A DNA stretch of 64,000 nucleotides from Terriglobia bacterium (GTDB lineage Bacteria > Acidobacteriota > Terriglobia > JAJPHL01 > JAPKYU01), in the NCBI GenBank assembly GCA_965206645.1, contig CBDBKE010000004.1, forward strand, positions 1,696,001 through 1,760,000. Reading direction: 5' to 3'. Each line of letters starts with the position of its first letter. The first letter of the stretch is position 1. The notes beneath the pieces were generated by a model. The model made no database searches and was not told where the DNA came from. It worked only from the letters and a program-made list of their open reading frames with translations. Of the stretch, positions 1 to 64,000 are shown one piece after another. A program made the translations under genes and the position numbers.

Positions 1-1765
<1,765 letters not shown>

Positions 1766-1807
1766 CGTCAGGAAGAACATCGCGCCAGGAGGCCGCGCGT
1801 CCATCGT

Positions 1808-2332
1808 TTGTCCCCATCCTTCCTAGAAGCCCTGTTGCACCTGATGCAGGTTCAGCCTCGGGACCGCATCCTGGAGCTGGAGTGTGGCCAGGGAGAGCTT
1901 AGTGTTGCCCTGGCGGCGCGGGCGCCCGAGGGCATGGTGGTGGCCATGGATTCTTCACCGGATCGAGTGCGTCAGGCGCGCGTCCGGGGCGGCAATCTGG
2001 ACAACGTGATGTTCCTGCCGGGCGGCGCGGCGGAAATTCCCTGGAAACAGGATTTCTTTTCCAAAGCGCTCAGCCACGCTTTTCCCGTGGCCCGGCCCTC
2101 TGACCTTTACAATGTGCTGCGGGTGCTGACCCCAGAAGGGTTGTTTTATCTGATAGCTGAGCCGCATCCGCACTCAGACGATGTCCCTGTTGAGCCAGCT
2201 ACTATGGAGGAACTGGGGGAGGAACTGGGGGAGGAATGGGCGGAACGTTTGGAGGCGGCCGGATTTGGCGTGATCCAGGCGCACCACCTGCCGGAAAATC
2301 GCTCTCTGTTGGTGGGGAAAAAGCCGGCTTGA
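1808..2332 (+). CDS. Class I SAM-dependent methyltransferase (divergent motif I)
   Basis: QPRDRILELECGQG motif I, VVAMDSS, GGAAEIPW...F; start uncertain. Confidence 0.7.
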   Translation: MSPSFLEALLHLMQVQPRDRILELECGQGELSVALAARAPEGMVVAMDSSPDRVRQARVRGGNLDNVMFLPGGAAEIPWKQDFFSKALSHAFPVARPSDLYNVLRVLTPEGLFYLIAEPHPHSDDVPVEPATMEELGEELGEEWAERLEAAGFGVIQAHHLPENRSLLVGKKPA

Positions 2333-2342
2333 TCCTAACCCC

Positions 2343-3164
2343 TTAGTCCCTGGCGGCTGGTACTTCCGTGCCGCGGCGCTCGGCTTTGCGGCGAAGCAGA
2401 TCCAGGTCGGCCACGCGAAACAGGGCCTCGAAGTCCATTCCCTTCTGGAAGACTGCCGTTCCGGCGCTGAAGCTCAGCGGGATGTGCCCTTCGGCGGCCT
2501 GAGCATTGTGTGCGCTCAGTTGTTCTTCCACGCGGCGAATCACCACCTCCGCGCCGACGCGTGTCGTCTCAGCCAGCAGCAACACAAACTCGTCGCCCCC
2601 GTACCGGGCCGCCACGTCGGAGCCGCGCGTGGAACCCTGCAGGACCTGGGCAAAGCTGGCCAGGGCCAGATCGCCGGCGATATGCCCGAACTTGTTGTTC
2701 AGCTCGTGGAAGCGGTTCAGATCCATGACCACCAGTGCCAGCGGTTCCCCTGCGCGCTCCGCCCGATTCATGTAATGGGTGGCGGATTCCATCAGCGCAG
2801 CCCGGTTGAAGACGCCGGTGAGCCGGTCGCGAAGGGCCTGCTCGGTGCGCAGGTGGCGCTGCAGCATCTCCGCCATCATTTGGAGCTGAGCGATCTGGGC
2901 GCGCTTGGTCAGATCCTGGGCCAGCCAGGCCAGCAACAACAGCAGGGTTAGCGCGGCGAAGAACATCGCGCTGGGGATTCGGATGTACTCCAGCTGCAGT
3001 TGCCCGCGGTCCAATACTACGGAAATCAGCATGCCGAACAGAGCCACGCCCAAGGCGGTCGCCAGGCCCAGTTCTCAAGGGCCGCGACGTTCCATGCGTC
3101 GCAACCGTTGTCGTAATTCCTCGGAGAGATCGCCCTGTCCGGGCCGGAGTTGTGGTGCGGGCAC
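2343..3164 (-). CDS. Membrane-anchored GGDEF diguanylate cyclase with an in-frame TGA near the N-terminus (3075-3077); the 2343..3053 part is intact
   Basis: DRLTGVFNR, DLNRFHELNNKFGHIAGD, ARYGGDEF, two N-terminal hydrophobic helices; the frame stays protein-like upstream of the TGA to a GTG at 3164. Confidence 0.8.
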
Positions 3165-3242
3165 GACGATGAATGCTAACAAGCGGGGGTTGCGTCTGCC
3201 AAGAAAAAATGGTGCGCGCCACTAGCCTGCCGGTTACATTCC

Positions 3243-5492
3243 TCACATTCTCAGGACACGTTCGATTTCATGGACACCGCTCACGCGGCGGATAGCTCCC
3301 ACAATCCGATCCAGGTGCCTGGTGTCGACGACCTCAATCGTAACGTCAATGGTGGCCTGGCCTTCGGCCGGGTGGCCTTTCGCCCCAATATCCCGGATAT
3401 TGGTGTTATCCTCGGCGATCACCGAGGTCAGGTCCCGCACCATGCCCGGCCGGTCTTCCACGTAGATCATCAGCTTGACAGGATACGCGGCGGCGAGCTG
3501 GGCGCCGCCAGCCCATTCCACTTCGATCTGGCGCTCCCGTTCGTAGAACAGGTTGGCCACATTGGAACAGGCCTTGGAATGTACGGCAATGCCCTTGCCG
3601 TGAGTGACGTACCCTACAATCTCTTCGCCCAGGATAGGATTGCAGCACTTGGCGCGATACACCAGCAGGTCCTCGGCCCCTCGGACGACAATGGGTTCTG
3701 CTTCGGAGCGGGCTGCTGCTGGCGCTTTCCTGACAGTCGGCGGTCGGCCTATCTCTTCCGGCGACCGCTCTTGCAAGGGCTCGGGGGCCAGCCTGGCCAG
3801 TACCTGGCGGGCTGAGTATTTGCCAAAGCCGATTGCGGCCACCAGATCGTCCGCCTTGTTGTAGCCATACTCCTGTGCGACCTTCTGGTAGGTCTCCTCA
3901 ATGACCTTCTTGAGGCTTACCTCGTACTTGCGGGATTCTTTTTCTAGCAGGCGCTTGCCGATTTCGATGGCCCGCGCGCGCTGGACGATGTTCAACCAGT
4001 GGCGGATCTTGTTGCGGGCCTTGGAAGTTTTGACAAAGCTCAGCCAGTCGCGGCTGGGAGTGCGCCCCTGTTGGGTGAGAATTTCTACAATATCACCGTT
4101 GTGCAATTTGTAGCGGAGCGGGACGATGCGCCCGTTGACCTTAGCTCCGATGCAGGAGTGGCCGACCTCGGTGTGGATCGTGTAGGCGAAATCCAGCGGG
4201 GTCGCCTCGCGGGGCAGAGTGACCACCTTGCCGCGCGGTGTAAAGGTGTAAACCTCTTCCGGGTACAGGTCAATTTTCAGCGTAGAGAGAAATTCTCTGG
4301 GATCCTGCATCTCGCGAGCCCACTCCACCAACTGGCGGAGCCAGGCGACGCGCTGGTCTTCGCTCCCGTCGCCGCGCGCCGTCTGGGTGTCCTTGCCGGG
4401 GGAGACTTTTCCCTCCTTGTATTTCCAGTGGGCGGCAATCCCCAGTTCGGCGCCCCGGTGCATCTCGTGGGTGCGGATCTGCACCTCGAAGGTCTGGCCG
4501 GTTTCCGTGATTACCGAGGTGTGTAGTGATTGGTACAGGTTCTGCCGAGGCATGGCAATGAAGTCCTTGATTCGCCCCGGCACCGGCCGCCACAGGTTGT
4601 GGATGACGCCGAGCGCGCCGTAACAGTCCTTGACCGATTCGGTGAGGAGACGCACGGCCGTCAGGTCATACACCTGATCCAGGCTGATGCGCTGCCGACG
4701 CAGTTTTTGATGGATGCTGTAAATCCGCTTGATGCGCCCTTCCACCACCGCCGGAATGCCGTGCTCCTTCATCTTGCCTTCCAGGGTGACGGTCACTTGA
4801 TGGAGAAAGGCTTCATTGACGCGACGCTTGGAATCCAGTGATTGCCGGATTTCCTGAGAGGCCGCCGGTTCCAGATAACTGAAGGCCAGGTCCTCCAGTT
4901 CGCCGCGCACCTTGCTCATTCCCAGGCGGTGCGCCAGCGGGGAATAAATCTCCATGGTTTCGCGGGCAATGGCCTGCTGGCGGTCCGGGGGGAGGTACTG
5001 CAAGGTTCGCATATTGTGCAGCCTGTCGGCCAATTTGATCAGGATCACCCGGATGTCATCCACCATGGCCAGCAGCATCTTGCGCATGTTTTCGGCTTGT
5101 TGCGCCTCGGCAGTGAAGAACTCCAGCCGGCTGATCTTCGTCAGTCCCTCCACCAAGTGGGTGACTTCCGGGCCAAACTGCCCGCTCAGCTCCCCCGGGG
5201 TCACGTCGGTGTCCTCCAGGATGTCGTGCAGCAGTCCGGTGGCGACGCAGACCACGTCCAGTTTCATCTCTGCAAGCAGGTACGCGACTTCCAGTGGATG
5301 GGATAGGTAGGGCTCTCCCGACATCCGCACCTGGCGCATGTGGTGCTGCGCCGAAAAGTCATAAGCGCGCCGCAGCGGGTCCAGATCGTCCTGGGGACGG
5401 TTTTGCTGGACCAGCTTCCGCAGCTCCTCGAAGCGCGCCAACGGCGAAACGTTTTCCGGGAGTGTTTGCGAAGATTTGGCCGGGCTTTCCAT
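3243..5492 (-). CDS. relA: Bifunctional (p)ppGpp synthetase/hydrolase (long RSH)
   Basis: HD domain (GEPYLSHP, LLHDILED), KLADRLHNMRTL, YQSLHT, EVQIRT, TGS domain, KCCNP, C-terminal ACT domain. Confidence 0.96.
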   Translation of the reverse strand: MESPAKSSQTLPENVSPLARFEELRKLVQQNRPQDDLDPLRRAYDFSAQHHMRQVRMSGEPYLSHPLEVAYLLAEMKLDVVCVATGLLHDILEDTDVTPGELSGQFGPEVTHLVEGLTKISRLEFFTAEAQQAENMRKMLLAMVDDIRVILIKLADRLHNMRTLQYLPPDRQQAIARETMEIYSPLAHRLGMSKVRGELEDLAFSYLEPAASQEIRQSLDSKRRVNEAFLHQVTVTLEGKMKEHGIPAVVEGRIKRIYSIHQKLRRQRISLDQVYDLTAVRLLTESVKDCYGALGVIHNLWRPVPGRIKDFIAMPRQNLYQSLHTSVITETGQTFEVQIRTHEMHRGAELGIAAHWKYKEGKVSPGKDTQTARGDGSEDQRVAWLRQLVEWAREMQDPREFLSTLKIDLYPEEVYTFTPRGKVVTLPREATPLDFAYTIHTEVGHSCIGAKVNGRIVPLRYKLHNGDIVEILTQQGRTPSRDWLSFVKTSKARNKIRHWLNIVQRARAIEIGKRLLEKESRKYEVSLKKVIEETYQKVAQEYGYNKADDLVAAIGFGKYSARQVLARLAPEPLQERSPEEIGRPPTVRKAPAAARSEAEPIVVRGAEDLLVYRAKCCNPILGEEIVGYVTHGKGIAVHSKACSNVANLFYERERQIEVEWAGGAQLAAAYPVKLMIYVEDRPGMVRDLTSVIAEDNTNIRDIGAKGHPAEGQATIDVTIEVVDTRHLDRIVGAIRRVSGVHEIERVLRM

Positions 5493-5593
5493 TTAAAGTG
5501 GCGCAGCTCCGAACCACTACAGAGAAAGAAGAAAAAAATAGCCTTGCTCGCGGGAACCCCGATGCAAGGCTAATTATAGAAGAAACAGCGTGC

Positions 5594-6379
5594 TTATTGT
5601 CCCGTGGTGGTCTTCGCGGCTCTCTGTTTCTTGACTTCCAGCGTCTTCTGGATCCACTCGTCAGCCTTCTTCAGGTCTTCCGTGCGGGCTTCCTCAGAAG
5701 CCTGGCAGTCGGCCTGTTCGCGGTACGTCAGGTTGATGTAGGCCATGGCGTCGTCATAGTCGGGGCGTAGCTCGACGGCCTTGTTCAACATGGTGAAGGC
5801 TTCCTCGATGAGCGGCATGTTGTTTTCGCACAGGTCCTCGCGGACCTCGCGGTCCTTGATGGGCTCGTCGGGCCCAATTCCCAACGCCGCCTTCACTTCC
5901 ATGCGAGGCTGGTAGGTCTGGGTCCAATTAATCACGCCTACCGAGTAGTAGGGTTGCGGGTCGGAAGGATTAATCTGGATTTGCTTCTGATACCACTCTT
6001 TGGCTTTCTCCATCCTCTTCATGTTGAGATAGATGTTGGCAATTCCGGCCACGCTGTTGACGTTCTGGGGGTCGACCTCCAGCACCCTCTGGTATTCGAC
6101 GATCGCCTGCTCGCCGTTCCGCGTGTTCTCTTCCGAGTCCACCCCAGGCATGAATTGGTTGGCGTAAGCGGTCGCCAGATAGATCCGCGCATTGAGCAGA
6201 CCCGGGTCCAGCTCGGTCGCCCGTTTGAAATGCTCGATGGCTTCTTGGTACCGCGCGCTCCTGTAGGACCGGACACCCTTGTTGAGCTGGTCGCGCGCCT
6301 TGAGCTGCTGACAACCACTGGCCACCAGCGCCGCCAACAGGACCGCAGCCAACGCGCTGAGTTTGGTAGGATGGCGCAT
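5594..6379 (-). CDS. Tetratricopeptide-repeat lipoprotein linked to the TonB/ExbBD cluster
   Basis: Lipobox-like LVASGC followed by TPR motifs (YQEAIEHFKRATELDP, EQAIVEYQRVLEVDP, KAVELRPDY). Confidence 0.85.
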   Translation of the reverse strand: MRHPTKLSALAAVLLAALVASGCQQLKARDQLNKGVRSYRSARYQEAIEHFKRATELDPGLLNARIYLATAYANQFMPGVDSEENTRNGEQAIVEYQRVLEVDPQNVNSVAGIANIYLNMKRMEKAKEWYQKQIQINPSDPQPYYSVGVINWTQTYQPRMEVKAALGIGPDEPIKDREVREDLCENNMPLIEEAFTMLNKAVELRPDYDDAMAYINLTYREQADCQASEEARTEDLKKADEWIQKTLEVKKQRAAKTTTGQ

Positions 6380-6452
6380 CTTTCCTCCCTTTCTACCTTC
6401 TCCCGGGTCGGAGACCTCCGCCCCAGGAATGTTTCCTGCCGTCCGTCACTCG

Positions 6453-6881
6453 CTATTCGCCTGCCTCGATCTTCGCCGTGATCAGACCAACCTTGTCAAT
6501 GCCAGTGCCTGTGGCAATGTCAATGACACGAGCGACCTCGAGCCACTCCAGGCTGGGATGGCCCTTGACGAACGCCACGCGCTCGGCCCGGGTCTTGAAG
6601 ATGCCTTCCAGGCGCGGCCCTAGAGTCCTCTCGCTGACCACCTCCTGATTGATCCTCAACTGCTTGTTCGCATCGATCTGGATCACAATGGTACGCGATA
6701 TCTGGTCGGGTGGCGGAGCTGTGGGATTCGGGTTAGGTTGGGGCACCAGCGCGTCCAGCCCCTTGGGCGTCAGCGGGGTGATTACCATGAAGATGATAAT
6801 CAGCACCAGCAGAACGTCAATCAACGGTGTGATGTTGATGTCGGACAAGTTTCCTTTTCCTTCGCCTACCGCCATTGCCAT
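6453..6881 (-). CDS. exbD: ExbD/TolR family biopolymer transport protein
   Basis: SDINITPLIDVLLVLIIIFMV TM motif with conserved Asp; ATG at 6881 after GGAGG. Confidence 0.9.
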   Translation of the reverse strand: MAMAVGEGKGNLSDINITPLIDVLLVLIIIFMVITPLTPKGLDALVPQPNPNPTAPPPDQISRTIVIQIDANKQLRINQEVVSERTLGPRLEGIFKTRAERVAFVKGHPSLEWLEVARVIDIATGTGIDKVGLITAKIEAGE

Positions 6882-6965
6882 AACGATTCTTCCTCCTCTA
6901 GCTTGAAAATCCGGGCTGGCCCCCTTGCTGGCTAGAGCAAGGGGCAAATCCTCGAGCGACGGCGA

Positions 6966-7412
6966 CTAGCCGCCGCTAGGAATCGTATCTTCAATCTTTT
7001 CCGTGAGCATACCCAGTTTGTCGACCCCGGCTGACCGGACATTGTCCACTACGTCCACGACGTCCTTATACTTGGCGCGGGCGTCGCTCTTGATGTAGAC
7101 CGTTTTGTCCAAACGATTCGAAACCAGGTCCTTCACCGTGGGGGTCAAGGTCTCGACCCGAATCTTGCTCGCTCCCGTGGGGTGCTGCAGAAAGATGTTG
7201 CCGTCCCGGGTGATGGCCACCACGATCGCATCGTCCCTGTCAGCATCCTTCATCGCATGCGGGTTTTTGGTCCTAGCCAGGTCCACGCTGACGCCTTTTT
7301 GCAGCATCGGCGTAATCACCATGAAAATAATCAGAAGCACCAACATCACATCCGCCATCGGGGTGACGTTGATGTTCGAATTCATCGCATTCATGCGTTT
7401 GGTCAGTGCCAT
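6966..7412 (-). CDS. exbD: ExbD/TolR family biopolymer transport protein
   Basis: SNINVTPMADVMLVLLIIFMV; IKSDARAKYKDVVDVVD. Confidence 0.9.
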   Translation of the reverse strand: MALTKRMNAMNSNINVTPMADVMLVLLIIFMVITPMLQKGVSVDLARTKNPHAMKDADRDDAIVVAITRDGNIFLQHPTGASKIRVETLTPTVKDLVSNRLDKTVYIKSDARAKYKDVVDVVDNVRSAGVDKLGMLTEKIEDTIPSGG

Positions 7413-7480
7413 GACACTGTCTCCTTGGTCCCGCGTCGGGTTCCGTCGCGCTTTTGCAGCACGCCGCCGCAGGCCGGCTA

Positions 7481-8215
7481 CTACTTCCGGGCGCGGGCTT
7501 GCGAACGCTTCAGGAAGTAATCAATCAATTCACTGGAGCTGTTGTCCATTTCCACGTCGAAGCCATCTACTCTGGTGGTGAAGTAGTTGTACATCCACAC
7601 GGCCGGGATGGCTACGAACAAGCCGAGCGCGGTGAGCACCAGGGCCTCGGCAATTCCACCCGCCACCGCCGCCAGGCCGGTGGACTTTTCAGCGGAAATT
7701 CCGCGAAACGCGTTAATGATGCCCACCACGGTGCCGAGGAGCCCCACGAAGGGGGCGGTCGACCCGATCGTAGCCAGGCCACTCAGGCCGCGTTTCAATT
7801 CGGCGTGAACAATGGCCCCGGCGCGGTCCAGTGCCCGCTTGGAAGCCTCGATCTCTTCGCCTGGGATTTCCGCACTTAGCTGGTGCGCCTGAAATTCCTG
7901 CAGACCGGCAGTGACCACCTTGGCCAGGTGACTCTTTTTGTGGCGCTCGGCGATGTGGATGGCTTCGTCAATCTTGCCTTCCCGCAAGGCCCCGGCCACG
8001 GCCGGTGCGAACTGGCGGGACTGTTTTCGGGCTGCGGAAAAAGCGATCCATCGGTCAATCATCACGCCAATGGACCAAGCGGACATTACGAACAGCCCGA
8101 ACCCGATCCCCCGGGCGCCCCAGCCCATCTGTTTCCACATCGACATGAGGTCCCATCCGATGGTGGCTTCCTGAAACAGCCACAGGGCCAACGAACTTAA
8201 ATGAACGGTTAGCAT
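7481..8215 (-). CDS. exbB: MotA/TolQ/ExbB proton channel protein
   Basis: LATIGSTAPFVGLLGTVVGIINAF and GIAEALVLTALGLFVAIPA. Confidence 0.92.
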   Translation of the reverse strand: MLTVHLSSLALWLFQEATIGWDLMSMWKQMGWGARGIGFGLFVMSAWSIGVMIDRWIAFSAARKQSRQFAPAVAGALREGKIDEAIHIAERHKKSHLAKVVTAGLQEFQAHQLSAEIPGEEIEASKRALDRAGAIVHAELKRGLSGLATIGSTAPFVGLLGTVVGIINAFRGISAEKSTGLAAVAGGIAEALVLTALGLFVAIPAVWMYNYFTTRVDGFDVEMDNSSSELIDYFLKRSQARARK

Positions 8216-8324
8216 TGTTTCTCTATCTCCCTTTCAGGTATTGAGCGCGATGTTCAAAATACGGACCGGAAACTGGGCCGCGGGCGGTTACATCGCCAAC
8301 CGCCTCCGCCGGCGGCCAAACCTG

Positions 8325-8564
8325 CCATTACATCAGGCCACTACATCAGGCCACTACATCAGGCCACTACATCAGGCCACTACATCAGGCCACTACATCA
8401 GGCCACTACATCAGGCCACTACATCAGCCATTACATCAGGCCACTACATCAGGCCACTACATCAGGCCACTACATCAGGCCACTACATCAGGCCACTACA
8501 TCAGGCCACTACATCACTACATCAGGCCACTACATCAGGCCACTACATCAGGCCACTACATCAG
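8325..8564. repeat. Tandem array of about 19 copies of 13-bp CCACTACATCAGG
   Basis: Directly visible; variant CCATTACATCAGG at 8325 and 8428, shortened units near 8416 and 8506. Confidence 0.98.
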
Positions 8565-8577
8565 AGAGAAGTGCACA

Positions 8578-9327
8578 TTAATTCAGAGTGAATATCACAT
8601 CAATGGTGGTGGCAACTTCCACCGGTTGGCCATTCAAAACGGTCGGGTGGTAGCGCCACTGCCGCACGGCATCGAGTGCCGACTGAACCAGCAGGGGGTG
8701 GCCTTTGACCACCCGCAGCTGCTGGATGGTGCCGTCCTTGGCGATGACCGCCTCCAGTTGCACGGTCCCCTGGATACGCGCCTGCTTGGCCAAAGGCGGA
8801 TAGAGTGGGCTAGGCTGGTTGAGCAACCGGGCTTTCTGCACACTTCCGCCCACGCGAATGCGCTTCGGGGTTACTGGCCTGGGTGGGGGGGGAGGCGGCG
8901 CCACGAGGGGCGTGGAGCTAATGATACCGCCGATGACCCCGCCCGGCGTGCCACCAGGGATACCGCCAGGGACACCTCCAACGACGCCAGCCACGGCGGC
9001 CGAGGGAGGAGGCAGCTCCTCTTCCTTGATGATCGCAATTTCCTCGGGAATCTCCTTGGGAGCGAGCAGGCGTCCGGCATCAAATTCCTTCGGAATCACC
9101 TTCCTCACAATCTCTGCGATGTCAACAGCAGGCGGTGGTGGGGGTGGGGGTGGGGGCGCCACCAGAAACGTCATCAGTTCCCCACCGGGCAGAGCCTCCG
9201 TGTAAATCAACGGGATCAGGATCAGAATCCCGACGAGAAAGCACTGGCAGATCACGGAGAACAGCACGGTGTAAGGCTTCTTGGTCTTGCCCATCTCCGC
9301 CATCTCCAACAAACTTTGCTCAAACAT
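8578..9327 (-). CDS. tonB: Energy transducer TonB family protein
   Basis: N-terminal TM, poly-Pro and GGVPGG linker, TonB C-terminal domain (PLYPPLAKQARIQGTV...AVRQWRYHP). Confidence 0.92.
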   Translation of the reverse strand: MFEQSLLEMAEMGKTKKPYTVLFSVICQCFLVGILILIPLIYTEALPGGELMTFLVAPPPPPPPPPAVDIAEIVRKVIPKEFDAGRLLAPKEIPEEIAIIKEEELPPPSAAVAGVVGGVPGGIPGGTPGGVIGGIISSTPLVAPPPPPPRPVTPKRIRVGGSVQKARLLNQPSPLYPPLAKQARIQGTVQLEAVIAKDGTIQQLRVVKGHPLLVQSALDAVRQWRYHPTVLNGQPVEVATTIDVIFTLN

Positions 9328-9362
9328 GTCTTACACCCCCCGGTTTCGTGTCGCGACGAAAC

Positions 9363-10562
9363 CTATGCTCTAACGCCCGCGCTCACTCTGGGTTTTGCGC
9401 GGGTCCGAGCCTTCTCCAAAGTAACCACTCTGCCGCGGCCGCCGCGGGTCTCGTACCATTGCTGCCAGACCACCACGATCGGCGTGGCAATGCCGATAGA
9501 AGAGTAGGTCCCAACTAAGACACCTATGACCAGCACGAACGCGAAGCCATGCAACACGGCCCCGCCGAACAAGAACAAGGAAAGCACTGTAATAAAAGTT
9601 AAACCGGAGGTCAAGATGGTCCGGCTTAGGGTTTGGTTGATGCTCCGGTTGACGATTTGAGCAAGCCCCTCGCGCCGCATCAGCTTCAGGTTTTCCCGGA
9701 TCCGGTCAAAAGCCACGATCGAATCGTTCACGGAGAAGCCAACCAGGGTCAATAGCGCCGCCACCACCGTCAGGCTGACCTCGATGTTGAACAACGAGAG
9801 GCACCCGATGGTAATAATGACATCGTGCAATGTAGCGATAACTGCTGCTACTCCATACACAAACTCAAATCGAAAAGCAATATAAATCAGCATGCCTGTC
9901 AGCGCGTACAGGGTGGCGTACAGGGCCTGACGGCTAAGCGTGGCGCCTACCTTGGGGCCGACAAACTCGGCGTTGCGGACGGCATAGGGAGCAAAGAGGA
10001 ACTCGCGGGTCATGGTCTGCTCCAACTGGGGCGTCAGGCCGGGCAGGCCGCGCAAATCGGAGACACCAGCGAGCAATCCGGACTTTTCTGTCCGGCGGTC
10101 GAGGATGCCATCCGCAAGGCTGGCCGCCTCTTGATCCCCCAGTCCCAACGCTACCAAACGGTTGAGCAGAGTATCCCGTCCGATGTTATTCAGGTCGGCC
10201 TTCTGTCCCTGATCGCCCGCGAAGGTCTCGCGCAAGGTCTCCAGTACGGTTGCGCGCATCGCTTCCAGGGTCATGCCCGTGCCCGAACTTAGCTTGACCT
10301 CGTTCTCCCGCACCGGGCCATAGCGTTGGATTTCGCTCTTTCCTAGGCCTTTTGTTTTCAAGGCGTTGCGGAGCTGGTCCAGGGATGGGGGCTGCTGGAA
10401 CTTCACGTACACCAAGGTGCCCCCGCGGAAGTCGACGCCGTACTCCGGGCCGCCCTTTACTAGCAAGGAGCTAAGGCCGACCAGGCATAGCAGCAGCGAC
10501 ACGGCAACAAAAGCCCACTTCCGGCCAAGGAAGTTATAGTTGACGTTCCGAAGAAGCTCCAT
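9363..10562 (-). CDS. secF: Protein translocase subunit SecF
   Basis: GVDFRGGT, VGPKVG, HDVII, GFSVNDSIVAFDRIREN, TLSRTILTS; downstream of secD. Confidence 0.96.
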   Translation of the reverse strand: MELLRNVNYNFLGRKWAFVAVSLLLCLVGLSSLLVKGGPEYGVDFRGGTLVYVKFQQPPSLDQLRNALKTKGLGKSEIQRYGPVRENEVKLSSGTGMTLEAMRATVLETLRETFAGDQGQKADLNNIGRDTLLNRLVALGLGDQEAASLADGILDRRTEKSGLLAGVSDLRGLPGLTPQLEQTMTREFLFAPYAVRNAEFVGPKVGATLSRQALYATLYALTGMLIYIAFRFEFVYGVAAVIATLHDVIITIGCLSLFNIEVSLTVVAALLTLVGFSVNDSIVAFDRIRENLKLMRREGLAQIVNRSINQTLSRTILTSGLTFITVLSLFLFGGAVLHGFAFVLVIGVLVGTYSSIGIATPIVVVWQQWYETRGGRGRVVTLEKARTRAKPRVSAGVRA

Positions 10563-10715
10563 CTACGTCCAGGATCCTTTACCCAGATCCCCCAGCTCAC
10601 CCTCCCAACACACGCTCCCTACACTTAGTCTAGACACCAGCGGTCCTGATTATGTTCCCAAACCCGCGGCTTTGTCCAGGAGCAGGTTCTTCCACAAAGC
10701 TACTTTAGATACTGC

Positions 10716-12323
10716 CTAGATACTGATAGTTGGCTGCCCTCGCGCCCGATACACTCCCCACAGGAAGATAGTCCGGGAAACGAAAACGGCTGTGAACACG
10801 TTGGCCACGAGTCCTATGACCAGGGTCACAGCAAACCCGCGGACTGGCCCACTCCCGAGCAAGCCAAGAAATACGCAGGCCACCACCGTGGTCACGTGGG
10901 TGTCAATGATCGTAAGAAAAGCCTTCTCAAATCCAGTCGTGATCGCTGCCGGGACATTCTTGCCGGCCCTCAGTTCCTCTCGTATGCGCTCGAAAATCAA
11001 GACATTAGAATCCACCGCCATGCCGATCAACAGAACTAATCCGGCGATTCCTGGCAGTGTAAGCACGGCACCAAAGTAGGCCAGGGCGGCAAGCACCAAG
11101 AGCAGGTTCAGGACCAGGGCCACCACGGCATTCACCCCGGACCACCTATAGTAAAACAGCATCAAGAACGCGACCGCCGCCAGGCCCACCAGGGCCGAGA
11201 AGAAACCCTTTCGGATGGAATCGGCTCCCAGCGAGGCCCCAACCGTGCGCTCCTCCAGGTAGCTGATGCTGGCCGGCAGCGCACCTGACCTCAGAACCAG
11301 CGCCAGATTGCGGGCGCGGTCGAGGCTAAAGCGGCCCGTGATACGTCCCTGGTCGGTAATCCGGCTCTGGATCACGGCCACGGTTTCGATCTTGTTGTCC
11401 AGCACCACAGCCATGGAGTTGCCAACGTTCGCCTCCGTATAGCTCCCAAAGCGTTGCGCGCCTTCGGACTTGATGCTGAAATCGACTTCCGGGCTGCCAT
11501 TCTCGTCGCGGCCCACCCGGGCGGTGCGCAGGTCGCGGCCGGTGATAACCGAGGTCCGGCTCACGATATACCACTGGTCGCCGCTATCGGCGCCTGCCCC
11601 ATTCCGTTCCACCGACCTCAAGATGATGGATCCTCCCGGAAGCACCCCGCCTTTGGCGGCCATGGCTGCCTCCGGCGAGGAGTAGGGTTGCTGGTCCTTG
11701 ACTTCTTTGATCTCCAGCATCCCCGTTTCCTGCATGATCTCCTTCACGTCGGCCGGGTCGTCCACCCCTGGCAATTGCACCAAGACCTGGTGCTCGCCTC
11801 GGCCATGCTGCTGGATGGCCGGCTCCTTTAGGCCCTTCTCATCCACGCGGCGCCGGATGGTCTCCACGGATTGCTTCACCGCATCATCCTGGACAGCCAG
11901 CACCGCGGTTTGCTTCATGCGCAGGCTCCATTCGTCGTTGGCGCGGGAAGAGTAATCCCAGGCGTCGTCGAACTGCTCGCTCAACAGATCGCGAAACTCA
12001 CCGCTTTGCTCGGAGGGAATGTCCTCGACCAGGATTTGGGTGCCCCCTTCTCCGCGGCGGACTTCCCCGTAGCCGATCTCCCGCCTGCGGAGCAACTCCT
12101 TGAGCCGGTTCACCGTCTGATCCGTTTCGGCGGCCACCGCTTCCTCCACGTGCACCTGAAGGATCAGGTGCGTGCCCCCTTTCAAGTCCAGCCCCAGGCG
12201 GATGCGCTGGGCGGCATTCGCCTTGGCTTCCTCCCAACTGGTCGGCAAGCCGAAGATGCCCCCCACGCAGGCCAAAATCACAGCCGCGCTGAGGAGGGTC
12301 CTGTAAACCAAGTTCCGTTTCAT
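10716..12323 (-). CDS. secD: Protein translocase subunit SecD
   Basis: LGLDLKGGT, VQLPGV, LRSGALPA, GMAVDSNVLIFERIREE. Confidence 0.97.
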   Translation of the reverse strand: MKRNLVYRTLLSAAVILACVGGIFGLPTSWEEAKANAAQRIRLGLDLKGGTHLILQVHVEEAVAAETDQTVNRLKELLRRREIGYGEVRRGEGGTQILVEDIPSEQSGEFRDLLSEQFDDAWDYSSRANDEWSLRMKQTAVLAVQDDAVKQSVETIRRRVDEKGLKEPAIQQHGRGEHQVLVQLPGVDDPADVKEIMQETGMLEIKEVKDQQPYSSPEAAMAAKGGVLPGGSIILRSVERNGAGADSGDQWYIVSRTSVITGRDLRTARVGRDENGSPEVDFSIKSEGAQRFGSYTEANVGNSMAVVLDNKIETVAVIQSRITDQGRITGRFSLDRARNLALVLRSGALPASISYLEERTVGASLGADSIRKGFFSALVGLAAVAFLMLFYYRWSGVNAVVALVLNLLLVLAALAYFGAVLTLPGIAGLVLLIGMAVDSNVLIFERIREELRAGKNVPAAITTGFEKAFLTIIDTHVTTVVACVFLGLLGSGPVRGFAVTLVIGLVANVFTAVFVSRTIFLWGVYRARGQPTISI

Positions 12324-12333
12324 TGGCCGAGAC

Positions 12334-12657
12334 CTACCCGGATTTCTTCTCTTCGACGCTCACCAGGCCCGTCACGGCGGCCCGTGAGACCTCCAGACGG
12401 ATGTCCTGAGGTGGCACGCGGAGGTGGATGTAATCTTCCTTGAGGCCCACGATGGTGCCGCGGATGCCGCCGGTGGTGATCACGCGGTCGCCGTTTTTCA
12501 GATTCGCCAGCATCTCCCTTTGCTGCTTTTGGCGGCGCTGCTGGGGAAGAAACAACAGCACATAAAAGATCCCAAAGATGAGGAAGAAAGGGAACATCGC
12601 GCGGAGGATTTGGTCCAAACCGCCTGTTTGAAGCCAGAATGTCAATCCCGCAAACAA
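12334..12657 (-). CDS. yajC: Preprotein translocase subunit YajC
   Basis: FYVLLFLPQQRRQK, LKNGDRVITTGGIRG; tgt-yajC-secDF gene order. Confidence 0.95.
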   Translation of the reverse strand: MFAGLTFWLQTGGLDQILRAMFPFFLIFGIFYVLLFLPQQRRQKQQREMLANLKNGDRVITTGGIRGTIVGLKEDYIHLRVPPQDIRLEVSRAAVTGLVSVEEKKSG

Positions 12658-12793
12658 CCCTGTTTGTCCCCCGATCGATTCCAGATTTCAGGTGGAGCTT
12701 GACTCTTCCCGCCAGGAAGCGGGCCAGATCCTAACGGAAGTCTGCAACTGGTCTGCCAGCGAGCCCGCACGGCCCGCGATGGGAAACTAGACC

Positions 12794-13975
12794 TTAAGCT
12801 TCCGATTGTGAGCGCGCAACTGCAAGGAATTCCGAAAAGCCTCCAAGCAAAATAGCTTGCCGGATTTGGCGCATCCTGTCAAGGTAAAAGTACAAGTTGT
12901 GGATTGTATTCAACACGCTGGAAAGAATTTCACCCGACAGAAACAGGTGCCGCAAGTAGGCGCGCGAATAGCGACGGCACACGGGGCAGCCGCACCGTTC
13001 GTCGGGCGGTTTGGGGTCCTCAGCGTAGCAGGCATGGCGGATGATCAGGCGTCCTTGCGAGGTAAACAGCAACCCATTTCGGGCGTTGCGGGTGGGAAGC
13101 ACGCAGTCCATCATGTCCACCCCGAGAGCCACGTACTCGGCCAGCTCTTCCGGCGAGCCCGCTCCCATCATGTACCGGGGCTGGTGGCGGGGTAACAAGG
13201 GCTCTGCAGCGTCGAGCATCTCGAAAGTGAGCGAGCGCGGTTCGCCCACCGACAACCCCCCGATGGCGTAGCCGTCCAAGCCCAGTTCTACGGTGCGCTC
13301 GGCCGATTCCCGGCGCAGGTCCGGGTAGACGCTGCCTTGGATGATGCCGAACAGGGTTGCCGGCCCAGGACGTTCCCGCCAGCGGTTGCGACTTCGCTCG
13401 GCCCAACGCAGGGTCATCTCCATGGATTTGCGCGCCCGCTCGTGACTCACCGGGAACTCGGTGCAGTCGTCTAGCGGCATAACGATGTCGCTTCCCAGAG
13501 CGTTCTGCACTTCCAGCGCAAATTCGGGCGAGAAGAAGTGTTCGGAGCCGTCCAGGTGCGAGCGGAAGGTCACCCCCTGCTCGCTGAGCCGGCGCAGGGC
13601 CGCCATCGAAAACACCTGGAAGCCCCCGCTGTCAGTGACGATCGAACGGGACCAGGACATGAACCGGTGCAGGCCGCCCAGGCTGTGAATTCGGTCGTGG
13701 CCCGGCCGCAGGTAGAGGTGGTAGGTATTGCACAGCAGAATCTCGGCTCCCAGTTCCTCCAACACCTCCTGCGTCAGGCCTTTGACGGTACCCAGCGTTC
13801 CTACCGGCATGAAGACCGGCGTCTCGACCGTTCCGTGGGGCGTGTGCAAGCGTCCGGCACGGGCGCGCGTGTGCGGATCGGTAGCCACGATCTCGAAGCG
13901 GAACATTTGTTGCAGCGCAGCGCCGGGCCGCGCATCACCGGGACGCGGGTTTCCGGGCTGCGCGTCGGTGTTCAT
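12794..13975 (-). CDS. tgt: Queuine tRNA-ribosyltransferase
   Basis: TPVFMPVGT, NTYHLYLRPG, TDSGGFQVFS, GGLSVGE, DCVLPTRNARNG, CGCPVC zinc site; start may be 13906. Confidence 0.96.
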   Translation of the reverse strand: MNTDAQPGNPRPGDARPGAALQQMFRFEIVATDPHTRARAGRLHTPHGTVETPVFMPVGTLGTVKGLTQEVLEELGAEILLCNTYHLYLRPGHDRIHSLGGLHRFMSWSRSIVTDSGGFQVFSMAALRRLSEQGVTFRSHLDGSEHFFSPEFALEVQNALGSDIVMPLDDCTEFPVSHERARKSMEMTLRWAERSRNRWRERPGPATLFGIIQGSVYPDLRRESAERTVELGLDGYAIGGLSVGEPRSLTFEMLDAAEPLLPRHQPRYMMGAGSPEELAEYVALGVDMMDCVLPTRNARNGLLFTSQGRLIIRHACYAEDPKPPDERCGCPVCRRYSRAYLRHLFLSGEILSSVLNTIHNLYFYLDRMRQIRQAILLGGFSEFLAVARSQSEA

Positions 13976-13983
13976 CCTATCCA

Positions 13984-14015
13984 GTCCAAGCTCCAATGTC
14001 CAAAGTCCAAGCTCC
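13984..14015. repeat. Short tandem heptamer repeat (GTCCAAR-type)
   Basis: gtccaag ctccaat gtccaaa gtccaag. Confidence 0.6.
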
Positions 14016-14156
14016 CGGTTAGGTGGAATACATGGACCGTTTCGGTTGGAACCGCACTAGAATAGCGCCCATGGCTGGGGAACTGGCCGGAGTGGCGGCA
14101 GGGATCAGCGCGACGATCCTTTACGTGGCTGCCGAAGGCCTCACGGAATTGCTTTC

Positions 14157-14468
14157 ATGAGCCACTTAGAGATCAGCGAAGCCGAACTCACCGCGCGGGT
14201 GGTCTCGATCATCACCACGCAGCAGAAGCTGCCCGCCGGTCGCGTGACGCCGGAGTCCTCCTTCGAGGAGCTGGGCATTGATTCGCTGGACGGGGTCAGC
14301 CTGTTGTTCGTTTTCGAGGAGGAGTTTAATATCACCATCCCGGAGCATGTAGCGCAGCAGATGAAGGACGTGCGCCAGGTGGTCACTGGCTTGCAGCAGG
14401 TCCTGAAGGCCAGGTCCGGGGTCCAGAGTCCAAAGTCTGAAGTCGAAAGCTCCGAGCCGGGTTCCTGA
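14157..14468 (+). CDS. Acyl carrier protein (NodF-like context)
   Basis: ELGIDSLDG phosphopantetheine motif, FEEEFNITIPE; C-terminal tail is encoded by heptamer repeats. Confidence 0.9.
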   Translation: MSHLEISEAELTARVVSIITTQQKLPAGRVTPESSFEELGIDSLDGVSLLFVFEEEFNITIPEHVAQQMKDVRQVVTGLQQVLKARSGVQSPKSEVESSEPGS

Positions 14469-14501
14469 CCTTGGACCTTGGTTTGGAACGTTGGATTTTG
14501 A
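14414..14501. repeat. Inverted pair of heptamer arrays (GTCCAAA-like, then TTGGACC-like)
   Basis: gtccggg gtccaga gtccaaa gtctgaa gtcgaaa ... ttggacc ttggtt tggaacg ttggatt. Confidence 0.65.
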
Positions 14502-14502
14502 A

Positions 14503-15711
14503 ATGAACCGCGTGGCGATTACCGGGATGGGTTGCGTCTCGGCGCTGGGTTGCGGCGTGCCGGCATTTTGGCAGGGGTTGCTGGCTGGCCGCAGCGCCGA
14601 GCGGCGCATCAGCCTGTTCGATCCGTCGCGGCTGGTGGTGCCGGTGGCCGCGGAAGTTCCCAACTACGATCCGGCAAGCCACTTTCCCCCGAAAAAGCTG
14701 GACCTGCTGGACCGGTTCGCACAGTTTGCTCTGCTGGCGGCTTCAGAAGCTTTGCACGACGCCGGCCTGGAGCCGAGCCAGAGCAATCATGGGCGCGCCG
14801 GGGTCGCCTTGGGAACTGGCAGCGGTGGCGCACTCACTCAGGACGAACGCTATTACGAACTGTATGGCCGCAACGCCCAGCGCCTGCACCCGTTTACCAT
14901 TCCGCGCCTGATGTACGGCGCCGCCGCGTCGCAACTCAGTATGGAATTTGGCTTGACGGGGCCGGTCTTGGTCTTCTCCACCGCCTGTGCTTCGGCCACC
15001 CACGCGCTGGGCGAGGCCGCTGAAATGATCCGGACCGGGCGCGCCGAGTGGATGCTGGCAGGCGGCAGTGACGCGCCCATCTGCTACGGCGTGATGAAGT
15101 GCTGGGAAGCGATGCGCGTGATGGCCCCGGTGTGCCGGCCGTTTAGTGCCGACCGCCAGGGGATGGTCTTGGGCGAAGGGTCGGGTGTGTTGGTGCTGGA
15201 GGAGTGGGAGCACGCCCGTCGGCGCGGCGCGCACATTTACGCGGAACTGGCCGGCTACGGAGCTACCGCGGATGCCGGTCACATCACCCAGCCGGGATTG
15301 GAGGGCCCGGTGGCCGCCATACGTACCGCACTGGCTCAGGCGGCGCTGGCGCCCGAAGCGGTGGATTACGTGAACGCCCACGGCACCGGGACGCGCTTGA
15401 ATGATCCCAGGGAAACACAGATCCTGAAGCAGGCATTCGGCCCGCATGCGCGCGCCCTGGCTGTCTCCTCGACCAAGTCCATGCACGGGCACGCCATGGG
15501 GGCCAGCGGCGCGCTGGAACTCATCGCCACGGCGCTTGCGGTGGACTGCGGTGTCGTCCCTCCCACCGCCAACTACACCAAGCCCGACCCGGAATGCGAC
15601 CTGGACTACGTGCCCGGTACGCCCCGCCAGCAGCCGGTGCGGGCCGCCGTTTCCAACTCCTTCGCGTTTGGGGGCCTCAATGCCGTGCTGGCCGTCAAGC
15701 AAACACAATGA
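14503..15711 (+). CDS. Beta-ketoacyl-ACP synthase II family protein (FabF/NodE-like)
   Basis: STACASA catalytic Cys, VNAHGTGT, STKSMHGH, SNSFAFGG. Confidence 0.92.
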   Translation: MNRVAITGMGCVSALGCGVPAFWQGLLAGRSAERRISLFDPSRLVVPVAAEVPNYDPASHFPPKKLDLLDRFAQFALLAASEALHDAGLEPSQSNHGRAGVALGTGSGGALTQDERYYELYGRNAQRLHPFTIPRLMYGAAASQLSMEFGLTGPVLVFSTACASATHALGEAAEMIRTGRAEWMLAGGSDAPICYGVMKCWEAMRVMAPVCRPFSADRQGMVLGEGSGVLVLEEWEHARRRGAHIYAELAGYGATADAGHITQPGLEGPVAAIRTALAQAALAPEAVDYVNAHGTGTRLNDPRETQILKQAFGPHARALAVSSTKSMHGHAMGASGALELIATALAVDCGVVPPTANYTKPDPECDLDYVPGTPRQQPVRAAVSNSFAFGGLNAVLAVKQTQ

Positions 15712-15847
15712 GAGAGACCTCCGCACTGGGAGGCTGGGGAAAATGGCGGATCGCTCCCCGTCAGCCCTTCCATTCGACTCAGGCCATGGCCGAAACGCGC
15801 GTTGGATGGGCCTTCTGAGGGAACCCGTGAGTCTTGGGCGTATTTCG

Positions 15848-16393
15848 CTAGCCTTGATTCCGCAGTAAGAAATATCCCAGCAGAGTTTTCCCGTCCTGGA
15901 TCTTGCCGCGCCGGATCAACTCTCCCAACTGAGGAAGGGAAAACCATCGCTTGCGGATCAGCTCATCGGGTTCCGGGCGGGCACGCCCCTGGCGCAGCCC
16001 TTCGGCCAGGAACAGCCACATTTTCTCGTCCACGAAACCCGGGCTGGGAAAGACCTCGGCCAGCAGCTTCCAGCGGGCGGCCCTGAAGCCAGTTTCCTCC
16101 AGTAGCTCGCGCCGTGCAGCCTGAAGCGGACTTTCCCCGCCGGCGATGCGCCCGGCCGCCAGCTCCCACAGGAACCGTCGCGGAGCCAGCCGGAACTGTT
16201 GCACCAGGAGCAGGCGACCATCGCTGTGGCGCGGGAGAATTACTGCCGAGCCGGGGTGGCGCACCAGTTCCCGCACCACTTTCTTGCCGCCCGGCTCCAC
16301 CGCCGTATCCCGGGTCACAGAGAACACGCGGCCCCGGAAAACCACTTCAGAACGCTGGACCTTCACTTGCCGGGCGGGCTTGGGCGCGCGCAT
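15848..16393 (-). CDS. NUDIX hydrolase (ADP-ribose pyrophosphatase-like)
   Basis: RELVRHPGSA, Nudix box AGRIAGGESPLQAARRELLEETG, SPGFVDE, IQDGKT. Confidence 0.9.
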   Translation of the reverse strand: MRAPKPARQVKVQRSEVVFRGRVFSVTRDTAVEPGGKKVVRELVRHPGSAVILPRHSDGRLLLVQQFRLAPRRFLWELAAGRIAGGESPLQAARRELLEETGFRAARWKLLAEVFPSPGFVDEKMWLFLAEGLRQGRARPEPDELIRKRWFSLPQLGELIRRGKIQDGKTLLGYFLLRNQG

Positions 16394-16521
16394 GCAAGAA
16401 AGAATAGCAGAACGCGCCGGGCCGAAGGCAGACCAACCTATTTTTTGCTGCCTACTGCTTGTCTGCTGCCTACTGCTTGCCTCCAAAACCGCGCCCCTGA
16501 CACCTGATACACTTAAGCCGT

Positions 16522-18240
16522 ATGCTCGTGTTGGGAATCTCTGGCTTGTCCCACCAGGCCACGGCGGCTCTGTTGCGAGACGGAGAGATTCTGGCGGCCT
16601 GCGAGGAAGCCAAGCTGATCGGGCGGCGCAGTCCCCATGGCGTGCCGCACAAGGCCATTGCTTTTTGCCTGAACAAAGCCGGGGCGACGGCCGACGATGT
16701 GGAGGCAGTGGCGGTGGACCTGCAACCGCTGCGGCTGCTGGGGCGCGAACTGGCCTTTCGCGGCAGGAAGTTTCCCATTGCCCCGCTGGCCTCGGTCCTG
16801 CACGGCATCGCCGGACTGAACCGGGCGCGGCTGGAGTTTCGCGACCTGCGCACCCTGCGGGAATTGTTCCCCAAGGCTCGCTTCACAGCCGTAGATCACC
16901 ACTACGCTCACGCCGCCTACGCTTACTATCCCAGCACGTTCGACCGCGCTCTGGTTCTGACCCTGGACGGCGGTTCGGCGATGCGGGCAGCCCAGGTGGC
17001 ACTGGCCGAGGGCGACGGCATCCGGCCGCTGGCCGACGGGGCCTTCCCCCACTCGGTGGGATTGCTCTACAGCGAAATCACAGCGTTGCTGGGTTGGGAC
17101 CCGGCGGACGATGTCCACCGCACCGTGTGGCTGAGCACCATCGGGGAGCCAGAGTTCGGTGATGTCTTTCGCCGCATCTTGGCGCCGTTTCATCGTGGCG
17201 AGCTGCGCCTGAATGCTGACTGCTTTAGCTTCAGCGCTTCCGGACGTGTCCGGCTTTCGGAAAAGTTCCTCTCGGCGATTGGACTGCAACCACGCTCCAA
17301 GGGCCGACCCAGAAGTCCGGTCACCGCCGCCGCCGTGATGCCGCAAAGCTGGCGGGCTAATCTGGCCGCCAGCCTGCAATCGGAAGCCGAAGCGGCGCTG
17401 GTGGAGCTGGCCGAGCACTGGCGCCAGCGCACGGGCGCCGAAACGCTGTGTCTTGGCGGCGGCGTCGCCTTCAACGTCCTGCTGGCCGACGCGCTGGCCA
17501 CACGGACTGGCTTCCGCGACGGTTTTGTTCCACCAGCCGCCGGCAACGCGGGGTGCGCCATTGGCGGGGCCATGGCCGTCACCCAAGCCGCCGGCGTTTC
17601 CCTACGGCGCTGCATGCTGTCAGCCAGCCTGGGTCCCGCTTTCTCCGGGCAGGAGATTAAAGACATCCTAGATAACTGCCGACTGCGCTATCGCCATCAG
17701 GCCATGCCACAACTAGTGGGCGCCGTAGCCGAGTTGCTTGCGGGTGGTTCGTTTGTGGGCTGGTTTCAAGGGGCCGCCGAATTCGGGCCGCGGGCCCTGG
17801 GGCACCGCAGTGTTCTGGCAGCCCCGCGGGATCATTGGGTGAAGGAGAACCTGAACGCCTACACCAAGCGCCGCGAGCCGTTCAGGCCGCTTGCAGCTTC
17901 GGTGACCGAAGAGGCCGCCGCGCGCTACTTTGACTATCGCTGGCCTGCGCCAGCCGCTTACCTGGCTTCCGTGGCGCGGGTCAAGGATGCGGCCAGTGTT
18001 CCCGGCTTGGCGTTTGCCGGTGATCGGGCGCGCATCCACGTCGTACCGCGTGCGGGCAACAAACACTACCACGAGCTGCTGACGCGGGTGGGCGAACTGA
18101 CCGGCCATCCCGTGCTGATCAATACCTCGTTCAATGAACCGGGGGCTCCCCTGGCCGCAACTCCCAGCGAAGCCCTGCGCGTGTTTTACTCCAGCGGCGT
18201 GGACGCGCTGGCCATCGGCAATTTCCTGATCCAAAAATGA
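16522..18240 (+). CDS. CmcH/NodU/TobZ-family O-carbamoyltransferase (divergent)
   Basis: VLGISG..H, HHYAHA, LGGGVAFN, GWFQGAAEFGPRALGHRS, KRREPFRP, LINTSFN. Confidence 0.88.
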   Translation: MLVLGISGLSHQATAALLRDGEILAACEEAKLIGRRSPHGVPHKAIAFCLNKAGATADDVEAVAVDLQPLRLLGRELAFRGRKFPIAPLASVLHGIAGLNRARLEFRDLRTLRELFPKARFTAVDHHYAHAAYAYYPSTFDRALVLTLDGGSAMRAAQVALAEGDGIRPLADGAFPHSVGLLYSEITALLGWDPADDVHRTVWLSTIGEPEFGDVFRRILAPFHRGELRLNADCFSFSASGRVRLSEKFLSAIGLQPRSKGRPRSPVTAAAVMPQSWRANLAASLQSEAEAALVELAEHWRQRTGAETLCLGGGVAFNVLLADALATRTGFRDGFVPPAAGNAGCAIGGAMAVTQAAGVSLRRCMLSASLGPAFSGQEIKDILDNCRLRYRHQAMPQLVGAVAELLAGGSFVGWFQGAAEFGPRALGHRSVLAAPRDHWVKENLNAYTKRREPFRPLAASVTEEAAARYFDYRWPAPAAYLASVARVKDAASVPGLAFAGDRARIHVVPRAGNKHYHELLTRVGELTGHPVLINTSFNEPGAPLAATPSEALRVFYSSGVDALAIGNFLIQK

Positions 18241-18347
18241 GACTGGCGTATGGAAACCGTAGGCTGGCGAGGTGGTAGCGACCGAGGCGATCGGGGGTTT
18301 TCCGGAGCCGCTCCAGCGACAGTTAGGCTTGCTCGCTTCTGCCTGGA

Positions 18348-18617
18348 TCAAGTACTGAACGAACGGAACCTCCTACGTAGTAAATAAGTAGCAAACGAGC
18401 ATAACCCGGAAAACTTATAGCTGCTATCCACGTACTTGCCAATGACGTAGAAAGCAAAGTAGTAGAATCTAGCAAAACACCATACCGATAGAATCAGCAA
18501 AAGAATTACTTTGCGATCGGGGTTTTCAAGAATAAGTAGGGTGGAAGCCAACAAACTCCCTACGAGAAAAAGAAAACCTTTCGCGTAAATGATTCTGATG
18601 TTTGTAATGTCCGTCAT
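18348..18617 (-). CDS. Small AT-rich membrane protein, function unknown
   Basis: 89-aa hydrophobic ORF with protein-like motifs IIYAKGFLFL and ARFYYFAFYVI.KYVD..YKFSGL. Confidence 0.7.
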   Translation of the reverse strand: MTDITNIRIIYAKGFLFLVGSLLASTLLILENPDRKVILLLILSVWCFARFYYFAFYVIGKYVDSSYKFSGLCSFATYLLRRRFRSFST

Positions 18618-18822
18618 TGTTTCACTAACTCCGGTTGCGGTCCATCGGTTAAGGGATGGCAAGGGTGGAGGCGGAAGCCCTCTCGGGCGAAAAACCCAGG
18701 AAGGTGAATTGCCTTCTTGCAGAGGCTGTGGCCCGACATACGGAAATTGAGACCAATTCGTTGGATTTCCCAGTCGGGCGCATTTCCGAAAGCCACCTAC
18801 CTGGGTCTCTCGCTTCTAGAAC

Positions 18823-19416
18823 TCAGTTTGTTGAGAATAGCCGGAAGGGAACCGGCCCGGGCGCCGTGTGGTCTTCCCCTCCCGGCATTGCAGAACTCTG
18901 GCCAAACCTCCGGCCAAACCTCTGGCGCAGGAGTTTCCTGAAAGAGTGGTGCGGGCGGGGTGGGTGGATAAGCCCGAATGCGGCTAACGGTCCTCCCTGG
19001 GGTGCCAGGAGCACTGCCTGTTGAATCTGGGCCACTTTCTCCTGCTGTTCCAGAGTCAAGACAGCCAATGCGGCTTCATGGTAGGACTGATTCGCCGCCT
19101 GCACCTGCTGCTTCAACCCAAACTGCTGAATCACAATGGCTCCGACCTGGCCGGGCTCCGGGTTGTCGGAGCTGAGCAGTGCGGCCTTCTGCTGTTCCAG
19201 TTCCCGGATTTGCGTCCACAGAGCATGTACTTGTTCGAAATGCGACTGCCTCAAACTTGCTAATTCCTGGGCCTGCAAATCCGTCAGCTCCAAGATGCGC
19301 TGAACAGCCTCCAGCAGTCTCCCCTGATGATCCGCTGTGGGTTCATCCTGTGCTGCCATCGGAATCGAAAACAGGAGCGAGCACACCGCCAGCATGGCAA
19401 ATAACTTGGTTTTCAT
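18823..19416 (-). CDS. Periplasmic Spy/CpxP-like (LTxxQ) helical protein
   Basis: Signal peptide MKTKLFAMLAVC...AAQ; LELTDLQ and VLTLEQQEK motifs; GAGGGGAG RBS. Confidence 0.75.
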   Translation of the reverse strand: MKTKLFAMLAVCSLLFSIPMAAQDEPTADHQGRLLEAVQRILELTDLQAQELASLRQSHFEQVHALWTQIRELEQQKAALLSSDNPEPGQVGAIVIQQFGLKQQVQAANQSYHEAALAVLTLEQQEKVAQIQQAVLLAPQGGPLAAFGLIHPPRPHHSFRKLLRQRFGRRFGQSSAMPGGEDHTAPGPVPFRLFSTN

Positions 19417-19650
19417 TGACGATCTCCCCTCAAAGTCATTGTCCTTTACAAGATATTGGAAGCCATCCCATCCCAGGCGCATACCCACTCGCATGTTCCC
19501 GAAGAAGATGGCCTTCACAAACAGAAACCCCGGTTGCTTACAGAAGTTGCATTGGAGTTGGCGGAAGTTGCTTTGAGTTCGATTAGCGGACCGCTGAAAG
19601 ACCCAACCCTTGGATCGCTCGCCGACCCGCGCTCGGCAAGAGCGCATTCT

Positions 19651-19674
19651 GAGCCGCGACCGTCAGGGAGCAGG
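19651..19674. repeat. REP-like palindromic element GAGCCGCGACCGTCAGGGAGC
   Basis: Resembles an extragenic repeat I recall from Acidobacteria genomes; only one copy in this window. Confidence 0.45.
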
Positions 19675-19705
19675 ACGAAGGCGTTTTCCTGCAGCCTGCT
19701 ACCGG

Positions 19706-21094
19706 TCAGCGAGGGAAGCGGACCGAATCCAGCATCTGCTCGAAGGTGGGGCGGAGGGCGCCGAAGTCTTGCTCCGGAGCCACAAACACGATGTACCAGA
19801 GCGTGCCGTCGGGTTGCAAGGTGCAGACCAACCAGTCCATTTCGTTTTCGCCGCGCACCGGCGAGGGCCCCCGCAGCGTCAGGGAAATGGCTCGCTGGCG
19901 GCCTACTCGAGTTCGCTGCCTCCTGCTGATCACCCGCATCCCCGGGTTGCTGTGCTGGAGCTGCTCGATCAGTTGCGAGCTGGCCTGATAGAGACTGATG
20001 CGCCCGTCTTCGTCTCGCTCTGGGTCCAGCTCTGGTTCAAAGATGCTGACCAGGGCACCGTAGGCAATTCCCGAGGTCTCGCGCGAGCGCACAATGCCTT
20101 CGGGCGGCGCGATGGCCTGCACCGAAGTCTGCTTTCCGTGGACCTGCCAGTTGTCCGGGTAGCGGATACGGTACGAGCCGGCGTCGAAGACGCGGAAATT
20201 GCGGCTGGGCAGGCGGGGGTGCTGGTGCTCGCCGCGCTCTTCGTGGCCAAAGTCGCGCTCGCGCCGGGCAACCGGCTGGCGGTTGAGCTGGACGGCCCGC
20301 GACCGGGCACGTCCGAAGTCCGGATTCTCCGCCACCTGATATTTCTGCGGCCCAAGTGTCCTGATTTCTTTGCGCACTTCCTCGACCCGGTTGCCCGGGT
20401 TGGGGTGGCTGGAGAGAAATTCGATCGAGCCGCCGCGCTTCTCGCCTTGCAATTTCTGGAAGAAGCGGGCCATCTCCTGCGGGTCATACCCCGCGTCAAA
20501 AAGCATCTGTGTGCCGATGATGTCGGCCTGGCGTTCCGCATTCCGGGAAAATTTCAGCAGGACAGAGTTGGCGCCGAAGCCGATGCCGAACCTGGCGAGC
20601 TGCCCCACGAGGGACCCAGAGCCGATCACTCCTCCCAGGATTGCCAGCGGCATCTGCGCCAGCATCGCCTTGGAGGCGTTGTTCGTTCCGTGGCGCAGGG
20701 CTACGTGCGCGATCTCGTGTCCCATCACTCCAGCCAGTTGCCCCTCGTTCTCGGCGGCCGCGACCGTTCCGGTGTGCACGTAGATCGGACCGCCCGGCAG
20801 CGCGAACGCATTGATCCGCTTGTCGCGCACCACCTTGAACGTGTAGGGATAGTTGGGCGCCGGCGAATAGCGGGCCAGGCGTCGTCCCAGTTGGCTGACG
20901 TAGGTGTTCATTGATCGGTCCCGGACCAGCGACAGTTGGCGCTCCAGGTCGGCGGCCGCCTCTTTGCCCAACTGAATTTCCTGTTGCTTGGAGAAGAAAT
21001 TCATTCCCGGTTTGACGCGCGTGCGAGCGGCCAGGACCTGCGCCACCAAGACCAAAGCAACCAGCACGGTGAGCAGTGGGCGATATCGCGACAT
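19706..21094 (-). CDS. M48 family zinc metalloprotease (BepA/YfgC-like) with an extra C-terminal domain
   Basis: Signal peptide, INAFALPGG, HEIAH, FSRNAERQAD, FLSSHPNPGNR. Confidence 0.9.
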   Translation of the reverse strand: MSRYRPLLTVLVALVLVAQVLAARTRVKPGMNFFSKQQEIQLGKEAAADLERQLSLVRDRSMNTYVSQLGRRLARYSPAPNYPYTFKVVRDKRINAFALPGGPIYVHTGTVAAAENEGQLAGVMGHEIAHVALRHGTNNASKAMLAQMPLAILGGVIGSGSLVGQLARFGIGFGANSVLLKFSRNAERQADIIGTQMLFDAGYDPQEMARFFQKLQGEKRGGSIEFLSSHPNPGNRVEEVRKEIRTLGPQKYQVAENPDFGRARSRAVQLNRQPVARRERDFGHEERGEHQHPRLPSRNFRVFDAGSYRIRYPDNWQVHGKQTSVQAIAPPEGIVRSRETSGIAYGALVSIFEPELDPERDEDGRISLYQASSQLIEQLQHSNPGMRVISRRQRTRVGRQRAISLTLRGPSPVRGENEMDWLVCTLQPDGTLWYIVFVAPEQDFGALRPTFEQMLDSVRFPR

Positions 21095-21222
21095 GATCTT
21101 TCTCCTGGGCTTCTATCCTGCCACGAACGGCTCCCCAGGGGCTATCTTACAGATGCAGTGCCCGGGCAGCGCGTTTCGCGTTTATTCGTGCTGGCCGCCG
21201 CGGACGGGTTCCTTGGGCCTAC

Positions 21223-21250
21223 CTGACAGCATTGGATTCAATGCTATACT
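21223..21250 (+). promoter_or_regulatory. Putative sigma70 promoter of ilvE with an overlapping palindrome
   Basis: CTGACA (21223-28), 16 bp, TATACT (21245-50) preceded by TGn; AGCATTG-GATT-CAATGCT at 21228-21245. Confidence 0.55.
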
Positions 21251-21279
21251 GATTCGGCGAGAGGGACACCCAACCAGGA

Positions 21280-22230
21280 ATGGCCGTCAAGAAAAGCGAG
21301 AAGATCTGGCATGACGGGCAGTTCATCCCCTGGGACGAGGCACAGATCCACGTGCTGTCCCATGTGGTGAACTACGGATCTGCGGTCTTCGAGGGGATGA
21401 GGTGTTACGCCACGTCCAACGGGCCGGCGATCTTCCGCTTGAAGGAGCACGTCGAGCGGTTGTTCAACTCTGCCAAGATCTACCGCATGCAAATCGGCCA
21501 TTCACGGGAGCAGCTGACGGAAGCGATGCGGGAGCTGGTGCGGGTCAACCACCTGGAGGCCTGCTACGTGCGGCCCATCGTGCTGCGCGGGTACGGCGAC
21601 ATGGGGGTGTACCCAGGCAACTGTCCGGTCGAGGTGTTCCTGGCCTGCTGGGAATGGGGCAAGTACCTGGGCAAAGAAGCGCTGGAGCAAGGCACCGACG
21701 TTTGCATCAGCTCCTGGAACCGGATGGCGCCCAACACGCTGCCGGCCATGTCCAAGGCGGCCGCCAACTACATGAACTCGCAGTTGATCCGGATGGAGGC
21801 GATGGCCAACGGCTACGCCGAAGGCATCGCCCTGGACGTGAACGGATTCATCAGCGAAGGGAGCGGGGAGAACGTCTTCGTGGTAAAAGACGGGACGATG
21901 CACACGCCTCCGCTGGCCTCGGCGATTCTGCCCGGCATCACCCGGGACACCGTGCTGCGGCTGGCGCGGGACTTGGGCATTCCCGTAGTTGAGCAGGTCA
22001 TTCCGCGCGAGGCTCTCTACATTGCCGACGAGGTCATTTTCAGCGGCACCGCCGTCGAAATTACCCCAGTGCGCTCGGTGGACAAGATTTCGATCGGCAG
22101 CGGTAGTCGCGGCCCGATCACTCACGCGCTACAGGAAGAATTTTTCGCCATTATCGAAGGGCGGAAACCTGACCGTCACGGCTGGCTCTGGCCGATCAAC
22201 GTCAAGCAGCCAACCCCCGCATTGCGCTGA
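21280..22230 (+). CDS. ilvE: Branched-chain amino acid aminotransferase
   Basis: [19 protein letters not shown] (PLP Lys), [25 protein letters not shown]. Confidence 0.95.
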
Positions 22231-22344
22231 AGCCCCGAGGGGGTACCCCCTGTGGTCCCGGCCCGACACCAACTGGATGCCAATGTGGAACGCAACCCAG
22301 CCGCGTTGCGCGGCTGGCAAAACTTGAGGGAAGGTGAGGTCTCC

Positions 22345-23387
22345 ATGCGTCGCAAATCCTTTGTCGCAATTCTCGTTGTTTTGCTAGCAGTGACAGGTCC
22401 CCTGATGGGGCGCGGCAGCCAGCAGCCCGCCTTAGCAGATATCGTTCAACGGAACAACGCCAACCTGGGGCTCCTGCCGGCGGAGGCGAACGTCCTGTTT
22501 GGCCTAGACCTGGACGGGCTGCTCTCCTCGGCTGCCTTTGCTACTGTGCGGTCGCGCGTCGAGGAGGCAAAGGACGACCCCGGGCACAGTAGTTTTAAGG
22601 CTGACACCGGCTTGGATGTGTTGCGCGAGTGACGGGCGCGCTCTGGAGCCTCTCGGGTGGGAAGATGCCAGACTCGGCAAGGGGTCTAGTGGTTGTGACG
22701 GCCGAGTATGATCGCTCGAAAATTTCTGGGCTCCTGCGGCAAAAGTCTGATGCGCCGGAGCTCTACCGGGACTTCGGAATCTGGATGATAGAGAAGGAAC
22801 CGCCTGAGTCTAAGAGCGAGTCAGTGACGGCAGTGCTGCTGGACGACCAGACAATCCTGCTGGGCACAGCATCGGCGGTGAAGCAGTCGCTGGACCTGAA
22901 GCTGGGACCCGGCTCCAGCGTGCTGAACAATGGTGAATTGGTTGAGCAGTTGCAGAGGTTGGGGTCGGAGAACCAGCTTTGGGCCGTCGCCCTCACTCCT
23001 GGGGATTTGCTGAAGGCAGCTGGTAGTCCCCCGCCCGGGCAGGCCAATGTGTTTCAGTTGCTGCAGCGAATCGAAGCCACCACCTTCGCCCTCAAGGTCA
23101 CCTCCGGACTGCGACTGTTCCTCGAGGGCACCTTCGGCAACGAGCAGGATGCTGGCACCCTGAACGATCTTGCGCGTGGCTTCCTGGCGACAATGCGGCT
23201 GAGCGCTCCCTCCGACCGCCCCGAACCGCTCGAGCTTCTGAATACTTTAGACGTGCAGCAGGAGGCGAGCGCAGTGCGCATTACTGTCGACATCCCCCAA
23301 GAACTGCTGGAGAAGCTGGCGGCGAACCCTGAGTCGTTCTCTCCCAGCTCGCCCAGCCGAAAGCGACCCCGCCAAGAGAAAGAATAG
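22345..23387 (+). pseudogene. Exported hypothetical protein split by a frameshift at about 22629
   Basis: Signal-peptide ORF ends GLDVLRE*; the next frame begins VTGALW at the overlapping GTG; one extra G joins them into a ~347-aa protein. Confidence 0.7.
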
Positions 23388-23395
23388 CGAAATTT

Positions 23396-25987
23396 CTACC
23401 TGCGCCGCCAGATGAGCAGTCCGATCGCTGCTGCCGTGGCCAGCGTGATTGCAACTCCCCAATACAGTGATCGGGGCCGATAGCGGAAGATCACCCGGTG
23501 AGATCCGGGCGTCAGCGGCACGGCACGAAAGATCAGATTCGCGCGCAGCAACCGGCCAGGTCGGCCGTCCACACTCACTTGCCACTCGTCGTTGTAGCTG
23601 TCGGTGAGCACCAGGTAGGCGGGCACGAACGCTACCGCCTGGATTTCGACACGCAACGCGTCGCGATGCAAGATGCGGGCTTCGCCAGCCGGTTCTCCCT
23701 CCCTGGCCGGAGGCTCCAGTGTTTCCTGCAGGTTTCTTCCATCGCGCTCCAAGATCACCTGGGTGTTGGGATCAAACCCGGCCGATGCCAGGCGCAGCAG
23801 ACTGGGCAACTCTGCCGGGAACACCTCGGCCTTGCGAGCCGCAATCAGGTAGGCGCGTGGCAGCACATCCATCACACGATAGGCACTGACGGGGAAGCGG
23901 GTCTCATTCGGAAACGTTCCCACCAAGGCGAAGCGGGCGTCAGGCTTGGGCTCCCAGTGGCGTAACAGCGCGTACTCGACGCTACCGATGGACAGCAGCC
24001 GCGCCAGCGGCATGTTGGGCGGGGGGGGTCAGGTAGACCAGATTGTTCAGGAGGGCCTGCGGCTTCGGGAGCACGATCTCCGGATCTGCCGTGTAGCTGT
24101 TTTCCACGCCCAAGGTTCCCGCGCTGATCTGCAGGCTCAGGCGTAGCGTGTAGGGCAACTGTGCGGTGGCAGGAAGAAAATCCAACTCTACAGGATTCCG
24201 CAGAAGGAAACGGGAGGGAAGATTCTGCACAACCGGCTGCGGTTCAGCAAAGACGCGCAGCGGCGGACTTTCACTCTTCAGCCTTTCCAGAACGGGTGGC
24301 CTGTCGTCGAGAAAGCGCCGGTGAACGACTGGATTCACCATCCGGTGGTTTAGCATCAACAGGAGGACCCCGACCGCGCCGGCGAACCCTACCAGAAACG
24401 AGCGAAACCACCCCTCGATCAGCCAAGGATTCGCGCCTGAGGACGATGGCCAGCGGCAGAATACGAGGGCAGCAATCAGCAGCACTGGAAGCAACACATA
24501 CGGCAATTGCTGCGGAATCGCGGACGTGAGCCACAATGCAGCGCGCTCAACGGTTTCTGCGTGATTCATCTCCAGCACTTGCCGGAGGTTGAGCACGAAG
24601 GTGTGGTGAAACTGGATTTCGGCCAGCCTTCGGGCTGCCTGTCCGGCGTCGTCCGGGAGCAACCGCACACAAGCAGCCAGCAGCAGCCAGACGACCCCTA
24701 GGCCCACTCCGCCGCCACCCAGCCACAGCAGGCGGCGAGCCTGCCGCTCCGTGGGTTTTTCCGCTGCCAGGTAGTGGATGCCGATCGCCGCCAGTTGGGA
24801 TACGGCCAACGCTACCGGCACCAGCAACTTGACCGGAAACCGAACGATCTGGAAGACGGGCAAAACGTAATAGAGCACGTATGAAAAGGGAGTGAAGCTC
24901 CCGAGCGCGATCAGCAGCGCCAGCACGCCGGCGACCCCCCAGAAGCGCGTCGCCCGCAAGTGCGTGACATGGTCCCGGCGCACCAGCACGGCCACCAGCG
25001 CGAGCCCGAGCGGGATGATTCCTATGAAGAGCGACAACAAGAGGGGTTCCCGGCCATCCAGGTAGAGCCAAGGCAGATGCCAGTGGGAAAGCGCATCCCC
25101 AAAAAACGCGGCAAAAGCACGTCCAACAACTTCAGTGGGTGCAGAGACCAGAAGAAGCTGTCTGCAAAGCTGAGGGGCGCGCGGGCCGTTTTACTCAGAT
25201 GCCACAGCGCGGGAAGCAGTTGCATAGCCGAAAGTCCGGCCGTTAGCAGCAGGCCAACAAGGAAGCGGCCGGCCAGGACCCGATTAACCGTGGACTGGAT
25301 TGGGCCGCGCCAATCGGCATAGAACCCCATCACCCACCCCAGCGCCAACGCAACTGTGGCCATGCTGGTTAACGGCTCGCCGGCAAAGAACTGCATCGTG
25401 AGGGCGCCGGAAAACAGCCCGGCTCCGAGCCAGCCGCCGCGGCGCATCTGGTAATCGGCAGCTAGGATCGCCAAGGGCATCCAGGCCGCCGCCGCCAACA
25501 TGTTGTAGAAATTGCCCAGGGACATGACCGGGCCGCTGAAGACGAACACCGCCCCGGCCGCGTAGCAGGCGGCGGGCCTCAGCCCGATTCGCCGCGCCAG
25601 CAGGAAGGCGCCCGCCGCCAGCAAGAAGAAGTGCAGCACGTAGTGGAGCTTGAAGCCGTAGGCTGGTGGCAGCACCCAGGCCAACCAGGTGGTCGGGTAG
25701 AACAACAGGTAGTTCGGGTTGGCAATGACAGATTCCCCGAAGTGTTCAAAGGGGTTCCACAGAGGTGGCAGCCCGGAGTGCACAATTGCACGCAGCTCCG
25801 CGACCCTCGGGTAGTGAGCGTAAGAGATGTCCCGGTAGAACAGGACGTCGGTCGTAAAAAGGTGGCGCCAAAAGAAACACGCAACCGTCAACATGAGCGC
25901 GCCAAATGCTGCCCAATGTCTTCGACTCATCTTTTCCGGATGGTGCTGCACGCCTTGCATCGCTGTTCGCGTCTGCAGTTCCGACAC
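23396..25987 (-). pseudogene. YfhO-family (GT-C-like) polytopic membrane protein in three pieces, with two homopolymer frameshifts
   Basis: PLWNPFEHFGESVIANP N-terminus, VRFPVK middle, YLVLTDSYNDEWQVSVDG...LRANLIFRAV...YRP C-terminus; breaks at A6 25101-06 and G8 24021-28. Confidence 0.85.
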
Positions 25988-26085
25988 CGTGGCGGCTATG
26001 AACCTGACAGATTACTGCAGAACGGATGAAGACCCCTACGATGTTTCTGAAGGCCTTTGGGCTAGCGCAAAGGGTCCTAGCCAGA

Positions 26086-26116
26086 TAGACGACAAGCCGC
26101 GACTCTCGTCTATAAT
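26086..26116 (+). promoter_or_regulatory. Putative promoter of the UbiD-family gene
   Basis: Perfect TATAAT at 26111-16; TAGACG at 26086-91 (19-bp spacer, long); inverted repeat ATAGACGA/TCGTCTAT. Confidence 0.4.
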
Positions 26117-26143
26117 GGGGCCCCACATCCACGTGAGTAAGAT

Positions 26144-27628
26144 ATGGCATACGAGAATTTACGCGCGTTCATTCGCGCGCTCGAACAGGCCGGGGAGCTG
26201 AAGCGCATCGGGGTGGAAGTGGACCCGGTGCTGGAGATTGCCGAAATCACCGACCGCGTCAGCAAGCAAGGCGGGCCGGCCCTGCTGTTTGAAAACCCCA
26301 AGGGCTACCGGATCCCGGTGCTGATCAACACCTTCGGCTCGGCCCGGCGCATGAACCTGGCGCTGGGGGTGGACTCGCTGGAGCAGGTGGCCGACCGCAT
26401 CCGCCAGTACCTGGACTTCAAGTCACCCGCGAGCCTGCTGGAAAAGATCAAGATGCTGCCGAAGCTGGCGGAGATCGGCGCCTTCTTCCCCCGCACGGTG
26501 CGTAGCGGGCCCTGCAAGGAGATGGTGAAACGCGACAACTTCTCGGTGCTGGATTTTCCCGTCATCCAGTGCTGGCCGCAAGACGCCGGCCGTTTCATCA
26601 CCTTCCCGGTGGTGTTCTCCCGCAACCCGGAAACGGGCAAACGCAACGCCGGCTGCTACCGCATGCAGGTGTTTGACGAGCGCACCACAGCCATGCACTG
26701 GCAACTGCACAAGCACGGCGCCGAGCATTTCCGGCGGGCGCAGGCAGCCCAGGCCGGCGCAACGCCCCGCTCAGCGCCCGGCGCGACGCCCGCCGCCAAA
26801 ATGGAAGTGGCGGTGGCCATCGGCAGCGACCCGGCAGTGATGCTCTCCGGCGTGCTGCCGCTGCCACCGGATCTGGACGAATTGCTCTTCGCCGGCTTCC
26901 TGCGCCAGAAGCCGGTGGATCTGGTGCGCTGCGAGACAGTAGACCTGGAGGTGCCGGCCAACAGCGAAATCGTGCTGGAGGGCTACGTGCGCTTGGATGA
27001 GCTGCGTACCGAAGGGCCCTTCGGCGACCACACCGGCTTCTACTCGCTTGCCGACCAATACCCGGTGTTCCACATCACCTGCATCACCCACCGCAAGGAT
27101 CCCATTTACGCCACCACCATTGTCGGCCCGCCGCCCATGGAAGACTTCTGGATGGGACACGCCATCGAGCGCATCTTCCTGCCGCTGATGCGGCTGCAAC
27201 TGCCCGAGATCGTGGACGTCTCCATGCCCGCCGAGGGCATCTTCCACAACCTGATGCTGGTGGCCATGCGCAAGTCCTACCCGGGACAGGCACGCAAGGT
27301 GATGAGCGCCATCTGGGGCTTGGGGCAGGCTATGTTCACCAAGTGCATTGTGGTGGTGGACCACGATGTGGACGTGCAGAATCCGCGCGAGGTGGTCTGG
27401 AAGGCGCTGAATCACATTGACCCCGAGCGCGATATCCAGTTCACTTTCGGGCCCATTGATTCGCTGGATCACGCCAGCCGGCTTCCCAACTACGGCTCCA
27501 AGATGGGCGTGGATGCCACGCGCAAGTGGCCCACAGAAGGTTTTACCCGGCCCTGGCCCGACGAGATGAGGATGAGCCCTGAAGTGAAGGCCCGGGTGGA
27601 CGCCCTGTGGAAGGACCTGGGACTGTGA
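26144..27628 (+). CDS. UbiD-family prFMN-dependent decarboxylase (menaquinone futalosine-pathway MqnL-like)
   Basis: GGPALLFENP, RNAGCYRMQV, EGPFGDHTGFY, VGPPPMED, DSLDHAS, GSKMGVDAT. Confidence 0.92.
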   Translation: MAYENLRAFIRALEQAGELKRIGVEVDPVLEIAEITDRVSKQGGPALLFENPKGYRIPVLINTFGSARRMNLALGVDSLEQVADRIRQYLDFKSPASLLEKIKMLPKLAEIGAFFPRTVRSGPCKEMVKRDNFSVLDFPVIQCWPQDAGRFITFPVVFSRNPETGKRNAGCYRMQVFDERTTAMHWQLHKHGAEHFRRAQAAQAGATPRSAPGATPAAKMEVAVAIGSDPAVMLSGVLPLPPDLDELLFAGFLRQKPVDLVRCETVDLEVPANSEIVLEGYVRLDELRTEGPFGDHTGFYSLADQYPVFHITCITHRKDPIYATTIVGPPPMEDFWMGHAIERIFLPLMRLQLPEIVDVSMPAEGIFHNLMLVAMRKSYPGQARKVMSAIWGLGQAMFTKCIVVVDHDVDVQNPREVVWKALNHIDPERDIQFTFGPIDSLDHASRLPNYGSKMGVDATRKWPTEGFTRPWPDEMRMSPEVKARVDALWKDLGL

Positions 27629-27771
27629 GTATTACTCGTGCCGGATGCATCACTCTCGGGCTCAAGCTCTCCAGCCCTCATCCGCGCCGCTTTTGACAAG
27701 CAAGGCGATCCACCGTAAGCTGTTTCCTAGGTGCCACTCAAGCTCGGCTCCAACCTGAGATTCATGCGGTC

Positions 27772-30120
27772 ATGGTTCCGTTTGCGGCCACCTCGATGAC
27801 AGTCCAGACCAGCCACTGCCTGCTGGCGGTGTTGCTGGCGACGGCACTGGCCTGTCCGGCTTTCCCTGCAGGCACAACCTTCTGGCAGATGGACACCGGC
27901 GCCGACTTTGCTCGCGGCACCTTCACCGGAGTTTCCCTCAGCCGCGACGGCAAGCTGTCGGTGGCGCCCCGGCTGGAAGAAGTTTTCTCGACTGGCCAGG
28001 CGTTGGTTTGGGCCGTGGTCGAAGACCGCGCCAGCAACCTTTACCTGGGCACCGGCCACGCGGGAAAAGTGTTCAAGCTGGATGTGGAGATGAAGGCTCA
28101 GGAGTTCTTTGACGCACCCGAGCCCGACGTATTTGCGCTGGCGGTGGACCGCGACAACAACCTTTACGTGGGTACTTCTCCGGACGGCAAAGTCTACAAG
28201 GTCTCGCGGGATGGCAAGGCGCAGGAGTTCTTTAACCCGCAGGCCAAGTACATCTGGGCGTTGGTGGTAACACCGGAAGGCATGCTCTACGTCGGCACTG
28301 GCGACCGCGGCCGCATTTACCGCGTCTCGCCCGACGGCACCGGGTCGCTTTTCTTCGACACTCAGCAGACCCACGTCATGTCGCTGGCGCTGGGGCCGGA
28401 ACAAGCGCTGGTAGCCGGCAGCGAGCCCAACGGGCTGCTCTACCGCATCTCGCCTGCGGGAAAAGCGTTTGTGCTCTATGATGCGCCCCTGGAGGAAATC
28501 CATAACGTAGTCGTCGGGCCGGACGGCAGCGTGCTGGCGGCGGCGATGGCCCGAGGGCGGCGCGGGCTCGGCAGCACCGGCGTTGCCGTGGTTCCCGGCG
28601 GCCAGAGCGCAGCGGTCTCAGTCACCATCAGCGCCAAGGCTGTTCCCTCCCCGAGCCCGGAGGACCAAAAGAAGCTGCAGGAGGCTCGCAAGGCGGCGGA
28701 GGGGGCGGCGCAGCAGGCGGCAAGCGCCGCTGCGACCTTCGCCACTCCGAGGGTGCATTTCCCCGGGGTGACTTGCAGCGCTATCTACCGGGTCGCCACT
28801 GATGGCAGTGTGGAAGAGATGTGGAGCTCCGAGCGGGAGAGCGTCTATGGCATCCTGCCGGCCGCCGAAGGCCTGTTGTTCTCCACTGACGAGCGGGGCC
28901 GTGTGTACCGATTGAACGCCGAGAAGCAGATCACACTGCTGGTGGAAACCGAGGAAGAGCAAACGACCCGCCTGCTTCGCCGAGGCTCCGACGTGCTGGT
29001 TGCCACCAGCAATTTCGGCAAACTGTTCCGCCTGGGCACCACACCCGACAAGCACGGTTCCTACGAGTCGCCAGTGCAAGACACTGGCCGAATTTCCCGC
29101 TGGGGGAAGCTCAGTTGGCGCGCCGGGGTGCCGGCCGGCACGCGTGTCGAGTTCCTCACCCGCAGCGGTAATTCTTCCACCCCAGACCACATCTGGAGTG
29201 AGTGGACGCAGACCTCCGACCCTGGTGCCGTGGGTGGCCGGGAGGACCTGTTCGACCAACAGGTGAAGAGTCCGCCTGCCCGATATCTGCAGTGGAAGGC
29301 GGTGCTCCGCTCTGCCGAGGGACGCTCGCCCAGCCTGGAAGAAGTTTCCGTAGCCTACCTGCCGCAGAACCGGGCGCCGATCATCCGCTCGGTCAAGGTG
29401 GCTCGGGCCATCCTACCCGCGCCGGTGCCCCAGCCTGGTTCGCTCGCCGCGCCCGCTGCTGCCCGTGCGAGCACCGAGCCCATGGTGGTGGTCGTACGGG
29501 ACACCGTCACCGCTTCGGAGAAACGCGGAGCGCCTCAGGTGTCCACGCCCAAACCCGGTCCGGCTCAGAGGAGGGCCAGGCAATCCGGCATCACAATCGC
29601 CTGGCAGGCTGAAGACCCGGACGGCGACCGGATGAGCTTCAACCTCTACATCCGGGGCGAGGGCGAAACCCAATGGAAGCTGCTAAAAGAGAACCTGAAC
29701 AAGTTCCGCTTCCAGCCGGAGCCGGAAAGCCTGCCGGACGGCAAGTACCAGGTCCGCCTGGTCGCTTCCGATGCTCAGGGCAATCCGCCCCAGACCGCCC
29801 GCAGCGCAGAGGAACGGAGCGCGCCGTTTTTGATTGACAACACGCCGCCTCAGGTCCGGCTCCTGACACAGCAAAGGAAAGGGAGTGCAGCGCAGGTGCA
29901 TTTCCGGGTAACGGACGCCGCCTCGGTCTTGCGGCGTGCGGAATACTCAGTGGACGCCGGTCCCTGGCTGCCGGTTTATTCCCAGGACGGGATTGTGGAC
30001 TCGCGCCTGGAAGATTTTGTTCTCCGGGTAGAGAACCTCAAACCCGGGGAGCACCTGGTGGTACTACGAGCTTATGATCTTGGGGACAATGCGGGCATGG
30101 GGAAGGCAGTCTTGAAATAG
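27772..30120 (+). CDS. Large secreted beta-propeller protein with C-terminal Ig/FN3-like domains
   Basis: Signal peptide; repeated LYVGT(S/G)..GKVY blades; WQAEDPDGD, LPDGKYQVRLVASD, IDNTPP. Confidence 0.8.
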   Translation: MVPFAATSMTVQTSHCLLAVLLATALACPAFPAGTTFWQMDTGADFARGTFTGVSLSRDGKLSVAPRLEEVFSTGQALVWAVVEDRASNLYLGTGHAGKVFKLDVEMKAQEFFDAPEPDVFALAVDRDNNLYVGTSPDGKVYKVSRDGKAQEFFNPQAKYIWALVVTPEGMLYVGTGDRGRIYRVSPDGTGSLFFDTQQTHVMSLALGPEQALVAGSEPNGLLYRISPAGKAFVLYDAPLEEIHNVVVGPDGSVLAAAMARGRRGLGSTGVAVVPGGQSAAVSVTISAKAVPSPSPEDQKKLQEARKAAEGAAQQAASAAATFATPRVHFPGVTCSAIYRVATDGSVEEMWSSERESVYGILPAAEGLLFSTDERGRVYRLNAEKQITLLVETEEEQTTRLLRRGSDVLVATSNFGKLFRLGTTPDKHGSYESPVQDTGRISRWGKLSWRAGVPAGTRVEFLTRSGNSSTPDHIWSEWTQTSDPGAVGGREDLFDQQVKSPPARYLQWKAVLRSAEGRSPSLEEVSVAYLPQNRAPIIRSVKVARAILPAPVPQPGSLAAPAAARASTEPMVVVVRDTVTASEKRGAPQVSTPKPGPAQRRARQSGITIAWQAEDPDGDRMSFNLYIRGEGETQWKLLKENLNKFRFQPEPESLPDGKYQVRLVASDAQGNPPQTARSAEERSAPFLIDNTPPQVRLLTQQRKGSAAQVHFRVTDAASVLRRAEYSVDAGPWLPVYSQDGIVDSRLEDFVLRVENLKPGEHLVVLRAYDLGDNAGMGKAVLK

Positions 30121-30198
30121 TCCAAGGTCCAAGGCTTCGGCCGAAGAACGCGGAGTGGGGCGTTGGACGTTGGACCTTAGACTTTGGATCTTGGACTC
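30120..30198. repeat. Inverted pair of heptamer arrays (GTCCAAG / TTGGAC)
   Basis: gtccaag gtccaag ... gttggac gttggac cttagac tttggat cttggac. Confidence 0.65.
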
Positions 30199-30721
30199 AG
30201 TGGTTTTTCTAATCGGCTTCATGGGAAGTGGCAAGAGCGTGGTGGGCCAGGCGCTGGCCCGGCGCCTGGATTGCTCCTTTCTGGATCTGGATGATCGCAT
30301 TGAAGCGACTACCGGTTGCTCCATTCCCGAAATCTTTGACCGGCAGGGGGAAGCCGCCTTTCGCGAGTTGGAACACCAACAACTACAGGGGCTACTCTCG
30401 GAGGTTGGAGAAGCGTCGGCAGTGGTGGCCCTTGGCGGGGGGGCGTTTGCCCAGCCGCGAAACGTGGAACTGGTGGAACAGTCGGGCGGGTGCACCGTCT
30501 GGCTGGACGGGCCGCCGGAACTCTTGCTGGAGCGTTGCCAACGCCACAAGACCGATCGCCCTCTGGCCCGCGATCCGGAGCGCTTCCGGGCGCTCTATCG
30601 CGAGCGCATTCCATTCTATGCACGGGCCCGCCTGCGCGTGGAGGCTACCGGCGCCGCGGAAAGTGTGGTAGAAGAAATTCTGGAGGGCCTGGCAACATTG
30701 CCGGCCCGGAGACGAGCATGA
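30191..30721 (+). CDS. aroK: Shikimate kinase
   Basis: FLIGFMGSGKS P-loop, DLDDRIE, GEAAFRELE, VALGGG, RPL; start TTG 30191 or GTG 30200. Confidence 0.93.
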   Translation: MDSVVFLIGFMGSGKSVVGQALARRLDCSFLDLDDRIEATTGCSIPEIFDRQGEAAFRELEHQQLQGLLSEVGEASAVVALGGGAFAQPRNVELVEQSGGCTVWLDGPPELLLERCQRHKTDRPLARDPERFRALYRERIPFYARARLRVEATGAAESVVEEILEGLATLPARRRA

Positions 30722-30768
30722 GGTTCACTTTCCAGGGGCGTGGCTGCAATGCAGGTTATGGACTTTTT

Positions 30769-31428
30769 ATGCCTCGACAGTTCCTCTTGATCCTGCTGCT
30801 GTGCCTGGTGGGGCCGCTGTTCGGGAAGCAAGCCCTGAGCGACCGCGGGGTGTTCCGCATCTATTCTGACGGGAAGGAGATCGGCGTCGAGCGCTTCGAG
30901 ATCGCCACCACGGCCAAAGGCGTAAGGGCAACCGCCGAGCTGCAGATTCGCTTGGAAGGAGTCGGGCGCATGAAGGAGACCGCGACTCTGGTGCTGCGCA
31001 ACGGCATCGAGCCGATCAGCTACAAGCGTGTCCAGAAATCGCCCAAGCGCGGCTCCGCCATCCTCGCCTTCGGTCCGGAGAAGACCACCGCCCAATACAG
31101 GACGACCGAAGGCGGCTCGCAGCGCATGGAGTATTTCCTGCCTAAGAACGTGGTGATCCTGGACACGAATTTCTTCCACCACTATACCTTCCTAGTCCAC
31201 CAGTACGATTTCCTCAAGGGCGGCACCCAGCATATGGACGTGCTGGTGCCGCAGGAAACGGCCCCGGGCATGGTCAGAGTCGAGCACGAGGGAAATGATC
31301 AGTCGCTCCGCAAGCTTGTGGTGAAAACCGGCCAGGTCGAAATCCAGATCTGGGCGGACGCGAACGGGCGTTTGATGAAGCTGGTGGTGCCTGCGGCCAA
31401 GGTCGAAGTCCTCCGCGAGCAGAAGTAG
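30769..31428 (+). CDS. Exported beta-rich hypothetical protein
   Basis: Signal peptide MPRQFLLILLLCL; GKEIGVERFEI, ILDTNFFHHY, IWADANGRLMKLVVP. Confidence 0.75.
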   Translation: MPRQFLLILLLCLVGPLFGKQALSDRGVFRIYSDGKEIGVERFEIATTAKGVRATAELQIRLEGVGRMKETATLVLRNGIEPISYKRVQKSPKRGSAILAFGPEKTTAQYRTTEGGSQRMEYFLPKNVVILDTNFFHHYTFLVHQYDFLKGGTQHMDVLVPQETAPGMVRVEHEGNDQSLRKLVVKTGQVEIQIWADANGRLMKLVVPAAKVEVLREQK

Positions 31429-31448
31429 AACCAACCGATCCACTTCCC

Positions 31449-31751
31449 TGTCATCCCGAGCGCAGCGCCTGAGTGGAGGGATGGACTGCTGTTTCGGCGG
31501 GCACTGAATCCCATGCAGCGCCCGGCCTTGGGCCGGGCACATGGGCCTTTGCATAAGTAGGGTACTTAGGGCGTCATTGCCGTCTTGGCACGGCTTCAGC
31601 CGTGCCAAGAGAGCAAGCTCCATTAGGGCGGCTTTAGCCGCTGGAGGGGCCGCCAAAGTAGCTTTCCACGGGCCCATCGGCTCCCCGAGCCACCTCAGGG
31701 GCTAAAGCCCCTTAAACTGGGCCACTGGTCGGCACGGCTGAAGCCGTGCCC
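31449..31751. repeat. Cluster of REP-like palindromes between convergent genes
   Basis: TGTCATCCCGAGCGCAGCG...AGGGAT (31449); TCTTGGCACGGCTTCAGCCGTGCCAAGA (31583-610); GGCTTTAGCC / GGCTAAAGCC pair; GGCACGGCTGAAGCCGTGCC (31731-50). Confidence 0.75.
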
Positions 31752-31789
31752 TGACGGTGGGAGCATGTACCCAACTTATGCAAGACTCA

Positions 31790-32644
31790 CTAGCAGGCCT
31801 CGCCCGTAAGGGCTAACAGTCTGCGGTGCACTTCCTCGATGGTTTCGTCGAGCGGCGAGGTCCCGGCCGTCAGTCCGACCGTGTGGTGGTCCTGGAACCA
31901 GGCCGGGCGCAGCTCGGCCGCACTCTGGACCTGTAGGGTTCGGACGCCTCGGGCGCGCGCCGCTTCGGCTAACTCCCGAGTATTGCACGAATTCTTCCCG
32001 CCCACCACCACCAGGGCGTCCACAGCCGGCAACAGCCGCTCGAGCGCCTGCTGCCGCTCACGGGTGGGACGGCAGACGGTGTCCACGAACCGGATCTCGG
32101 TGGTGGGATTCTTGGCCTGCACCGCCCGCAGCACCGCGCGAAGCAGCGCATCAGGGGTGGTCGTCTGGCAGATCACCCCAAGCCGCTCGGCCGGGTAGCT
32201 ACGGACCTCGGCCGGCGATTCCACCACCTCGCAGCGACGAAGGTCCCCCACCAGCCCCCGCACTTCCACGTGCCCCCGTCGCCCGATCACCAGCACCAGG
32301 CAGCCTTCGGCATCCAGCCGCAGCGCAGCCTGGTGCGCCCGGCGCACGAGGGGACAGGTGGTGTCCAGCAGGCGGCGGTCGGTGGACTCGAGCCGCGCGC
32401 GCTCCGCGTTGCTGATGCCGTGCGCGGTGATCAGCACCACCGGCGTTTCCGGCACTGCCTGCTTCCGGCTGTGCTCGGTAAGCTGCCGAAAGCCGCGCTC
32501 CGCCAGCCTTCGGTTCACTTCCTGGTTGTGCACCAGCTCACCGTAGACGGTGACGTGGTGCGGTTCGGGGACTGCGGCGATGGATTCCAGCGCGTCGCGG
32601 ACCCCGAAACAGAGTCCCATGGCCTCGGCGCGGATGACTTGCAT
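31790..32644 (-). CDS. ispH: 4-hydroxy-3-methylbut-2-enyl diphosphate reductase
   Basis: GLCFGV, GELVHN, ITAHG, DTTCPLV, HVEV, QTT, TVCRPTRERQ, VGGKNSCNT, TAGTS. Confidence 0.93.
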   Translation of the reverse strand: MQVIRAEAMGLCFGVRDALESIAAVPEPHHVTVYGELVHNQEVNRRLAERGFRQLTEHSRKQAVPETPVVLITAHGISNAERARLESTDRRLLDTTCPLVRRAHQAALRLDAEGCLVLVIGRRGHVEVRGLVGDLRRCEVVESPAEVRSYPAERLGVICQTTTPDALLRAVLRAVQAKNPTTEIRFVDTVCRPTRERQQALERLLPAVDALVVVGGKNSCNTRELAEAARARGVRTLQVQSAAELRPAWFQDHHTVGLTAGTSPLDETIEEVHRRLLALTGEAC

Positions 32645-32686
32645 GGAGAACCTCCGTGTTGGGAACGTACTTTACACTATGTAGGC

Positions 32687-32701
32687 CTCTGTAATGCAAA
32701 G
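32687..32701. promoter_or_regulatory. Degenerate operator CTCTGT-N3-GCAAAG upstream of ispH
   Basis: Partial match to the perfect palindrome at 33766-33780. Confidence 0.45.
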
Positions 32702-32723
32702 TTGAATGCCACAAAAAAACGGC

Positions 32724-33152
32724 TCAGGCCGGCACCCAGCCGCTGGAGGCGGCCAACGCCTCTCCCTTCCGGGGCTTGCGGGAATGCTTCAGCAGCGCCC
32801 TGCGGGTAGCGGCCGCGTCCTGCACCACTTCTTCCAACACCGTCAGGTAAGCCAGGAACCGCTCACGGCCTTGTCGGGAGAGGCGGCAAAGTGTCTGCGG
32901 GCGCCGGTTCTCAAACCGCTTCCAGACCTCGACTAGGCCCGCCTCGTACAGCACCTGCAGGTGGCGGCTGAGGTTGCCGTCGGTGAGCGCGCAGAGTTCC
33001 TTCAGGTCAGAGAACAGCACGCCGTCCGGGCGAGTGGCCAGAGTGGTCAGAATTCCCAGGCGCGCGCGTTCGTGCAGCAGCCGGTCCAAGCCTTCGTAGG
33101 CAAAGCGTCCGCCGGTCGGTTGGGTTTCAGACTGCTTCCTCTTCCGAGCCAT
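32724..33152 (-). CDS. Winged-helix transcriptional regulator (ArsR/MarR-like, HTH_34 type)
   Basis: GLDRLLHERARLGIL, FSDLKELCALTDGNLSRHL..L.EAGLV, RRPQT, GRERF..Y. Confidence 0.88.
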   Translation of the reverse strand: MARKRKQSETQPTGGRFAYEGLDRLLHERARLGILTTLATRPDGVLFSDLKELCALTDGNLSRHLQVLYEAGLVEVWKRFENRRPQTLCRLSRQGRERFLAYLTVLEEVVQDAAATRRALLKHSRKPRKGEALAASSGWVPA

Positions 33153-33756
33153 TTCTCTCCAGATTCCAGTAGAGCACCATCGCGGCTGCCAACTGGCCGA
33201 CGCCGAAGGTTGCCCCCATAACCCACGGTGCCAGCGCCTCCCGTCCGGGCAAGTAGTGCAGGATCGCGGCCCCACACACTAAGTAGTACAGGCCCACCCA
33301 GCCGATGGTTCGCGGCAGGTGACGCCGAGAGGCAAATACGCCCAGGCTGACTAGCATCGCCCACAGGCCCGGCAACAAGGCCACCAAATCGGGGTGCCGC
33401 CAAGTCAGGATCCAGGTCAGCAACGCGCCGGTCGTCAGCGAGGGCAGCAGTTGCCCCACCACGATTCGCGTGGTGGGGCGCCGGTGGGCCGAGGCACAGT
33501 TCAGATAGCCATGCAACATTTGCGCGCCAACGCCGGCCGCGCACAGCACCGCGGCCCCCACCCACAGCATGACGTACCACACAGGCTGAACCACGGGGTC
33601 GCCGGCCAACGTCGGCTGCGCCAGCGCCGCCAGCAGCGCTACTACGCCGGTGGCCGCGGCAGGCACGGCTCGGTAGCCGCGGAAGGTTTCCGCAGTCACC
33701 AGGTGCCCGCGGATCGCGCTGATCTGCTCCAGTGCCTCGTGCAGTTCCGGCGGCAT
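33127..33756 (-). CDS. Multi-pass membrane protein co-transcribed with the regulator
   Basis: EALEQISAIRGHL..AETFRGY N-terminus and about six hydrophobic helices; 3' end overlaps the regulator start. Confidence 0.8.
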   Translation of the reverse strand: MPPELHEALEQISAIRGHLVTAETFRGYRAVPAAATGVVALLAALAQPTLAGDPVVQPVWYVMLWVGAAVLCAAGVGAQMLHGYLNCASAHRRPTTRIVVGQLLPSLTTGALLTWILTWRHPDLVALLPGLWAMLVSLGVFASRRHLPRTIGWVGLYYLVCGAAILHYLPGREALAPWVMGATFGVGQLAAAMVLYWNLERNGSEEEAV

Positions 33757-33765
33757 AGCTTTATG

Positions 33766-33780
33766 CTTTGCGTCGCAAAG
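33766..33780. promoter_or_regulatory. Palindromic operator CTTTGC-N3-GCAAAG
   Basis: Perfect 6-3-6 inverted repeat about 10 bp upstream of the membrane gene start, plus an extra CAAAGT half-site 10 bp further. Confidence 0.6.
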
Positions 33781-33897
33781 TATAACAAAGTATATGCAGG
33801 CTGCCTTCCGTATGCAAGCAGAAATTCTTGCCCGCCTGCGGGCAGGCCGCTGGGTTTTGCTATCATGAACGGGAGCGCGCCTGGGAGCCGCCGCCGC

Positions 33898-35298
33898 ATG
33901 AGTCCGGAAGTCGTTCTCATTTCGACCTACGAGCTGGGGCGCCAGCCCTTCGGGCTGGCTTCGCCCGCCGCCTGGCTGCGACAGGCCGGGGCTTCGGTCA
34001 CCTGCCTGGACCTTTCCCGGGAGAAGCTGCGGGAAGAGCCGGTGCGCTCGGCCAACCTGGTGGCGTTCTATGTCCCCATGCACACGGCGACTCGCATCGC
34101 GGCGCGGGCCGTGGAAACCGTCCGTCGCCTGAACCCGCGCGCGCACCTCTGCTTCTACGGTCTCTACGCGCCGCTCAATGAGCGCTACCTTCGTGGGCTG
34201 GGCGCGGAAACGATTCTGGGGGGCGAGTTCGAACAGGGTATGGTTCGGATCCTCGAGCAGTTGCCGGACGGAACCCATGCGCAGAAAGAGCGTCTAGTCT
34301 CGCTGGCGCGCCAAACTTTCCTCGTGCCGGACCGCAGCGGCCTGCCCGGGTTGTCCTCCTACGCGCAGCTAAGGGACGGCCAGGGGCGGCTGCGCACGGT
34401 CGGTTACACCGAGGCCACTCGCGGTTGCAAGCACCTGTGCCGCCACTGCCCCGTTGTTCCGGTCTACAACGGCGCCTTCCGGGTGGTGCAACGGGACGTG
34501 GTGCTGGAGGACATTCGCCGCCAGGTCGCGGCGGGCGCCGAACACATCACCTTCGGCGACCCCGATTTCCTAAACGGCGTCAGGCACTCGCTGGAAATTG
34601 TGCGAACTCTACACCGCGAGTTTCCCCGGCTCACCTACGATGTGACCACCAAGGTGGAGCACCTGCGGAAGCACGCCGCCGCGCTGCCGGTTCTGGCCGA
34701 AACCGGCTGCCAGTTTGTTACCAGCGCCGTCGAATCGGTGGACGACCGCGTATTGCAGCTGCTGGACAAGGGGCACACCCGCGCCGATTTGTACGACGTC
34801 GTGGCGCTATGCCGGCGCACAGGCCTGGTGCTGGCGCCGACCTTTGTCGCCTTTACGCCGTGGATCACGCTGCGAGGCTACTGCGACCTACTGGCGGTAC
34901 TGGACGAGCTGGAGCTGGTCGAGCAGGTGGCGCCCGTCCAGCTCGCCATCCGGCTGCTGATCCCCACCGGTTCACGGCTGCTGGAATTGGAGGAGGTGCG
35001 GCAGCTCGTCGCTGGCGGCTTCGATGAGGCCGCGTTGAGTTACCGCTGGAAGCATCCCGACCTGCGGGTGGACCGCATGTGTGATCAAGTCCAGCGGGCA
35101 GTCTGGCAGGCTGAAAAGCAGGGTCGCTCGCGGCGGGCAATTTTCTCCCAAGTCTGGGAGCTGGCGCATCAGGCGGCAGGCATTTCTACGCAGGCGCTGC
35201 AAGTTCCCGACCCCTACCAGCGCACTACCGTGCCCTACCTGAACGAGCCCTGGTATTGTTGAGCCGAACCCACCGAAGAGCAGTTTGCTCTTGTATGA
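33898..35298 (+). CDS. CUAEP-tail radical SAM selenoprotein (UGA-encoded Sec at 35260-35262)
   Basis: EATRGCKHLCRHCP CxxxCxxC, HITFGDPDF; read-through gives EPWYC-U-AEPTEEQFALV*; SECIS-like hairpin downstream. Confidence 0.88.
35276..35292 (+). promoter_or_regulatory. Putative bacterial SECIS element (apical stem-loop)
   Basis: AAGAGCA-GTT-TGCTCTT, a perfect 7-bp stem; the loop starts with GU 20 nt after the UGA. Confidence 0.7.
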
Positions 35299-35321
35299 AG
35301 CAAGCCTTGTATGAAGCAAGC
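35290..35321. repeat. 16-bp exact tandem duplication CTTGTATGAAGCAAGC x2
   Basis: Directly visible at the rSAM/ATP-grasp junction. Confidence 0.9.
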
Positions 35322-36624
35322 AATGACGCCCCGGCTCCTTCTTCTCGCCACCACCACCGGCTACCAGACGCAAGCGTTTGCCGAAGCGGCGCGTGGCCTG
35401 GGGTTGGAGGTGGTGTTAGGCACCGACCGCTGCCACGTGCTGGAAGACCCCTGGCAGGACGCTGCGCTGCCTCTGCGCTTTGAAGATCCTGCGCACGCGG
35501 CCGATGAGATTTGCCACTACGCCCGCGAGCATCCCATCCAGGCTATGACGGCGGTGGGCGACAAGCCCACAGTGACGGCTGCGGTAGCCTGCCGTTCACT
35601 GGGAATTACCTGGCACAGCCCCGAGGGGGCCGAAGCCTGCCACAACAAGTTCCTTGCCCGGCAGCGGTTCGAGGAAGCGGGGCTGAACGTGCCTGCCTAT
35701 GCCCGCTATTCCACTCGCGACGGGCCGCCTCCGACCGACGGCGGGAGCGTGTCTTGCGTCCCGTTCCCCTGCGTGCTGAAGCCGGTGTCGCTAGCCGCCA
35801 GCCGGGGCGTCATTCGCGCTGACAACCCGGAGCAATTCGCGGCCGCCTTCCACCGCATCGCCGCGCTGCTGGCTAGCCCCGAAATCCAGGTGAAGAAGGA
35901 GGCTGAGACCGAGCAGATTCTGGTGGAGGAGTTTGTTCCCGGGTCCGAATTTGCGGTGGAAGGGCTCATGTGGCGGGGCAGGCTGCGGGTTCTGGCCATC
36001 TTCGACAAGCCTGACCCGTTGGAAGGTCCCTACTTCGAAGAGACAATTTACGTGACGCCCTCGCGACTGCCTGTGAGCGAGCAGGCGGCCCTGACCGAGT
36101 GTTTGGAGCGTGCTGTGCGCGCTCTGGGGCTGTTCCACGGCCCCGTGCACGCCGAGTTCCGCTTGAATGACGGCGGCCCTTGGGTGTTGGATGTGGCTGC
36201 GCGGCCCATCGGCGGCCTTTGCTCGCGCGCCCTCCGCTTCGGTGCGGGTATGTCTCTGGAGGAGCTGGTCATTCTCAATGCCCTGGGCCGGCGCAATGCC
36301 CTGAGCCAGCGCAATGCCCGGGGCGAGTCGCTCGACGGGATTGCCCGGGAAAGTGCAGCGGCAGGGGTCATGATGATTCCCATCCCCGGCGCCGGGGTTT
36401 TCGAGGGAGTGGAAGGGGTGGAAGACGCCTTGCGGGTGCCAGGCGTCGAAGAGGTCCACGTTACCGCCAAGCTGCACCAGAAGCTGGTGCCTTGGCCGGA
36501 GGGCGCCAGCTATCCGGGCTTCCTGTTTGCCCGCGCTTCCTCCCCAGCGGCCGTGGAGGAGGCGTTGCGCGAAGCTCACCGGCGCCTGCGCTTCCGAATC
36601 TCGCCGATGCTCGCGGTTGTCTAA
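35311..36624 (+). CDS. ATP-grasp domain ligase
   Basis: CHNKFLARQRF, PCVLKPVSLAASRGVIR, ILVEEFVPGSEFAVEG, FDKPDPLEGPYFEETIYVTPS, GPVHAEFR; start 35311 or 35323. Confidence 0.9.
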   Translation: MKQAMTPRLLLLATTTGYQTQAFAEAARGLGLEVVLGTDRCHVLEDPWQDAALPLRFEDPAHAADEICHYAREHPIQAMTAVGDKPTVTAAVACRSLGITWHSPEGAEACHNKFLARQRFEEAGLNVPAYARYSTRDGPPPTDGGSVSCVPFPCVLKPVSLAASRGVIRADNPEQFAAAFHRIAALLASPEIQVKKEAETEQILVEEFVPGSEFAVEGLMWRGRLRVLAIFDKPDPLEGPYFEETIYVTPSRLPVSEQAALTECLERAVRALGLFHGPVHAEFRLNDGGPWVLDVAARPIGGLCSRALRFGAGMSLEELVILNALGRRNALSQRNARGESLDGIARESAAAGVMMIPIPGAGVFEGVEGVEDALRVPGVEEVHVTAKLHQKLVPWPEGASYPGFLFARASSPAAVEEALREAHRRLRFRISPMLAVV

Positions 36625-36635
36625 GCGCTGCTTTC

Positions 36636-36914
36636 TCAGCTCTTGGCCTGGGGTGGGACGTAACCGGGTGGGAGGGCGGCTCCTTCGCCAAAAAAGAATT
36701 GCTCCATCTGCCCCTCGATGAGCTTCTGCGCTTCCGGATCGGCCGGGAAGAGCCGGTATTCATTGATGACCATCTTCAGGTGTTCCAGCCACAGCTTCCA
36801 GGCGTCCTGCGAGATATTGTCGTAGACCCGCTGCCCCAGTTCGCCGCTCCAGGGCGGCGCGTCCAGCCCGGGGAGCTCTTTCTGAAACTTAACGCACTTT
36901 ACTTTGTGTGCCAT
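36636..36914 (-). CDS. yggX: Fe(II)-trafficking / oxidative damage protection protein (YggX family)
   Basis: [47 protein letters not shown]. Confidence 0.92.
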
Positions 36915-37090
36915 TGGCTGTGTGCCATTCGCTACGGCCTTTCCTGAGGGTTCCGGAAATCAGTATTTCCGTGGCGGCTCGGGGACCGGCCGCCCACTCC
37001 AAGCTAGCATAGATCGGGACCGGGCGCCACATCGTTCCCCCTTTGTCGTTTCGTTGTATTCGTTGTATTCTTGGTATTCAGGAGAGGAGG

Positions 37091-37426
37091 ATGAACGTGT
37101 CAGAACTGGCCGCAAAGACTTGCATACCGTGTCGCGGCGGAGTCCCGCCGCTCAAAGGGCCGGAACTAGAGGGGCTCAACCGGCAGGTCCCTGGCTGGAA
37201 TGTCGTTGAGGAGCACCACCTCGAGAAAACCTTCCGCTTCCCTGATTTCCGAAGAGCCCTGGAGTTTGTGAATCGGGTAGGAAACCTGGCCGAAGAGCAG
37301 GGGCATCACCCGGATATCTTTCTCGCCTGGGGAAAGGTGGGGGTCAAGATCTGGACGCACAAGATTGACGGGCTGACGGAAAGCGATTTCATTCTGGCCG
37401 CCAAGATTGACGCACTGAGCTCGTAA
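37091..37426 (+). CDS. Pterin-4-alpha-carbinolamine dehydratase
   Basis: CIPCRGG, FRFPDF, AEEQGHHPDI, WTHKIDGLTESDFILAAKID; strong GGAGG RBS. Confidence 0.93.
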   Translation: MNVSELAAKTCIPCRGGVPPLKGPELEGLNRQVPGWNVVEEHHLEKTFRFPDFRRALEFVNRVGNLAEEQGHHPDIFLAWGKVGVKIWTHKIDGLTESDFILAAKIDALSS

Positions 37427-37457
37427 GCGACCGGGGGCGGAGTAGGAGGCAACGAGC

Positions 37458-38171
37458 ATGAGCGACAGAAAAGAACTGGAGCTTCGCTTCTGTGAGTAGC
37501 TTGGCTTGACCAGGAGGCCGGTGGCAGTGAGCTTTCTCCCCGAGGAACCGACTCAGCTTCCCAGGTTCAGCGGGAGCGAGCCCTCCGGGTGCAGCTTCTG
37601 GCGCCTGGCTGCTGAGGGGCGCACCTTTCACACGGTTCCGGCGGACCACTACAACTGTGCGGTGGGCAGCTACACCCATAACGTCGAGCTTCCGCCGGAG
37701 CGCGCCCGGGAACTGGACGAGACGCTGGGGCTGATGACCTCGGTGGGCTACCTGAGCCTGGACGAGATTCCAAGGATTCCGCGTTTACCCCGGCCGCCGG
37801 CGGCGGTCCTCTATTCGCCGCTGGCCGACGCGCCTATGGCCCCGCAGGTGGTCCTGTTCGCCTGCCGGCCGGCGGCCGCCATGTTGCTCAGCGAGGCGGC
37901 GGCACGCGCCGGTGCGAACTCTTCGCTGCCGGCGCTGGGACGGCCCACGTGCATGGCCCTGCCTGCCGCGCTTTCCGCTGCCGGCGCCGTCACCAGTTTG
38001 GGTTGCATCGGGAACCGGGTATACACGGGGTTGAGCGAAGATGAGTTGTACGTGGTGATTCCCGGTCCCGCCCTGCCGGGTGTAGCCGAGGCCCTGGAAA
38101 CCATCGTCTCCGCCAACCGAAATCTTGCCGCCTATGCCGAGAATCGCCGCCGCGCGCTGGCCTCCGAATAA
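37458..38171 (+). pseudogene. DUF169-family protein with an in-frame TAG at codon 14 (37497-37499)
   Basis: AGGAGG RBS, then MSDRKELELRFCE*LGLTRRPVAVSF; SGCSFW, HYNCAVG, RPTC, SLGCIGNRVYT motifs. Confidence 0.75.
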
Positions 38172-38433
38172 GTCGTTGGGGAACGAGACGAGGGGGCTCC
38201 GCCCCCCGTCAGGGGCCGGCCAATGTCCATCACGTTCCTGGCGGCCACTCTTGAGCGCCAAGGGGCGTTCCTGCTATGATTCTTAGGAAGCTGGGAGAAA
38301 CGGCCGAGTCATGACGCAGGTCCTGGATTTCCGAAGTCTGAGGCCCCGCTGGTCGGGGCTTGATCCACGCCTGCCCGTTGCAGCCTTCGCCTTTCGCCTT
38401 CCCAACTCCAAAGCGAAAAGTTGAACCATTTCA

Positions 38434-38952
38434 ATGAGCGAGCTGCACATTCCTGTTCTGGTTCTCAATGCCACCTACGAGCCCATCAACGTCTGTGCCG
38501 CTCGCCGGGCCGTGGTGCTGATCCTGAAAGGGGTTGCCTCCGCTGAGGAGGAAAGCCGGGCTTACTTTCACTCCCCGTCGCGCAGGGTACGTGTGCCCTC
38601 CGTGATCCGTCTATTGGGATACCGGCGCATCCCTTTCCAGGGCCGGGCTCTGTCACGCAAGAACATCCTGATGCGGGACCGCAACACCTGCCAGTTCTGC
38701 GGCGGGGCCTTTCCGGCCTCGGAATTGACGCTGGACCACATTGTTCCGCGCTCGCGGGGCGGCGATTCCAGTTGGGAGAATCTGGTGGCCTGCTGCCATC
38801 CCTGCAACAACCAGAAAGGTGACCGCCTGCCGGAGGAAGCCGGCATGAGGCTCATCGGCCGACCACGCTCCTTCACCCTGCATACCAGCCGCCACCTGAT
38901 GCACCAGATGGGCAGGTCCGACGCCGCCTGGCGGAAGTACTTGTTCTTCTGA
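38434..38952 (+). CDS. HNH endonuclease (McrA-like, stand-alone)
   Basis: [63 protein letters not shown]. Confidence 0.92.
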
Positions 38953-38976
38953 GCCGCTTGGGCCGAGAAAACGCAG

Positions 38977-39486
38977 GTGCCGACCAAACCGATCCTGTTG
39001 CTTCTGGGGGCCTGGATGGGTGGCACGTTGCTGATCTGGCTGGTGGCTACGGTCAGCTTCCGCAACGTGGACCGCGTGCTCAGCCGACCGACGCCGGAGG
39101 CGGCGCCGACGCTGCTCTCCGTTCCGGAAGCCGCGCGACGCCCGGTCTTGCGGCACTTGGCTTCGGAGTTCAACCGCTGGTTGTTCCGGCTGTGGGGCGC
39201 TCTGCAACTAGTGTTGGGCGCGGCCGTGCTAGTGCTGTTGCTAAGACAAACGCCGCGCACTCCGGCCAACCTCACCCTCGCCGGCCTCCTGCTGGTGCTG
39301 GTGGTGGTGATGCTGGGCGTCATTACTCCGGCCATGAGCAACCTCGGACGCACCCTGGATTTTGTTCCACGCAGCCCGCCTCCCCCGCAAATGGCCGCTT
39401 TCGGCAAGCTCCATGCCGCTTATGGCTTCCTGGACCTGATCAAGCTGGTGCTGGCAGGCATCCTGGCCTGGCGTGTTGGGCGCTAA
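38977..39486 (+). CDS. DUF4149/TMEM205-like membrane protein
   Basis: LLGAWMGG, four hydrophobic helices, FGKLHAAY motif. Confidence 0.75.
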   Translation: MPTKPILLLLGAWMGGTLLIWLVATVSFRNVDRVLSRPTPEAAPTLLSVPEAARRPVLRHLASEFNRWLFRLWGALQLVLGAAVLVLLLRQTPRTPANLTLAGLLLVLVVVMLGVITPAMSNLGRTLDFVPRSPPPPQMAAFGKLHAAYGFLDLIKLVLAGILAWRVGR

Positions 39487-39518
39487 TACCGTGACTGGTC
39501 CTCGCTGAGCGACTCAGA

Positions 39519-41003
39519 CTAACTTCTGGAAAGTACGCGGGCGACGGCTTGCTTCCAGCCGGCGTAGAGTTCTTCGCGGCGCCCTGGGTCCAGGCGTGGA
39601 TCAAAGACGCGTTCCTGCTTCCATAGCGTTTCCAGTTCGTCAGTGGTTTCCCAGACGCCCACCGCCAGGCCGGCCAGGTAGGCGGCGCCCAGCGCGGTGG
39701 TTTCAGTGTAGGCGGGGCGAACGACGCGGGCGCCCAACAGGTCAGCCTGAAATTGGAGCAGGAAATCGTTGCGGGCTGCGGCGCCATCCACCCGCAGTTC
39801 GCGGATTTCGACCTGCGCGTCGCGCTGCATGGCTTCGACGAGGTCCCGGGTCTGGTAGGCGATGGACTCCAGCGTGGCGCGTGCGATGTGGGCGGCGGTG
39901 GTGCCGCGCGAAAGGCCCAGGATTGCCCCGCGAGCGTGCGGGTCCCAGTAAGGCGCTCCCAGACCCACAAACGCCGGCACCACGTAGACGCCACCGCTGG
40001 AGGCGACCGACTGCGCCAGCTCCCCGCTGGCAGCCGTGTCGGGAAACAGCCGCAGCGTGTCGCGCATCCAATCCAGTGCCGCGCCCGCCATGAACACGCT
40101 GCCTTCCAATGCATAGGCACGCTGGCCTGCCGGGGAGCAGGCTACGGTGGAAACCAGCCGGTGCCGGGACGGCACCGGCTGGCTGCCGGTGTGCAGCAGC
40201 AGGAAGGTGCCAGTGCCATAGGTGTTTTTCGCCATTCCCGTCCGGAAACAGGCTTGGCCGAAGAGCGCTGCTTGCTGGTCGCCGCCAATGCCGGCGATGG
40301 GAATGGGCGCTCCAAACCATTCCGGATCGCTTTCCCCGCACACCTCCGAGGAGCCGCGTACCGAGGGCAGCACTTCGGCGGGCACCTTGAGCATGTCCAG
40401 CAGGCGTTCGTCCCAGCGGCGCTCCTTGAGGTTAAACAGCAGAGTACGCGAGGCGTTCGAGGCATCGGTGGCGTGCAGGCGCCCCTTGGTCAGCTTGTAG
40501 AGCAGCCAGCAATCCACCGTGCCGAACAGCAGTTCTCCGCCGGCCGCGCGGTGACGCAGGCCGGGCATCGAGTCCAGCAGCCAGCGCAGCTTGGTGCCGG
40601 AGAAATAGGGATCGGCCAGCAGCCCGCTGCAACGCGTGAGTTCCGCCTCCCGCCCATCACGCCGCAATTGCTCGCACAGGTCCGCGGTGCGACGGTCCTG
40701 CCAGACAATGGCGGGGGCCACCGCGCGCCCGCTCTTGCGTTCCCAAAGCAAAGTGGTCTCGCGCTGGTTGCTAATGCCCAGCGCGGCCACCTCGCGCGCT
40801 TGGACGCCGGCGCTGGCCAGCGCCTGGCGGGCGGCTTCCAGCTGCGCCTCCCAGATTTGCTCGGCGGCCTGCTCGACCCACCCCTCGCGGGGATACCGGC
40901 ACTGGATGGGCCGGCTGGCGATGGCTCGTTGCGCTCCCTGCTCGTCAAACAGAATCGCCCGCGCGGTGGTCGTACCTTCGTCCAGTGCCAGTACGTAGCG
41001 CAT
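39519..41003 (-). CDS. glpK: Glycerol kinase
   Basis: ALDEGTTTAR, GISNQRET, IVWQDRRT, DPYFSGTK, GDQQAALFGQ, KNTYGTG, PAFVGLGAPYW. Confidence 0.96.
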   Translation of the reverse strand: MRYVLALDEGTTTARAILFDEQGAQRAIASRPIQCRYPREGWVEQAAEQIWEAQLEAARQALASAGVQAREVAALGISNQRETTLLWERKSGRAVAPAIVWQDRRTADLCEQLRRDGREAELTRCSGLLADPYFSGTKLRWLLDSMPGLRHRAAGGELLFGTVDCWLLYKLTKGRLHATDASNASRTLLFNLKERRWDERLLDMLKVPAEVLPSVRGSSEVCGESDPEWFGAPIPIAGIGGDQQAALFGQACFRTGMAKNTYGTGTFLLLHTGSQPVPSRHRLVSTVACSPAGQRAYALEGSVFMAGAALDWMRDTLRLFPDTAASGELAQSVASSGGVYVVPAFVGLGAPYWDPHARGAILGLSRGTTAAHIARATLESIAYQTRDLVEAMQRDAQVEIRELRVDGAAARNDFLLQFQADLLGARVVRPAYTETTALGAAYLAGLAVGVWETTDELETLWKQERVFDPRLDPGRREELYAGWKQAVARVLSRS

Positions 41004-41209
41004 GCGGGCGCTATCAAAGCATGTTTTGGCTGCCTCGTCCACCGCCCCGATGAGGAATCGCCTGCCCGCTGGTGGGCCTTTCGCTGACGCGCGCGGCTCG
41101 GAATCTTCCAACTGCCAGAACGCAAAGGGACTGCCGAGCGTCGCGCGAGTGCGTTTGCGCTTGATTGGCGCCTCGAAGGCGGTGGTCGCAACGCGGTGGA
41201 GAATTGCGG

Positions 41210-41500
41210 CTAGATCTCGTAGTCCACGGCCGCGACGGATTCGCAGCATGGCCGGACCCGCTCGCCCACCGACACATGGTTGGGGTGCTTCTGGTAGCGG
41301 GCCAGCGCAGCTCGGTCCTCGAAGCCGAAGACGAGCGCGACGTCGTAGGAGCGCGGCGACTTCTGGAAGTCTTCTCCAACTTCCGGCTTGAGAATCCCCG
41401 GAACCCGTTCCGGCAGAGCTTTCAGGCGAGCGACGATGTCGGCCCGATCGGCCTCGTTCACATCCGCTTTGAACTTGAAGAACACGACGTGGCGAACCAA
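41210..41500 (-). CDS. Dabb (stress-responsive A/B barrel) protein
   Basis: VRHVVFFKFK, LPERVPGI, LARYQKHPNH, AAVDYE; TTG start after GGAGG. Confidence 0.88.
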   Translation of the reverse strand: MVRHVVFFKFKADVNEADRADIVARLKALPERVPGILKPEVGEDFQKSPRSYDVALVFGFEDRAALARYQKHPNHVSVGERVRPCCESVAAVDYEI

Positions 41501-41629
41501 GAGCACCTCCCGTAAATTGTGGCGGCAAATTGTGGCAGGGCTGACTGCTCGACCTCCCGCGAGCAAGAGGCTACATTCTACCTGCCTTGTTTCGAAACAA
41601 ATTGGGTCTGGCAGCCGCGCGCGCAGGCT

Positions 41630-42115
41630 TCAGCGGGTGTACTGGGTCGGGTGCGGACCTTCCTCTAGTATCTGACGGTCCCAGATGGCGCCCTCGCGGG
41701 TGTAGTTGGCCAGCTCAAAGTCCTGGGTCAATTCCAGCGCATCGGTTGGGCAGGCGTCTTCGCAGAGGCCGCAGAACATGCAGCGGGAGGTGTCGTAGAT
41801 GAAGGTCGTCAGCAGCTTACGTCCCTTGCCACCCTCGCGATGCCAGCCCACTACGATCAGGTTCTCTGGGCAGGCCAGCGCGCACAGGTCGCAGGCGATG
41901 CACAGCGTCTCGCCATTCTCCGGGCTGATGTTCAGCCGCGGCGCTCCGCGATAGCGCTCCGCCACCTCCGGCCGAACCTTCGGATACTCTTCGGTGCAGA
42001 TGTTCTTCGGGTGCTGGTAGCGGAAGGTGACCGCCAGACCCTTCAGCAGGTCCACCATGAAAATCTTCCGCAGCCACTCGGAGAGGCGGAAGCCGTTGGT
42101 GAGCTTTTCGGCCAT
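41630..42115 (-). CDS. nuoI: NADH-quinone oxidoreductase subunit I (stand-alone)
   Basis: LLKGLAVTF, TEEYP, RYRG, CIACDLCALACP and CMFCGLCEDACP. Confidence 0.88.
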   Translation of the reverse strand: MAEKLTNGFRLSEWLRKIFMVDLLKGLAVTFRYQHPKNICTEEYPKVRPEVAERYRGAPRLNISPENGETLCIACDLCALACPENLIVVGWHREGGKGRKLLTTFIYDTSRCMFCGLCEDACPTDALELTQDFELANYTREGAIWDRQILEEGPHPTQYTR

Positions 42116-42210
42116 TACTAACCTGCTCTAGTATGCAATGGAAACGCTGCTGACGCAAGTATGCACTATCAGATGAGCCCGCCATTGGCCAAAGGTGAGG
42201 AAGCAGTCCG

Positions 42211-44109
42211 TCAAGCGCGGACTTCCTGATCCCTGTATTGCAACTGGTAGAGCTTCCAATAGATGCCGCGGACGGCGAGCAACTCCTGGTGGGTGCCGGA
42301 CTCGCGCAGCCGCCCCTTGTGCATCACCAGAATGCAGGCGGCGCGCTGCACGGTGGAAAGCCGGTGGGCGATGATGATCGAGGTGCGGCCCATCACCATG
42401 CGGTCGAGCGCCTCGCGCACCCGTATTTCGGTTTCCGTATCCACACTGGAGGTGGCCTCGTCCAGCACCAGGATTCGCGGGCGATGCGCCAGCGCGCGGG
42501 CGAAGCTGATGAGCTGCTTCTGGCCGGTTGACAACGTCGCCCCCCGCTCGCGGACCTCCTCGTGGAAGCCGCCGGGCAGCGAGCGGATGAAATCCGCCAG
42601 GTTCACCTGTTCGACAGCCTCTTCCAGGTCGCCCAGCTCCAGATGTTCGCTGCCCAGACGGATGTTGCGCTCCACGGTGCCGGAGAACAGGAACGGGTCC
42701 TGCAGCACGACGCCGAACAGGCGGCGCAGCTCGGTCAGCTCCAACTGGCGAAGATCCACGCCGTCCAGCAGAATCTGGCCGCGCTGCACGTCGTAGAATC
42801 GCAGCAGCAGGCTGCTCAGGGTGGTCTTACCCGCGCCGGTGTGCCCGACAATGGCCACCGTTTCGCCCGGAGCAATGGTGAAGGAAACATCCTTTAGCAC
42901 CCACTCCGGCTCGGCGGGCGGGTTCCCGTCGCCCGCCGGCACCTTTTCCGATCGCCGGCTGGGCGCGCCCCGGTAGGCAAACCAGACGTTGCGGAACTCG
43001 ATTCGTCCCTTTACGTGGTCCAGTCGGACAGGAGTGGCCGGCGAGGTCACCTCCACGGGAGTATCCAGCAATTTGAAGACGCGCTCGGCGCTGGCCATGG
43101 CCCCTTGCAGGATGTTGTACTTCTCGCTCAAATCCATGATCGGCCGGTAGAAGCGCTGCGCATACTGGATGAACGCCACCACCACCCCCAGCGTCAGCGT
43201 CTCGTCCAGCACTCGCAGCCCGCCGTACCACAGAACTAGTCCGATGGCCACGGCGCTCAGGATTTCCACCGTCGGGTAGAACAGGGCGTGGGCGAAGATG
43301 GCGTCCTTGAAAGCCCCCATGTGCCGCCGATTGACTGTCTTGAATTCCCGGAAGCTTTTCTCCTCCCGGTTAAACAGTTGCACCACGGCCATGCCGCTGA
43401 TGTGTTCCTGCAGATACGCATTGATGCGCGCGATGGCGGTGCGGATCCGCCGGTAGGAATCGCGCACCCGCTTGCGAAACAGCGCCGTGGCCAGCGCGAT
43501 CAGGGGCAGCACGGCGAAGGTGACCAGGGCCAGGGGCGCATTCATCCACAGCATAACCACCATGATCGCTGTCAGCGTGAAGCAGTCGCCGAAGATGGCG
43601 ATCACACCCGAGGCGAACATTTCGTTAAGGGCGTCAATGTCGGTCGTCAGCCGGGTCACCAGCCGCCCGACCGGATTGCGGTCAAAGAAGCCCACGTGCA
43701 GCCGTTGCAGGTGGCTGAAAATCTGCATCCGCAGGTCAAACATCGCCTTCTGTCCGGCCAGCTGCATCGTATAGGTCTGCAAGAACTCGACGGCAAAGGA
43801 GGTCACCAGAACCAGGATGTAGAGGATGGCAATCTGGGTGAGGCCGCGGAAGGTGTCAGGGCTCAGGTAGGCGTCCAGGAAGGTGAGGCGTTGGCCGGAC
43901 GACTCGGTCAGGTAGCGGTCCACCGCCACCTTCGTTAGAAAAGGCCCGACCGCCTGCAAGACGGCGTGCACCAGGATGGCGCCCAGGGCCAGCGCCGCCA
44001 GGAAGACGTAGGGGCGCAGGTAGCGCAGCAGGCGCTTCATCAGGCGCGCGTCGTACGCCTTGCCCAGGACCTCTTCTTCGTGGTGGCCGCTCATTTCAGA
44101 TTGGCTCAT
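42211..44109 (-). CDS. ABC exporter fused permease/ATPase (MdlB/YheH-like half)
   Basis: EEEVLGKAYDARL, TM domain, GHTGAGKT, LSTGQKQ, ILVLDEATS. Confidence 0.93.
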   Translation of the reverse strand: MSQSEMSGHHEEEVLGKAYDARLMKRLLRYLRPYVFLAALALGAILVHAVLQAVGPFLTKVAVDRYLTESSGQRLTFLDAYLSPDTFRGLTQIAILYILVLVTSFAVEFLQTYTMQLAGQKAMFDLRMQIFSHLQRLHVGFFDRNPVGRLVTRLTTDIDALNEMFASGVIAIFGDCFTLTAIMVVMLWMNAPLALVTFAVLPLIALATALFRKRVRDSYRRIRTAIARINAYLQEHISGMAVVQLFNREEKSFREFKTVNRRHMGAFKDAIFAHALFYPTVEILSAVAIGLVLWYGGLRVLDETLTLGVVVAFIQYAQRFYRPIMDLSEKYNILQGAMASAERVFKLLDTPVEVTSPATPVRLDHVKGRIEFRNVWFAYRGAPSRRSEKVPAGDGNPPAEPEWVLKDVSFTIAPGETVAIVGHTGAGKTTLSSLLLRFYDVQRGQILLDGVDLRQLELTELRRLFGVVLQDPFLFSGTVERNIRLGSEHLELGDLEEAVEQVNLADFIRSLPGGFHEEVRERGATLSTGQKQLISFARALAHRPRILVLDEATSSVDTETEIRVREALDRMVMGRTSIIIAHRLSTVQRAACILVMHKGRLRESGTHQELLAVRGIYWKLYQLQYRDQEVRA

Positions 44110-44181
44110 TGCCCATTGGACGATTGAGGATTTTCGTCAATGCCCCCGTCAATAACCCAATGATTCAAACGTTCATTGATA

Positions 44182-45936
44182 CTATGCTTTCTCTAGTTCC
44201 TCCTCGAGCAGTTGCTTCTGATAAAGATCGGCGTAATAGCCGCCACGCGCCAGCAATTCGTCGTGGGTGCCGCCCTCGACGATTTCCCCCTGCTCCAGCA
44301 CCACGATCCAGTCGGCGGCGCGGACGGTGGAGACGCGGTGGGAAATCAGAATGGAGGTCCGCCCCCGCATCATTTCTGCCAGCCGAGTCAGGATGCGCTC
44401 CTCGGTGTAGGTGTCCACGCTGGACAGCGCGTCGTCCAGCACCAGAATGCGGGGGTCGCGCACCAGGGCGCGGGCGATGGCGGTGCGCTGCTTCTGTCCG
44501 CCGCTCAGGGTGATGCCGCGCTCGCCGACCAGCGTCTGGAACTTCTCCGGAAACTCCTCGACGTCGGGCAGCAGCCCGGCGACTTCGGCTGCCCAGCGCA
44601 CGCTGGCATCCTCAGCTTCCGGGGCCCCGAAGGCGATGTTCTCCCGGAGAGTGTCGCTGAACAGGAACGTCTCCTGAGGCACGAAGCCGATTTGGCGCCG
44701 CAGCGCTTCCAGCGACCACTGGCGGATGTCTACGCCGTCCAGCAGCACGGTGCCTGGCGGGGCATCGAACAGACGAGGGATCAAGTTCACCAGCGTGGTC
44801 TTGCCCGAGCCGGTGTGGCCGACGACGGCCACGGTCTGGCCGGCGGGGATCCGCAGGTTCACGTTGCGCAACACTGGCCGGCCGTCGTAGGCGAAGCTCA
44901 AGTTGCGGAACTCAATCTCGCCGTGAATCTCGCCCAGCCGCGCCGGTTCTGCGGGGGAAGCGATTTCGACCGGCTCTTCCAGGATTTGGCGGATGCGCCC
45001 GGTGGATGCAGCGCCGCGCTCGGCCAGATTGACCACCCAGCCCAGCGCGATCATCGGCCAGGTGAGCTGCACCAGGTAGACGTTGAAGGCCACAAACGAG
45101 CCGAGCGAGATGCGCTCCGCGTCGACCGCCAGCCCGCCCATCCATAGCACGATCACGAACGCCAGCCCGATCAGCACCTGCAGCAGCGGATAAAACATCC
45201 CCCATAACTTGACCAGCCCGATGTTGTGCCTGACGAACTCCTGACTGGCTGCGCGGAACTGGGCGATTTCGGCCTCCTCCTGCGCATACGCCTTCACCAC
45301 CCGCATGCCGGAGAGGTTCTCCTGCACGCGGGCGCTCAGCTCGCTGAACATGGCCTGGATGCGCTCAAAGCGGTCGTGGATACGCCGGCCGAAGTAGATC
45401 ACCGCCAGGGTGACGGCCGGAACCGGCGTGAACGCCATCAAGGTCAGCCGCCAGTCCAGCCGCAGCATGATGGCCATCGCGAAGACCATCACCATCAGGG
45501 TGTTGGCCGAATACATGATGCCGGGGCCGAGCAGCATGCGGGCGGCGTTCAGGTCGTTGGTGGCCCGCGCCATGATGTCGCCGGTACGGTTGCGGTGGTA
45601 GTAGGCGAGCGAGAGGCGCTCCAGGTGGCGGAACAGGTCGTTGCGCAGGTCGTACTCGATGTCGCGAGAGATGCCAATCAAGATCCAACGCATCCAGTAT
45701 TGGAAGAAGCCCTTGGCGCAGGCGACCCCGATCAGCGCCAGCGCGTAGAACATCAGCTTCTCATGGGGCAGCGATTGGGTTTGGGTCAGGCTGTCAACGG
45801 CTGCCTTCAGCAGCAGCGGCATGGCCAGCCAAGCGACGTTGTTAGCCACCAGAGCCAGCGCGCCTGGCACGTAGCGCCAGCGGTAGCGTCGCAGGTAGGG
45901 GAACAGTAGCCGGACGGCTTCAATCTTGCGTTTCAT
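44182..45936 (-). CDS. ABC exporter fused permease/ATPase (MdlA/YheI-like half)
   Basis: TGDIMARATNDL, GHTGSGKT, LSGGQKQR, degenerate Walker B ILVLDDALS. Confidence 0.93.
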   Translation of the reverse strand: MKRKIEAVRLLFPYLRRYRWRYVPGALALVANNVAWLAMPLLLKAAVDSLTQTQSLPHEKLMFYALALIGVACAKGFFQYWMRWILIGISRDIEYDLRNDLFRHLERLSLAYYHRNRTGDIMARATNDLNAARMLLGPGIMYSANTLMVMVFAMAIMLRLDWRLTLMAFTPVPAVTLAVIYFGRRIHDRFERIQAMFSELSARVQENLSGMRVVKAYAQEEAEIAQFRAASQEFVRHNIGLVKLWGMFYPLLQVLIGLAFVIVLWMGGLAVDAERISLGSFVAFNVYLVQLTWPMIALGWVVNLAERGAASTGRIRQILEEPVEIASPAEPARLGEIHGEIEFRNLSFAYDGRPVLRNVNLRIPAGQTVAVVGHTGSGKTTLVNLIPRLFDAPPGTVLLDGVDIRQWSLEALRRQIGFVPQETFLFSDTLRENIAFGAPEAEDASVRWAAEVAGLLPDVEEFPEKFQTLVGERGITLSGGQKQRTAIARALVRDPRILVLDDALSSVDTYTEERILTRLAEMMRGRTSILISHRVSTVRAADWIVVLEQGEIVEGGTHDELLARGGYYADLYQKQLLEEELEKA

Positions 45937-46180
45937 CCCGCCCTCAAAAGAAAAAGTATACCGTAGCGACAGGCATTCTTGCCTGTTGGCGTCGAACCTA
46001 CCGTGGAAACTGCCGGGCCGGGGGCTAGCCTCTCCGGGCATGTCTCGGCATGCTTTGCGTGCTCAGCTGTCCGTGAATGGCGGCATCCTGCTTTGGAGCG
46101 CTGCACCAACGTCGTTCGGAGTTCGTGCTAACATACATACGGAGAATGTTTTTCTGAGCACGGCAAGAGGCGTGGTGGGG

Positions 46181-47137
46181 TTGTCCGAGGCGATTGCTAT
46201 CCCGGAGAATCAAGCGCCGCCGGGCCCGGTGGCCGGGCGGCGCATCGGCATTCATACGTCCATCGCGGGCGCGCTCTCAAGATCCGCCGAACGCGCTCAC
46301 CACCTCGGTTGCAACACGTTCCGGATTTTCTCCTCCAGCCCCCGCCAATGGAAGCAGTCACGAGTGGATCCGGCCGAAGCGCGCTCCCTGTGGCGGTTGC
46401 GCGAAACCTATGACCTCTATCCGCTGGTCATTCATGACAACTACCTAATCCACCTGGCCTCGTCGGACCCGCGGATTCGCCAGAAATCCATTGAAGCCTT
46501 CCGCGGGGAACTGGAGCGCGCCGTGACCCTGGGTGCAGAATACCTGGTCACGCATCCGGGAAGCGCGGGCAATAGCGACCGCCGCGGTGCCCTTCTTCGG
46601 TTCATCACAGGACTGGAAGAGGCAGCACAGGGAAGAAAAAGGGGCCGGTTGCGCGTGTTGCTTGAGAACACCGCCGGGGGCGGAGGCACGCTGGGATCCG
46701 ACTTCGAGGAGCTACGCACCATCCTGGAGTTGACCGACAGTGTGCCCCTCGGCTGCTGCCTGGACACGGCGCATTGTTACCAGGCCGGCTTCGACCTCTC
46801 CACGGCGAAAGGCCTGGCTGACCTGCAGGCCCGCGTGGAGCGGACCGTGGGCCTGGACTCGGTCCGCGTTGTCCACACGAACGACTCGCGCACCGCGCTC
46901 GGCTCGCGCGCGGACCGCCACGAGCACATCGGATGCGGCGGCATCGGCCTGGCCGGGTTCCGCCGCATCCTGAACCACCCGCGGTTGCGCAACAAAGCCT
47001 TCATCCTGGAGACCCCAATCGAGCGGGAAGGCGACGATCTGCGGAACCTGCAAACCGTGCGCCGCCTGGTCCGGCTGGGAAAAGACAACACGAAGACACA
47101 AAGCCGCAAAGTTCATAAAGGAGGGCTCCGGAATTGA
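46181..47137 (+). CDS. nfo: Endonuclease IV (AP endonuclease)
   Basis: IGIHTSIAG, HDNYLI, HPGS, LLENTAG, CLDTAH, HTNDS, DRHEHIG, ILETP; start uncertain. Confidence 0.93.
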   Translation: MSEAIAIPENQAPPGPVAGRRIGIHTSIAGALSRSAERAHHLGCNTFRIFSSSPRQWKQSRVDPAEARSLWRLRETYDLYPLVIHDNYLIHLASSDPRIRQKSIEAFRGELERAVTLGAEYLVTHPGSAGNSDRRGALLRFITGLEEAAQGRKRGRLRVLLENTAGGGGTLGSDFEELRTILELTDSVPLGCCLDTAHCYQAGFDLSTAKGLADLQARVERTVGLDSVRVVHTNDSRTALGSRADRHEHIGCGGIGLAGFRRILNHPRLRNKAFILETPIEREGDDLRNLQTVRRLVRLGKDNTKTQSRKVHKGGLRN

Positions 47138-47236
47138 GCTGGAGTACGTCTGCAGATTGCGCAGATTACGATAAGGCCTGCGTGCCCAGTTCTTGCGAAA
47201 TCTGCGGATAGGCGAGCACGGTTTCACAAAACGCGC

Positions 47237-49756
47237 ATGGCAGAGCGAGACTATAACCCGCAGGAAATCGAGCCCAAGTGGCAAAAGCTGTTTGAACAGG
47301 AAAACCTGTACCGGGCCGAGCCAGACCCCAGCCGGCCGAAGTACTACGTGCTGGAGATGCTGCCCTACCCCTCGGGCACACTCCACATGGGGCACGTGCG
47401 CAACTACTCGATCGGCGACGCACTAGCGCGCTACAAGTGGATGCGCGGCCATAACGTGCTGCATCCGATGGGATGGGACGCCTTCGGGCTGCCGGCGGAA
47501 AACGCGGCCATCCAAAACCAGACCCACCCCCGCAACTGGACGCGCGCCAACATCACGTCCATGAAGCAGCAGTTACGCCGGTTCGGGTTTGCTTACGACT
47601 GGAGTAAGGAAATCTCCACCTGCGAGCCGGAATATTACCGCTGGAACCAGTGGTTTTTCCTTCGCATGTATGAGCGCGGCCTGGCCTACCGCAAGCACAG
47701 CCGGGTGAACTGGTGTCCGAAGTGCCAGACGGTGCTGGCCAACGAGCAGGTCAGGGATGGCAACTGCTGGCGCCACGAAGACACCGCAGTCGGCGAGAAA
47801 GAACTGGAGCAGTGGTTCCTGCGCATCACCGACTACGCAGACCAGTTACTGGAAGATGTCGGCAAGCTGAAGCGCTGGCCCGAAAAGGTGCTGACCATGC
47901 AGCGCAACTGGATCGGCCGCTCGGTGGGCGCCCAGATCCAGTTCCGGCTGGCGGACGATCAGGAGACCGCCATCGAAATCTTCACCACCCGCCTGGACAC
48001 GATCTACGGCGCCACCGCGGTGCTGCTGGCCCCTGAACATCCCCTGGTGGAAAAGCTGATCGGCAACACCCCGTGGAGCGCAGGCATGAGAGCCCAGGCG
48101 CAGAAGCTAGTTGCCAGTCGCGGCGAGGGGGAAGGCGAGTTTGAGAAAGAAGGCGTCTTCACTGGGAAATTTGCGGTCAACCCCTTCAACGAGGAGCAGC
48201 TGCCAATCTGGATCGGCAATTTCGTGCTGATGGGGTACGGCACCGGGGCCATCATGGCCGTTCCAGCGCACGATCAGCGCGACTACGAGTTTTGCACCAA
48301 ATACCGCATTCCCGTCCGAACGGTGATTTTCCCGCTGGAAGGGCAACCCCGGGAAGGCGCGGCCTTCATTGACTACGGGCGACTGGTGGAATCGGGCGAG
48401 TTCAGCGGGCACACCTCAGAGCAGGCCATCCGGCGGATGACCGAGCACGTCGAGCGGCACGGGTTCGGCAAAGGCACCATCACCTACCGGCTCCGCGACT
48501 GGGGCATCTCCCGCCAGCGCTACTGGGGGACCCCCATCCCCATCATTTACTGCCCAAGCTGCGGCACCGTTCCGGTGCCTGACGAGCAACTGCCGGTGGT
48601 GCTGCCGCTGGACGTGACCGTCACCGGGACGGGGGGATCGCCACTGGCGCGGGTCGACGAATTTGCCCGCACCAACTGTCCGCGCTGCTCCGGCCCGGCA
48701 CGCCGCGAGACCGATACGATGGACACCTTCGTGGATTCGTCCTGGTACTTTTACCGCTATACCAACCCGGCGGAAGCCGATGGGCCCGTAGACCCACGTG
48801 CAGTCAGCTACTGGTTCCCGATCGATCAGTACATCGGCGGTGTCGAGCACGCCATCCTGCACCTGATCTACTCCCGTTTCTGGGCGAAGATGATGCGCGA
48901 TCTGGGGTTGGTGCCCCACGATGAGCCGGTGGAACGGCTCTTCACCCAGGGCATGGTCATCCGCGAAGGCGCCAAGATGTCCAAGTCGAAGGGCAACGTC
49001 GTGGACCCGGACGTGATGGTGGCCCGTTACGGCGCAGATGCCACCCGCCTCTACACGATGTTCGCCGCTCCGCCGGCCAAAGACCTGGACTGGAACGAGT
49101 CAGGCATCGAGGGCATCGACCGTTTCATGCAGCGGGCCTACCGCTTCGCGGTGCGCAACGCCAGCAAGGCCTGCGGCGGCCAAGTTTCTCGGCAAGTTCC
49201 CGCCACTTCCAAAGTCAGGCGTGCCCGCGACGACGGCAATCCGGTCGCCGCGGTGCAAACTGCCGCCGACCGGGCCACGCAGCGCCGGCTCCATCAGACC
49301 ATCCGGCGCATCACCGACGACTTCGAGGAGCGCTGGCACTTCAACACTTCCATCGCCGCGCTGATGGAACTGTTGAACGAACTATATGCCTCCGAGGAAC
49401 AGCTTTCCCCCGCCGTGTTGCGCGAAGCCCTCGAAAGCTTTGTGCTGCTGCTGGCGCCTTTCGCTCCCTACCTGGCGCAGGAACTGCGGAGTATACTGGG
49501 GCACGACGGCTTGCTCCTGCGGGAGTCCTGGCCCAGCTACAACGCCGAGCTGGCCAGGGAGGAGGAGTTCGAAATCGTGGTGCAGGTGAATGGACGCTTG
49601 CGCAGCCGCCTGGTCGCGGCAGCCGGCACCAGCCAGGAGGAGATTGAACAGCGGGCCCTGGCTGACCCCCGCGTGGCCCAGTTCATGGTCGGCAAGCAAC
49701 TGGTCCGGACCATTGTAGTCCCCAATAAGCTGGTGAACATCGTGGTGCGCGGATGA
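47237..49756 (+). CDS. leuS: Leucine--tRNA ligase
   Basis: MLPYPSGTLHMGH (HIGH), WDAFGLPAENAA, GTGAIMAVPAHDQRD, KMSKS. Confidence 0.98.
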   Translation: MAERDYNPQEIEPKWQKLFEQENLYRAEPDPSRPKYYVLEMLPYPSGTLHMGHVRNYSIGDALARYKWMRGHNVLHPMGWDAFGLPAENAAIQNQTHPRNWTRANITSMKQQLRRFGFAYDWSKEISTCEPEYYRWNQWFFLRMYERGLAYRKHSRVNWCPKCQTVLANEQVRDGNCWRHEDTAVGEKELEQWFLRITDYADQLLEDVGKLKRWPEKVLTMQRNWIGRSVGAQIQFRLADDQETAIEIFTTRLDTIYGATAVLLAPEHPLVEKLIGNTPWSAGMRAQAQKLVASRGEGEGEFEKEGVFTGKFAVNPFNEEQLPIWIGNFVLMGYGTGAIMAVPAHDQRDYEFCTKYRIPVRTVIFPLEGQPREGAAFIDYGRLVESGEFSGHTSEQAIRRMTEHVERHGFGKGTITYRLRDWGISRQRYWGTPIPIIYCPSCGTVPVPDEQLPVVLPLDVTVTGTGGSPLARVDEFARTNCPRCSGPARRETDTMDTFVDSSWYFYRYTNPAEADGPVDPRAVSYWFPIDQYIGGVEHAILHLIYSRFWAKMMRDLGLVPHDEPVERLFTQGMVIREGAKMSKSKGNVVDPDVMVARYGADATRLYTMFAAPPAKDLDWNESGIEGIDRFMQRAYRFAVRNASKACGGQVSRQVPATSKVRRARDDGNPVAAVQTAADRATQRRLHQTIRRITDDFEERWHFNTSIAALMELLNELYASEEQLSPAVLREALESFVLLLAPFAPYLAQELRSILGHDGLLLRESWPSYNAELAREEEFEIVVQVNGRLRSRLVAAAGTSQEEIEQRALADPRVAQFMVGKQLVRTIVVPNKLVNIVVRG

Positions 49757-49865
49757 AGATCGCCTGCCCGGGAATCCCTGCTTGGAAATCAAGGAAATCG
49801 AATATTGAGAAACGGAGCAGGTGAAGAGCAAGGTCCCAGGCGACCACCTCACGGCCGCTCCCCCA

Positions 49866-49909
49866 ATTTCTAGGCCATTTTCTAGGCTATTTTCTAGACC
49901 GTTTTCTGG
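49866..49909. repeat. Imperfect 11-bp tandem repeat (ATTTTCTAGGC) x4
   Basis: aatttctaggc cattttctaggc tattttctagac cgttttctgga. Confidence 0.6.
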
Positions 49910-49930
49910 ATCGGGGTCGCTTCGAACGTC

Positions 49931-50863
49931 ATGAAGATCGGTATCGTCGGAGCCGGATTGGTCGGCAGCACCGCCGCCTACGCCATGGTCATGCGTGGGG
50001 TGGGTAGTGAATTGGTGCTAGTCGATCTACAACGCGCTCGCGCCGAGGCGGAAGCCGAAGACATTCTGCACGCCGCTCCCTTCGCCCATCCGCTGCGGGT
50101 GCGCGCAGGCGACTACCAAGACCTCGAAGGCGCTGGCATAGTGGTGGTCGCCGCCGGGGCCAATCAGAAGCCGGGCGAGTCGCGGCTGGACCTGTTGCAG
50201 CGCAACTACAAGGTGTTCGAGCAGGTCATTGGCCGCATCGTGGCCAACGCGCCAACGGCGATCCTGCTGATTGCGACCAACCCGGTCGATGTCATGGCAC
50301 AGGCCAGCATCCGCATCTCGGGCTTCTCGCGGGAGCGGGTGATCGGCTCCGGCACCATCCTGGACACCGCCCGCTACCGGTCGCTCCTGAGCCGGCATCT
50401 GGAAATCTCGTCGCAGTCGACCCACGCCTATGTGCTGGGCGAGCATGGCGACAGCGAGGTGCTGTGCTGGTCCTCGGCCACCGCCGGGACGACCCCCGTC
50501 CGCACCCTGGCCGAGGAGTTGGGACGACCGCTGACCCCCCAAGTGATGGCCGAGATTGACCGCGGTACGCGGGCCGCCGCGGCCACCATCATCCGCGGCA
50601 AGGGGGCGACCTATTATGGAATCGGCAGCGGCATCGCCCGGTTGGCCCAGGCCGTCGTCAACGACGAGGGCACCATCCTCACCGTTTCCGCTTTGTGCGA
50701 TGGCATCGCCGGGGTCCGCAGTGTATGCCTCTCGCTGCCGCGCATCGTCGACGCGCGGGGGGTGGTGCACGATATTACCCCGGAACTCGATGCAGCGGAG
50801 CACGAGGCGCTGGCGCACAGTGCCTCGATCCTGAAGGAAGCCGCGGAGGCCATCGGCGTCTGA
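49931..50863 (+). CDS. ldh: L-lactate dehydrogenase
   Basis: GAGLVG, GANQKPGESRLDL (Gln at the specificity position, LDH rather than MDH), SGTILDTAR, GEHGDSE, KGATYYGI. Confidence 0.92.
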   Translation: MKIGIVGAGLVGSTAAYAMVMRGVGSELVLVDLQRARAEAEAEDILHAAPFAHPLRVRAGDYQDLEGAGIVVVAAGANQKPGESRLDLLQRNYKVFEQVIGRIVANAPTAILLIATNPVDVMAQASIRISGFSRERVIGSGTILDTARYRSLLSRHLEISSQSTHAYVLGEHGDSEVLCWSSATAGTTPVRTLAEELGRPLTPQVMAEIDRGTRAAAATIIRGKGATYYGIGSGIARLAQAVVNDEGTILTVSALCDGIAGVRSVCLSLPRIVDARGVVHDITPELDAAEHEALAHSASILKEAAEAIGV

Positions 50864-51024
50864 CAGGCCCAGGCTCCCTCCAATCCCCAAGCCTCCCTCA
50901 GGACAGACGCGCGTTGGGCCTGCGGAGAGCCGCGCACAATCCTTCGGCAAATGCCCGGACCGCCCGCCGACCCGCCTGGACGGGTCGGGGACGGCCGAGC
51001 GTGCGGCTTCAGGCTTCTCCAGAG

Positions 51025-52443
51025 TTACAGATCGTAATAGAGGAAGAACTCGTAGGGCACAGGGCGCAGGTTCACCGGGGCCAGTTCACGTTCGCGCTTA
51101 TAGGTGAGCCAGGACTCGATCACGTCGGGCGTGAACACATCGCCGGTCAGTAGCCAGTCGTGGTCCTTCTCCAGCAAGTCCAGCACCTCGCCGAGAGAGC
51201 CCGGGGTGCTCTGGATTTTGGCGGCTTCCTCCGGTTCCAGGTCATAGAGGTCTTTGTCAATCGGCTCGCCGGGATCGATCCGGTTCTGGATTCCGTCCAG
51301 ACCTGCCATCAACTGTGCGGCAAAGCAGAGATAGGGGTTGGCCGAGGGGTCCGGAGGCCGGAACTCGATTCGCTTGGCCTTGGGGCTGGTCGAGTACATC
51401 GGAATGCGGACAGCCGCGCTGCGATTGCGGCGTGAGTAGGCTAGGTTGACCGGTGCTTCGAAGCCGGGCACCAGGCGCCGGTAGGAGTTGGTGGTGGGAG
51501 CGCAGAAGGCCAGCAGCACCGCGGCGTGCTTGAGCAGGCCGCCCGCGTACCACAGGGCCATCTGGCTCAGCCCACCGTAGAGGTCCCCGGCAAACAAGGG
51601 CTTGCCACCTTTCCACAAGCTCTGGTGGGTGTGCATGCCCGAACCGTTGTCGCCAAAGATGGGCTTGGGCATGAAGGTGGCCGTCTTGCCGTGCTTGCGG
51701 GCGACGTTGCGAATGATGTACTTGTACCACATCATGCTGTCGGCCAACTTGGTGAGGGGCCCGTACTTCATATCAATCTCGCCCTGGCCGGCGGTCCCCA
51801 CCTCGTGGTGATGCACCTCAACCGGAACGCCCACCTGTGCCAGTTTCAGGATGATTTCCGAGCGCATGTCCTGCATGCTGTCGGCCGGCGGCACGGGGAA
51901 GTAACCCTCCTTATGGCGCAGCTTGTAGCCCAGGTTGGGATTCTCCTCCCGACCTGAGTTCCAGATGCCTTCTTTGGAATCAATGAAGTAGTAACCGGAC
52001 TGTGCATTCTGGTCATAGCGGACATCGTCAAATATATAGAACTCCGCCTCTGGGCCCCAGTAGCTGGCATCGGCGATTCCGGTGCTCTTCAGGTGGTTTT
52101 CCGCCTTCTGCGCGATGTAGCGAGCATCGCGGGTGTAGCTCTGCAGCGTCACCGGGTCCTTCACGTTGCAGATCAAGTTCAGCGTGGGAACCTCCAGGGT
52201 GGGATCCATCTGGGCCGTCTCCGGGTCGGCGACCAGCAGCATGTCGCTTTCCTGGATGAGCTGGAAGCCGCGAATGCTGGAGCCATCGAAACCGATACCC
52301 TCTTCGAACAGGTCGTCGCTGAGGTCTTCAGCGGGGATGGAGAAATGCTGCCACACCCCGGGCAGGTCTACGAATCGGAAGTCCACAATTTGGGCCCCGG
52401 CGCCTTTTGCCAGTTTTCGAACATCGTCGGGAGTTTTGGCCAT
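51025..52443 (-). CDS. glnA: Type I glutamine synthetase
   Basis: [59 protein letters not shown] adenylylation-type loop. Confidence 0.97.
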
Positions 52444-52488
52444 ACCTAGCCTCCTTAGGTAGTTCGCAGCATAGATAAGCGACCGTCG

Positions 52489-52518
52489 TTTATACAATCC
52501 CCTCTCCCGGCGAGTCAA
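52489..52518 (-). promoter_or_regulatory. Putative sigma70 promoter of glnA
   Basis: Minus strand TTGACT, 18 bp, TATAAA, about 45 bp upstream of the ATG; AAGGAGG RBS. Confidence 0.55.
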
Positions 52519-52680
52519 GGCTCTTTCTCTGATGCCATCTATTCAGGAACATAATAGACATCCAGAAAGAGATCGCTTTGTGAGCACACTCGGCCCGCCA
52601 CTTTGAAAACTATGCGGACGGGATGGTGTGGTATACTCCGCGGAGGAGATCCAAGGGCAGAAGCCATCTGAAGGGGAGTC

Positions 52681-53136
52681 ATGGGATCCGCTTATTGGAC
52701 GCTGACGGTTGTTACGGCGGTTGCCCTGTTGGCGTTGCCGGTAGGCTTGGCTGAGGAAAGCTTGGCAAACGCCCAGGACGCCGCCGGAGTGCAAATGTTC
52801 TGGCGTCCTCACACCCCCAAGAGCGACGGCTCGTTGTTCGGAGCCCTGGGAGACTTCGGGCGCAGGAGCGAGGAGGATCGGCTGTTACGCTCGAGGGGAC
52901 TGATCCGGCCCTTACACTTCCGCTACAAGAATTTTACCTACGAACGCGACTATTTCCACCTCTACAAGGGGTTCCGACTGCACAGCTTTCTGGATGGAAA
53001 GGTGGACGTGGGGTTGTACAAACACAGCCTCTACCTGGGCTTGACACCGGGCCCGGCTGGGGCCTTCCTCCCCTCCAGCTCCAAGCGTCTGGAATTGATG
53101 ATCCGCTGGAACCTCAACCAACGCAGGACGCGCTAA
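52681..53136 (+). CDS. Hypothetical exported protein
   Basis: GGGGAG RBS, signal-peptide-like N-terminus, no recognised domain. Confidence 0.55.
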   Translation: MGSAYWTLTVVTAVALLALPVGLAEESLANAQDAAGVQMFWRPHTPKSDGSLFGALGDFGRRSEEDRLLRSRGLIRPLHFRYKNFTYERDYFHLYKGFRLHSFLDGKVDVGLYKHSLYLGLTPGPAGAFLPSSSKRLELMIRWNLNQRRTR

Positions 53137-53242
53137 GGCTACACGCTCTTCTCACTTCCCGCTGGCGACGCCACAGCCTCCGCCCTAGAGCTGCGCCTCG
53201 GAGGAAAGCCGGTTTCCTAGCCTAGCATCCTAAGAACGCAAG

Positions 53243-54514
53243 TCAGGCAGTTTGCTCTTGTGGCTTCACAGGGCGCACGGTTTCGCGCAAAGGCAGGATG
53301 CCCTCGCCGGGCTGGTGCAACCCAAGCAGAACCAGGAGCCAGCTTTGCAGATACTGGGGAAGGAGTGCGTTGGTCCGAACGTATTCTTGCGCCAAGACAC
53401 CCATGCGCGCCGCCAGAGCCCGATTGACCAGCAATTCGCGCAAGTACCAGGCGGTGCCCTCGATGGTGTTGACCAGGTAGCCTGTTTCCCCGTGGAGGAT
53501 TTGTCGACGGATGCCGCCGACATTTCCGCCGATGACCGGCTTGCATTTCCACATCGCCTCAGTCACCACCAACCCAAAGCCTTCGCGGATGGATTTTTGC
53601 ACCACCACGGTGGCGGCCCGCTGCAGGGCGTTGATCTCAAAATGGCTGTCCGGAGGTAGATCCAAAATGAAGACATTAGGATCTTCAGCAACCTGCTGCC
53701 GGACCTCGGCCAGCACCTCCTGGCCTTCCGGGTCGTCGGCCGCAGCCCCGCCAGCCAGCAGAAGCTGGCAATCCACCCATCTGCCTAGTTGCCGGTAGGC
53801 CTGGATAACTCCCACGGGGTCCTTGAGCCGATCAAAGCGCGAAACCTGCGCTACAATTGGGCGGCCCGGGTCCATGCCGAATTTCTTCAAAACATGAGTT
53901 ATTTCACTCTCAGTGAGCTCGCGGTTCTTCTCGGAAAACGGATCAATTGCCGGCGGGATGACGTACTGCTCAATGTGCAACTCCTGAGCATACTCGGGCA
54001 GGTGAAAGAGGGCCGCATTACAGCGTTCGACGTAGGGGCGAAGAAAACCCCAGACCATTGGATCCGCGTCGGAGAGATCAATGTGGCAGCGCCAGATCCA
54101 ACGGCCCGGATGCCCAGCCCGCATTTCGGCCAGCCCCGCCGGTTGAGGATCGTGCAACACGACGACGTCCGCCTTGGGATCCACCTTGGCATAGTTACTT
54201 TCCTGGACTTGCTTGTAACATTGCAGCATGGGCAGCGTGATCTGGGTGGGTTGCCCGTGCAGCCCGTTGTGAAACGCCTTCGTCACTTCGAAGAACTCCG
54301 GGGTGCCGTCGAGAACCGTCCAGGAAGCATCCAAGCCTAATTCCCGCATCAGTGGCACCAGCCGCATCAGAATTTCGGCCACGCCGCCCCCCAGCGCAGT
54401 GGAGTTGATGTGTTGTACTCGAAGCCCTTTCAAGGGAGCCGCCAGAAGCCGCAGGTCGTGGAGTTCGCCTTCGCCGACCAGTGGGGCGTAGTCCTCCAGG
54501 CGAATCGCACTCAT
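53243..54514 (-). CDS. treT: Trehalose glycosyltransferring synthase TreT (GT4)
   Basis: HINSTALGGGVAEIL, FFEVTKAFHNGLHG, HDPQP, WRCHID, QVSRFDRLKDP, QKSIREGFGLVVTEAMWK. Confidence 0.88.
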   Translation of the reverse strand: MSAIRLEDYAPLVGEGELHDLRLLAAPLKGLRVQHINSTALGGGVAEILMRLVPLMRELGLDASWTVLDGTPEFFEVTKAFHNGLHGQPTQITLPMLQCYKQVQESNYAKVDPKADVVVLHDPQPAGLAEMRAGHPGRWIWRCHIDLSDADPMVWGFLRPYVERCNAALFHLPEYAQELHIEQYVIPPAIDPFSEKNRELTESEITHVLKKFGMDPGRPIVAQVSRFDRLKDPVGVIQAYRQLGRWVDCQLLLAGGAAADDPEGQEVLAEVRQQVAEDPNVFILDLPPDSHFEINALQRAATVVVQKSIREGFGLVVTEAMWKCKPVIGGNVGGIRRQILHGETGYLVNTIEGTAWYLRELLVNRALAARMGVLAQEYVRTNALLPQYLQSWLLVLLGLHQPGEGILPLRETVRPVKPQEQTA

Positions 54515-55191
54515 GTCCCGCACCTCTGTCGTACGAGTTCGACGATCCGGCTCCGCACTTCGGGGAGGCTATTAAAGTAGGGGCTCAGCCGATTAATTTG
54601 CGCGGCCAGTTCCCCCTCTCCGAAGACAGTTTCCAACCACAGGGAATAGTCGTTGCTGGGAAGGCCCATTCGCAGGCGCGTCTCGATGAAGTGAAAGAAC
54701 AACGAGCTCAAGCTGGACCGCTCGATGCAGGCAGCCAGTTCGCGGAGATCGTGGGCTACCAGGCCGGTGGGGAAGACAAAGCTTTTCAAGGCAAGAAACC
54801 GAAATTCTTCGCCGTCGCGGACCCGCACCGAGTACTCGCTGCTCCCGACAGCCTCCTCCAGGTAGCGGATCAACCGCTCGCGCGTGGCCCGCACGCTGCC
54901 GAACTCTAAGGGGTCAATGACCGCCAGCCGCTCGGCCAGGCGCGGCTCCTGGAAATTCATGACCACCCAGCGGGCGAAGTCATTCTTGTATTCGAAGGTG
55001 GTGAAGTGCCGCCGCCGCAGGGCGTGGAAAAAGTGGTAGAAGATGGAAGCCCCGCTGACTTTCCGAATGCATTCCAGCAGGGAGCGAAGGCTGTCGGCCC
55101 GCCGGGGGGTGTACAGGGCTAGGTTGGATTCCGTGTAGAAGCGAAACGCGTCAACCACAGCTTTTTCCCACGCCTCCTGCTCCCCTCGCAC
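54511..55191 (-). CDS. DUF5752-family protein (TreT-associated, internally duplicated)
   Basis: Two repeats: SIFYHF...NDFARWV and SLFFHF...NDYSLWL; ATGA overlap with treT. Confidence 0.8.
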   Translation of the reverse strand: MRGEQEAWEKAVVDAFRFYTESNLALYTPRRADSLRSLLECIRKVSGASIFYHFFHALRRRHFTTFEYKNDFARWVVMNFQEPRLAERLAVIDPLEFGSVRATRERLIRYLEEAVGSSEYSVRVRDGEEFRFLALKSFVFPTGLVAHDLRELAACIERSSLSSLFFHFIETRLRMGLPSNDYSLWLETVFGEGELAAQINRLSPYFNSLPEVRSRIVELVRQRCGT

Positions 55192-55529
55192 CTGTCTGAT
55201 CGCGCTGTCCCTGTGCGGCCGTTTCCGTACCAGGCAGCTCCAAGCGCGCTGGAGAAAGTCGGAGAGCTTCTCCGGACGGGTCAGCCGGACTGGTTAGGTA
55301 GAAAGGCGCGCGCGAACTGCGCACCCTCTTGCCGACCCGCACCGCGAAGCCTCCTTGCGAGACCACGGCGAAAGCCGGCTCATCGCCCACGTCGTCGCCA
55401 AAATAAAATAGCACAGAGGGGCCGCTCCATACTAGGAGCCAGCCTTCCGTCGAAATCGAAGAGTAACAGCAGGGGGGGTTGTTCAAGCTCTCGTGATATC
55501 TGCGGCCAATGCCCCCAGGGGCTCCGCAT
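55151..55529 (-). pseudogene. otsB: Trehalose-6-phosphate phosphatase remnant (internal deletion and frameshift)
   Basis: HAD motif I LLLLFDFDGRLAP joined almost directly, in another frame, to motif IV YFGDDVGDEPAF...AVRVG. Confidence 0.75.
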
Positions 55530-57006
55530 GGCCCAGTTCCTCAGATAGATCGGAGAGCTTTTCCACGATGCGAGTAGCCCAGCAGTAAATGTTTTCCCGC
55601 GCCACCGTCTGTCGCAGTTGCCGCATGCGCAGGCGCGCCTCCTCAGGGTCCATTTCCAGGGCCCCCCGGATGGCTTCGGCAAACTCGTCGGTAGCGTAGG
55701 GATTGACCAGCACGGCCTCGCGCAGTTCTCGCGAGGCGCCGGTGAAAGGACTCAATAGCAGCACCCCGGCTTCGTCGAAACGGGCGCTGACAAATTCCTT
55801 GGCCACCAGGTTCATCCCGTCGTGCAGCGAGCTGACGATGCACAGGTCGGCCAGACGGTACAGGGCGTATAGACTGACCGGATCAAAATGCTCTTTGACG
55901 AACACGATGGGCTGCCAGCCCTCTCTCTGGTGCCTGTGGTTAATCTCCTCGACCAGCCGCTCCAGTTCTTCTTCCACCTGCTGGTACTGAGGAATGCGAG
56001 ACCGGGTGGGGACACCTGCCTGCATCAGGGTGAACCGGCCCCGGTATTCAGGGTACTTCATCAGAAACCGATCCACCGCCTGAAACCGCTCTGCGATTCC
56101 CTTCGTATAGTCCAGCCGATCGACACCGAGCGCCACGAATTGGCCCCTGAGTTGGAAGCGCCGGCGCAACCGACCCATCTCCGCACACACTTCGGCTGTC
56201 TCGGCTGCCTCCTGGATGGCCTCAAAGTCCACGCTGATCGGAAAGGAACGCACTTTCGTGGTTGCACCCTTGTAAGTCACCGCCCGCAGCTCGTTGTCCA
56301 CTCGGGCCTCCAGAACTCTGGCGACCGTGTCCAGAAAATTCATGCAGTGGTAGCGGAGATGAAAGCCCAGGATGTCGTTGCCCAGCAATCCCTCCAGGAT
56401 CTCCTCCTGCCAGGGGCAGATGCGGAAAACCTCCGGATTCGGCCAGGGAATGTGCCAGAACTGCGCGGTGATGGCGTCCGGGCAACGCTCCTTGATCATG
56501 CGCGAGAGCAAAGCCAGATGATAGTCCTGGATGAAGACAAAGGCGCGCTCCCCGCCAATCTCCTCGGCGATCGCGTCAGCAAACCGGGCATTGACCTCCT
56601 GGTAAGCTTTCCAGTGCGCTTCCTCGAAAACTGGCCGCTGGTAGACAACGTGGCACAAGGGCCACAAGGCTTGGTTCGCGAAGCCGTAATAGTACAGGTC
56701 TTCCTGTTCCTGGCTCAGCCAGACGCGCTTGAGGGTGTATCGGGGTCGCTTGGGAGGAACGGCGATCGAGTCGCGAAAGTCCACCACCTCCCGGTCCCCA
56801 TCCCCACTGCCGTGGGCCACCCACAGTCCGCGAGCCGCACGCAGGACGGGATCCAAGGCCCGGGTCACCCCACTAGCCGGCTGCACGCAAACAATCCGTC
56901 CGTCCTCCCAACGATGAACAAACGGCTCCCGGTTGGAAACCACCACGAACTTGCCACCGTTCAATCGCTCTAGGACGGTGTTCCTGAGGGTTTCCTCGGT
57001 ATGCAT
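55483..57006 (-). CDS. otsA: Trehalose-6-phosphate synthase (GT20)
   Basis: VVSNREP, YYYGFANQALWPLCH, QDYHL, FWHIPWP, GVDRLDYTKGI, SLHDGMNLVAKEF. Confidence 0.95.
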   Translation of the reverse strand: MHTEETLRNTVLERLNGGKFVVVSNREPFVHRWEDGRIVCVQPASGVTRALDPVLRAARGLWVAHGSGDGDREVVDFRDSIAVPPKRPRYTLKRVWLSQEQEDLYYYGFANQALWPLCHVVYQRPVFEEAHWKAYQEVNARFADAIAEEIGGERAFVFIQDYHLALLSRMIKERCPDAITAQFWHIPWPNPEVFRICPWQEEILEGLLGNDILGFHLRYHCMNFLDTVARVLEARVDNELRAVTYKGATTKVRSFPISVDFEAIQEAAETAEVCAEMGRLRRRFQLRGQFVALGVDRLDYTKGIAERFQAVDRFLMKYPEYRGRFTLMQAGVPTRSRIPQYQQVEEELERLVEEINHRHQREGWQPIVFVKEHFDPVSLYALYRLADLCIVSSLHDGMNLVAKEFVSARFDEAGVLLLSPFTGASRELREAVLVNPYATDEFAEAIRGALEMDPEEARLRMRQLRQTVARENIYCWATRIVEKLSDLSEELGHAEPLGALAADITRA

Positions 57007-57041
57007 ATATGATTTATTGTACTTCTGAAGGGGAGGGAGAC

Positions 57042-57069
57042 GGGTATCGGGTGGAAGTTGTATTTTGCC
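57042..57069 (-). promoter_or_regulatory. Conserved upstream motif GG-N2-AAATAC-N7-ACCCGATACCC (otsA operon)
   Basis: Same motif and spacing at 61704-61731, upstream of gpgS. Confidence 0.6.
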
Positions 57070-57117
57070 AATGGGATTCCGCTACCCCAAGCAGAGGGGG
57101 TCCTACCATGGCAGTAA

Positions 57118-59169
57118 CTAGGTATTGTGCATACGAGGGTCCCGGGGATCGTCGGGAGGTGGCTGTGCCGCCACGGCCCCGGAATCCTTCACAAAGAACG
57201 CAGCCACCGCGGCTAGTTGCTCGGGCCGGCCCAGCAGCAGAACTCTATCTTCTTCCCCAATCACCTCACTGGAGGCTGGGTTCACCACCAGGTTCCCATC
57301 ACTCCGCTGAATGGCTAAGACCGTGGTCCCGGTGTTCTGTCGGATGCCGGATTCCGCCAACCGCTTGCCTACCACCCGGCTGCCAGAGTCTACGCGATAG
57401 ACCTCCATTGCCAAATTGCGGAGAAACCGCTGCACCCCTTCGGCCGGGCGGTGAGCCGCGTAGAGCGTCCGGAACATTTCGTACCCGTCCCGGCGAACCT
57501 CACCGACGCACCGCTCGATGATGTCCCTTGGAACGAGATATCGGTGAAGAACTCGGGAGAAGATCTCGATCGAAGTCTCAAACTCCTCCGGGACCACCTC
57601 GTGGGCGCCGACCGCCACCAGCGGCTCCATTTCCTGCAAGTACCGGCTTCGCACGATGATGTAGGCTGCCGGATTTAGACGGCGAGCGATGTCCGCAGTA
57701 CGCCGGCTGGCCGCCGCATCGGAAATGGCGACCACCACCACCCGAGCTTTCGCAATGCCGACGTGGCGCAGAAGATCGGCGTGCGTCGCATCCCCGTAGA
57801 CAACCGCGACACCCTTCTCGCGAGCGGCCCTGGCGACGGCCGGGTTCATTTCCAACACGATGAACGGGATCCCAACGTGCTCCAGAACACGGGCCAGGTT
57901 GCGCCCATTCAGTCCGTAGCCGATTACGACGACGTGATCTTCGAGCAGCCGCACTTTGTCCGCGTCGGCCAACGGCAGTTCCCTGCCAGTCGCCCAGCGA
58001 CCGGGAACGCGGGGCTCCAGCCAGCCGGCCAACCGGCGGGCGGCAGCGCCCAGCGCCGGCGTGAGCGCCATCGTGCCAACCGCCACAGCCAGAAACAACT
58101 GGTTCAGGCGGTCATCCAGCAGCCCCGCCTGCAGACCCACCTTGGACAACACAAACGAGAACTCGCCGATTTGTGCCAGCCCAAAACCGGTGAGCACAGC
58201 CACTCGCATGGAGAAGCCCAGAGCGAACGTCACACTGGCGGCCACGCCGGCCTTTATCACAAGAATCGCCAGCATACTTCCTACGACCGCCACCGGGGAC
58301 AACAACAGGGTGCGCACGTCAAATAGCATCCCAATGGAGATGAAGAACAGGCTGTTGAACACCTCGCGGAAAGGAAGCACCTCGCCCAGCGCCTGGTGGC
58401 TGTACTCCGACTCGGAGATAATCAGCCCGGCGATAAAGGCGCCCAAGGCCAGCGACAGGCCCACCTGGGCGGCCGCCCAGGCCGCACCCAGGCACAACAG
58501 CATGATCGTCAGAAGAAAGACCTCGCGCTTGCGGGTCTCGACCACCTGGTGGAGCAACCAGGGAATCAGATAACGGGCGCCGACTATAGCCGCGATCACG
58601 AACATGAGCGCCTTGGCGGCAACCAGGGCCACGGCAGCCACCTCTACTCCCGGTCCCGCCAAGAAAGGGGCCAGCAGGAGCATGGGGACGATGCAAAGGT
58701 CTTGGAAAATGAGAATGCCCAGAGACGTTCGACCGTGAGGGCTGTCCATCTCCCCGCGGTCGGCCAGCAGGCGCATCACGATCACCGTGCTGCTCAGAGA
58801 AACCAACATGCCTAGATAGATGGCCAACGCCAGGCTCATTCCCCACAGGCGCGCCAGTGCGAGGATGGCGGCCAGTGTCAGCGCCACCTGAAGCCCACCC
58901 CCCACTAGCAGGAAGGTCCGCAGGCGCACCAGTTTCTCGATGGAAACCTCAATCCCCACGGTAAACAGCAGGAGAACAACTCCAATCTCGGCAAGGAATT
59001 CAACTTCGTGGACACCGTCGATCAATCCAAACCCATACGGCCCGCAGACCACCCCGGTGATCAAGAAACCCACAACCGGCGGCAGATTGGCGCGATGGAA
59101 CGCAACCACCACCGCGATACTGAGGCCGAACAGGATCAGCAGATCCTGCAGGAAATTCAGTTCAGGCAT
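57118..59169 (-). CDS. CPA2 / Kef-type cation:proton antiporter with RCK_N and RCK_C domains
   Basis: AEIGVVLLLFTVGIE, SLSST, ILIFQD, LAQIGEFSFVL, VIGYGLNG, YGDAT, C-terminal TrkA-C. Confidence 0.93.
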   Translation of the reverse strand: MPELNFLQDLLILFGLSIAVVVAFHRANLPPVVGFLITGVVCGPYGFGLIDGVHEVEFLAEIGVVLLLFTVGIEVSIEKLVRLRTFLLVGGGLQVALTLAAILALARLWGMSLALAIYLGMLVSLSSTVIVMRLLADRGEMDSPHGRTSLGILIFQDLCIVPMLLLAPFLAGPGVEVAAVALVAAKALMFVIAAIVGARYLIPWLLHQVVETRKREVFLLTIMLLCLGAAWAAAQVGLSLALGAFIAGLIISESEYSHQALGEVLPFREVFNSLFFISIGMLFDVRTLLLSPVAVVGSMLAILVIKAGVAASVTFALGFSMRVAVLTGFGLAQIGEFSFVLSKVGLQAGLLDDRLNQLFLAVAVGTMALTPALGAAARRLAGWLEPRVPGRWATGRELPLADADKVRLLEDHVVVIGYGLNGRNLARVLEHVGIPFIVLEMNPAVARAAREKGVAVVYGDATHADLLRHVGIAKARVVVVAISDAAASRRTADIARRLNPAAYIIVRSRYLQEMEPLVAVGAHEVVPEEFETSIEIFSRVLHRYLVPRDIIERCVGEVRRDGYEMFRTLYAAHRPAEGVQRFLRNLAMEVYRVDSGSRVVGKRLAESGIRQNTGTTVLAIQRSDGNLVVNPASSEVIGEEDRVLLLGRPEQLAAVAAFFVKDSGAVAAQPPPDDPRDPRMHNT

Positions 59170-59433
59170 TGCTTCCCGTTTCCCCCGACATCAGAACCGA
59201 ATGTGCTCGCGCGAGGGCTGGTACCAGAGGTGATCTTCCTACTGGGAACTGCATCTCGGGGTAGCATTGTTCCTGCCGGCGAGCGACTCCGTGTCCCTTC
59301 TGCGCAGAAGTCCAGCAGGTTACTGAATTGCTCGGAGGAACCTCTTCTTGACATGGGGAGCGCGGCCGCTGCAACAACTTCGCCGGACCGCGACCCTGAG
59401 GAAACGCGAAGGCCAGCTCGCCTCTGCAGCCTG

Positions 59434-60084
59434 CTAGGAAATCACGCCCTTGCGGACCGCGTAGAGAACAATTTCCGCCGTGCTGTGCACATCCAACTTC
59501 TCCATAATGTGGGCGCGGTGGGTTTCCACGGTGCTGACACTCAGCGAGAGCAGGTCGGCCATCTCCTTGTTGCTGTGGCCCTCAGCAATCAGTTGAAAGA
59601 TTTCCCGCTCCCGTTCCGACAGGGAATCGTAGCGATCGGTGATTCCCCGCTCGGCCAGATGGCGCACATAATCATCCAGCATCACCTTGGCCACCGCCGG
59701 GCTGAAGAACGACTTGCCTTGCCCAACGGCAGCCACTGCCCGAATCAAGTCCGCATCGGCGGAATCCTTCAGCAGGTAGCCTTTGGCGCCCGCCTGCAAG
59801 ACTTGCAGGATGTAAGCCTCGTCCGAGTACATGCTCAGGATCAGCACCCGCACTTCGGGTGCCCGGCGGGTGATCTGGCCAGTGGCTTCGATGCCGTTCA
59901 GCAAGGGCATGGCAATGTCCAGAACGGCCACATGGGGCCTGTGTTCCAGCGCCAGACGAACGGCTTCGCGTCCGTCGCCAGCTTCACCCACCACCTCCCA
60001 GTCAGGCCGCTCTTCCAGGATTTTCCGCAGGCCCTGGCGCATCAGGGTGTGGTCGTCGGCTAGCAAAATGCCAAGTTTGGCCAT
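59434..60084 (-). CDS. NarL/LuxR-family response regulator
   Basis: LLADDH, VLDIAMP, GAKGYLLK, LSEREREIFQLIAEGHSNKE...TVETHR. Confidence 0.95.
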   Translation of the reverse strand: MAKLGILLADDHTLMRQGLRKILEERPDWEVVGEAGDGREAVRLALEHRPHVAVLDIAMPLLNGIEATGQITRRAPEVRVLILSMYSDEAYILQVLQAGAKGYLLKDSADADLIRAVAAVGQGKSFFSPAVAKVMLDDYVRHLAERGITDRYDSLSEREREIFQLIAEGHSNKEMADLLSLSVSTVETHRAHIMEKLDVHSTAEIVLYAVRKGVIS

Positions 60085-61587
60085 CTAGTCTGTATCCGCA
60101 AGCACTGCTTTGCTATGGGTGGGCACCTCGGCCGCGGCGGGCTCCTCCTTGGAAACGGCGGCAGGCAGCACCGGCAGCTCCACCGACAGGCGCGTGCCTC
60201 TGCCAGGACTGCTCTCCAGGCGAAAGGTTCCTCCCAATCCGGAGGCCCGCTCACGAATTCCCACCAGGCCCAAGCCGCGCCGCGGATTGGCCGTCTCCAA
60301 CCGCCGCGGATCAAAACCCCTTCCGTTGTCTTCGACCGTGATCAGCAGCGTGTAGGGCAGTCGTTGCAGGTAGAGGCGGCAAAGCGAGGCCTGCGCATGT
60401 CGGGCCACGTTGGTCAGCGCTTCCTGTACGATGCGATACCCGCACACCTCGACTTCCGGCGCCAGCCTTTCCTCCATCCTCTGGTGGATGAGCTCCCCCC
60501 GGATGCCAGTCCGCTTGGAGAAGCCGCGCAGATACCAATTTAGAGTGTCGGGCAAGCCCAGGTCGTCCAGCATGTTGGGATGCAACAGCTGGGAGAGATC
60601 CCGCACCGACTGCAACGCCCGGTCGGCAATCGCCCGCGCTTCCGACAGCGGCATCCGGGTCTTGCCGGAAACGTCCAAATGGCGCTCGGCCAATGCCAAT
60701 TCCATCTTGATGGCGGTCAGCGCCTGGCCGATTTCATCGTGTAACTCGCGGGCGATGTTCCGCCGCTCCTCCTCCTGGGCGCGCACCAGTTGGGCGGAAA
60801 GCCGTTGCAACTCCCGTTTGTTTTCGATGTCCTGCAGATGCTGCTGAAGAATCCGGCCCTCCAGTCTCCCGGCGTAGCGAGTCACCAGGAAGGCAATGCC
60901 CAGGCCCAGCAGCAGTGCCAGGCCGCTCGTCCACCACATCTTGTGCTGGATCTCGCGGTAGACGAGGGCCAGTTCCTGCTGTTGTCGCTGCAAGGCATCA
61001 CGATTTAAAGCCCGAATGCGCGCGGAAATGCTGATGATGATGTCGCGCTTGGGAATCACCTCGCGACGCAGGAAGGTGCGCGCTTCGAAGAATTTGCGCG
61101 TCGGGTCCCAGGAGAGTACAGGCAAGACCACATTCCAATAGTCCTCGATCTCGCTCTGCAGTACGGCCCAGTTTTCTCGCTCGAACGGCAATTCCATCAC
61201 CGGCACATATTCTTGAAGCGCCTGATCGATCTCTGTGCGGGTTGCCTGCAACCGTTCCCGATAGTAATTCGCTTCCTCAAAACCAATATCCAGCAGAGCG
61301 TCGCGCACATAGACGGCTCCCAGCAGCACCTGGGCCCGCACCGTGAACAGCAACTCCTCGCTCTTGGTAAAGCGCGCGTTGATCGCGGATGCCCGGCTTT
61401 CGACTTCCGCGAGGCGCCGCACCAAGTCGAAACCGGAGATCAGCCAAAGGCCGAAGATCAACCCGAAGCCCAGGAACAGCGCTGCCCGGATGGTCAGTGG
61501 CTCAAGAGTGTGCCTGAGAAAGGCGCGACGGTCGCGCAGCCACCTGCCGGTCCTGTCTGCCAGACCCTCACCGGGAAGCCGTCGCAT
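60085..61587 (-). CDS. Membrane sensor histidine kinase (HisKA_3) with a periplasmic four-helix sensor
   Basis: Two TM helices, EEERRNIARELHDEIGQALT, QEALTNVARHA, VEDNGRGF, GLGLVGIRER. Confidence 0.93.
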   Translation of the reverse strand: MRRLPGEGLADRTGRWLRDRRAFLRHTLEPLTIRAALFLGFGLIFGLWLISGFDLVRRLAEVESRASAINARFTKSEELLFTVRAQVLLGAVYVRDALLDIGFEEANYYRERLQATRTEIDQALQEYVPVMELPFERENWAVLQSEIEDYWNVVLPVLSWDPTRKFFEARTFLRREVIPKRDIIISISARIRALNRDALQRQQQELALVYREIQHKMWWTSGLALLLGLGIAFLVTRYAGRLEGRILQQHLQDIENKRELQRLSAQLVRAQEEERRNIARELHDEIGQALTAIKMELALAERHLDVSGKTRMPLSEARAIADRALQSVRDLSQLLHPNMLDDLGLPDTLNWYLRGFSKRTGIRGELIHQRMEERLAPEVEVCGYRIVQEALTNVARHAQASLCRLYLQRLPYTLLITVEDNGRGFDPRRLETANPRRGLGLVGIRERASGLGGTFRLESSPGRGTRLSVELPVLPAAVSKEEPAAAEVPTHSKAVLADTD

Positions 61588-61703
61588 GTCGCTATCTTAA
61601 CGCCGACGCTGGCTCTGGTCAAAAGGTCTCCTGCACCGGGCTCGGGGAGGAGCTGGCCGCGAAGGCTACCGACACGTTTACATACATATACATACTTTTG
61701 GGC

Positions 61704-61731
61704 GGTCAAATACTGTCCGGACCCGATACCC
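61704..61731 (+). promoter_or_regulatory. Conserved upstream motif GG-N2-AAATAC-N7-ACCCGATACCC (gpgS operon)
   Basis: Same motif and spacing on the minus strand at 57042-57069. Confidence 0.6.
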
Positions 61732-61792
61732 CCCAATCTTCAGCTTTCTTAGACTGGTGGGAGTAAGCAGCTGGAGCAACAAGGAGCCTGCC

Positions 61793-63031
61793 ATGGCTGA
61801 TTTCTATCAGACCGGCGTCGTCGCCACACTGCACCGACTAGGTCCAGGAAACCTGGAAAGAATGGAAAGCGAGCTGGAGCGTTTCGGCCGGCGTCACCGG
61901 ATTTCGTTGGTCCTGCCCTGCCTGTTCTCGGAGTTCTCCGGCCCGGCCATGGGGAAGATTCTTGAAGAACTCCGGACGGTCCGTTACCTGGACCAGATCG
62001 TGGTCACACTGGGCAGAACCGCCGCTGAAGAGCTAGCGCAGGCCAAGCAGTTCTTCGCCGGCTTTTCCCAAACGGTGAAGTTCGTTTGGAACGACGGCCC
62101 GCGCGTCCAGGCCCTCTACCAGTTGTTGCGGGACAATGGACTCCCGGTGGGGGAGGACGGCAAGGGCCGCTCCTGCTGGATGGCCTATGGGTACGTGCTG
62201 AGCGATCGTCCCAGCGAGGTCATTGCTCTGCACGACTGTGACATCACCACCTACAGCCGGGAATTGCTGGCCCGACTGTGCTATCCGGTGGTCAACCCCA
62301 ACCTGGACTTTGAGTTTTCCAAGGGCTTCTACGCGCGCGTCAGCACCAAAATGCACGGCCGGGTCACCCGGTTGTATGTGACACCCCTGGTCCGCTCCCT
62401 GCAGGCGATCTTCGGACGTCTCCCCTTCCTGGCATACCTGGACAGCTTTCGCTATCCGTTGGCCGGCGAATTTGCCATGAAGACCGATCTGGCGCGCGTC
62501 AACCGCATCCCCGGCGATTGGGGACTGGAAGTTGGAGTCCTGGCCGAAGTCTATCGGAACTGTGCGCTCAAACGCGTCTGCCAGACCGAATTGTGCGAAA
62601 ACTATGACCACAAGCACCAAAGCCTCTCAGCCGAAGACCCCCAACAGGGTCTGCTGAGGATGTCCATTGACATCGGAAAGATTCTGCTCCGCACCCTGGC
62701 TGGGGAAGGCGTGCTCTTCAGTGAAGGAGGCTTCCGCACTCTCCAGGTCCATTACATCCGCACCGCCCAAGACACCATAACCCGCTACTATGCCGACGCG
62801 GCAATCAATAGCTTATCGTTCGACCGGCACGAGGAAGAGAACGCCGTGGCCACCTTTTCCCGGGGCTTGAGGATCGCTGGCCAGCAATACCTGGAAGACC
62901 CCACCGGCGCGCCCCTCATCCCCAACTGGAATCGCATTACGTCGGCGATCCCGGACTTTCTGGACATGCTGCACGAGGCGGTGGAGCAGGACAGTGCAAT
63001 TGCCACCTACGCGGGAGGCATCAGCCGATGA
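61793..63031 (+). CDS. gpgS: Glucosyl-3-phosphoglycerate synthase
   Basis: MADFYQTGVVATLH, LVLPCLFSE, GKGR, LHDCDI, KGFYAR, RYPLAGEF, DWGLEVG, YDHKHQ; adjacent to a cognate phosphatase. Confidence 0.85.
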   Translation: MADFYQTGVVATLHRLGPGNLERMESELERFGRRHRISLVLPCLFSEFSGPAMGKILEELRTVRYLDQIVVTLGRTAAEELAQAKQFFAGFSQTVKFVWNDGPRVQALYQLLRDNGLPVGEDGKGRSCWMAYGYVLSDRPSEVIALHDCDITTYSRELLARLCYPVVNPNLDFEFSKGFYARVSTKMHGRVTRLYVTPLVRSLQAIFGRLPFLAYLDSFRYPLAGEFAMKTDLARVNRIPGDWGLEVGVLAEVYRNCALKRVCQTELCENYDHKHQSLSAEDPQQGLLRMSIDIGKILLRTLAGEGVLFSEGGFRTLQVHYIRTAQDTITRYYADAAINSLSFDRHEEENAVATFSRGLRIAGQQYLEDPTGAPLIPNWNRITSAIPDFLDMLHEAVEQDSAIATYAGGISR

Positions 63032-63897
63032 ACTCGCCGATGAACCCACCGATGAACAATGCGAAGCGCCTGGTGGTCTTCACCGACCTGGACGGCACCT
63101 TGCTGGACCACGAGTCGTACTCCTTTACCCCCGCCGCCGAAGCGCTGGCCTTACTGGCTACGGAAGGGATTCCCCTGGTGTTATGTTCCAGCAAGACCCG
63201 CGCTGAGATTGAAATGCTGCAACAAGACCTGGAGGTCGCCCATCCCTTTCTCAGCGAGAACGGTGGGGCGCTCTTTTTGCCTAGGAGGTACTTTCCTTTC
63301 CCAATTAGCGACGGGCGTTCCATCGCTGGGTATGACGCGCTGGAATTCGGCCTGCCCTACTACCGACTGGTGGAAACCCTGCACCGGGTTGCCAACGAAT
63401 TGGACATCCCGGTAGTGGGCTTCAGCGATATGACGATTGAAGAAGTAGCCAAGGAATGCAAGCTTTCCCTGATGGTAGCTCGGCTGGCCAAGCTGCGCGA
63501 ATATGACGAGCCGTTCCGCATCCTGGACTCCGGCCTGCCAGCCCGCAGCCGGCTGTTCAAGGCCCTGCACCGCGCCGGCCTGCGCTGTACCCGGGGAGGG
63601 CGCTATAACCACCTGACAGGCGTCACCGACAAGGGCCTCGGCGTTCGGACCTTGAAGTCGCTCTACGAACGGGCCTGGGGCAAGGTTGTCGCCGTGGGGC
63701 TGGGCGACAGCCTCAATGACTTCTCCCTTCTTCAGGAGGCTGAGATTCCCGTTGTGGTACAGAACCCCGCTAGCGACGCTGCTGCCCGGTTGCTTCGCAA
63801 GGTCCCCACAGCGCGCCTCACCAGCGCGCCCGGTCCTCAGGGTTGGAACGACGCCATCCTGGAAGTGGTCAAGCGGCACCTCGTGCTGGCCAGATGA
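63028..63897 (+). CDS. Mannosyl/glucosyl-3-phosphoglycerate phosphatase (MpgP/YedP, HAD-IIB)
   Basis: FTDLDGTLLD, CSSKTRAE, ENGG, REYDEPF, GGRYNHL, DKG, GDSLND; ATGA overlap with gpgS. Confidence 0.9.
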   Translation: MNSPMNPPMNNAKRLVVFTDLDGTLLDHESYSFTPAAEALALLATEGIPLVLCSSKTRAEIEMLQQDLEVAHPFLSENGGALFLPRRYFPFPISDGRSIAGYDALEFGLPYYRLVETLHRVANELDIPVVGFSDMTIEEVAKECKLSLMVARLAKLREYDEPFRILDSGLPARSRLFKALHRAGLRCTRGGRYNHLTGVTDKGLGVRTLKSLYERAWGKVVAVGLGDSLNDFSLLQEAEIPVVVQNPASDAAARLLRKVPTARLTSAPGPQGWNDAILEVVKRHLVLAR

Positions 63898-64000
63898 ACC
63901 CCCCGCGGCACAGCCGCCAGACTGCCCATCATCAGAAGAGGTCGCTTAGTCGGCTCCCAGGGAAGCCCCAGTAAAGCATGGACGCGGCCAGTTGGGTCTT

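What the first reader, a model, noticed from the sequence alone, without database searches (positions are those of the whole stretch)
33898..35298. Hidden selenoprotein: radical SAM enzyme with a Cys-Sec (CUAEP) tail and SECIS-like hairpin
Seen: the ORF track stops at EPWYC*, but the sequence reads tgg tat tgt TGA gcc gaa ccc acc gaa gag cag ttt gct ctt gta TGA, i.e. WYC-U-AEPTEEQFALV. A perfect 7-bp hairpin (AAGAGCA-GTT-TGCTCTT) has a GU-starting loop 20 nt after the UGA, which fits bacterial SECIS geometry. The second TGA (35296-98) forms an ATGA overlap with a copy of the next gene's start sequence, as expected of the true stop. Known, from memory: a CUAEP/CCAEP-tail radical SAM family exists and is related to ArsL, the arsinothricin enzyme with a Cys-rich tail. 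Inference: standard gene callers truncate the Cys-Sec pair, which is probably a metalloid-binding site.
Basis: partly seen in the sequence, partly recalled or inferred. Interest (0 to 1): 0.9.

Follow-up and report, generated by a model that had tools for sequence, protein, structure and literature searches.

The report
Known Cys-Sec-tail radical SAM selenoprotein
This gene encodes a radical SAM enzyme whose in-frame TGA is read as selenocysteine, a family already catalogued but of unknown function, and here it proves to travel with an amino-acid ligase gene.

Summary
The ORF 33898-35262 continues through TGA 35260-35262 to a second TGA at 35296-35298. Read that way, it scores 638.6 bits against NCBIfam NF040546, 'CUAEP/CCAEP-tail radical SAM (seleno)protein' (cut-off 500), aligned almost end to end. 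All 80 related loci carry Cys-Sec or Cys-Cys at this site: 66 have TGA and 14 have TGC/TGT, and the AEP tail behind it is conserved. A hairpin about 13 nt after the UGA is about 90% paired with compensatory changes in Sec loci. In Cys loci it is only 44-50% paired, which is chance level. The genome has selA, selB, selD and tRNA-Sec. Public gene calls stop at the UGA in 119 of the 120 best hits. The family and its CU motif are already in NCBIfam and in one preprint, so the core claim is not new.

- A Met-ligase-like ATP-grasp gene is adjacent in 57 of 80 loci and co-occurs genome-wide.
- DUF169 is a second, rarer neighbour.
- Two loci carry a CpaM and HgcAB-like cassette next to the rSAM.

ArsL-like transfer to a metalloid held on the Cys-Sec tail is the leading guess for function, but it is untested.

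The parts
33898..35298 (+). CDS of the CUAEP-tail radical SAM selenoprotein, 466 residues plus stop, with an in-frame UGA at codon 455
   Evidence: Translation with TGA=U. NF040546 scores 638.6 bits against cut-off 500, residues 5-464 on profile 1-467 of 468. The closest public proteins are 454 aa, which fits this start and a call that stops at the UGA. An in-frame ATG at 33865 is an unexamined alternative start.
34426..34449 (+). CxxxCxxC motif (C177, C181, C184) for the radical SAM [4Fe-4S] cluster
   Evidence: Invariant in 45 of 45 aligned proteins. Pfam Radical_SAM covers residues 173-310.
34708..34710 (+). Codon of Cys271, the only other invariant Cys outside the cluster motif and the tail
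   Evidence: Invariant column C271 in alignment A5. A role as a third ligand is inference only.
35257..35262 (+). Cys454-Sec455 dipeptide (TGT TGA)
   Evidence: All 80 related loci have Cys followed by TGA (66) or TGC/TGT (14) here.
35276..35292 (+). SECIS hairpin: a 6-7 bp stem beginning 13 nt after the UGA, with a G and a U in the apical loop
   Evidence: Short-tail Sec loci including the window: 89.8% of cells paired, 11 cells with compensatory changes, 0 of 500 shuffles as high. Cys loci: 50.0% and 43.9% paired. The selD UGA of the same genome has the same geometry.
35296..35298 (+). True stop codon (TGA)
   Evidence: The closest short-tail relative apart from L022, L100, ends ...ALV at TAG at the same position, and other relatives end in TAA or TAG.
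35290..35321 (+). Exact 16-nt tandem duplication spanning the stop of the rSAM gene and the start region of the next gene
   Evidence: Read directly. It is present with 2 substitutions in the second copy in the 93%-identical relative L022, where the second-copy ATG reads AAG.
35323..36624 (+). L-amino-acid-ligase-type ATP-grasp gene, the conserved partner. The ATG at 35323 is conserved with L022; the ATG at 35311 is an alternative start.
   Evidence: Pfam ATP-grasp_4, LAL_C2 and ATPgrasp_N. Best solved relative is BL00235 (3vot), E 5.2e-42. Adjacent in 57 of 80 loci. Genome-wide co-occurrence.
37506..38171 (+). DUF169 gene, a second and rarer associated gene
   Evidence: Pfam DUF169, E 1.3e-22. 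Found in 11 of 80 related loci, directly after the rSAM in 7 of them.
32724..33275 (-). Divergent winged-helix (HTH_34, ArsR/SmtB-like) regulator gene; its link to the rSAM gene is uncertain
   Evidence: Pfam HTH_34, E 8e-21. NCBIfam ArsR/SmtB scores 30.5 bits, below cut-off 55. Conserved next to the rSAM only in L022, 1 of 80 loci.

Best explanation
The gene 33898-35298 encodes a 466-residue member of the catalogued family NF040546, the CUAEP/CCAEP-tail radical SAM (seleno)protein. Codon 455 (UGA) is decoded as selenocysteine. SelB and Sec-tRNA are recruited by a short hairpin that starts 13 nt after the UGA and lies inside the codons of the tail. Translation ends at the next TGA, 35296.

The protein has an N-terminal Rossmann-like (B12-binding-like) domain, a canonical CxxxCxxC radical SAM core, and a flexible C-terminal tail carrying Cys454-Sec455.

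Inferred, not shown: like its nearest characterised relative ArsL, the enzyme holds a soft metalloid or chalcogen substrate on the Cys-Sec tail, possibly with Cys271. It transfers a SAM-derived group to that substrate, most likely 3-amino-3-carboxypropyl, which would give a methionine-like amino acid. The co-inherited ATP-grasp, an L-amino-acid ligase whose nearest solved relative makes Met-Gly and Met-Met, then ligates that amino acid into a dipeptide.

My odds: family membership and Sec decoding about 0.95. A tail that binds a metalloid or chalcogen substrate about 0.5. ArsL-type carboxypropyl transfer followed by ligation about 0.25.
For: Family:
- NF040546 scores 638.6 bits against a cut-off of 500, aligned over residues 5-464 of 466.

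Recoding:
- All 80 related loci have Cys-[Sec/Cys] at this site, 66 with TGA and 14 with TGC/TGT.
- The tail AEP..Q.. stays in frame while third codon positions vary.
- Hairpin pairing is 89.5% in 43 long-tail Sec loci and 89.8% in 22 short-tail Sec sequences. There are 14 and 11 compensatory cells, and 0 of 500 shuffles reach these values.
- In 14 Cys loci pairing is 50.0% and 43.9%, no better than shuffles or slid registers.
- Machinery: selA 553.5 bits, selB 309.5 bits (342.8 with its second piece), selD 354.1 bits with its own in-frame TGA, and tRNA-Sec 78.5 bits with anticodon TCA.
- The selD UGA is followed by a 7-bp stem at the same distance with a GGU loop.
- On a tree of 80 proteins the Sec/Cys state needs 8 changes, at least 5 of them forced by well-supported branches.

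Function:
- ArsL model NF040542 scores 288.4 bits over residues 6-400. The next radical SAM model scores 47.8 bits.
- ArsL's Cys-rich tail binds As(III) and is needed for product formation (bioRxiv 10.1101/2024.02.01.577332, passages; bioRxiv 10.64898/2026.04.29.721666, sections 6 and 11).
- The ATP-grasp is adjacent in 57 of 80 loci.
- It lies elsewhere in the genome in 7 of 10 genomes tested where it is not adjacent.
- It is present in 5 of 5 further genomes that have the rSAM, and found in 0 of 10 near-complete genomes that lack it.
- Its best solved relative is the ligase BL00235, E 5.2e-42. Table 2 of PMC6920838 lists Met-Gly and Met-Met as its products (passages).
Against: - There is no protein-level or expression evidence. 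Sec insertion rests on comparative sequence analysis only.
- The window's hairpin alone is not significant, and no Rfam family matches it.
- I split the Sec loci into two groups by the register that paired better. That inflates the percentage paired, though not the contrast with Cys loci, which were tested in both registers.
- Against ArsL-like chemistry: the ArsL model scores below its cut-off of 450. The alignment stops before ArsL's RCCLKC tail (profile 409 of 423). The tail here has two chalcogen residues rather than three and sits about 54 residues further from the core.
- No ars gene lies among the neighbouring ORFs scanned with Pfam.
- Three genomes with the rSAM lack a close ATP-grasp orthologue (L058, L060, L093).
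- The nearest structural neighbours include cobalamin-dependent methylases, so the chemistry could differ.
Confidence: 0.9

Rival explanations
1. The TGA at 35260 is a real stop. The protein ends at Cys454, and the conserved sequence behind it is an RNA or DNA element, such as a coupling or attenuator hairpin, for the downstream ATP-grasp gene.
For: Gene callers end the protein there in 119 of the 120 best public hits. The hairpin alone is not significant. The stretch lies directly before the next gene.
Against: Fourteen of 80 homologues have a Cys codon at this position and read on through the same AEP..Q tail. Third codon positions of the tail vary while the residues stay the same. The hairpin is lost exactly where TGA is replaced by a Cys codon. 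The tail is kept in loci with no ATP-grasp downstream. The curated family model includes the tail.
Confidence: 0.03
2. [quoted passage not shown] The mobile Cys-Sec tail would be a redox or hydrogen-atom-donating centre (a selenenylsulfide, as in the Gly-Cys-Sec-Gly tail of thioredoxin reductase), not a metalloid-binding site.
For: The CxxxCxxC core is canonical. The top structural neighbour, AprD4 (TMq 0.69), and MiaB are 5'-dA-generating enzymes. A vicinal Cys-Sec pair on a flexible C-terminal tail is the thioredoxin reductase arrangement (recalled, not from a call). The tail has lower model confidence, which fits mobility.
Against: By sequence the closest family by far is ArsL (288 bits against 48 or less for all others), and ArsL's tail binds substrate. 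A co-inherited amino-acid ligase fits an amino-acid product better than a redox role. The only paper passage on the family groups its CU motif with HgcA and organometallic systems.
Confidence: 0.3
3. It is the same selenoprotein, but a cobalamin-dependent (class B-like) radical SAM enzyme that methylates a substrate held on the tail.
For: There is a weak Pfam B12-binding match at residues 7-111 (E 0.005, below threshold). Structural neighbours include TsrM, OxsB, TokK and CysS. In 2 of 80 loci the gene sits beside a corrinoid-protein methyltransferase (CpaM) and an HgcAB-like fusion protein.
Against: The B12 match is below Pfam's cut-off. The best structural neighbour, AprD4, is to my recollection cobalamin-independent. 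The ArsL passages and sections I read mention no cobalamin requirement. The corrinoid cassette is rare (2 of 80) and has no above-cut-off match in this genome.
Confidence: 0.1

Closest known systems
NCBIfam NF040546, CUAEP/CCAEP-tail radical SAM (seleno)protein
   Same: The whole protein, including the Cys-Sec-Ala-Glu-Pro tail, scores above the curated cut-off. Haft and Gwadz (bioRxiv 10.1101/2022.07.06.499078, one passage read) list the family as an uncharacterised CU-motif selenoprotein.
   Different: Nothing differs at the level of the family; this is one more member. The partner genes and the SECIS comparison reported here do not occur in that paper: a text search of it for 'ATP-grasp' and 'DUF169' gave 0 occurrences.
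ArsL (NF040542, RCCLKC-tail radical SAM), arsinothricin biosynthesis
   Same: It is the nearest characterised family: 288.4 bits over residues 6-400. It shares the domain order, the canonical CxxxCxxC motif and a C-terminal tail with vicinal chalcogen residues. ArsL's tail binds As(III), and the enzyme transfers SAM's 3-amino-3-carboxypropyl group.
   Different: The score is below ArsL's cut-off of 450. The tail motif is CUAEP rather than RCCLKC, with two rather than three thiol or selenol residues, and sits about 54 residues beyond the aligned core. There is no arsM or other ars gene beside it. The partner is an amino-acid ligase. The substrate and the SAM cleavage mode are unknown.
Bacterial SECIS elements such as E. 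coli fdhF (properties recalled, not from a call)
   Same: A short hairpin lies a fixed distance after the UGA, inside the coding sequence, with a conserved G and U in the apical loop. The selD of the same genome shows the same spacing.
   Different: The hairpin occurs in two registers, a 4-nt AGUU loop in long-tail forms and a 5-nt loop in short-tail forms. No Rfam family matches it.
L-amino acid ligase BL00235 (PDB 3vot) and BacD
   Same: The partner ATP-grasp matches BL00235 over residues 43-418 (E 5.2e-42) and BacD at about 4e-11. It has the LAL C-terminal domain. BL00235 makes Met-Gly and Met-Met (PMC6920838, Table 2).
   Different: No NCBIfam model reaches its cut-off. The substrates are unknown. 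In the genomes tested it is found only where the rSAM is present.
CU motifs of HgcA, the SAO-system proteins and the thioredoxin reductase tail
   Same: All have vicinal Cys-Sec. [quoted passage not shown]
   Different: The folds are unrelated. The likeness lies in the motif only.

Membership tests
NF040546 CUAEP/CCAEP-tail radical SAM (seleno)protein | Score above the curated whole-protein cut-off (500 bits) | tested here: met
   638.6 bits, E 5.6e-192. 632 bits in the six-frame search of the genome.
NF040546 CUAEP/CCAEP-tail radical SAM (seleno)protein | C-terminal Cys-(Sec/Cys)-Ala-Glu-Pro tail aligned to the end of the model | tested here: met
   Residues 5-464 align to profile 1-467 of 468. 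The tail reads WYC-U-AEP.
NF040546 CUAEP/CCAEP-tail radical SAM (seleno)protein | Radical SAM CxxxCxxC cluster motif | tested here: met
   C177, C181 and C184 are invariant in 45 of 45 sequences. Pfam PF04055 scores 47.5 bits.
Bacterial selenoprotein | Cys-containing orthologues at the UGA position and a conserved reading frame beyond it | tested here: met
   14 of 80 loci have TGC/TGT and 66 of 80 have TGA. The tail is conserved in both.
Bacterial selenoprotein | SECIS hairpin at a fixed short distance after the UGA, supported by covariation | tested here: met
   89.5% and 89.8% paired with compensatory changes in Sec loci, against 50.0% and 43.9% in Cys loci.
Bacterial selenoprotein | selA, selB, selD and tRNA-Sec in the genome | tested here: met
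   All four are above cut-off in a genome that is 97.9% complete. ARAGORN finds tRNA-SeC with anticodon tca.
Bacterial selenoprotein | Selenium actually incorporated in the protein | not testable with these tools
   This needs 75Se labelling or mass spectrometry of the C-terminal peptide.
ArsL (NF040542) | Score above the curated cut-off (450 bits) | tested here: not met
   288.4 bits. 287.8 bits in the genome search, with no other candidate in the genome.
ArsL (NF040542) | RCCLKC tail with three As(III)-binding cysteines | tested here: not met
   The alignment ends at profile position 409 of 423. The tail here is CUAEP.
ArsL (NF040542) | Neighbourhood with arsM and other ars genes | tested here: not met
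   Pfam scans of 20 neighbouring ORFs show no arsenite methyltransferase or other ars gene. Only a weak ArsR/SmtB-like regulator is present.
ArsL (NF040542) | Cleaves SAM to methylthioadenosine and transfers the 3-amino-3-carboxypropyl group | not testable with these tools
   This needs an in vitro assay.
L-amino acid ligase (the partner gene) | ATP-grasp fold with LAL N- and C-terminal domains and similarity to characterised ligases | tested here: met
   PF13535 119.8 bits, PF18603 54.5 bits, PF18130 34.7 bits. 3vot E 5.2e-42.

The most novel reading that the evidence does not exclude
The Cys-Sec-tail radical SAM enzyme and its co-inherited L-amino-acid ligase form a two-step pathway. It was found in about one in six of the sampled genomes of the window's own phylum (68 of 401); by the record titles of the related loci that phylum is probably Acidobacteriota. 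In the first step an ArsL-like transfer of SAM's 3-amino-3-carboxypropyl group to a metalloid or chalcogen (As, Sb, Se or Te) held on the selenol-thiol tail gives a methionine-like organo-element amino acid. In the second step the ligase turns that amino acid into a dipeptide. This would be a new class of organometalloid natural product or detoxification route. DUF169, and in some lineages the CpaM and HgcAB-like cassette, would be accessory parts.
Probability: 0.2. Interest if true: 0.8.

Novelty: new member of a known kind. Interest (0 to 1): 0.4.

Why it matters
The core claim, a hidden selenoprotein, is right but already catalogued. Its practical value is as an annotation correction: public gene calls for this family almost always stop at the UGA and drop the tail that probably carries the chemistry.

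The family's function is unknown, and its only characterised relative, ArsL, makes the carbon-arsenic bond of an antibiotic. The ligase that is co-inherited with it, and the occasional DUF169, CpaM and HgcAB-like neighbours, give concrete candidates for reconstitution. If the ArsL-like reading holds, a sizeable share of the genomes sampled from this phylum, most of whose closest relatives in public records are Acidobacteriota/Terriglobia metagenome bins, would make an unrecognised organo-element amino acid or dipeptide.

Tried and rejected
- Folding the window's hairpin alone gave nothing significant (z -0.42).
- An Rfam scan of 35100-35500 at a permissive threshold gave only two chance-level matches, mir-639 and TarB.
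- Other neighbours as functional partners:
  - Aconitase occurs in 40 loci, and G6PD, glucokinase and a HAD hydrolase also recur. All are housekeeping genes, which I read as shared gene order within one clade.
  - Several conserved 'ORFs' without Pfam hits are probably antisense shadows in this G+C-rich DNA.
  - UbiD, shikimate kinase, LytB, FGGY kinase, ferredoxin and the ABC transporters of the window are not conserved beside the gene: 0-7 of 80 loci.
- The divergent ArsR-like regulator is shared only with L022.
- No ArsL or HgcAB-like fusion above cut-off was found in the own genome.
- A sequence search of solved structures with the rSAM gave only one weak hit, 9ccb at 6e-5. No ArsL or family structure appeared there or among the listed Foldseek matches.
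Whether the two proteins touch is open.
- I did not obtain an ArsL sequence. The comparison with ArsL therefore rests on the profile score and alignment limits, not on a residue-by-residue alignment.
- No expression data were sought.
Full report
OBSERVATION

The ORF that a standard caller ends at TGA 35260-35262 (...EPWYC) continues in frame as AEPTEEQFALV to a second TGA at 35296-35298. A 7-bp inverted repeat (35276-35282 and 35286-35292, loop GTT) places a G 20 nt after the UGA.

The 'copy of the next gene's start' is an exact 16-nt tandem duplication, 35290-35305 and 35306-35321. Its first copy holds the ATGA overlap with the stop.

On their own these features do not beat chance. The 66-nt stretch folds no better than its shuffles (z -0.42; 64 of 200 shuffles fold as well). 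Rfam has no match worth naming.

FAMILY

Read through the UGA, the 466-residue protein scores 638.6 bits against NCBIfam NF040546, 'CUAEP/CCAEP-tail radical SAM (seleno)protein'. That model is an equivalog with a cut-off of 500. Residues 5-464 align to profile positions 1-467 of 468, so the tail is part of the match.

The second-best family is ArsL (NF040542) at 288.4 bits over residues 6-400, below its cut-off of 450. Every other radical SAM model scores 47.8 bits or less. Pfam sees the Radical_SAM domain at residues 173-310 and a sub-threshold B12-binding match at 7-111.

The family is in print once in the library searched. A full-text search for CUAEP or CCAEP returned one relevant paper, Haft and Gwadz, bioRxiv 10.1101/2022.07.06.499078. 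I read one passage of it. It lists NF040546 as an uncharacterised protein with the rare CU motif.

EVIDENCE THAT THE UGA IS SELENOCYSTEINE

- Related loci. The best 80 loci were kept. They are mostly Acidobacteriota/Terriglobia metagenome bins, with a few from NC10/Methylomirabilota, Chloroflexota, Nonomuraea and others.
- The Cys-[Sec/Cys] site. Seventy-eight of the 80 loci match W[YF]C-[U/C]-AEP: 64 with TGA and 14 with TGC or TGT. The other two also have TGA. L036 ends at the contig edge after CUAE, and L090 reads CUVEP. So 66 of 80 are Sec forms and 14 of 80 are Cys forms.
- Coding signature. Behind the site the tail AEP(T)xxQ stays in frame. Third codon positions vary while the residues are kept.
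- The true stop. Among the tails listed, some end in TAA or TAG and others in TGA. L100 ends ...ALV at TAG at the window's position. The second TGA is therefore the true stop.
- Tree. On a maximum-likelihood tree of 80 proteins the Sec/Cys state needs 8 changes, at least 5 of them forced by well-supported branches. The rows were the window and 79 loci; L023 dropped out of my ORF clustering. Repeated interchange is the usual pattern for a selenoprotein family.

THE SECIS HAIRPIN

In every Sec locus a hairpin begins 12-13 nt after the UGA, inside the tail codons. It comes in two registers.
- Long-tail forms, 43 loci: a 4-nt AGUU loop.
- Short-tail forms, 22 sequences including the window: a 5-nt loop. 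In the window one more A-U pair can close it to GUU.

Pair counts:
- Long-tail Sec loci: 89.5% of 294 cells paired, 14 cells with changes on both sides, 0 of 500 shuffles as high.
- Short-tail Sec sequences: 89.8% of 147 cells paired, 11 such cells, 0 of 500 shuffles as high.
- Both fall to 33-62% when the partner columns are slid.
- The 14 Cys loci: 50.0% and 43.9% paired in the two registers, no better than shuffles or slides.

One caveat applies. I assigned each Sec locus to the register that paired better, which raises the percentage paired. The compensatory changes and the contrast with the Cys loci do not depend on that choice.

THE SEC MACHINERY

The genome is 97.9% complete in 4 contigs. 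It has:
- selA, 553.5 bits;
- selB, 309.5 bits, or 342.8 with its second piece;
- selD, 354.1 bits, itself with one in-frame TGA;
- tRNA-Sec, 78.5 bits, with anticodon TCA.

The selD UGA is followed by a 7-bp stem at the same distance with a GGU loop. The organism's SelB therefore already reads this geometry.

PUBLIC ANNOTATION

Of the 120 best public proteins, 119 cover only 96-97% of the read-through protein. That is the coverage expected if they end at the Cys before the UGA (454 of 466 residues), and the closest ones are 454 aa long. One covers 99%. [quoted passage not shown] JGI calls many of them YgiQ.

In a sample of 401 genomes of the phylum, 68 have a match above the cut-off. Fifty-nine of those have one in-frame TGA. 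Of the 9 without, 2 are cut off before the tail. The denominator includes three genomes flagged as unpublished (G152, G049, G024). None of them has an above-cut-off match.

PROTEIN ANATOMY

In an alignment of 45 family members the invariant cysteines are C177, C181 and C184 (cluster motif), C271, C454 and position 455.

An AlphaFold2 model built on that alignment is confident: mean pLDDT 90.3, pTM 0.90. Confidence is lower from residue 431 to the C-terminus (10-residue block means 65, 73, 64 and 42), which fits a mobile tail.

Foldseek places the model with enzymes that combine a Rossmann-like N-terminal domain with a radical SAM core. These are AprD4 (TMq 0.69), TsrM, OxsB, MiaB, MgmA, CysS and TokK. 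By sequence only one solved structure matches, and weakly: 9ccb at 6e-5.

GENOMIC CONTEXT

The gene directly downstream is an ATP-grasp protein with L-amino-acid-ligase N- and C-terminal domains. Its best solved relative is the ligase BL00235 (3vot, E 5.2e-42), followed by BacD. Table 2 of PMC6920838 lists Met-Gly and Met-Met as the products of BL00235 (passages read).

Evidence that the ligase travels with the rSAM:
- It lies within 6 kb of the rSAM in 57 of 80 loci, in most of them directly downstream on the same strand.
- Of the 23 loci without it, 7 have less than 1.3 kb of DNA downstream.
- I tested 10 of the remaining 16 genomes. Seven have a full-length orthologue (48-58% identity) elsewhere. 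Three do not: L058, L060 and L093.
- I then chose genomes only by whether they have the rSAM. The ligase was found in 5 of 5 further carriers, in three of them unlinked to the rSAM gene. It was found in 0 of 10 non-carriers that are 95-100% complete.
- These samples are small and the genomes are related, but the pattern points to a functional pair.

No other neighbour is conserved except through shared gene order within a clade.

A second, rarer associate is DUF169, at 37506-38171 in the window. It occurs in 11 of 80 loci. In 7 of them it directly follows the rSAM gene, and in 4 of those 7 it lies between the rSAM and the ligase.

In two loci (L060, L089) the order is rSAM, DUF169, CpaM, HgcAB-like fusion protein. 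In L060, CpaM (NF043040) scores 244.9 bits against a cut-off of 180, and the fusion protein (NF043039) scores 332.2 against 285. The L089 genes were placed in the same clusters by BLAST. A preprint on marine hgcA genes draws DUF169 and a UbiE-type methyltransferase beside Nitrospina hgcA (bioRxiv 10.1101/648329, one figure legend read). This genome has no HgcAB-like fusion above the cut-off.

THE 16-NT DUPLICATION

The 93%-identical relative L022 has the same duplication with two substitutions in the second copy, one of which turns that copy's ATG into AAG. The duplication is therefore inherited, not an assembly error. The ligase most likely starts at the ATG at 35323, which both genomes keep.

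HOW IT MOST LIKELY WORKS

Shown by comparative evidence: the UGA is decoded as Sec through a SECIS hairpin within the tail codons. The product is a radical SAM enzyme with a Cys-Sec pair on a flexible C-terminal tail.

Inferred by analogy: ArsL, the only characterised relative, binds As(III) on its C-terminal cysteines. It cleaves SAM to methylthioadenosine and a 3-amino-3-carboxypropyl species that ends up on arsenic, and removing the tail abolishes product formation but not SAM cleavage. I took this from passages of 10.1101/2024.02.01.577332 and from the abstract and sections 6 and 11 of 10.64898/2026.04.29.721666.

A selenol-thiol pair, perhaps with Cys271, would be a good ligand for a soft metalloid or chalcogen. 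A 3-amino-3-carboxypropyl adduct of such an element would be a methionine look-alike. A ligase related to a Met-accepting enzyme is what one would expect to process it.

Rival readings are a redox or hydrogen-atom-donor tail on a canonical enzyme, and a cobalamin-dependent methylation. Nothing here excludes either of them.

VERDICT

It is not new in kind: the family, its Sec/Cys tail and its relation to ArsL-type enzymes are already curated.

My searches of the paper library found none of these in print. Supplementary files could not be read.

Noticed in passing
window 35290-35321; L022 7393-7424: An exact 16-nt tandem duplication spans the rSAM stop and the start region of the ligase gene. 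The 93%-identical relative L022 shares it with 2 substitutions, one of which removes the second-copy ATG. It shifted the ancestral ATGA stop/start overlap. Each copy can form a small 4-5 bp hairpin.
   Followed up: partly
own genome G000:C2:761488-762411 (locus L010, TGA at locus position 1531): selD of this genome is itself a selenoprotein: one in-frame TGA at codon 11 of the match. A 7-bp stem with a GGU loop follows it at the same distance as in the rSAM gene.
   Followed up: partly
L060 7600-10276; L089 7521-10252: In two relatives the rSAM gene is followed by DUF169, a corrinoid-protein-associated methyltransferase (CpaM) and an HgcAB-like fusion protein. The CpaM and fusion genes of L060 are above their NCBIfam cut-offs; the L089 genes were assigned by BLAST clustering only. 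The genome holding L060, tested, lacks a close orthologue of the ligase. L089's genome was not tested.
   Followed up: partly
related loci L022-L101, tails after the Sec/Cys codon: The family has two tail classes. Short tails have about 10-16 residues after Sec (AEPTEEQ...). Long tails have about 20-40 residues and usually end in F-V or F-I. Each class has its own SECIS register. All 10 genomes tested because they lack an adjacent ligase have short-tail forms.
   Followed up: partly
L048 6270-7571; L079 7546-8829: In two closely related loci a phage-integrase-family gene sits directly downstream of the rSAM gene, where the ligase normally lies. No ligase is found within 6 kb.
   Followed up: no
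window 37043-37426 and 38434-38952: A pterin-4a-carbinolamine dehydratase gene lies between the ligase and DUF169, and is shared with 3 of 80 loci. An HNH endonuclease gene follows DUF169.
   Followed up: no
window 33276-33897: About 620 nt separate the divergent ArsR-like regulator ORF from the rSAM start. An in-frame ATG at 33865 is a possible earlier start. The region was not analysed for promoters or operators.
   Followed up: no

Follow-up and report, generated by a model that had tools for sequence, protein, structure and literature searches.

An ArsL-superfamily radical SAM selenoprotein paired with an L-amino-acid-ligase-type ATP-grasp gene in a Terriglobia bacterium

The two genes and the selenocysteine codon

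The window, i.e., the whole 64,000-nucleotide stretch of Terriglobia bacterium DNA that was analysed, contains a radical SAM gene followed closely on the same strand by an ATP-grasp ligase gene. The features on which the following analysis draws are listed here with position, strand and basis.

33858 to 33866, forward: TGCTATCAT, an extended -10-like motif, present with a frequency at chance
33898 to 35298, forward: radical SAM selenoprotein gene, 466 aa, family NF040546 (CUAEP/CCAEP-tail), from profile score and translation
34426 to 34449, forward: codons of the CX3CX2C radical SAM cluster motif (C177, C181, C184), from conservation in the family alignment
34708 to 34710, forward: codon of Cys271, a family-specific cysteine invariant in 69 sequences
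35257 to 35262, forward: TGT-TGA codons of the vicinal Cys454-Sec455 pair, from a codon survey of related loci and alignment with the CC of ArsL CCLKC
35276 to 35292, forward: SECIS-like hairpin, stem AAGAGC/GCUCUU, loop AGUUU, from its kept position and covarying stems
35290 to 35321, forward: perfect 16-nt tandem duplication over the radical SAM stop and the ligase start, from the sequence
35311 to 36624, forward: L-amino-acid-ligase-type ATP-grasp gene, 437 aa, from its domains and a solved relative
36636 to 36914, reverse: YggX (Fe(2+)-trafficking / oxidative-damage protection), NF003817 at 123.3 bits (cut-off 74)
37458 to 38171, forward: DUF169 gene, PF02596 at 81.1 bits (cut-off 27), with an in-frame TAG at 37497-37499

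The radical SAM reading frame starts at the ATG at 33898, runs through TGT-TGA and ends at the true stop, the TGA at 35296-98. The translated protein scores 638.6 bits against the NF040546 profile (cut-off 500), with residues 5-464 covering model positions 1-467, while the next best model, ArsL NF040542, reaches 288.4 bits and stays below its cut-off of 450. Judged by these scores the predicted protein is a member of NF040546, a catalogued sister family of ArsL whose function is uncharacterised; the literature searched yielded no published function for it, although one scan alone returned more than 587 species records of the family. The cluster motif aligns with that of RCCLKC proteins; within the family, all 69 members compared have C181 and C184, and C177 is kept in at least 90% of them. 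Cys271, for which a role as a third ligand may be proposed, is replaced by Val in five of five aligned RCCLKC (ArsL-family) proteins, and further motifs specific to the family are PMHTATR, GGEFE, HITFGDPDF and DKGHT. A PDB sequence search returned just a weak match to the core of the protein (9ccb, E 6e-5).

The second protein carries the domains ATPgrasp_N (34.7 bits), ATP-grasp_4 (119.8 bits) and LAL_C2 (54.5 bits), all above their cut-offs, and its best solved relative is the L-amino acid ligase BL00235 (3VOT, E 5e-42, over query residues 47-422). These matches identify it as a predicted dipeptide-type L-amino-acid ligase, in line with the amide-bond formation that the initial annotation had ascribed to enzymes of this type. 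No NCBIfam model reached its cut-off with this protein, so that it belongs to an unnamed subfamily to which substrates are not assigned. BL00235 itself is described in a review (PMC6920838) as making Met-Gly and Met-Met.

Whether the first gene continues beyond its in-frame TGA at 35260-62 was judged from related loci. Across 80 of these the codon at this position is TGA in 59 and TGC or TGT in 19, and the motif is absent from two. The predicted tail, WYC-U-AEPTEEQFALV, conforms to an AEPT..Q.. pattern that keeps its frame past the codon in related loci and is found in 78 of the 80. The SECIS-like hairpin lies 13-17 nt past the UGA in these loci, with an AGKU loop, a G-U in the apical loop and stems that covary. 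At least four contiguous stem pairs are formed in 49 of 60 TGA sequences compared with 6 of 19 Cys-codon sequences (Mann-Whitney p 1e-6, which overstates the difference because the compared sequences are related), and in most Cys-codon loci the hairpin is degraded. It is visible solely through comparison across loci, since a fold of the single sequence, taken over the 67 nt that follow the UGA, did not stand out (z -0.64). The genome encodes selA, selB, selD and tRNA-Sec, i.e., a complete selenocysteine machinery. Tail conservation, hairpin and decoding machinery together support the reading of UGA 35260-62 as selenocysteine, which the initial annotation had likewise proposed.

With this read-through the two genes are 12 nt apart, and with termination at 35262 the gap would be 48 nt. 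In related loci 42 of 50 ligase genes follow the radical SAM gene on its own strand, and the estimated gap has a median of 34 nt. Of the tight operon that had been claimed, the two genes are placed as described, and it is the spacing that suggests an operon. Without the 16-nt duplication the stop and start codons would presumably overlap as ATGA. The claimed extended -10-like box, TGCTATCAT, is present at its position, but it is not distinguished from chance: the window has two copies of TGNTATNAT where 1.09 would be expected, a count reached in 32 of 100 shuffles, and a sigma-70 promoter scan of 33500-37100 gave 0 sites. Terminator-like sites are also at chance level (3 against 2.7 expected). 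Contigs from four metatranscriptome runs of one study cover most of both genes with a likeness of at least 95%, although contigs from RNA libraries are not proof of transcription. None of them has a difference listed at 35260-62. At the 16-nt duplication they break off; they do not prove one transcript, and their depths cannot rank the genes.

Pairing and neighbours across genomes

A failure of the two genes to co-occur in other genomes had been named at the outset as a result that would count against a common pathway. They do co-occur: the ligase gene lies within 7 kb of the radical SAM gene in 50 of the 80 related loci, which span many phyla, most of the 80 being from one phylum. When only the 64 loci whose flanks reach 1.4 kb or more in both directions are counted, it does so in 44. 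The linkage is retained while the gene order varies, and the pair recurs in records titled Methylomirabilota, Latescibacterota, Nitrospira, Rhodospirillales, Proteobacteria and Actinomycetota, in differing orders and orientations. None of the partner genes lies within 7 kb in 19 of the 80 loci, five of which have less than 1.4 kb of downstream flank. Two genomes without a ligase at the locus have one elsewhere, and in the Nonomuraea and Methylocapsa genomes the radical SAM gene is present with no ligase at E<=1e-20.

The same pattern is seen in 401 genomes sampled from the phylum, where 68 carry both genes, 2 only the radical SAM gene, 13 only the ligase and 318 neither, such that 68 of 70 genomes with the radical SAM gene also have the ligase. 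In 41 of the 68 the genes lie within 10 kb and in one at 11.4 kb; in five they are 0.77-4.2 Mb apart on one contig, and in 21 they are on different contigs. Either gene is present in only 57 to 60 of 228 genera. These counts support a conserved functional pair that co-occurs even when unlinked. Five of the 13 ligase-only genomes, all near-complete, were examined and are without a CUAEP homologue. Because such genomes exist, the ligase is not strictly dependent on the radical SAM product, and the two steps may run in either order.

The commonest third neighbour is YggX, found within 7 kb in 40 of the 80 loci. The copy in the window also matches PF04362 (Iron_traffic) over its full length (123.9 bits, cut-off 27) and is convergent with the ligase gene, with 11 nt separating the stop codons. 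In 12 of the 80 loci an Nfu or NfuA gene is the direct neighbour of the radical SAM gene, and in 50 the adjacent genes include YggX or an Nfu-type Fe-S carrier; in one genome without the radical SAM gene (L101) NfuA adjoins the ligase. YggX is, however, far more widespread than the pair (161 of the 401 genomes, against 70 with the radical SAM gene), for which reason its adjacency may be positional. The early suspicion that YggX may be unrelated keeps some force from its distribution and loses some from its recurrence. Against the same suspicion about the DUF169 gene stands its co-distribution: the subfamily, present in 25 of the 401 genomes, is accompanied by the radical SAM gene in 22 of them. 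The DUF169 product has four invariant cysteines and one invariant histidine; a PDB sequence search gave no match and an ESM Atlas search gave DUF169 clusters only. With the TAG at codon 14, only the reading from the TTG at 37506 stays open in this gene. A second DUF169 copy lies among transposases and is uninformative on function. The nearby pterin dehydratase gene, which had also been thought possibly unrelated, indeed recurs in only one of the 80 loci and was rejected as a pathway member.

Other neighbours are confined to some loci; the neighbourhoods of L099 and L100, where ORF calling missed the ligase, were left out when neighbours were read. Genes for an HgcAB-like fusion protein, the CpaM methyltransferase and DUF169 come after the radical SAM gene in L046, L058 and L103; the HgcAB-like and CpaM genes are seen in only two of the 80 loci and one further genome, with none in the window. 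MerB-like genes lie near the radical SAM gene in L049 and L084. In Acidobacteriota loci aconitase flanks the genes (26 of the 80), as do G6PD, 6PGD, pgl and glk genes, and frequent redox neighbours are thioredoxin, peroxiredoxin, Rdx, rhodanese and a glutamate-cysteine ligase-like gene.

Candidate reactions of the pair

Because the two genes co-occur across many bacterial groups, the pair probably makes a modified amino acid or dipeptide. The radical SAM enzyme is an ArsL-superfamily selenoprotein with a vicinal Cys-Sec pair in a flexible C-terminal tail, at the position of the arsenic-binding Cys-Cys of ArsL. Specifically, an RCCLKC-tail protein whose gene neighbours are ArsM and ArsN1 is 33% identical to it over 413 aa, and the C-U pair here aligns with the CC of CCLKC, with the third tail cysteine absent. 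According to two reports (10.1101/2024.02.01.577332, 10.64898/2026.04.29.721666), the CCLKC motif of ArsL binds As(III) and is needed for formation of the C-As bond. The ArsL likeness put forward initially is therefore that of a true homologue from another family and with another tail; identity with ArsL was rejected, given the score of 288.4 bits against a required 450, the lack of an RCCLKC tail and the lack of arsenic gene context among the window ORFs scanned.

The reading we prefer, with a probability of roughly 0.4, is that the enzyme performs an ArsL-like transfer to a soft atom bound at the Cys-Sec tail and that the resulting amino acid is ligated into a dipeptide; arsenic itself is unlikely to be that atom. 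By analogy with ArsL the enzyme would cleave SAM to give a 3-amino-3-carboxypropyl radical or its organometallic equivalent, a regiochemistry that is not readable from sequence. The group would then be joined to the atom held by Cys454 and Sec455, perhaps with Cys271. Candidates for this atom are selenium, sulfur, a soft metal or a metalloid, and the reaction would yield a non-protein amino acid resembling methionine or glutamate. At the expense of ATP the ligase would couple this to a second amino acid, or it may act first and the radical SAM enzyme may modify the dipeptide. YggX and the Nfu/NfuA-type carriers would most likely supply or repair the iron-sulfur cluster of the enzyme, and DUF169 may be an accessory, possibly a carrier of the substrate atom. 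In favour of this reading stand the family placement, the coupling of the two genes, the ligase type, the ligase partnership of the ArsL islands described below, the HgcAB-like/CpaM and MerB-like genes of some loci and the YggX or Nfu-type helpers. Against it count the ligase-only genomes, the Nonomuraea and Methylocapsa genomes, the loci with no partner gene nearby, the wide distribution of YggX and the distance of the ArsL-island ligases from the ligase here.

The alternative that survives best, doubtful as we hold it to be, is sulfur (or selenium) insertion or another canonical 5'-deoxyadenosyl-radical reaction, in which Cys271, Cys454 and Sec455 (with Cys85) would hold an auxiliary, possibly sacrificial, Fe-S cluster, or Sec would serve as a hydrogen-atom donor, and a thiolated or otherwise modified amino acid would become a small thiol dipeptide for iron or redox homeostasis. 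NfuA rebuilds the sacrificial cluster of LipA and serves the sacrificial-cluster radical SAM enzymes LipA, BioB and MiaB, and the Nfu/NfuA genes beside the radical SAM gene, the NfuA gene beside the ligase in L101, the frequent YggX genes and the recurring aconitase, sugar-phosphate and redox genes would all fit such a reaction. Against it, the closest characterised relative, ArsL, performs aminocarboxypropyl transfer and uses its extra cysteines to bind substrate, not a cluster; Cys85 is not invariant within NF040546 and is Thr in Bacillota ArsL-family proteins; and the distribution of YggX is much wider than that of the pair.

It is improbable that arsenite or methylarsenite is turned into an organo-arsenical (arsinothricin-like) amino acid which is then built into a peptide. 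This reading draws on the homology to ArsL, and a Cys-Sec site, with its two ligands, would be suited to a trivalent arsenical that is methylated. It can also appeal to the true ArsL-family islands: the RCCLKC radical SAM gene is found on 36 plasmids, plasmids with an RCCLKC-adjacent ATP-grasp gene have matching per-genus counts in 5 genera (35 records), and in Pantoea and Klebsiella the RCCLKC radical SAM gene is followed by a small ORF and then by the ATP-grasp, MFS and ArsM genes. These islands set a precedent for a radical SAM enzyme making an amino acid that a ligase then couples. The five islands inspected, on five plasmids, are all full of arsenic genes (ArsM, ArsN, ArsR and efflux families), whereas profile scans of 58 ORFs in the window (8 + 50) gave no match to an Ars transporter, reductase, ArsM or ArsN, just as the initial annotation had noted for ars resistance genes and ArsM. 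The only Ars-type matches in the window are weak, below-cut-off ones to an ArsR/SmtB HTH on the regulator at 32724-33275, and among the related loci covered by Pfam or NCBIfam scans of neighbouring genes, none gave an arsenic-family match above cut-off. The family also sits amid housekeeping genes and in 70 of 401 genomes of its phylum, and both the sub-cut-off ArsL score and the missing third tail cysteine speak against an arsenical. The ligases of the ArsL islands score 82-88 bits while other plasmid L-amino-acid ligases reach 139, which leaves a specific common ancestry unsupported; as they are not the closest relatives, the parallel may be an independent recruitment. Of the organo-metalloid amino acid ligated into a peptide that was originally envisaged, the conserved pair, the dipeptide-type ligase and the island precedent stand in favour, and arsenic as the substrate is unsupported because the window ORFs scanned include no ars gene.

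It is more improbable still that the pair modifies a peptide or protein (RiPP-like, or at a protein C-terminus) instead of serving a free amino-acid pathway. Radical SAM enzymes with B12-like domains and ATP-grasp enzymes are both known from RiPP pathways, and there are weak sub-threshold matches to RiPP radical SAM models (TIGR03975, 19.5 bits), but the LAL_C2 domain and the full-length similarity to a free-amino-acid ligase argue otherwise, clustering of ORFs of at least 90 aa from 81 loci revealed no further ORF that is conserved between the two genes or next to them, and genes that stay paired though megabases apart would be unusual for RiPP clusters. That the adjacency is inherited synteny with no functional link is scarcely credible: relatives share gene order and one phylum dominates the 80 loci, but the pair recurs across phyla in differing arrangements, and the tightly matched presence and absence in the 401 genomes, with most genera carrying neither gene, contradicts it.

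Returning to aminocarboxypropyl transfer, a broader version, which we regard as speculative and rather unlikely as a whole, is that a widespread selenoenzyme forms a C-Se or C-metal bond in this way, and that the resulting organo-element amino acid becomes a dipeptide for iron/Fe-S homeostasis, a new small-molecule cofactor or antioxidant of soil bacteria. A corollary would be that arsinothricin producers with the RCCLKC / ATP-grasp / MFS / ArsM operon export arsinothricin as a dipeptide.

Relation to known systems

To our knowledge ArsL belongs to a small group of radical SAM enzymes for which 'wrong'-way cleavage of SAM and formation of a carbon-metalloid bond are known. Its sister family NF040546 is much commoner and has selenocysteine at the substrate-binding position. 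The observations that are new here are the co-distribution of DUF169, the adjacency of YggX and Nfu, the HgcAB-like/CpaM or MerB-like genes at some loci and the ATP-grasp genes in true ArsL islands. Through the ties to the ligase and DUF169, the Fe-S carrier adjacency and the ArsL-island parallel, what was an isolated annotation becomes a pathway whose genes are defined and which can be tested. A gene with a natural Cys codon, as in 19 of 78 loci, could readily be expressed in a host that is not selenocysteine-competent.

With ArsL (NF040542; arsinothricin biosynthesis, arsQML) the radical SAM protein shares the superfamily, the domain layout, the CX3CX2C motif and a vicinal Cys pair at the aligned position in the C-terminal tail. 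It differs in that the CCLKC of ArsL is terminal while the tail of this family runs on for 11 to 29 residues beyond C-U-AEP, with Sec in 59 of 78 loci, and in having iron/Fe-S helpers as neighbours instead of ars genes. The NfuA-served enzymes LipA, BioB and MiaB resemble it in the Nfu-type carrier gene that can lie beside the radical SAM gene; their sequence kinship is at superfamily level only, and an auxiliary cluster would be hypothetical here. The ligase has the ATPgrasp_N / ATP-grasp_4 / LAL_C2 layout in common with BL00235 (Bacillus licheniformis, PDB 3VOT), BacD, RizA and TabS, and differs from BL00235 and other L-amino-acid ligases in a distribution that tracks the radical SAM selenoprotein. 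Finally, the HgcAB-like fusion and CpaM (NF043039 / NF043040) are encoded directly after the radical SAM and DUF169 genes in three loci, and a preprint (10.1101/2022.07.06.499078) describes a CU motif common to HgcA, SaoL and the CU-tail radical SAM protein.

Composition of the gene pair

The radical SAM enzyme and the ATP-grasp ligase encoded beside it form a real, conserved and uncharacterised pathway. The initial annotation had proposed that they make an organo-metalloid amino acid and ligate it into a peptide-like product. Its general logic, in which the radical SAM enzyme makes an amino acid and the ligase couples it, is retained as the best available reading, with a probability of about 0.4. 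An arsenic substrate is unlikely, and no arsenic gene was found among the ORFs scanned in the 64-kb window, where the context is housekeeping (ThiC, RelA/SpoT, TolQR, SecDF, Tgt, FabF, IlvE, IspH, GlpK, LeuS, GlnA and trehalose genes). The main rival, in which the pathway serves sulfur or selenium insertion or redox-thiol chemistry, is less probable than the favoured reading.

Features of the gene pair
33898 (ATG) to the second TGA at 35296-98, + strand: radical SAM ORF, 466 residues, reading through TGT-TGA at 35257-35262
35276-35292, + strand: SECIS-like hairpin, in the same position as in related loci
35311-36624, + strand: ligase ORF, 437 residues, starting twelve bases after the radical SAM end

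In translation the radical SAM protein ends in ...NEPWYC-U-AEPTEEQFALV. It scores 638.6 bits against the NCBIfam model NF040546, 'CUAEP/CCAEP-tail radical SAM (seleno)protein' (cut-off 500), while the second-ranked model, ArsL NF040542, reaches 288.4 bits and falls under its cut-off of 450. By Pfam it has a radical SAM core, and at the N-terminus a B12-binding-like domain that scores below threshold.

The window's genome carries selA (553.5 bits), selB (309.5 bits), selD (354.1 bits) and a tRNA-Sec (78.5 bits, gathering score 47). The selD gene itself (G000:C2:761488-762411, L008) has one in-frame TGA, so that selenophosphate synthetase is a selenoprotein in this genome. Among the closest database proteins listed, 119 of 120 stop exactly at ...EPW[YF]C and have thus been called as truncated at the TGA. 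Across 80 related loci the codon at the Sec position is TGA in 59, TGC in 14 and TGT in 5, the motif being missing in two; in the other 78 loci the AEPT..Q.. tail always stays in frame past the codon and is 10 to 29 residues long. The hairpin of the related loci begins 13-17 nt past the UGA and has an AGUU or AGGUN loop, with stems that vary by lineage (GGGACC/GGUCCC, GAGGAGC/GCUCCUU, AGCGGGC/GCCUGCU, CCGGCC/GGCCGG and others). At least four contiguous stem pairs are present in 49 of 60 TGA sequences versus 6 of 19 Cys-codon sequences, a contrast that p = 1e-6 overstates because the sequences share kinship; the remaining 11 TGA sequences, read by eye, have a single A-C mismatch within a longer stem.

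The ligase has the three Pfam domains of L-amino-acid ligases (ATPgrasp_N, ATP-grasp_4 and LAL_C2), and no NCBIfam model scores at cut-off for it. Among solved structures it comes closest to 3VOT, the L-amino acid ligase BL00235 (E 5e-42, residues 47-422), for which excerpts of the review PMC6920838 list Met-Gly and Met-Met as products. At 35290-35321 the sequence CTTGTATGAAGCAAGC is duplicated in tandem, a perfect 16-nt repeat that lies across the radical SAM stop and the ligase start, which would overlap as ATGA if the duplication were removed. Metatranscriptome contigs from four runs of one study cover most of both genes and break at 35292-35319, within the duplication; they show presence in RNA libraries, neither transcription nor one shared transcript. 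The promoter box TGCTATCAT that had been proposed at 33858-66 is present as a motif, but its class occurs at chance frequency and a sigma-70 scan gave no site. A second TGCTATGAT motif is found at 38272-80, upstream of a stand-alone 172-aa HNH endonuclease gene (38434-38952) whose HNH domain is IscB/Cas9-like (56 bits, under cut-off).

Co-occurrence of radical SAM and ligase

Scanning one genome per species turned up the radical SAM enzyme in at least 587 stretches, the best 80 of which were kept as loci. By record titles these span Acidobacteriota, Methylomirabilota, Chloroflexota, Dormibacterota and Latescibacterota, and include Nitrospira, Actinomycetota, Proteobacteria, Calditrichia and others. 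The pair does co-occur in other genomes: 50 of the 80 loci have a homologue of the ligase (35-62% identity) no more than 7 kb from the radical SAM gene; where the flanks reach 1.4 kb or more on each side, the figure is 44 of 64. The ligase is downstream on the same strand in 42 of these 50, downstream on the opposite strand in 5 and upstream in 3; for 31 of the 42 the estimated gap is at most 150 nt (median 34). Gene orders include YggX>rSAM>ligase, ligase>NfuA>rSAM and rSAM>DUF169>ligase, which show that genes were rearranged and linkage retained.

Radical SAM (E≤1e-100) and ligase (E≤1e-50) in 401 genomes of the window's phylum; the ligase tally takes in G024, a genome flagged unpublished
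Radical SAM and ligase: 68
Radical SAM, no ligase: 2
Ligase, no radical SAM: 13
Neither: 318

Within this phylum 68 of 70 radical SAM genomes thus have the ligase. The two genes are at most 10 kb apart in 41 of the 68, 11.4 kb apart in 1, on one contig at 0.77-4.2 Mb in 5 and on different contigs in 21, so the co-occurrence is independent of adjacency. Two genomes without a ligase at the radical SAM locus carry one elsewhere; none was found at E≤1e-20 in one Nonomuraea and one Methylocapsa genome with the radical SAM gene. Conversely, no CUAEP homologue was found in five near-complete ligase-only genomes (best matches 57-62 bits). In the window's phylum the radical SAM gene is almost never without the ligase and the ligase is sometimes alone, so the dependence is asymmetric; the ligase step may follow or precede the radical SAM step.

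Putative Fe-S helpers and other neighbours

Genes within 7 kb of the radical SAM gene, of 80 loci (assigned by Pfam)
YggX: 40
NfuA-like (IscA-type plus NifU C-terminal domain): 8
Nfu (Nfu_N plus NifU): 4
YggX or an Nfu type: 50
Aconitase: 26
DUF169: 10
Pterin dehydratase: 1

The initial annotation had allowed that the neighbours may be unrelated. This suits pterin dehydratase, and YggX only in part: it is adjacent in half of the loci, yet is widespread. YggX was found in 161 of the 401 genomes (a tally that takes in G152, flagged unpublished), and in one family in 33 of 33 genomes against 5 of 33 for the radical SAM gene, a far wider distribution that marks it as a general gene, often adjacent. 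Where the pair is split, YggX mostly remains by the ligase (G279, G367, G384, G239, G147). In the window, ligase and YggX converge with only 11 nt between stop codons (36622-36638), an arrangement in which the two transcripts must either overlap or end at a common terminator. In Acidobacteriota, loci like L039 (10203-14896) have HAD hydrolase, 6-phosphogluconate dehydrogenase, G6PD, 6-phosphogluconolactonase and glucokinase downstream and aconitase upstream, a set reminiscent of the E. coli superoxide regulon. MerB-like genes are close to the radical SAM gene in L049 and L084.

The window's DUF169 subfamily occurs in 25 of the 401 genomes, frequently unlinked to the radical SAM gene, which 22 of the 25 carry (16 of 16 for matches at E≤1e-50, read from the listing). 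Across ten sequences, four cysteines and one histidine are invariant; excerpts of the literature searched gave no printed function. In G034, one of the two genomes of the phylum that have the radical SAM gene and no ligase, DUF169 directly follows the radical SAM gene. The reading frame of the window copy (37458-38171) contains a TAG at 37497-99, a codon for Gln in a 92%-identical paralogue; this intact paralogue (G000:C3:150177-150836; L092 8127-8837) lies amid transposase genes and adjoins type III CRISPR genes (RAMP, Csm2, Cas10). In L046 (7001-12909), L058 (7001-11252) and L103 (5977-14144) the radical SAM gene, DUF169 and a methyltransferase are followed by a CdhD-plus-ferredoxin protein, and the ligase is absent from these clusters. 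In L058, the sole one scored with NCBIfam, the methyltransferase is CpaM (NF043040, 254 bits) and the CdhD-plus-ferredoxin protein is an HgcAB-like fusion (NF043039, 329 bits). L046 continues with another radical SAM gene, of the B12 type, and L103 with an aminotransferase gene.

Comparison with ArsL arsenic islands

Excerpts of two studies state that ArsL splits SAM into methylthioadenosine and an aminocarboxypropyl radical and binds As(III) by its C-terminal cysteines (10.1101/2024.02.01.577332; 10.64898/2026.04.29.721666). Excerpts of a third call NF040546 uncharacterised and note its rare CU motif, which is also present in HgcA and SaoL (10.1101/2022.07.06.499078). No other text naming NF040546 was found among the main texts searched, nor any paper joining selenoprotein, radical SAM and ATP-grasp; supplementary tables may list gene neighbourhoods of relevance.

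We aligned the window protein with five RCCLKC proteins of the ArsL family and took conservation from 69 CUAEP family members. The CC of CCLKC aligns with the C-U pair, but the window protein lacks the third tail cysteine. Cys271 is invariant in the 69 members and Val in 5 of 5 RCCLKC proteins; on this alignment it may stand in for the missing third ligand. At the position of Cys85 the RCCLKC proteins have either Cys (the two from Proteobacteria) or Thr (the three from Bacillota). PMHTATR, GGEFE, HITFGDPDF and DKGHT are marker motifs of the CUAEP family.

A protein search over 72,556 plasmids returned 36 RCCLKC-type genes and one CCAEP-type gene. The latter, on a megaplasmid of the cultured thermophile Thermomicrobium roseum (L093, 796591-798027; annotated end ...SWFC), has a divergent PLP aminotransferase gene on one side and an MFS transporter gene on the other; a search of the megaplasmid found no ligase. 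The Alicyclobacillus RCCLKC gene neighbours ArsM, an MFS transporter, an ATP-grasp gene, a CMD-family gene and ArsN1, and the same CMD and ATP-grasp pair lies inside ars islands on plasmids of Bacillus cereus and Priestia. The Pantoea and Klebsiella operon runs in the order RCCLKC radical SAM, small ORF, ATP-grasp, MFS, ArsM, GTPase, aquaporin. On these five plasmids (L094, L095, L096, L107, L108) the ATP-grasp gene usually comes with genes for a small CMD-family protein, an MFS transporter and a CobW-like GTPase. Per-genus counts of the island ATP-grasp match those of RCCLKC (Bacillus 20, Priestia 7, Pantoea 6, Alicyclobacillus 1, Klebsiella 1), so that about 35 of the 36 RCCLKC plasmids hold both genes, five by direct sight and the others by genus tallies.

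The Alicyclobacillus island ligase is 26% identical to the window ligase over 304 aa (E 3e-25) and that of B. cereus 22% over 233 aa. Other plasmid LALs outscore them, so the pathway has an enzyme class in common with the ArsL islands, with orthology not demonstrable. No paper linking arsinothricin and an ATP-grasp ligase was found in the literature searched; the ATP-grasp gene in RCCLKC islands suggests that these cells may make or export arsinothricin in peptide form.
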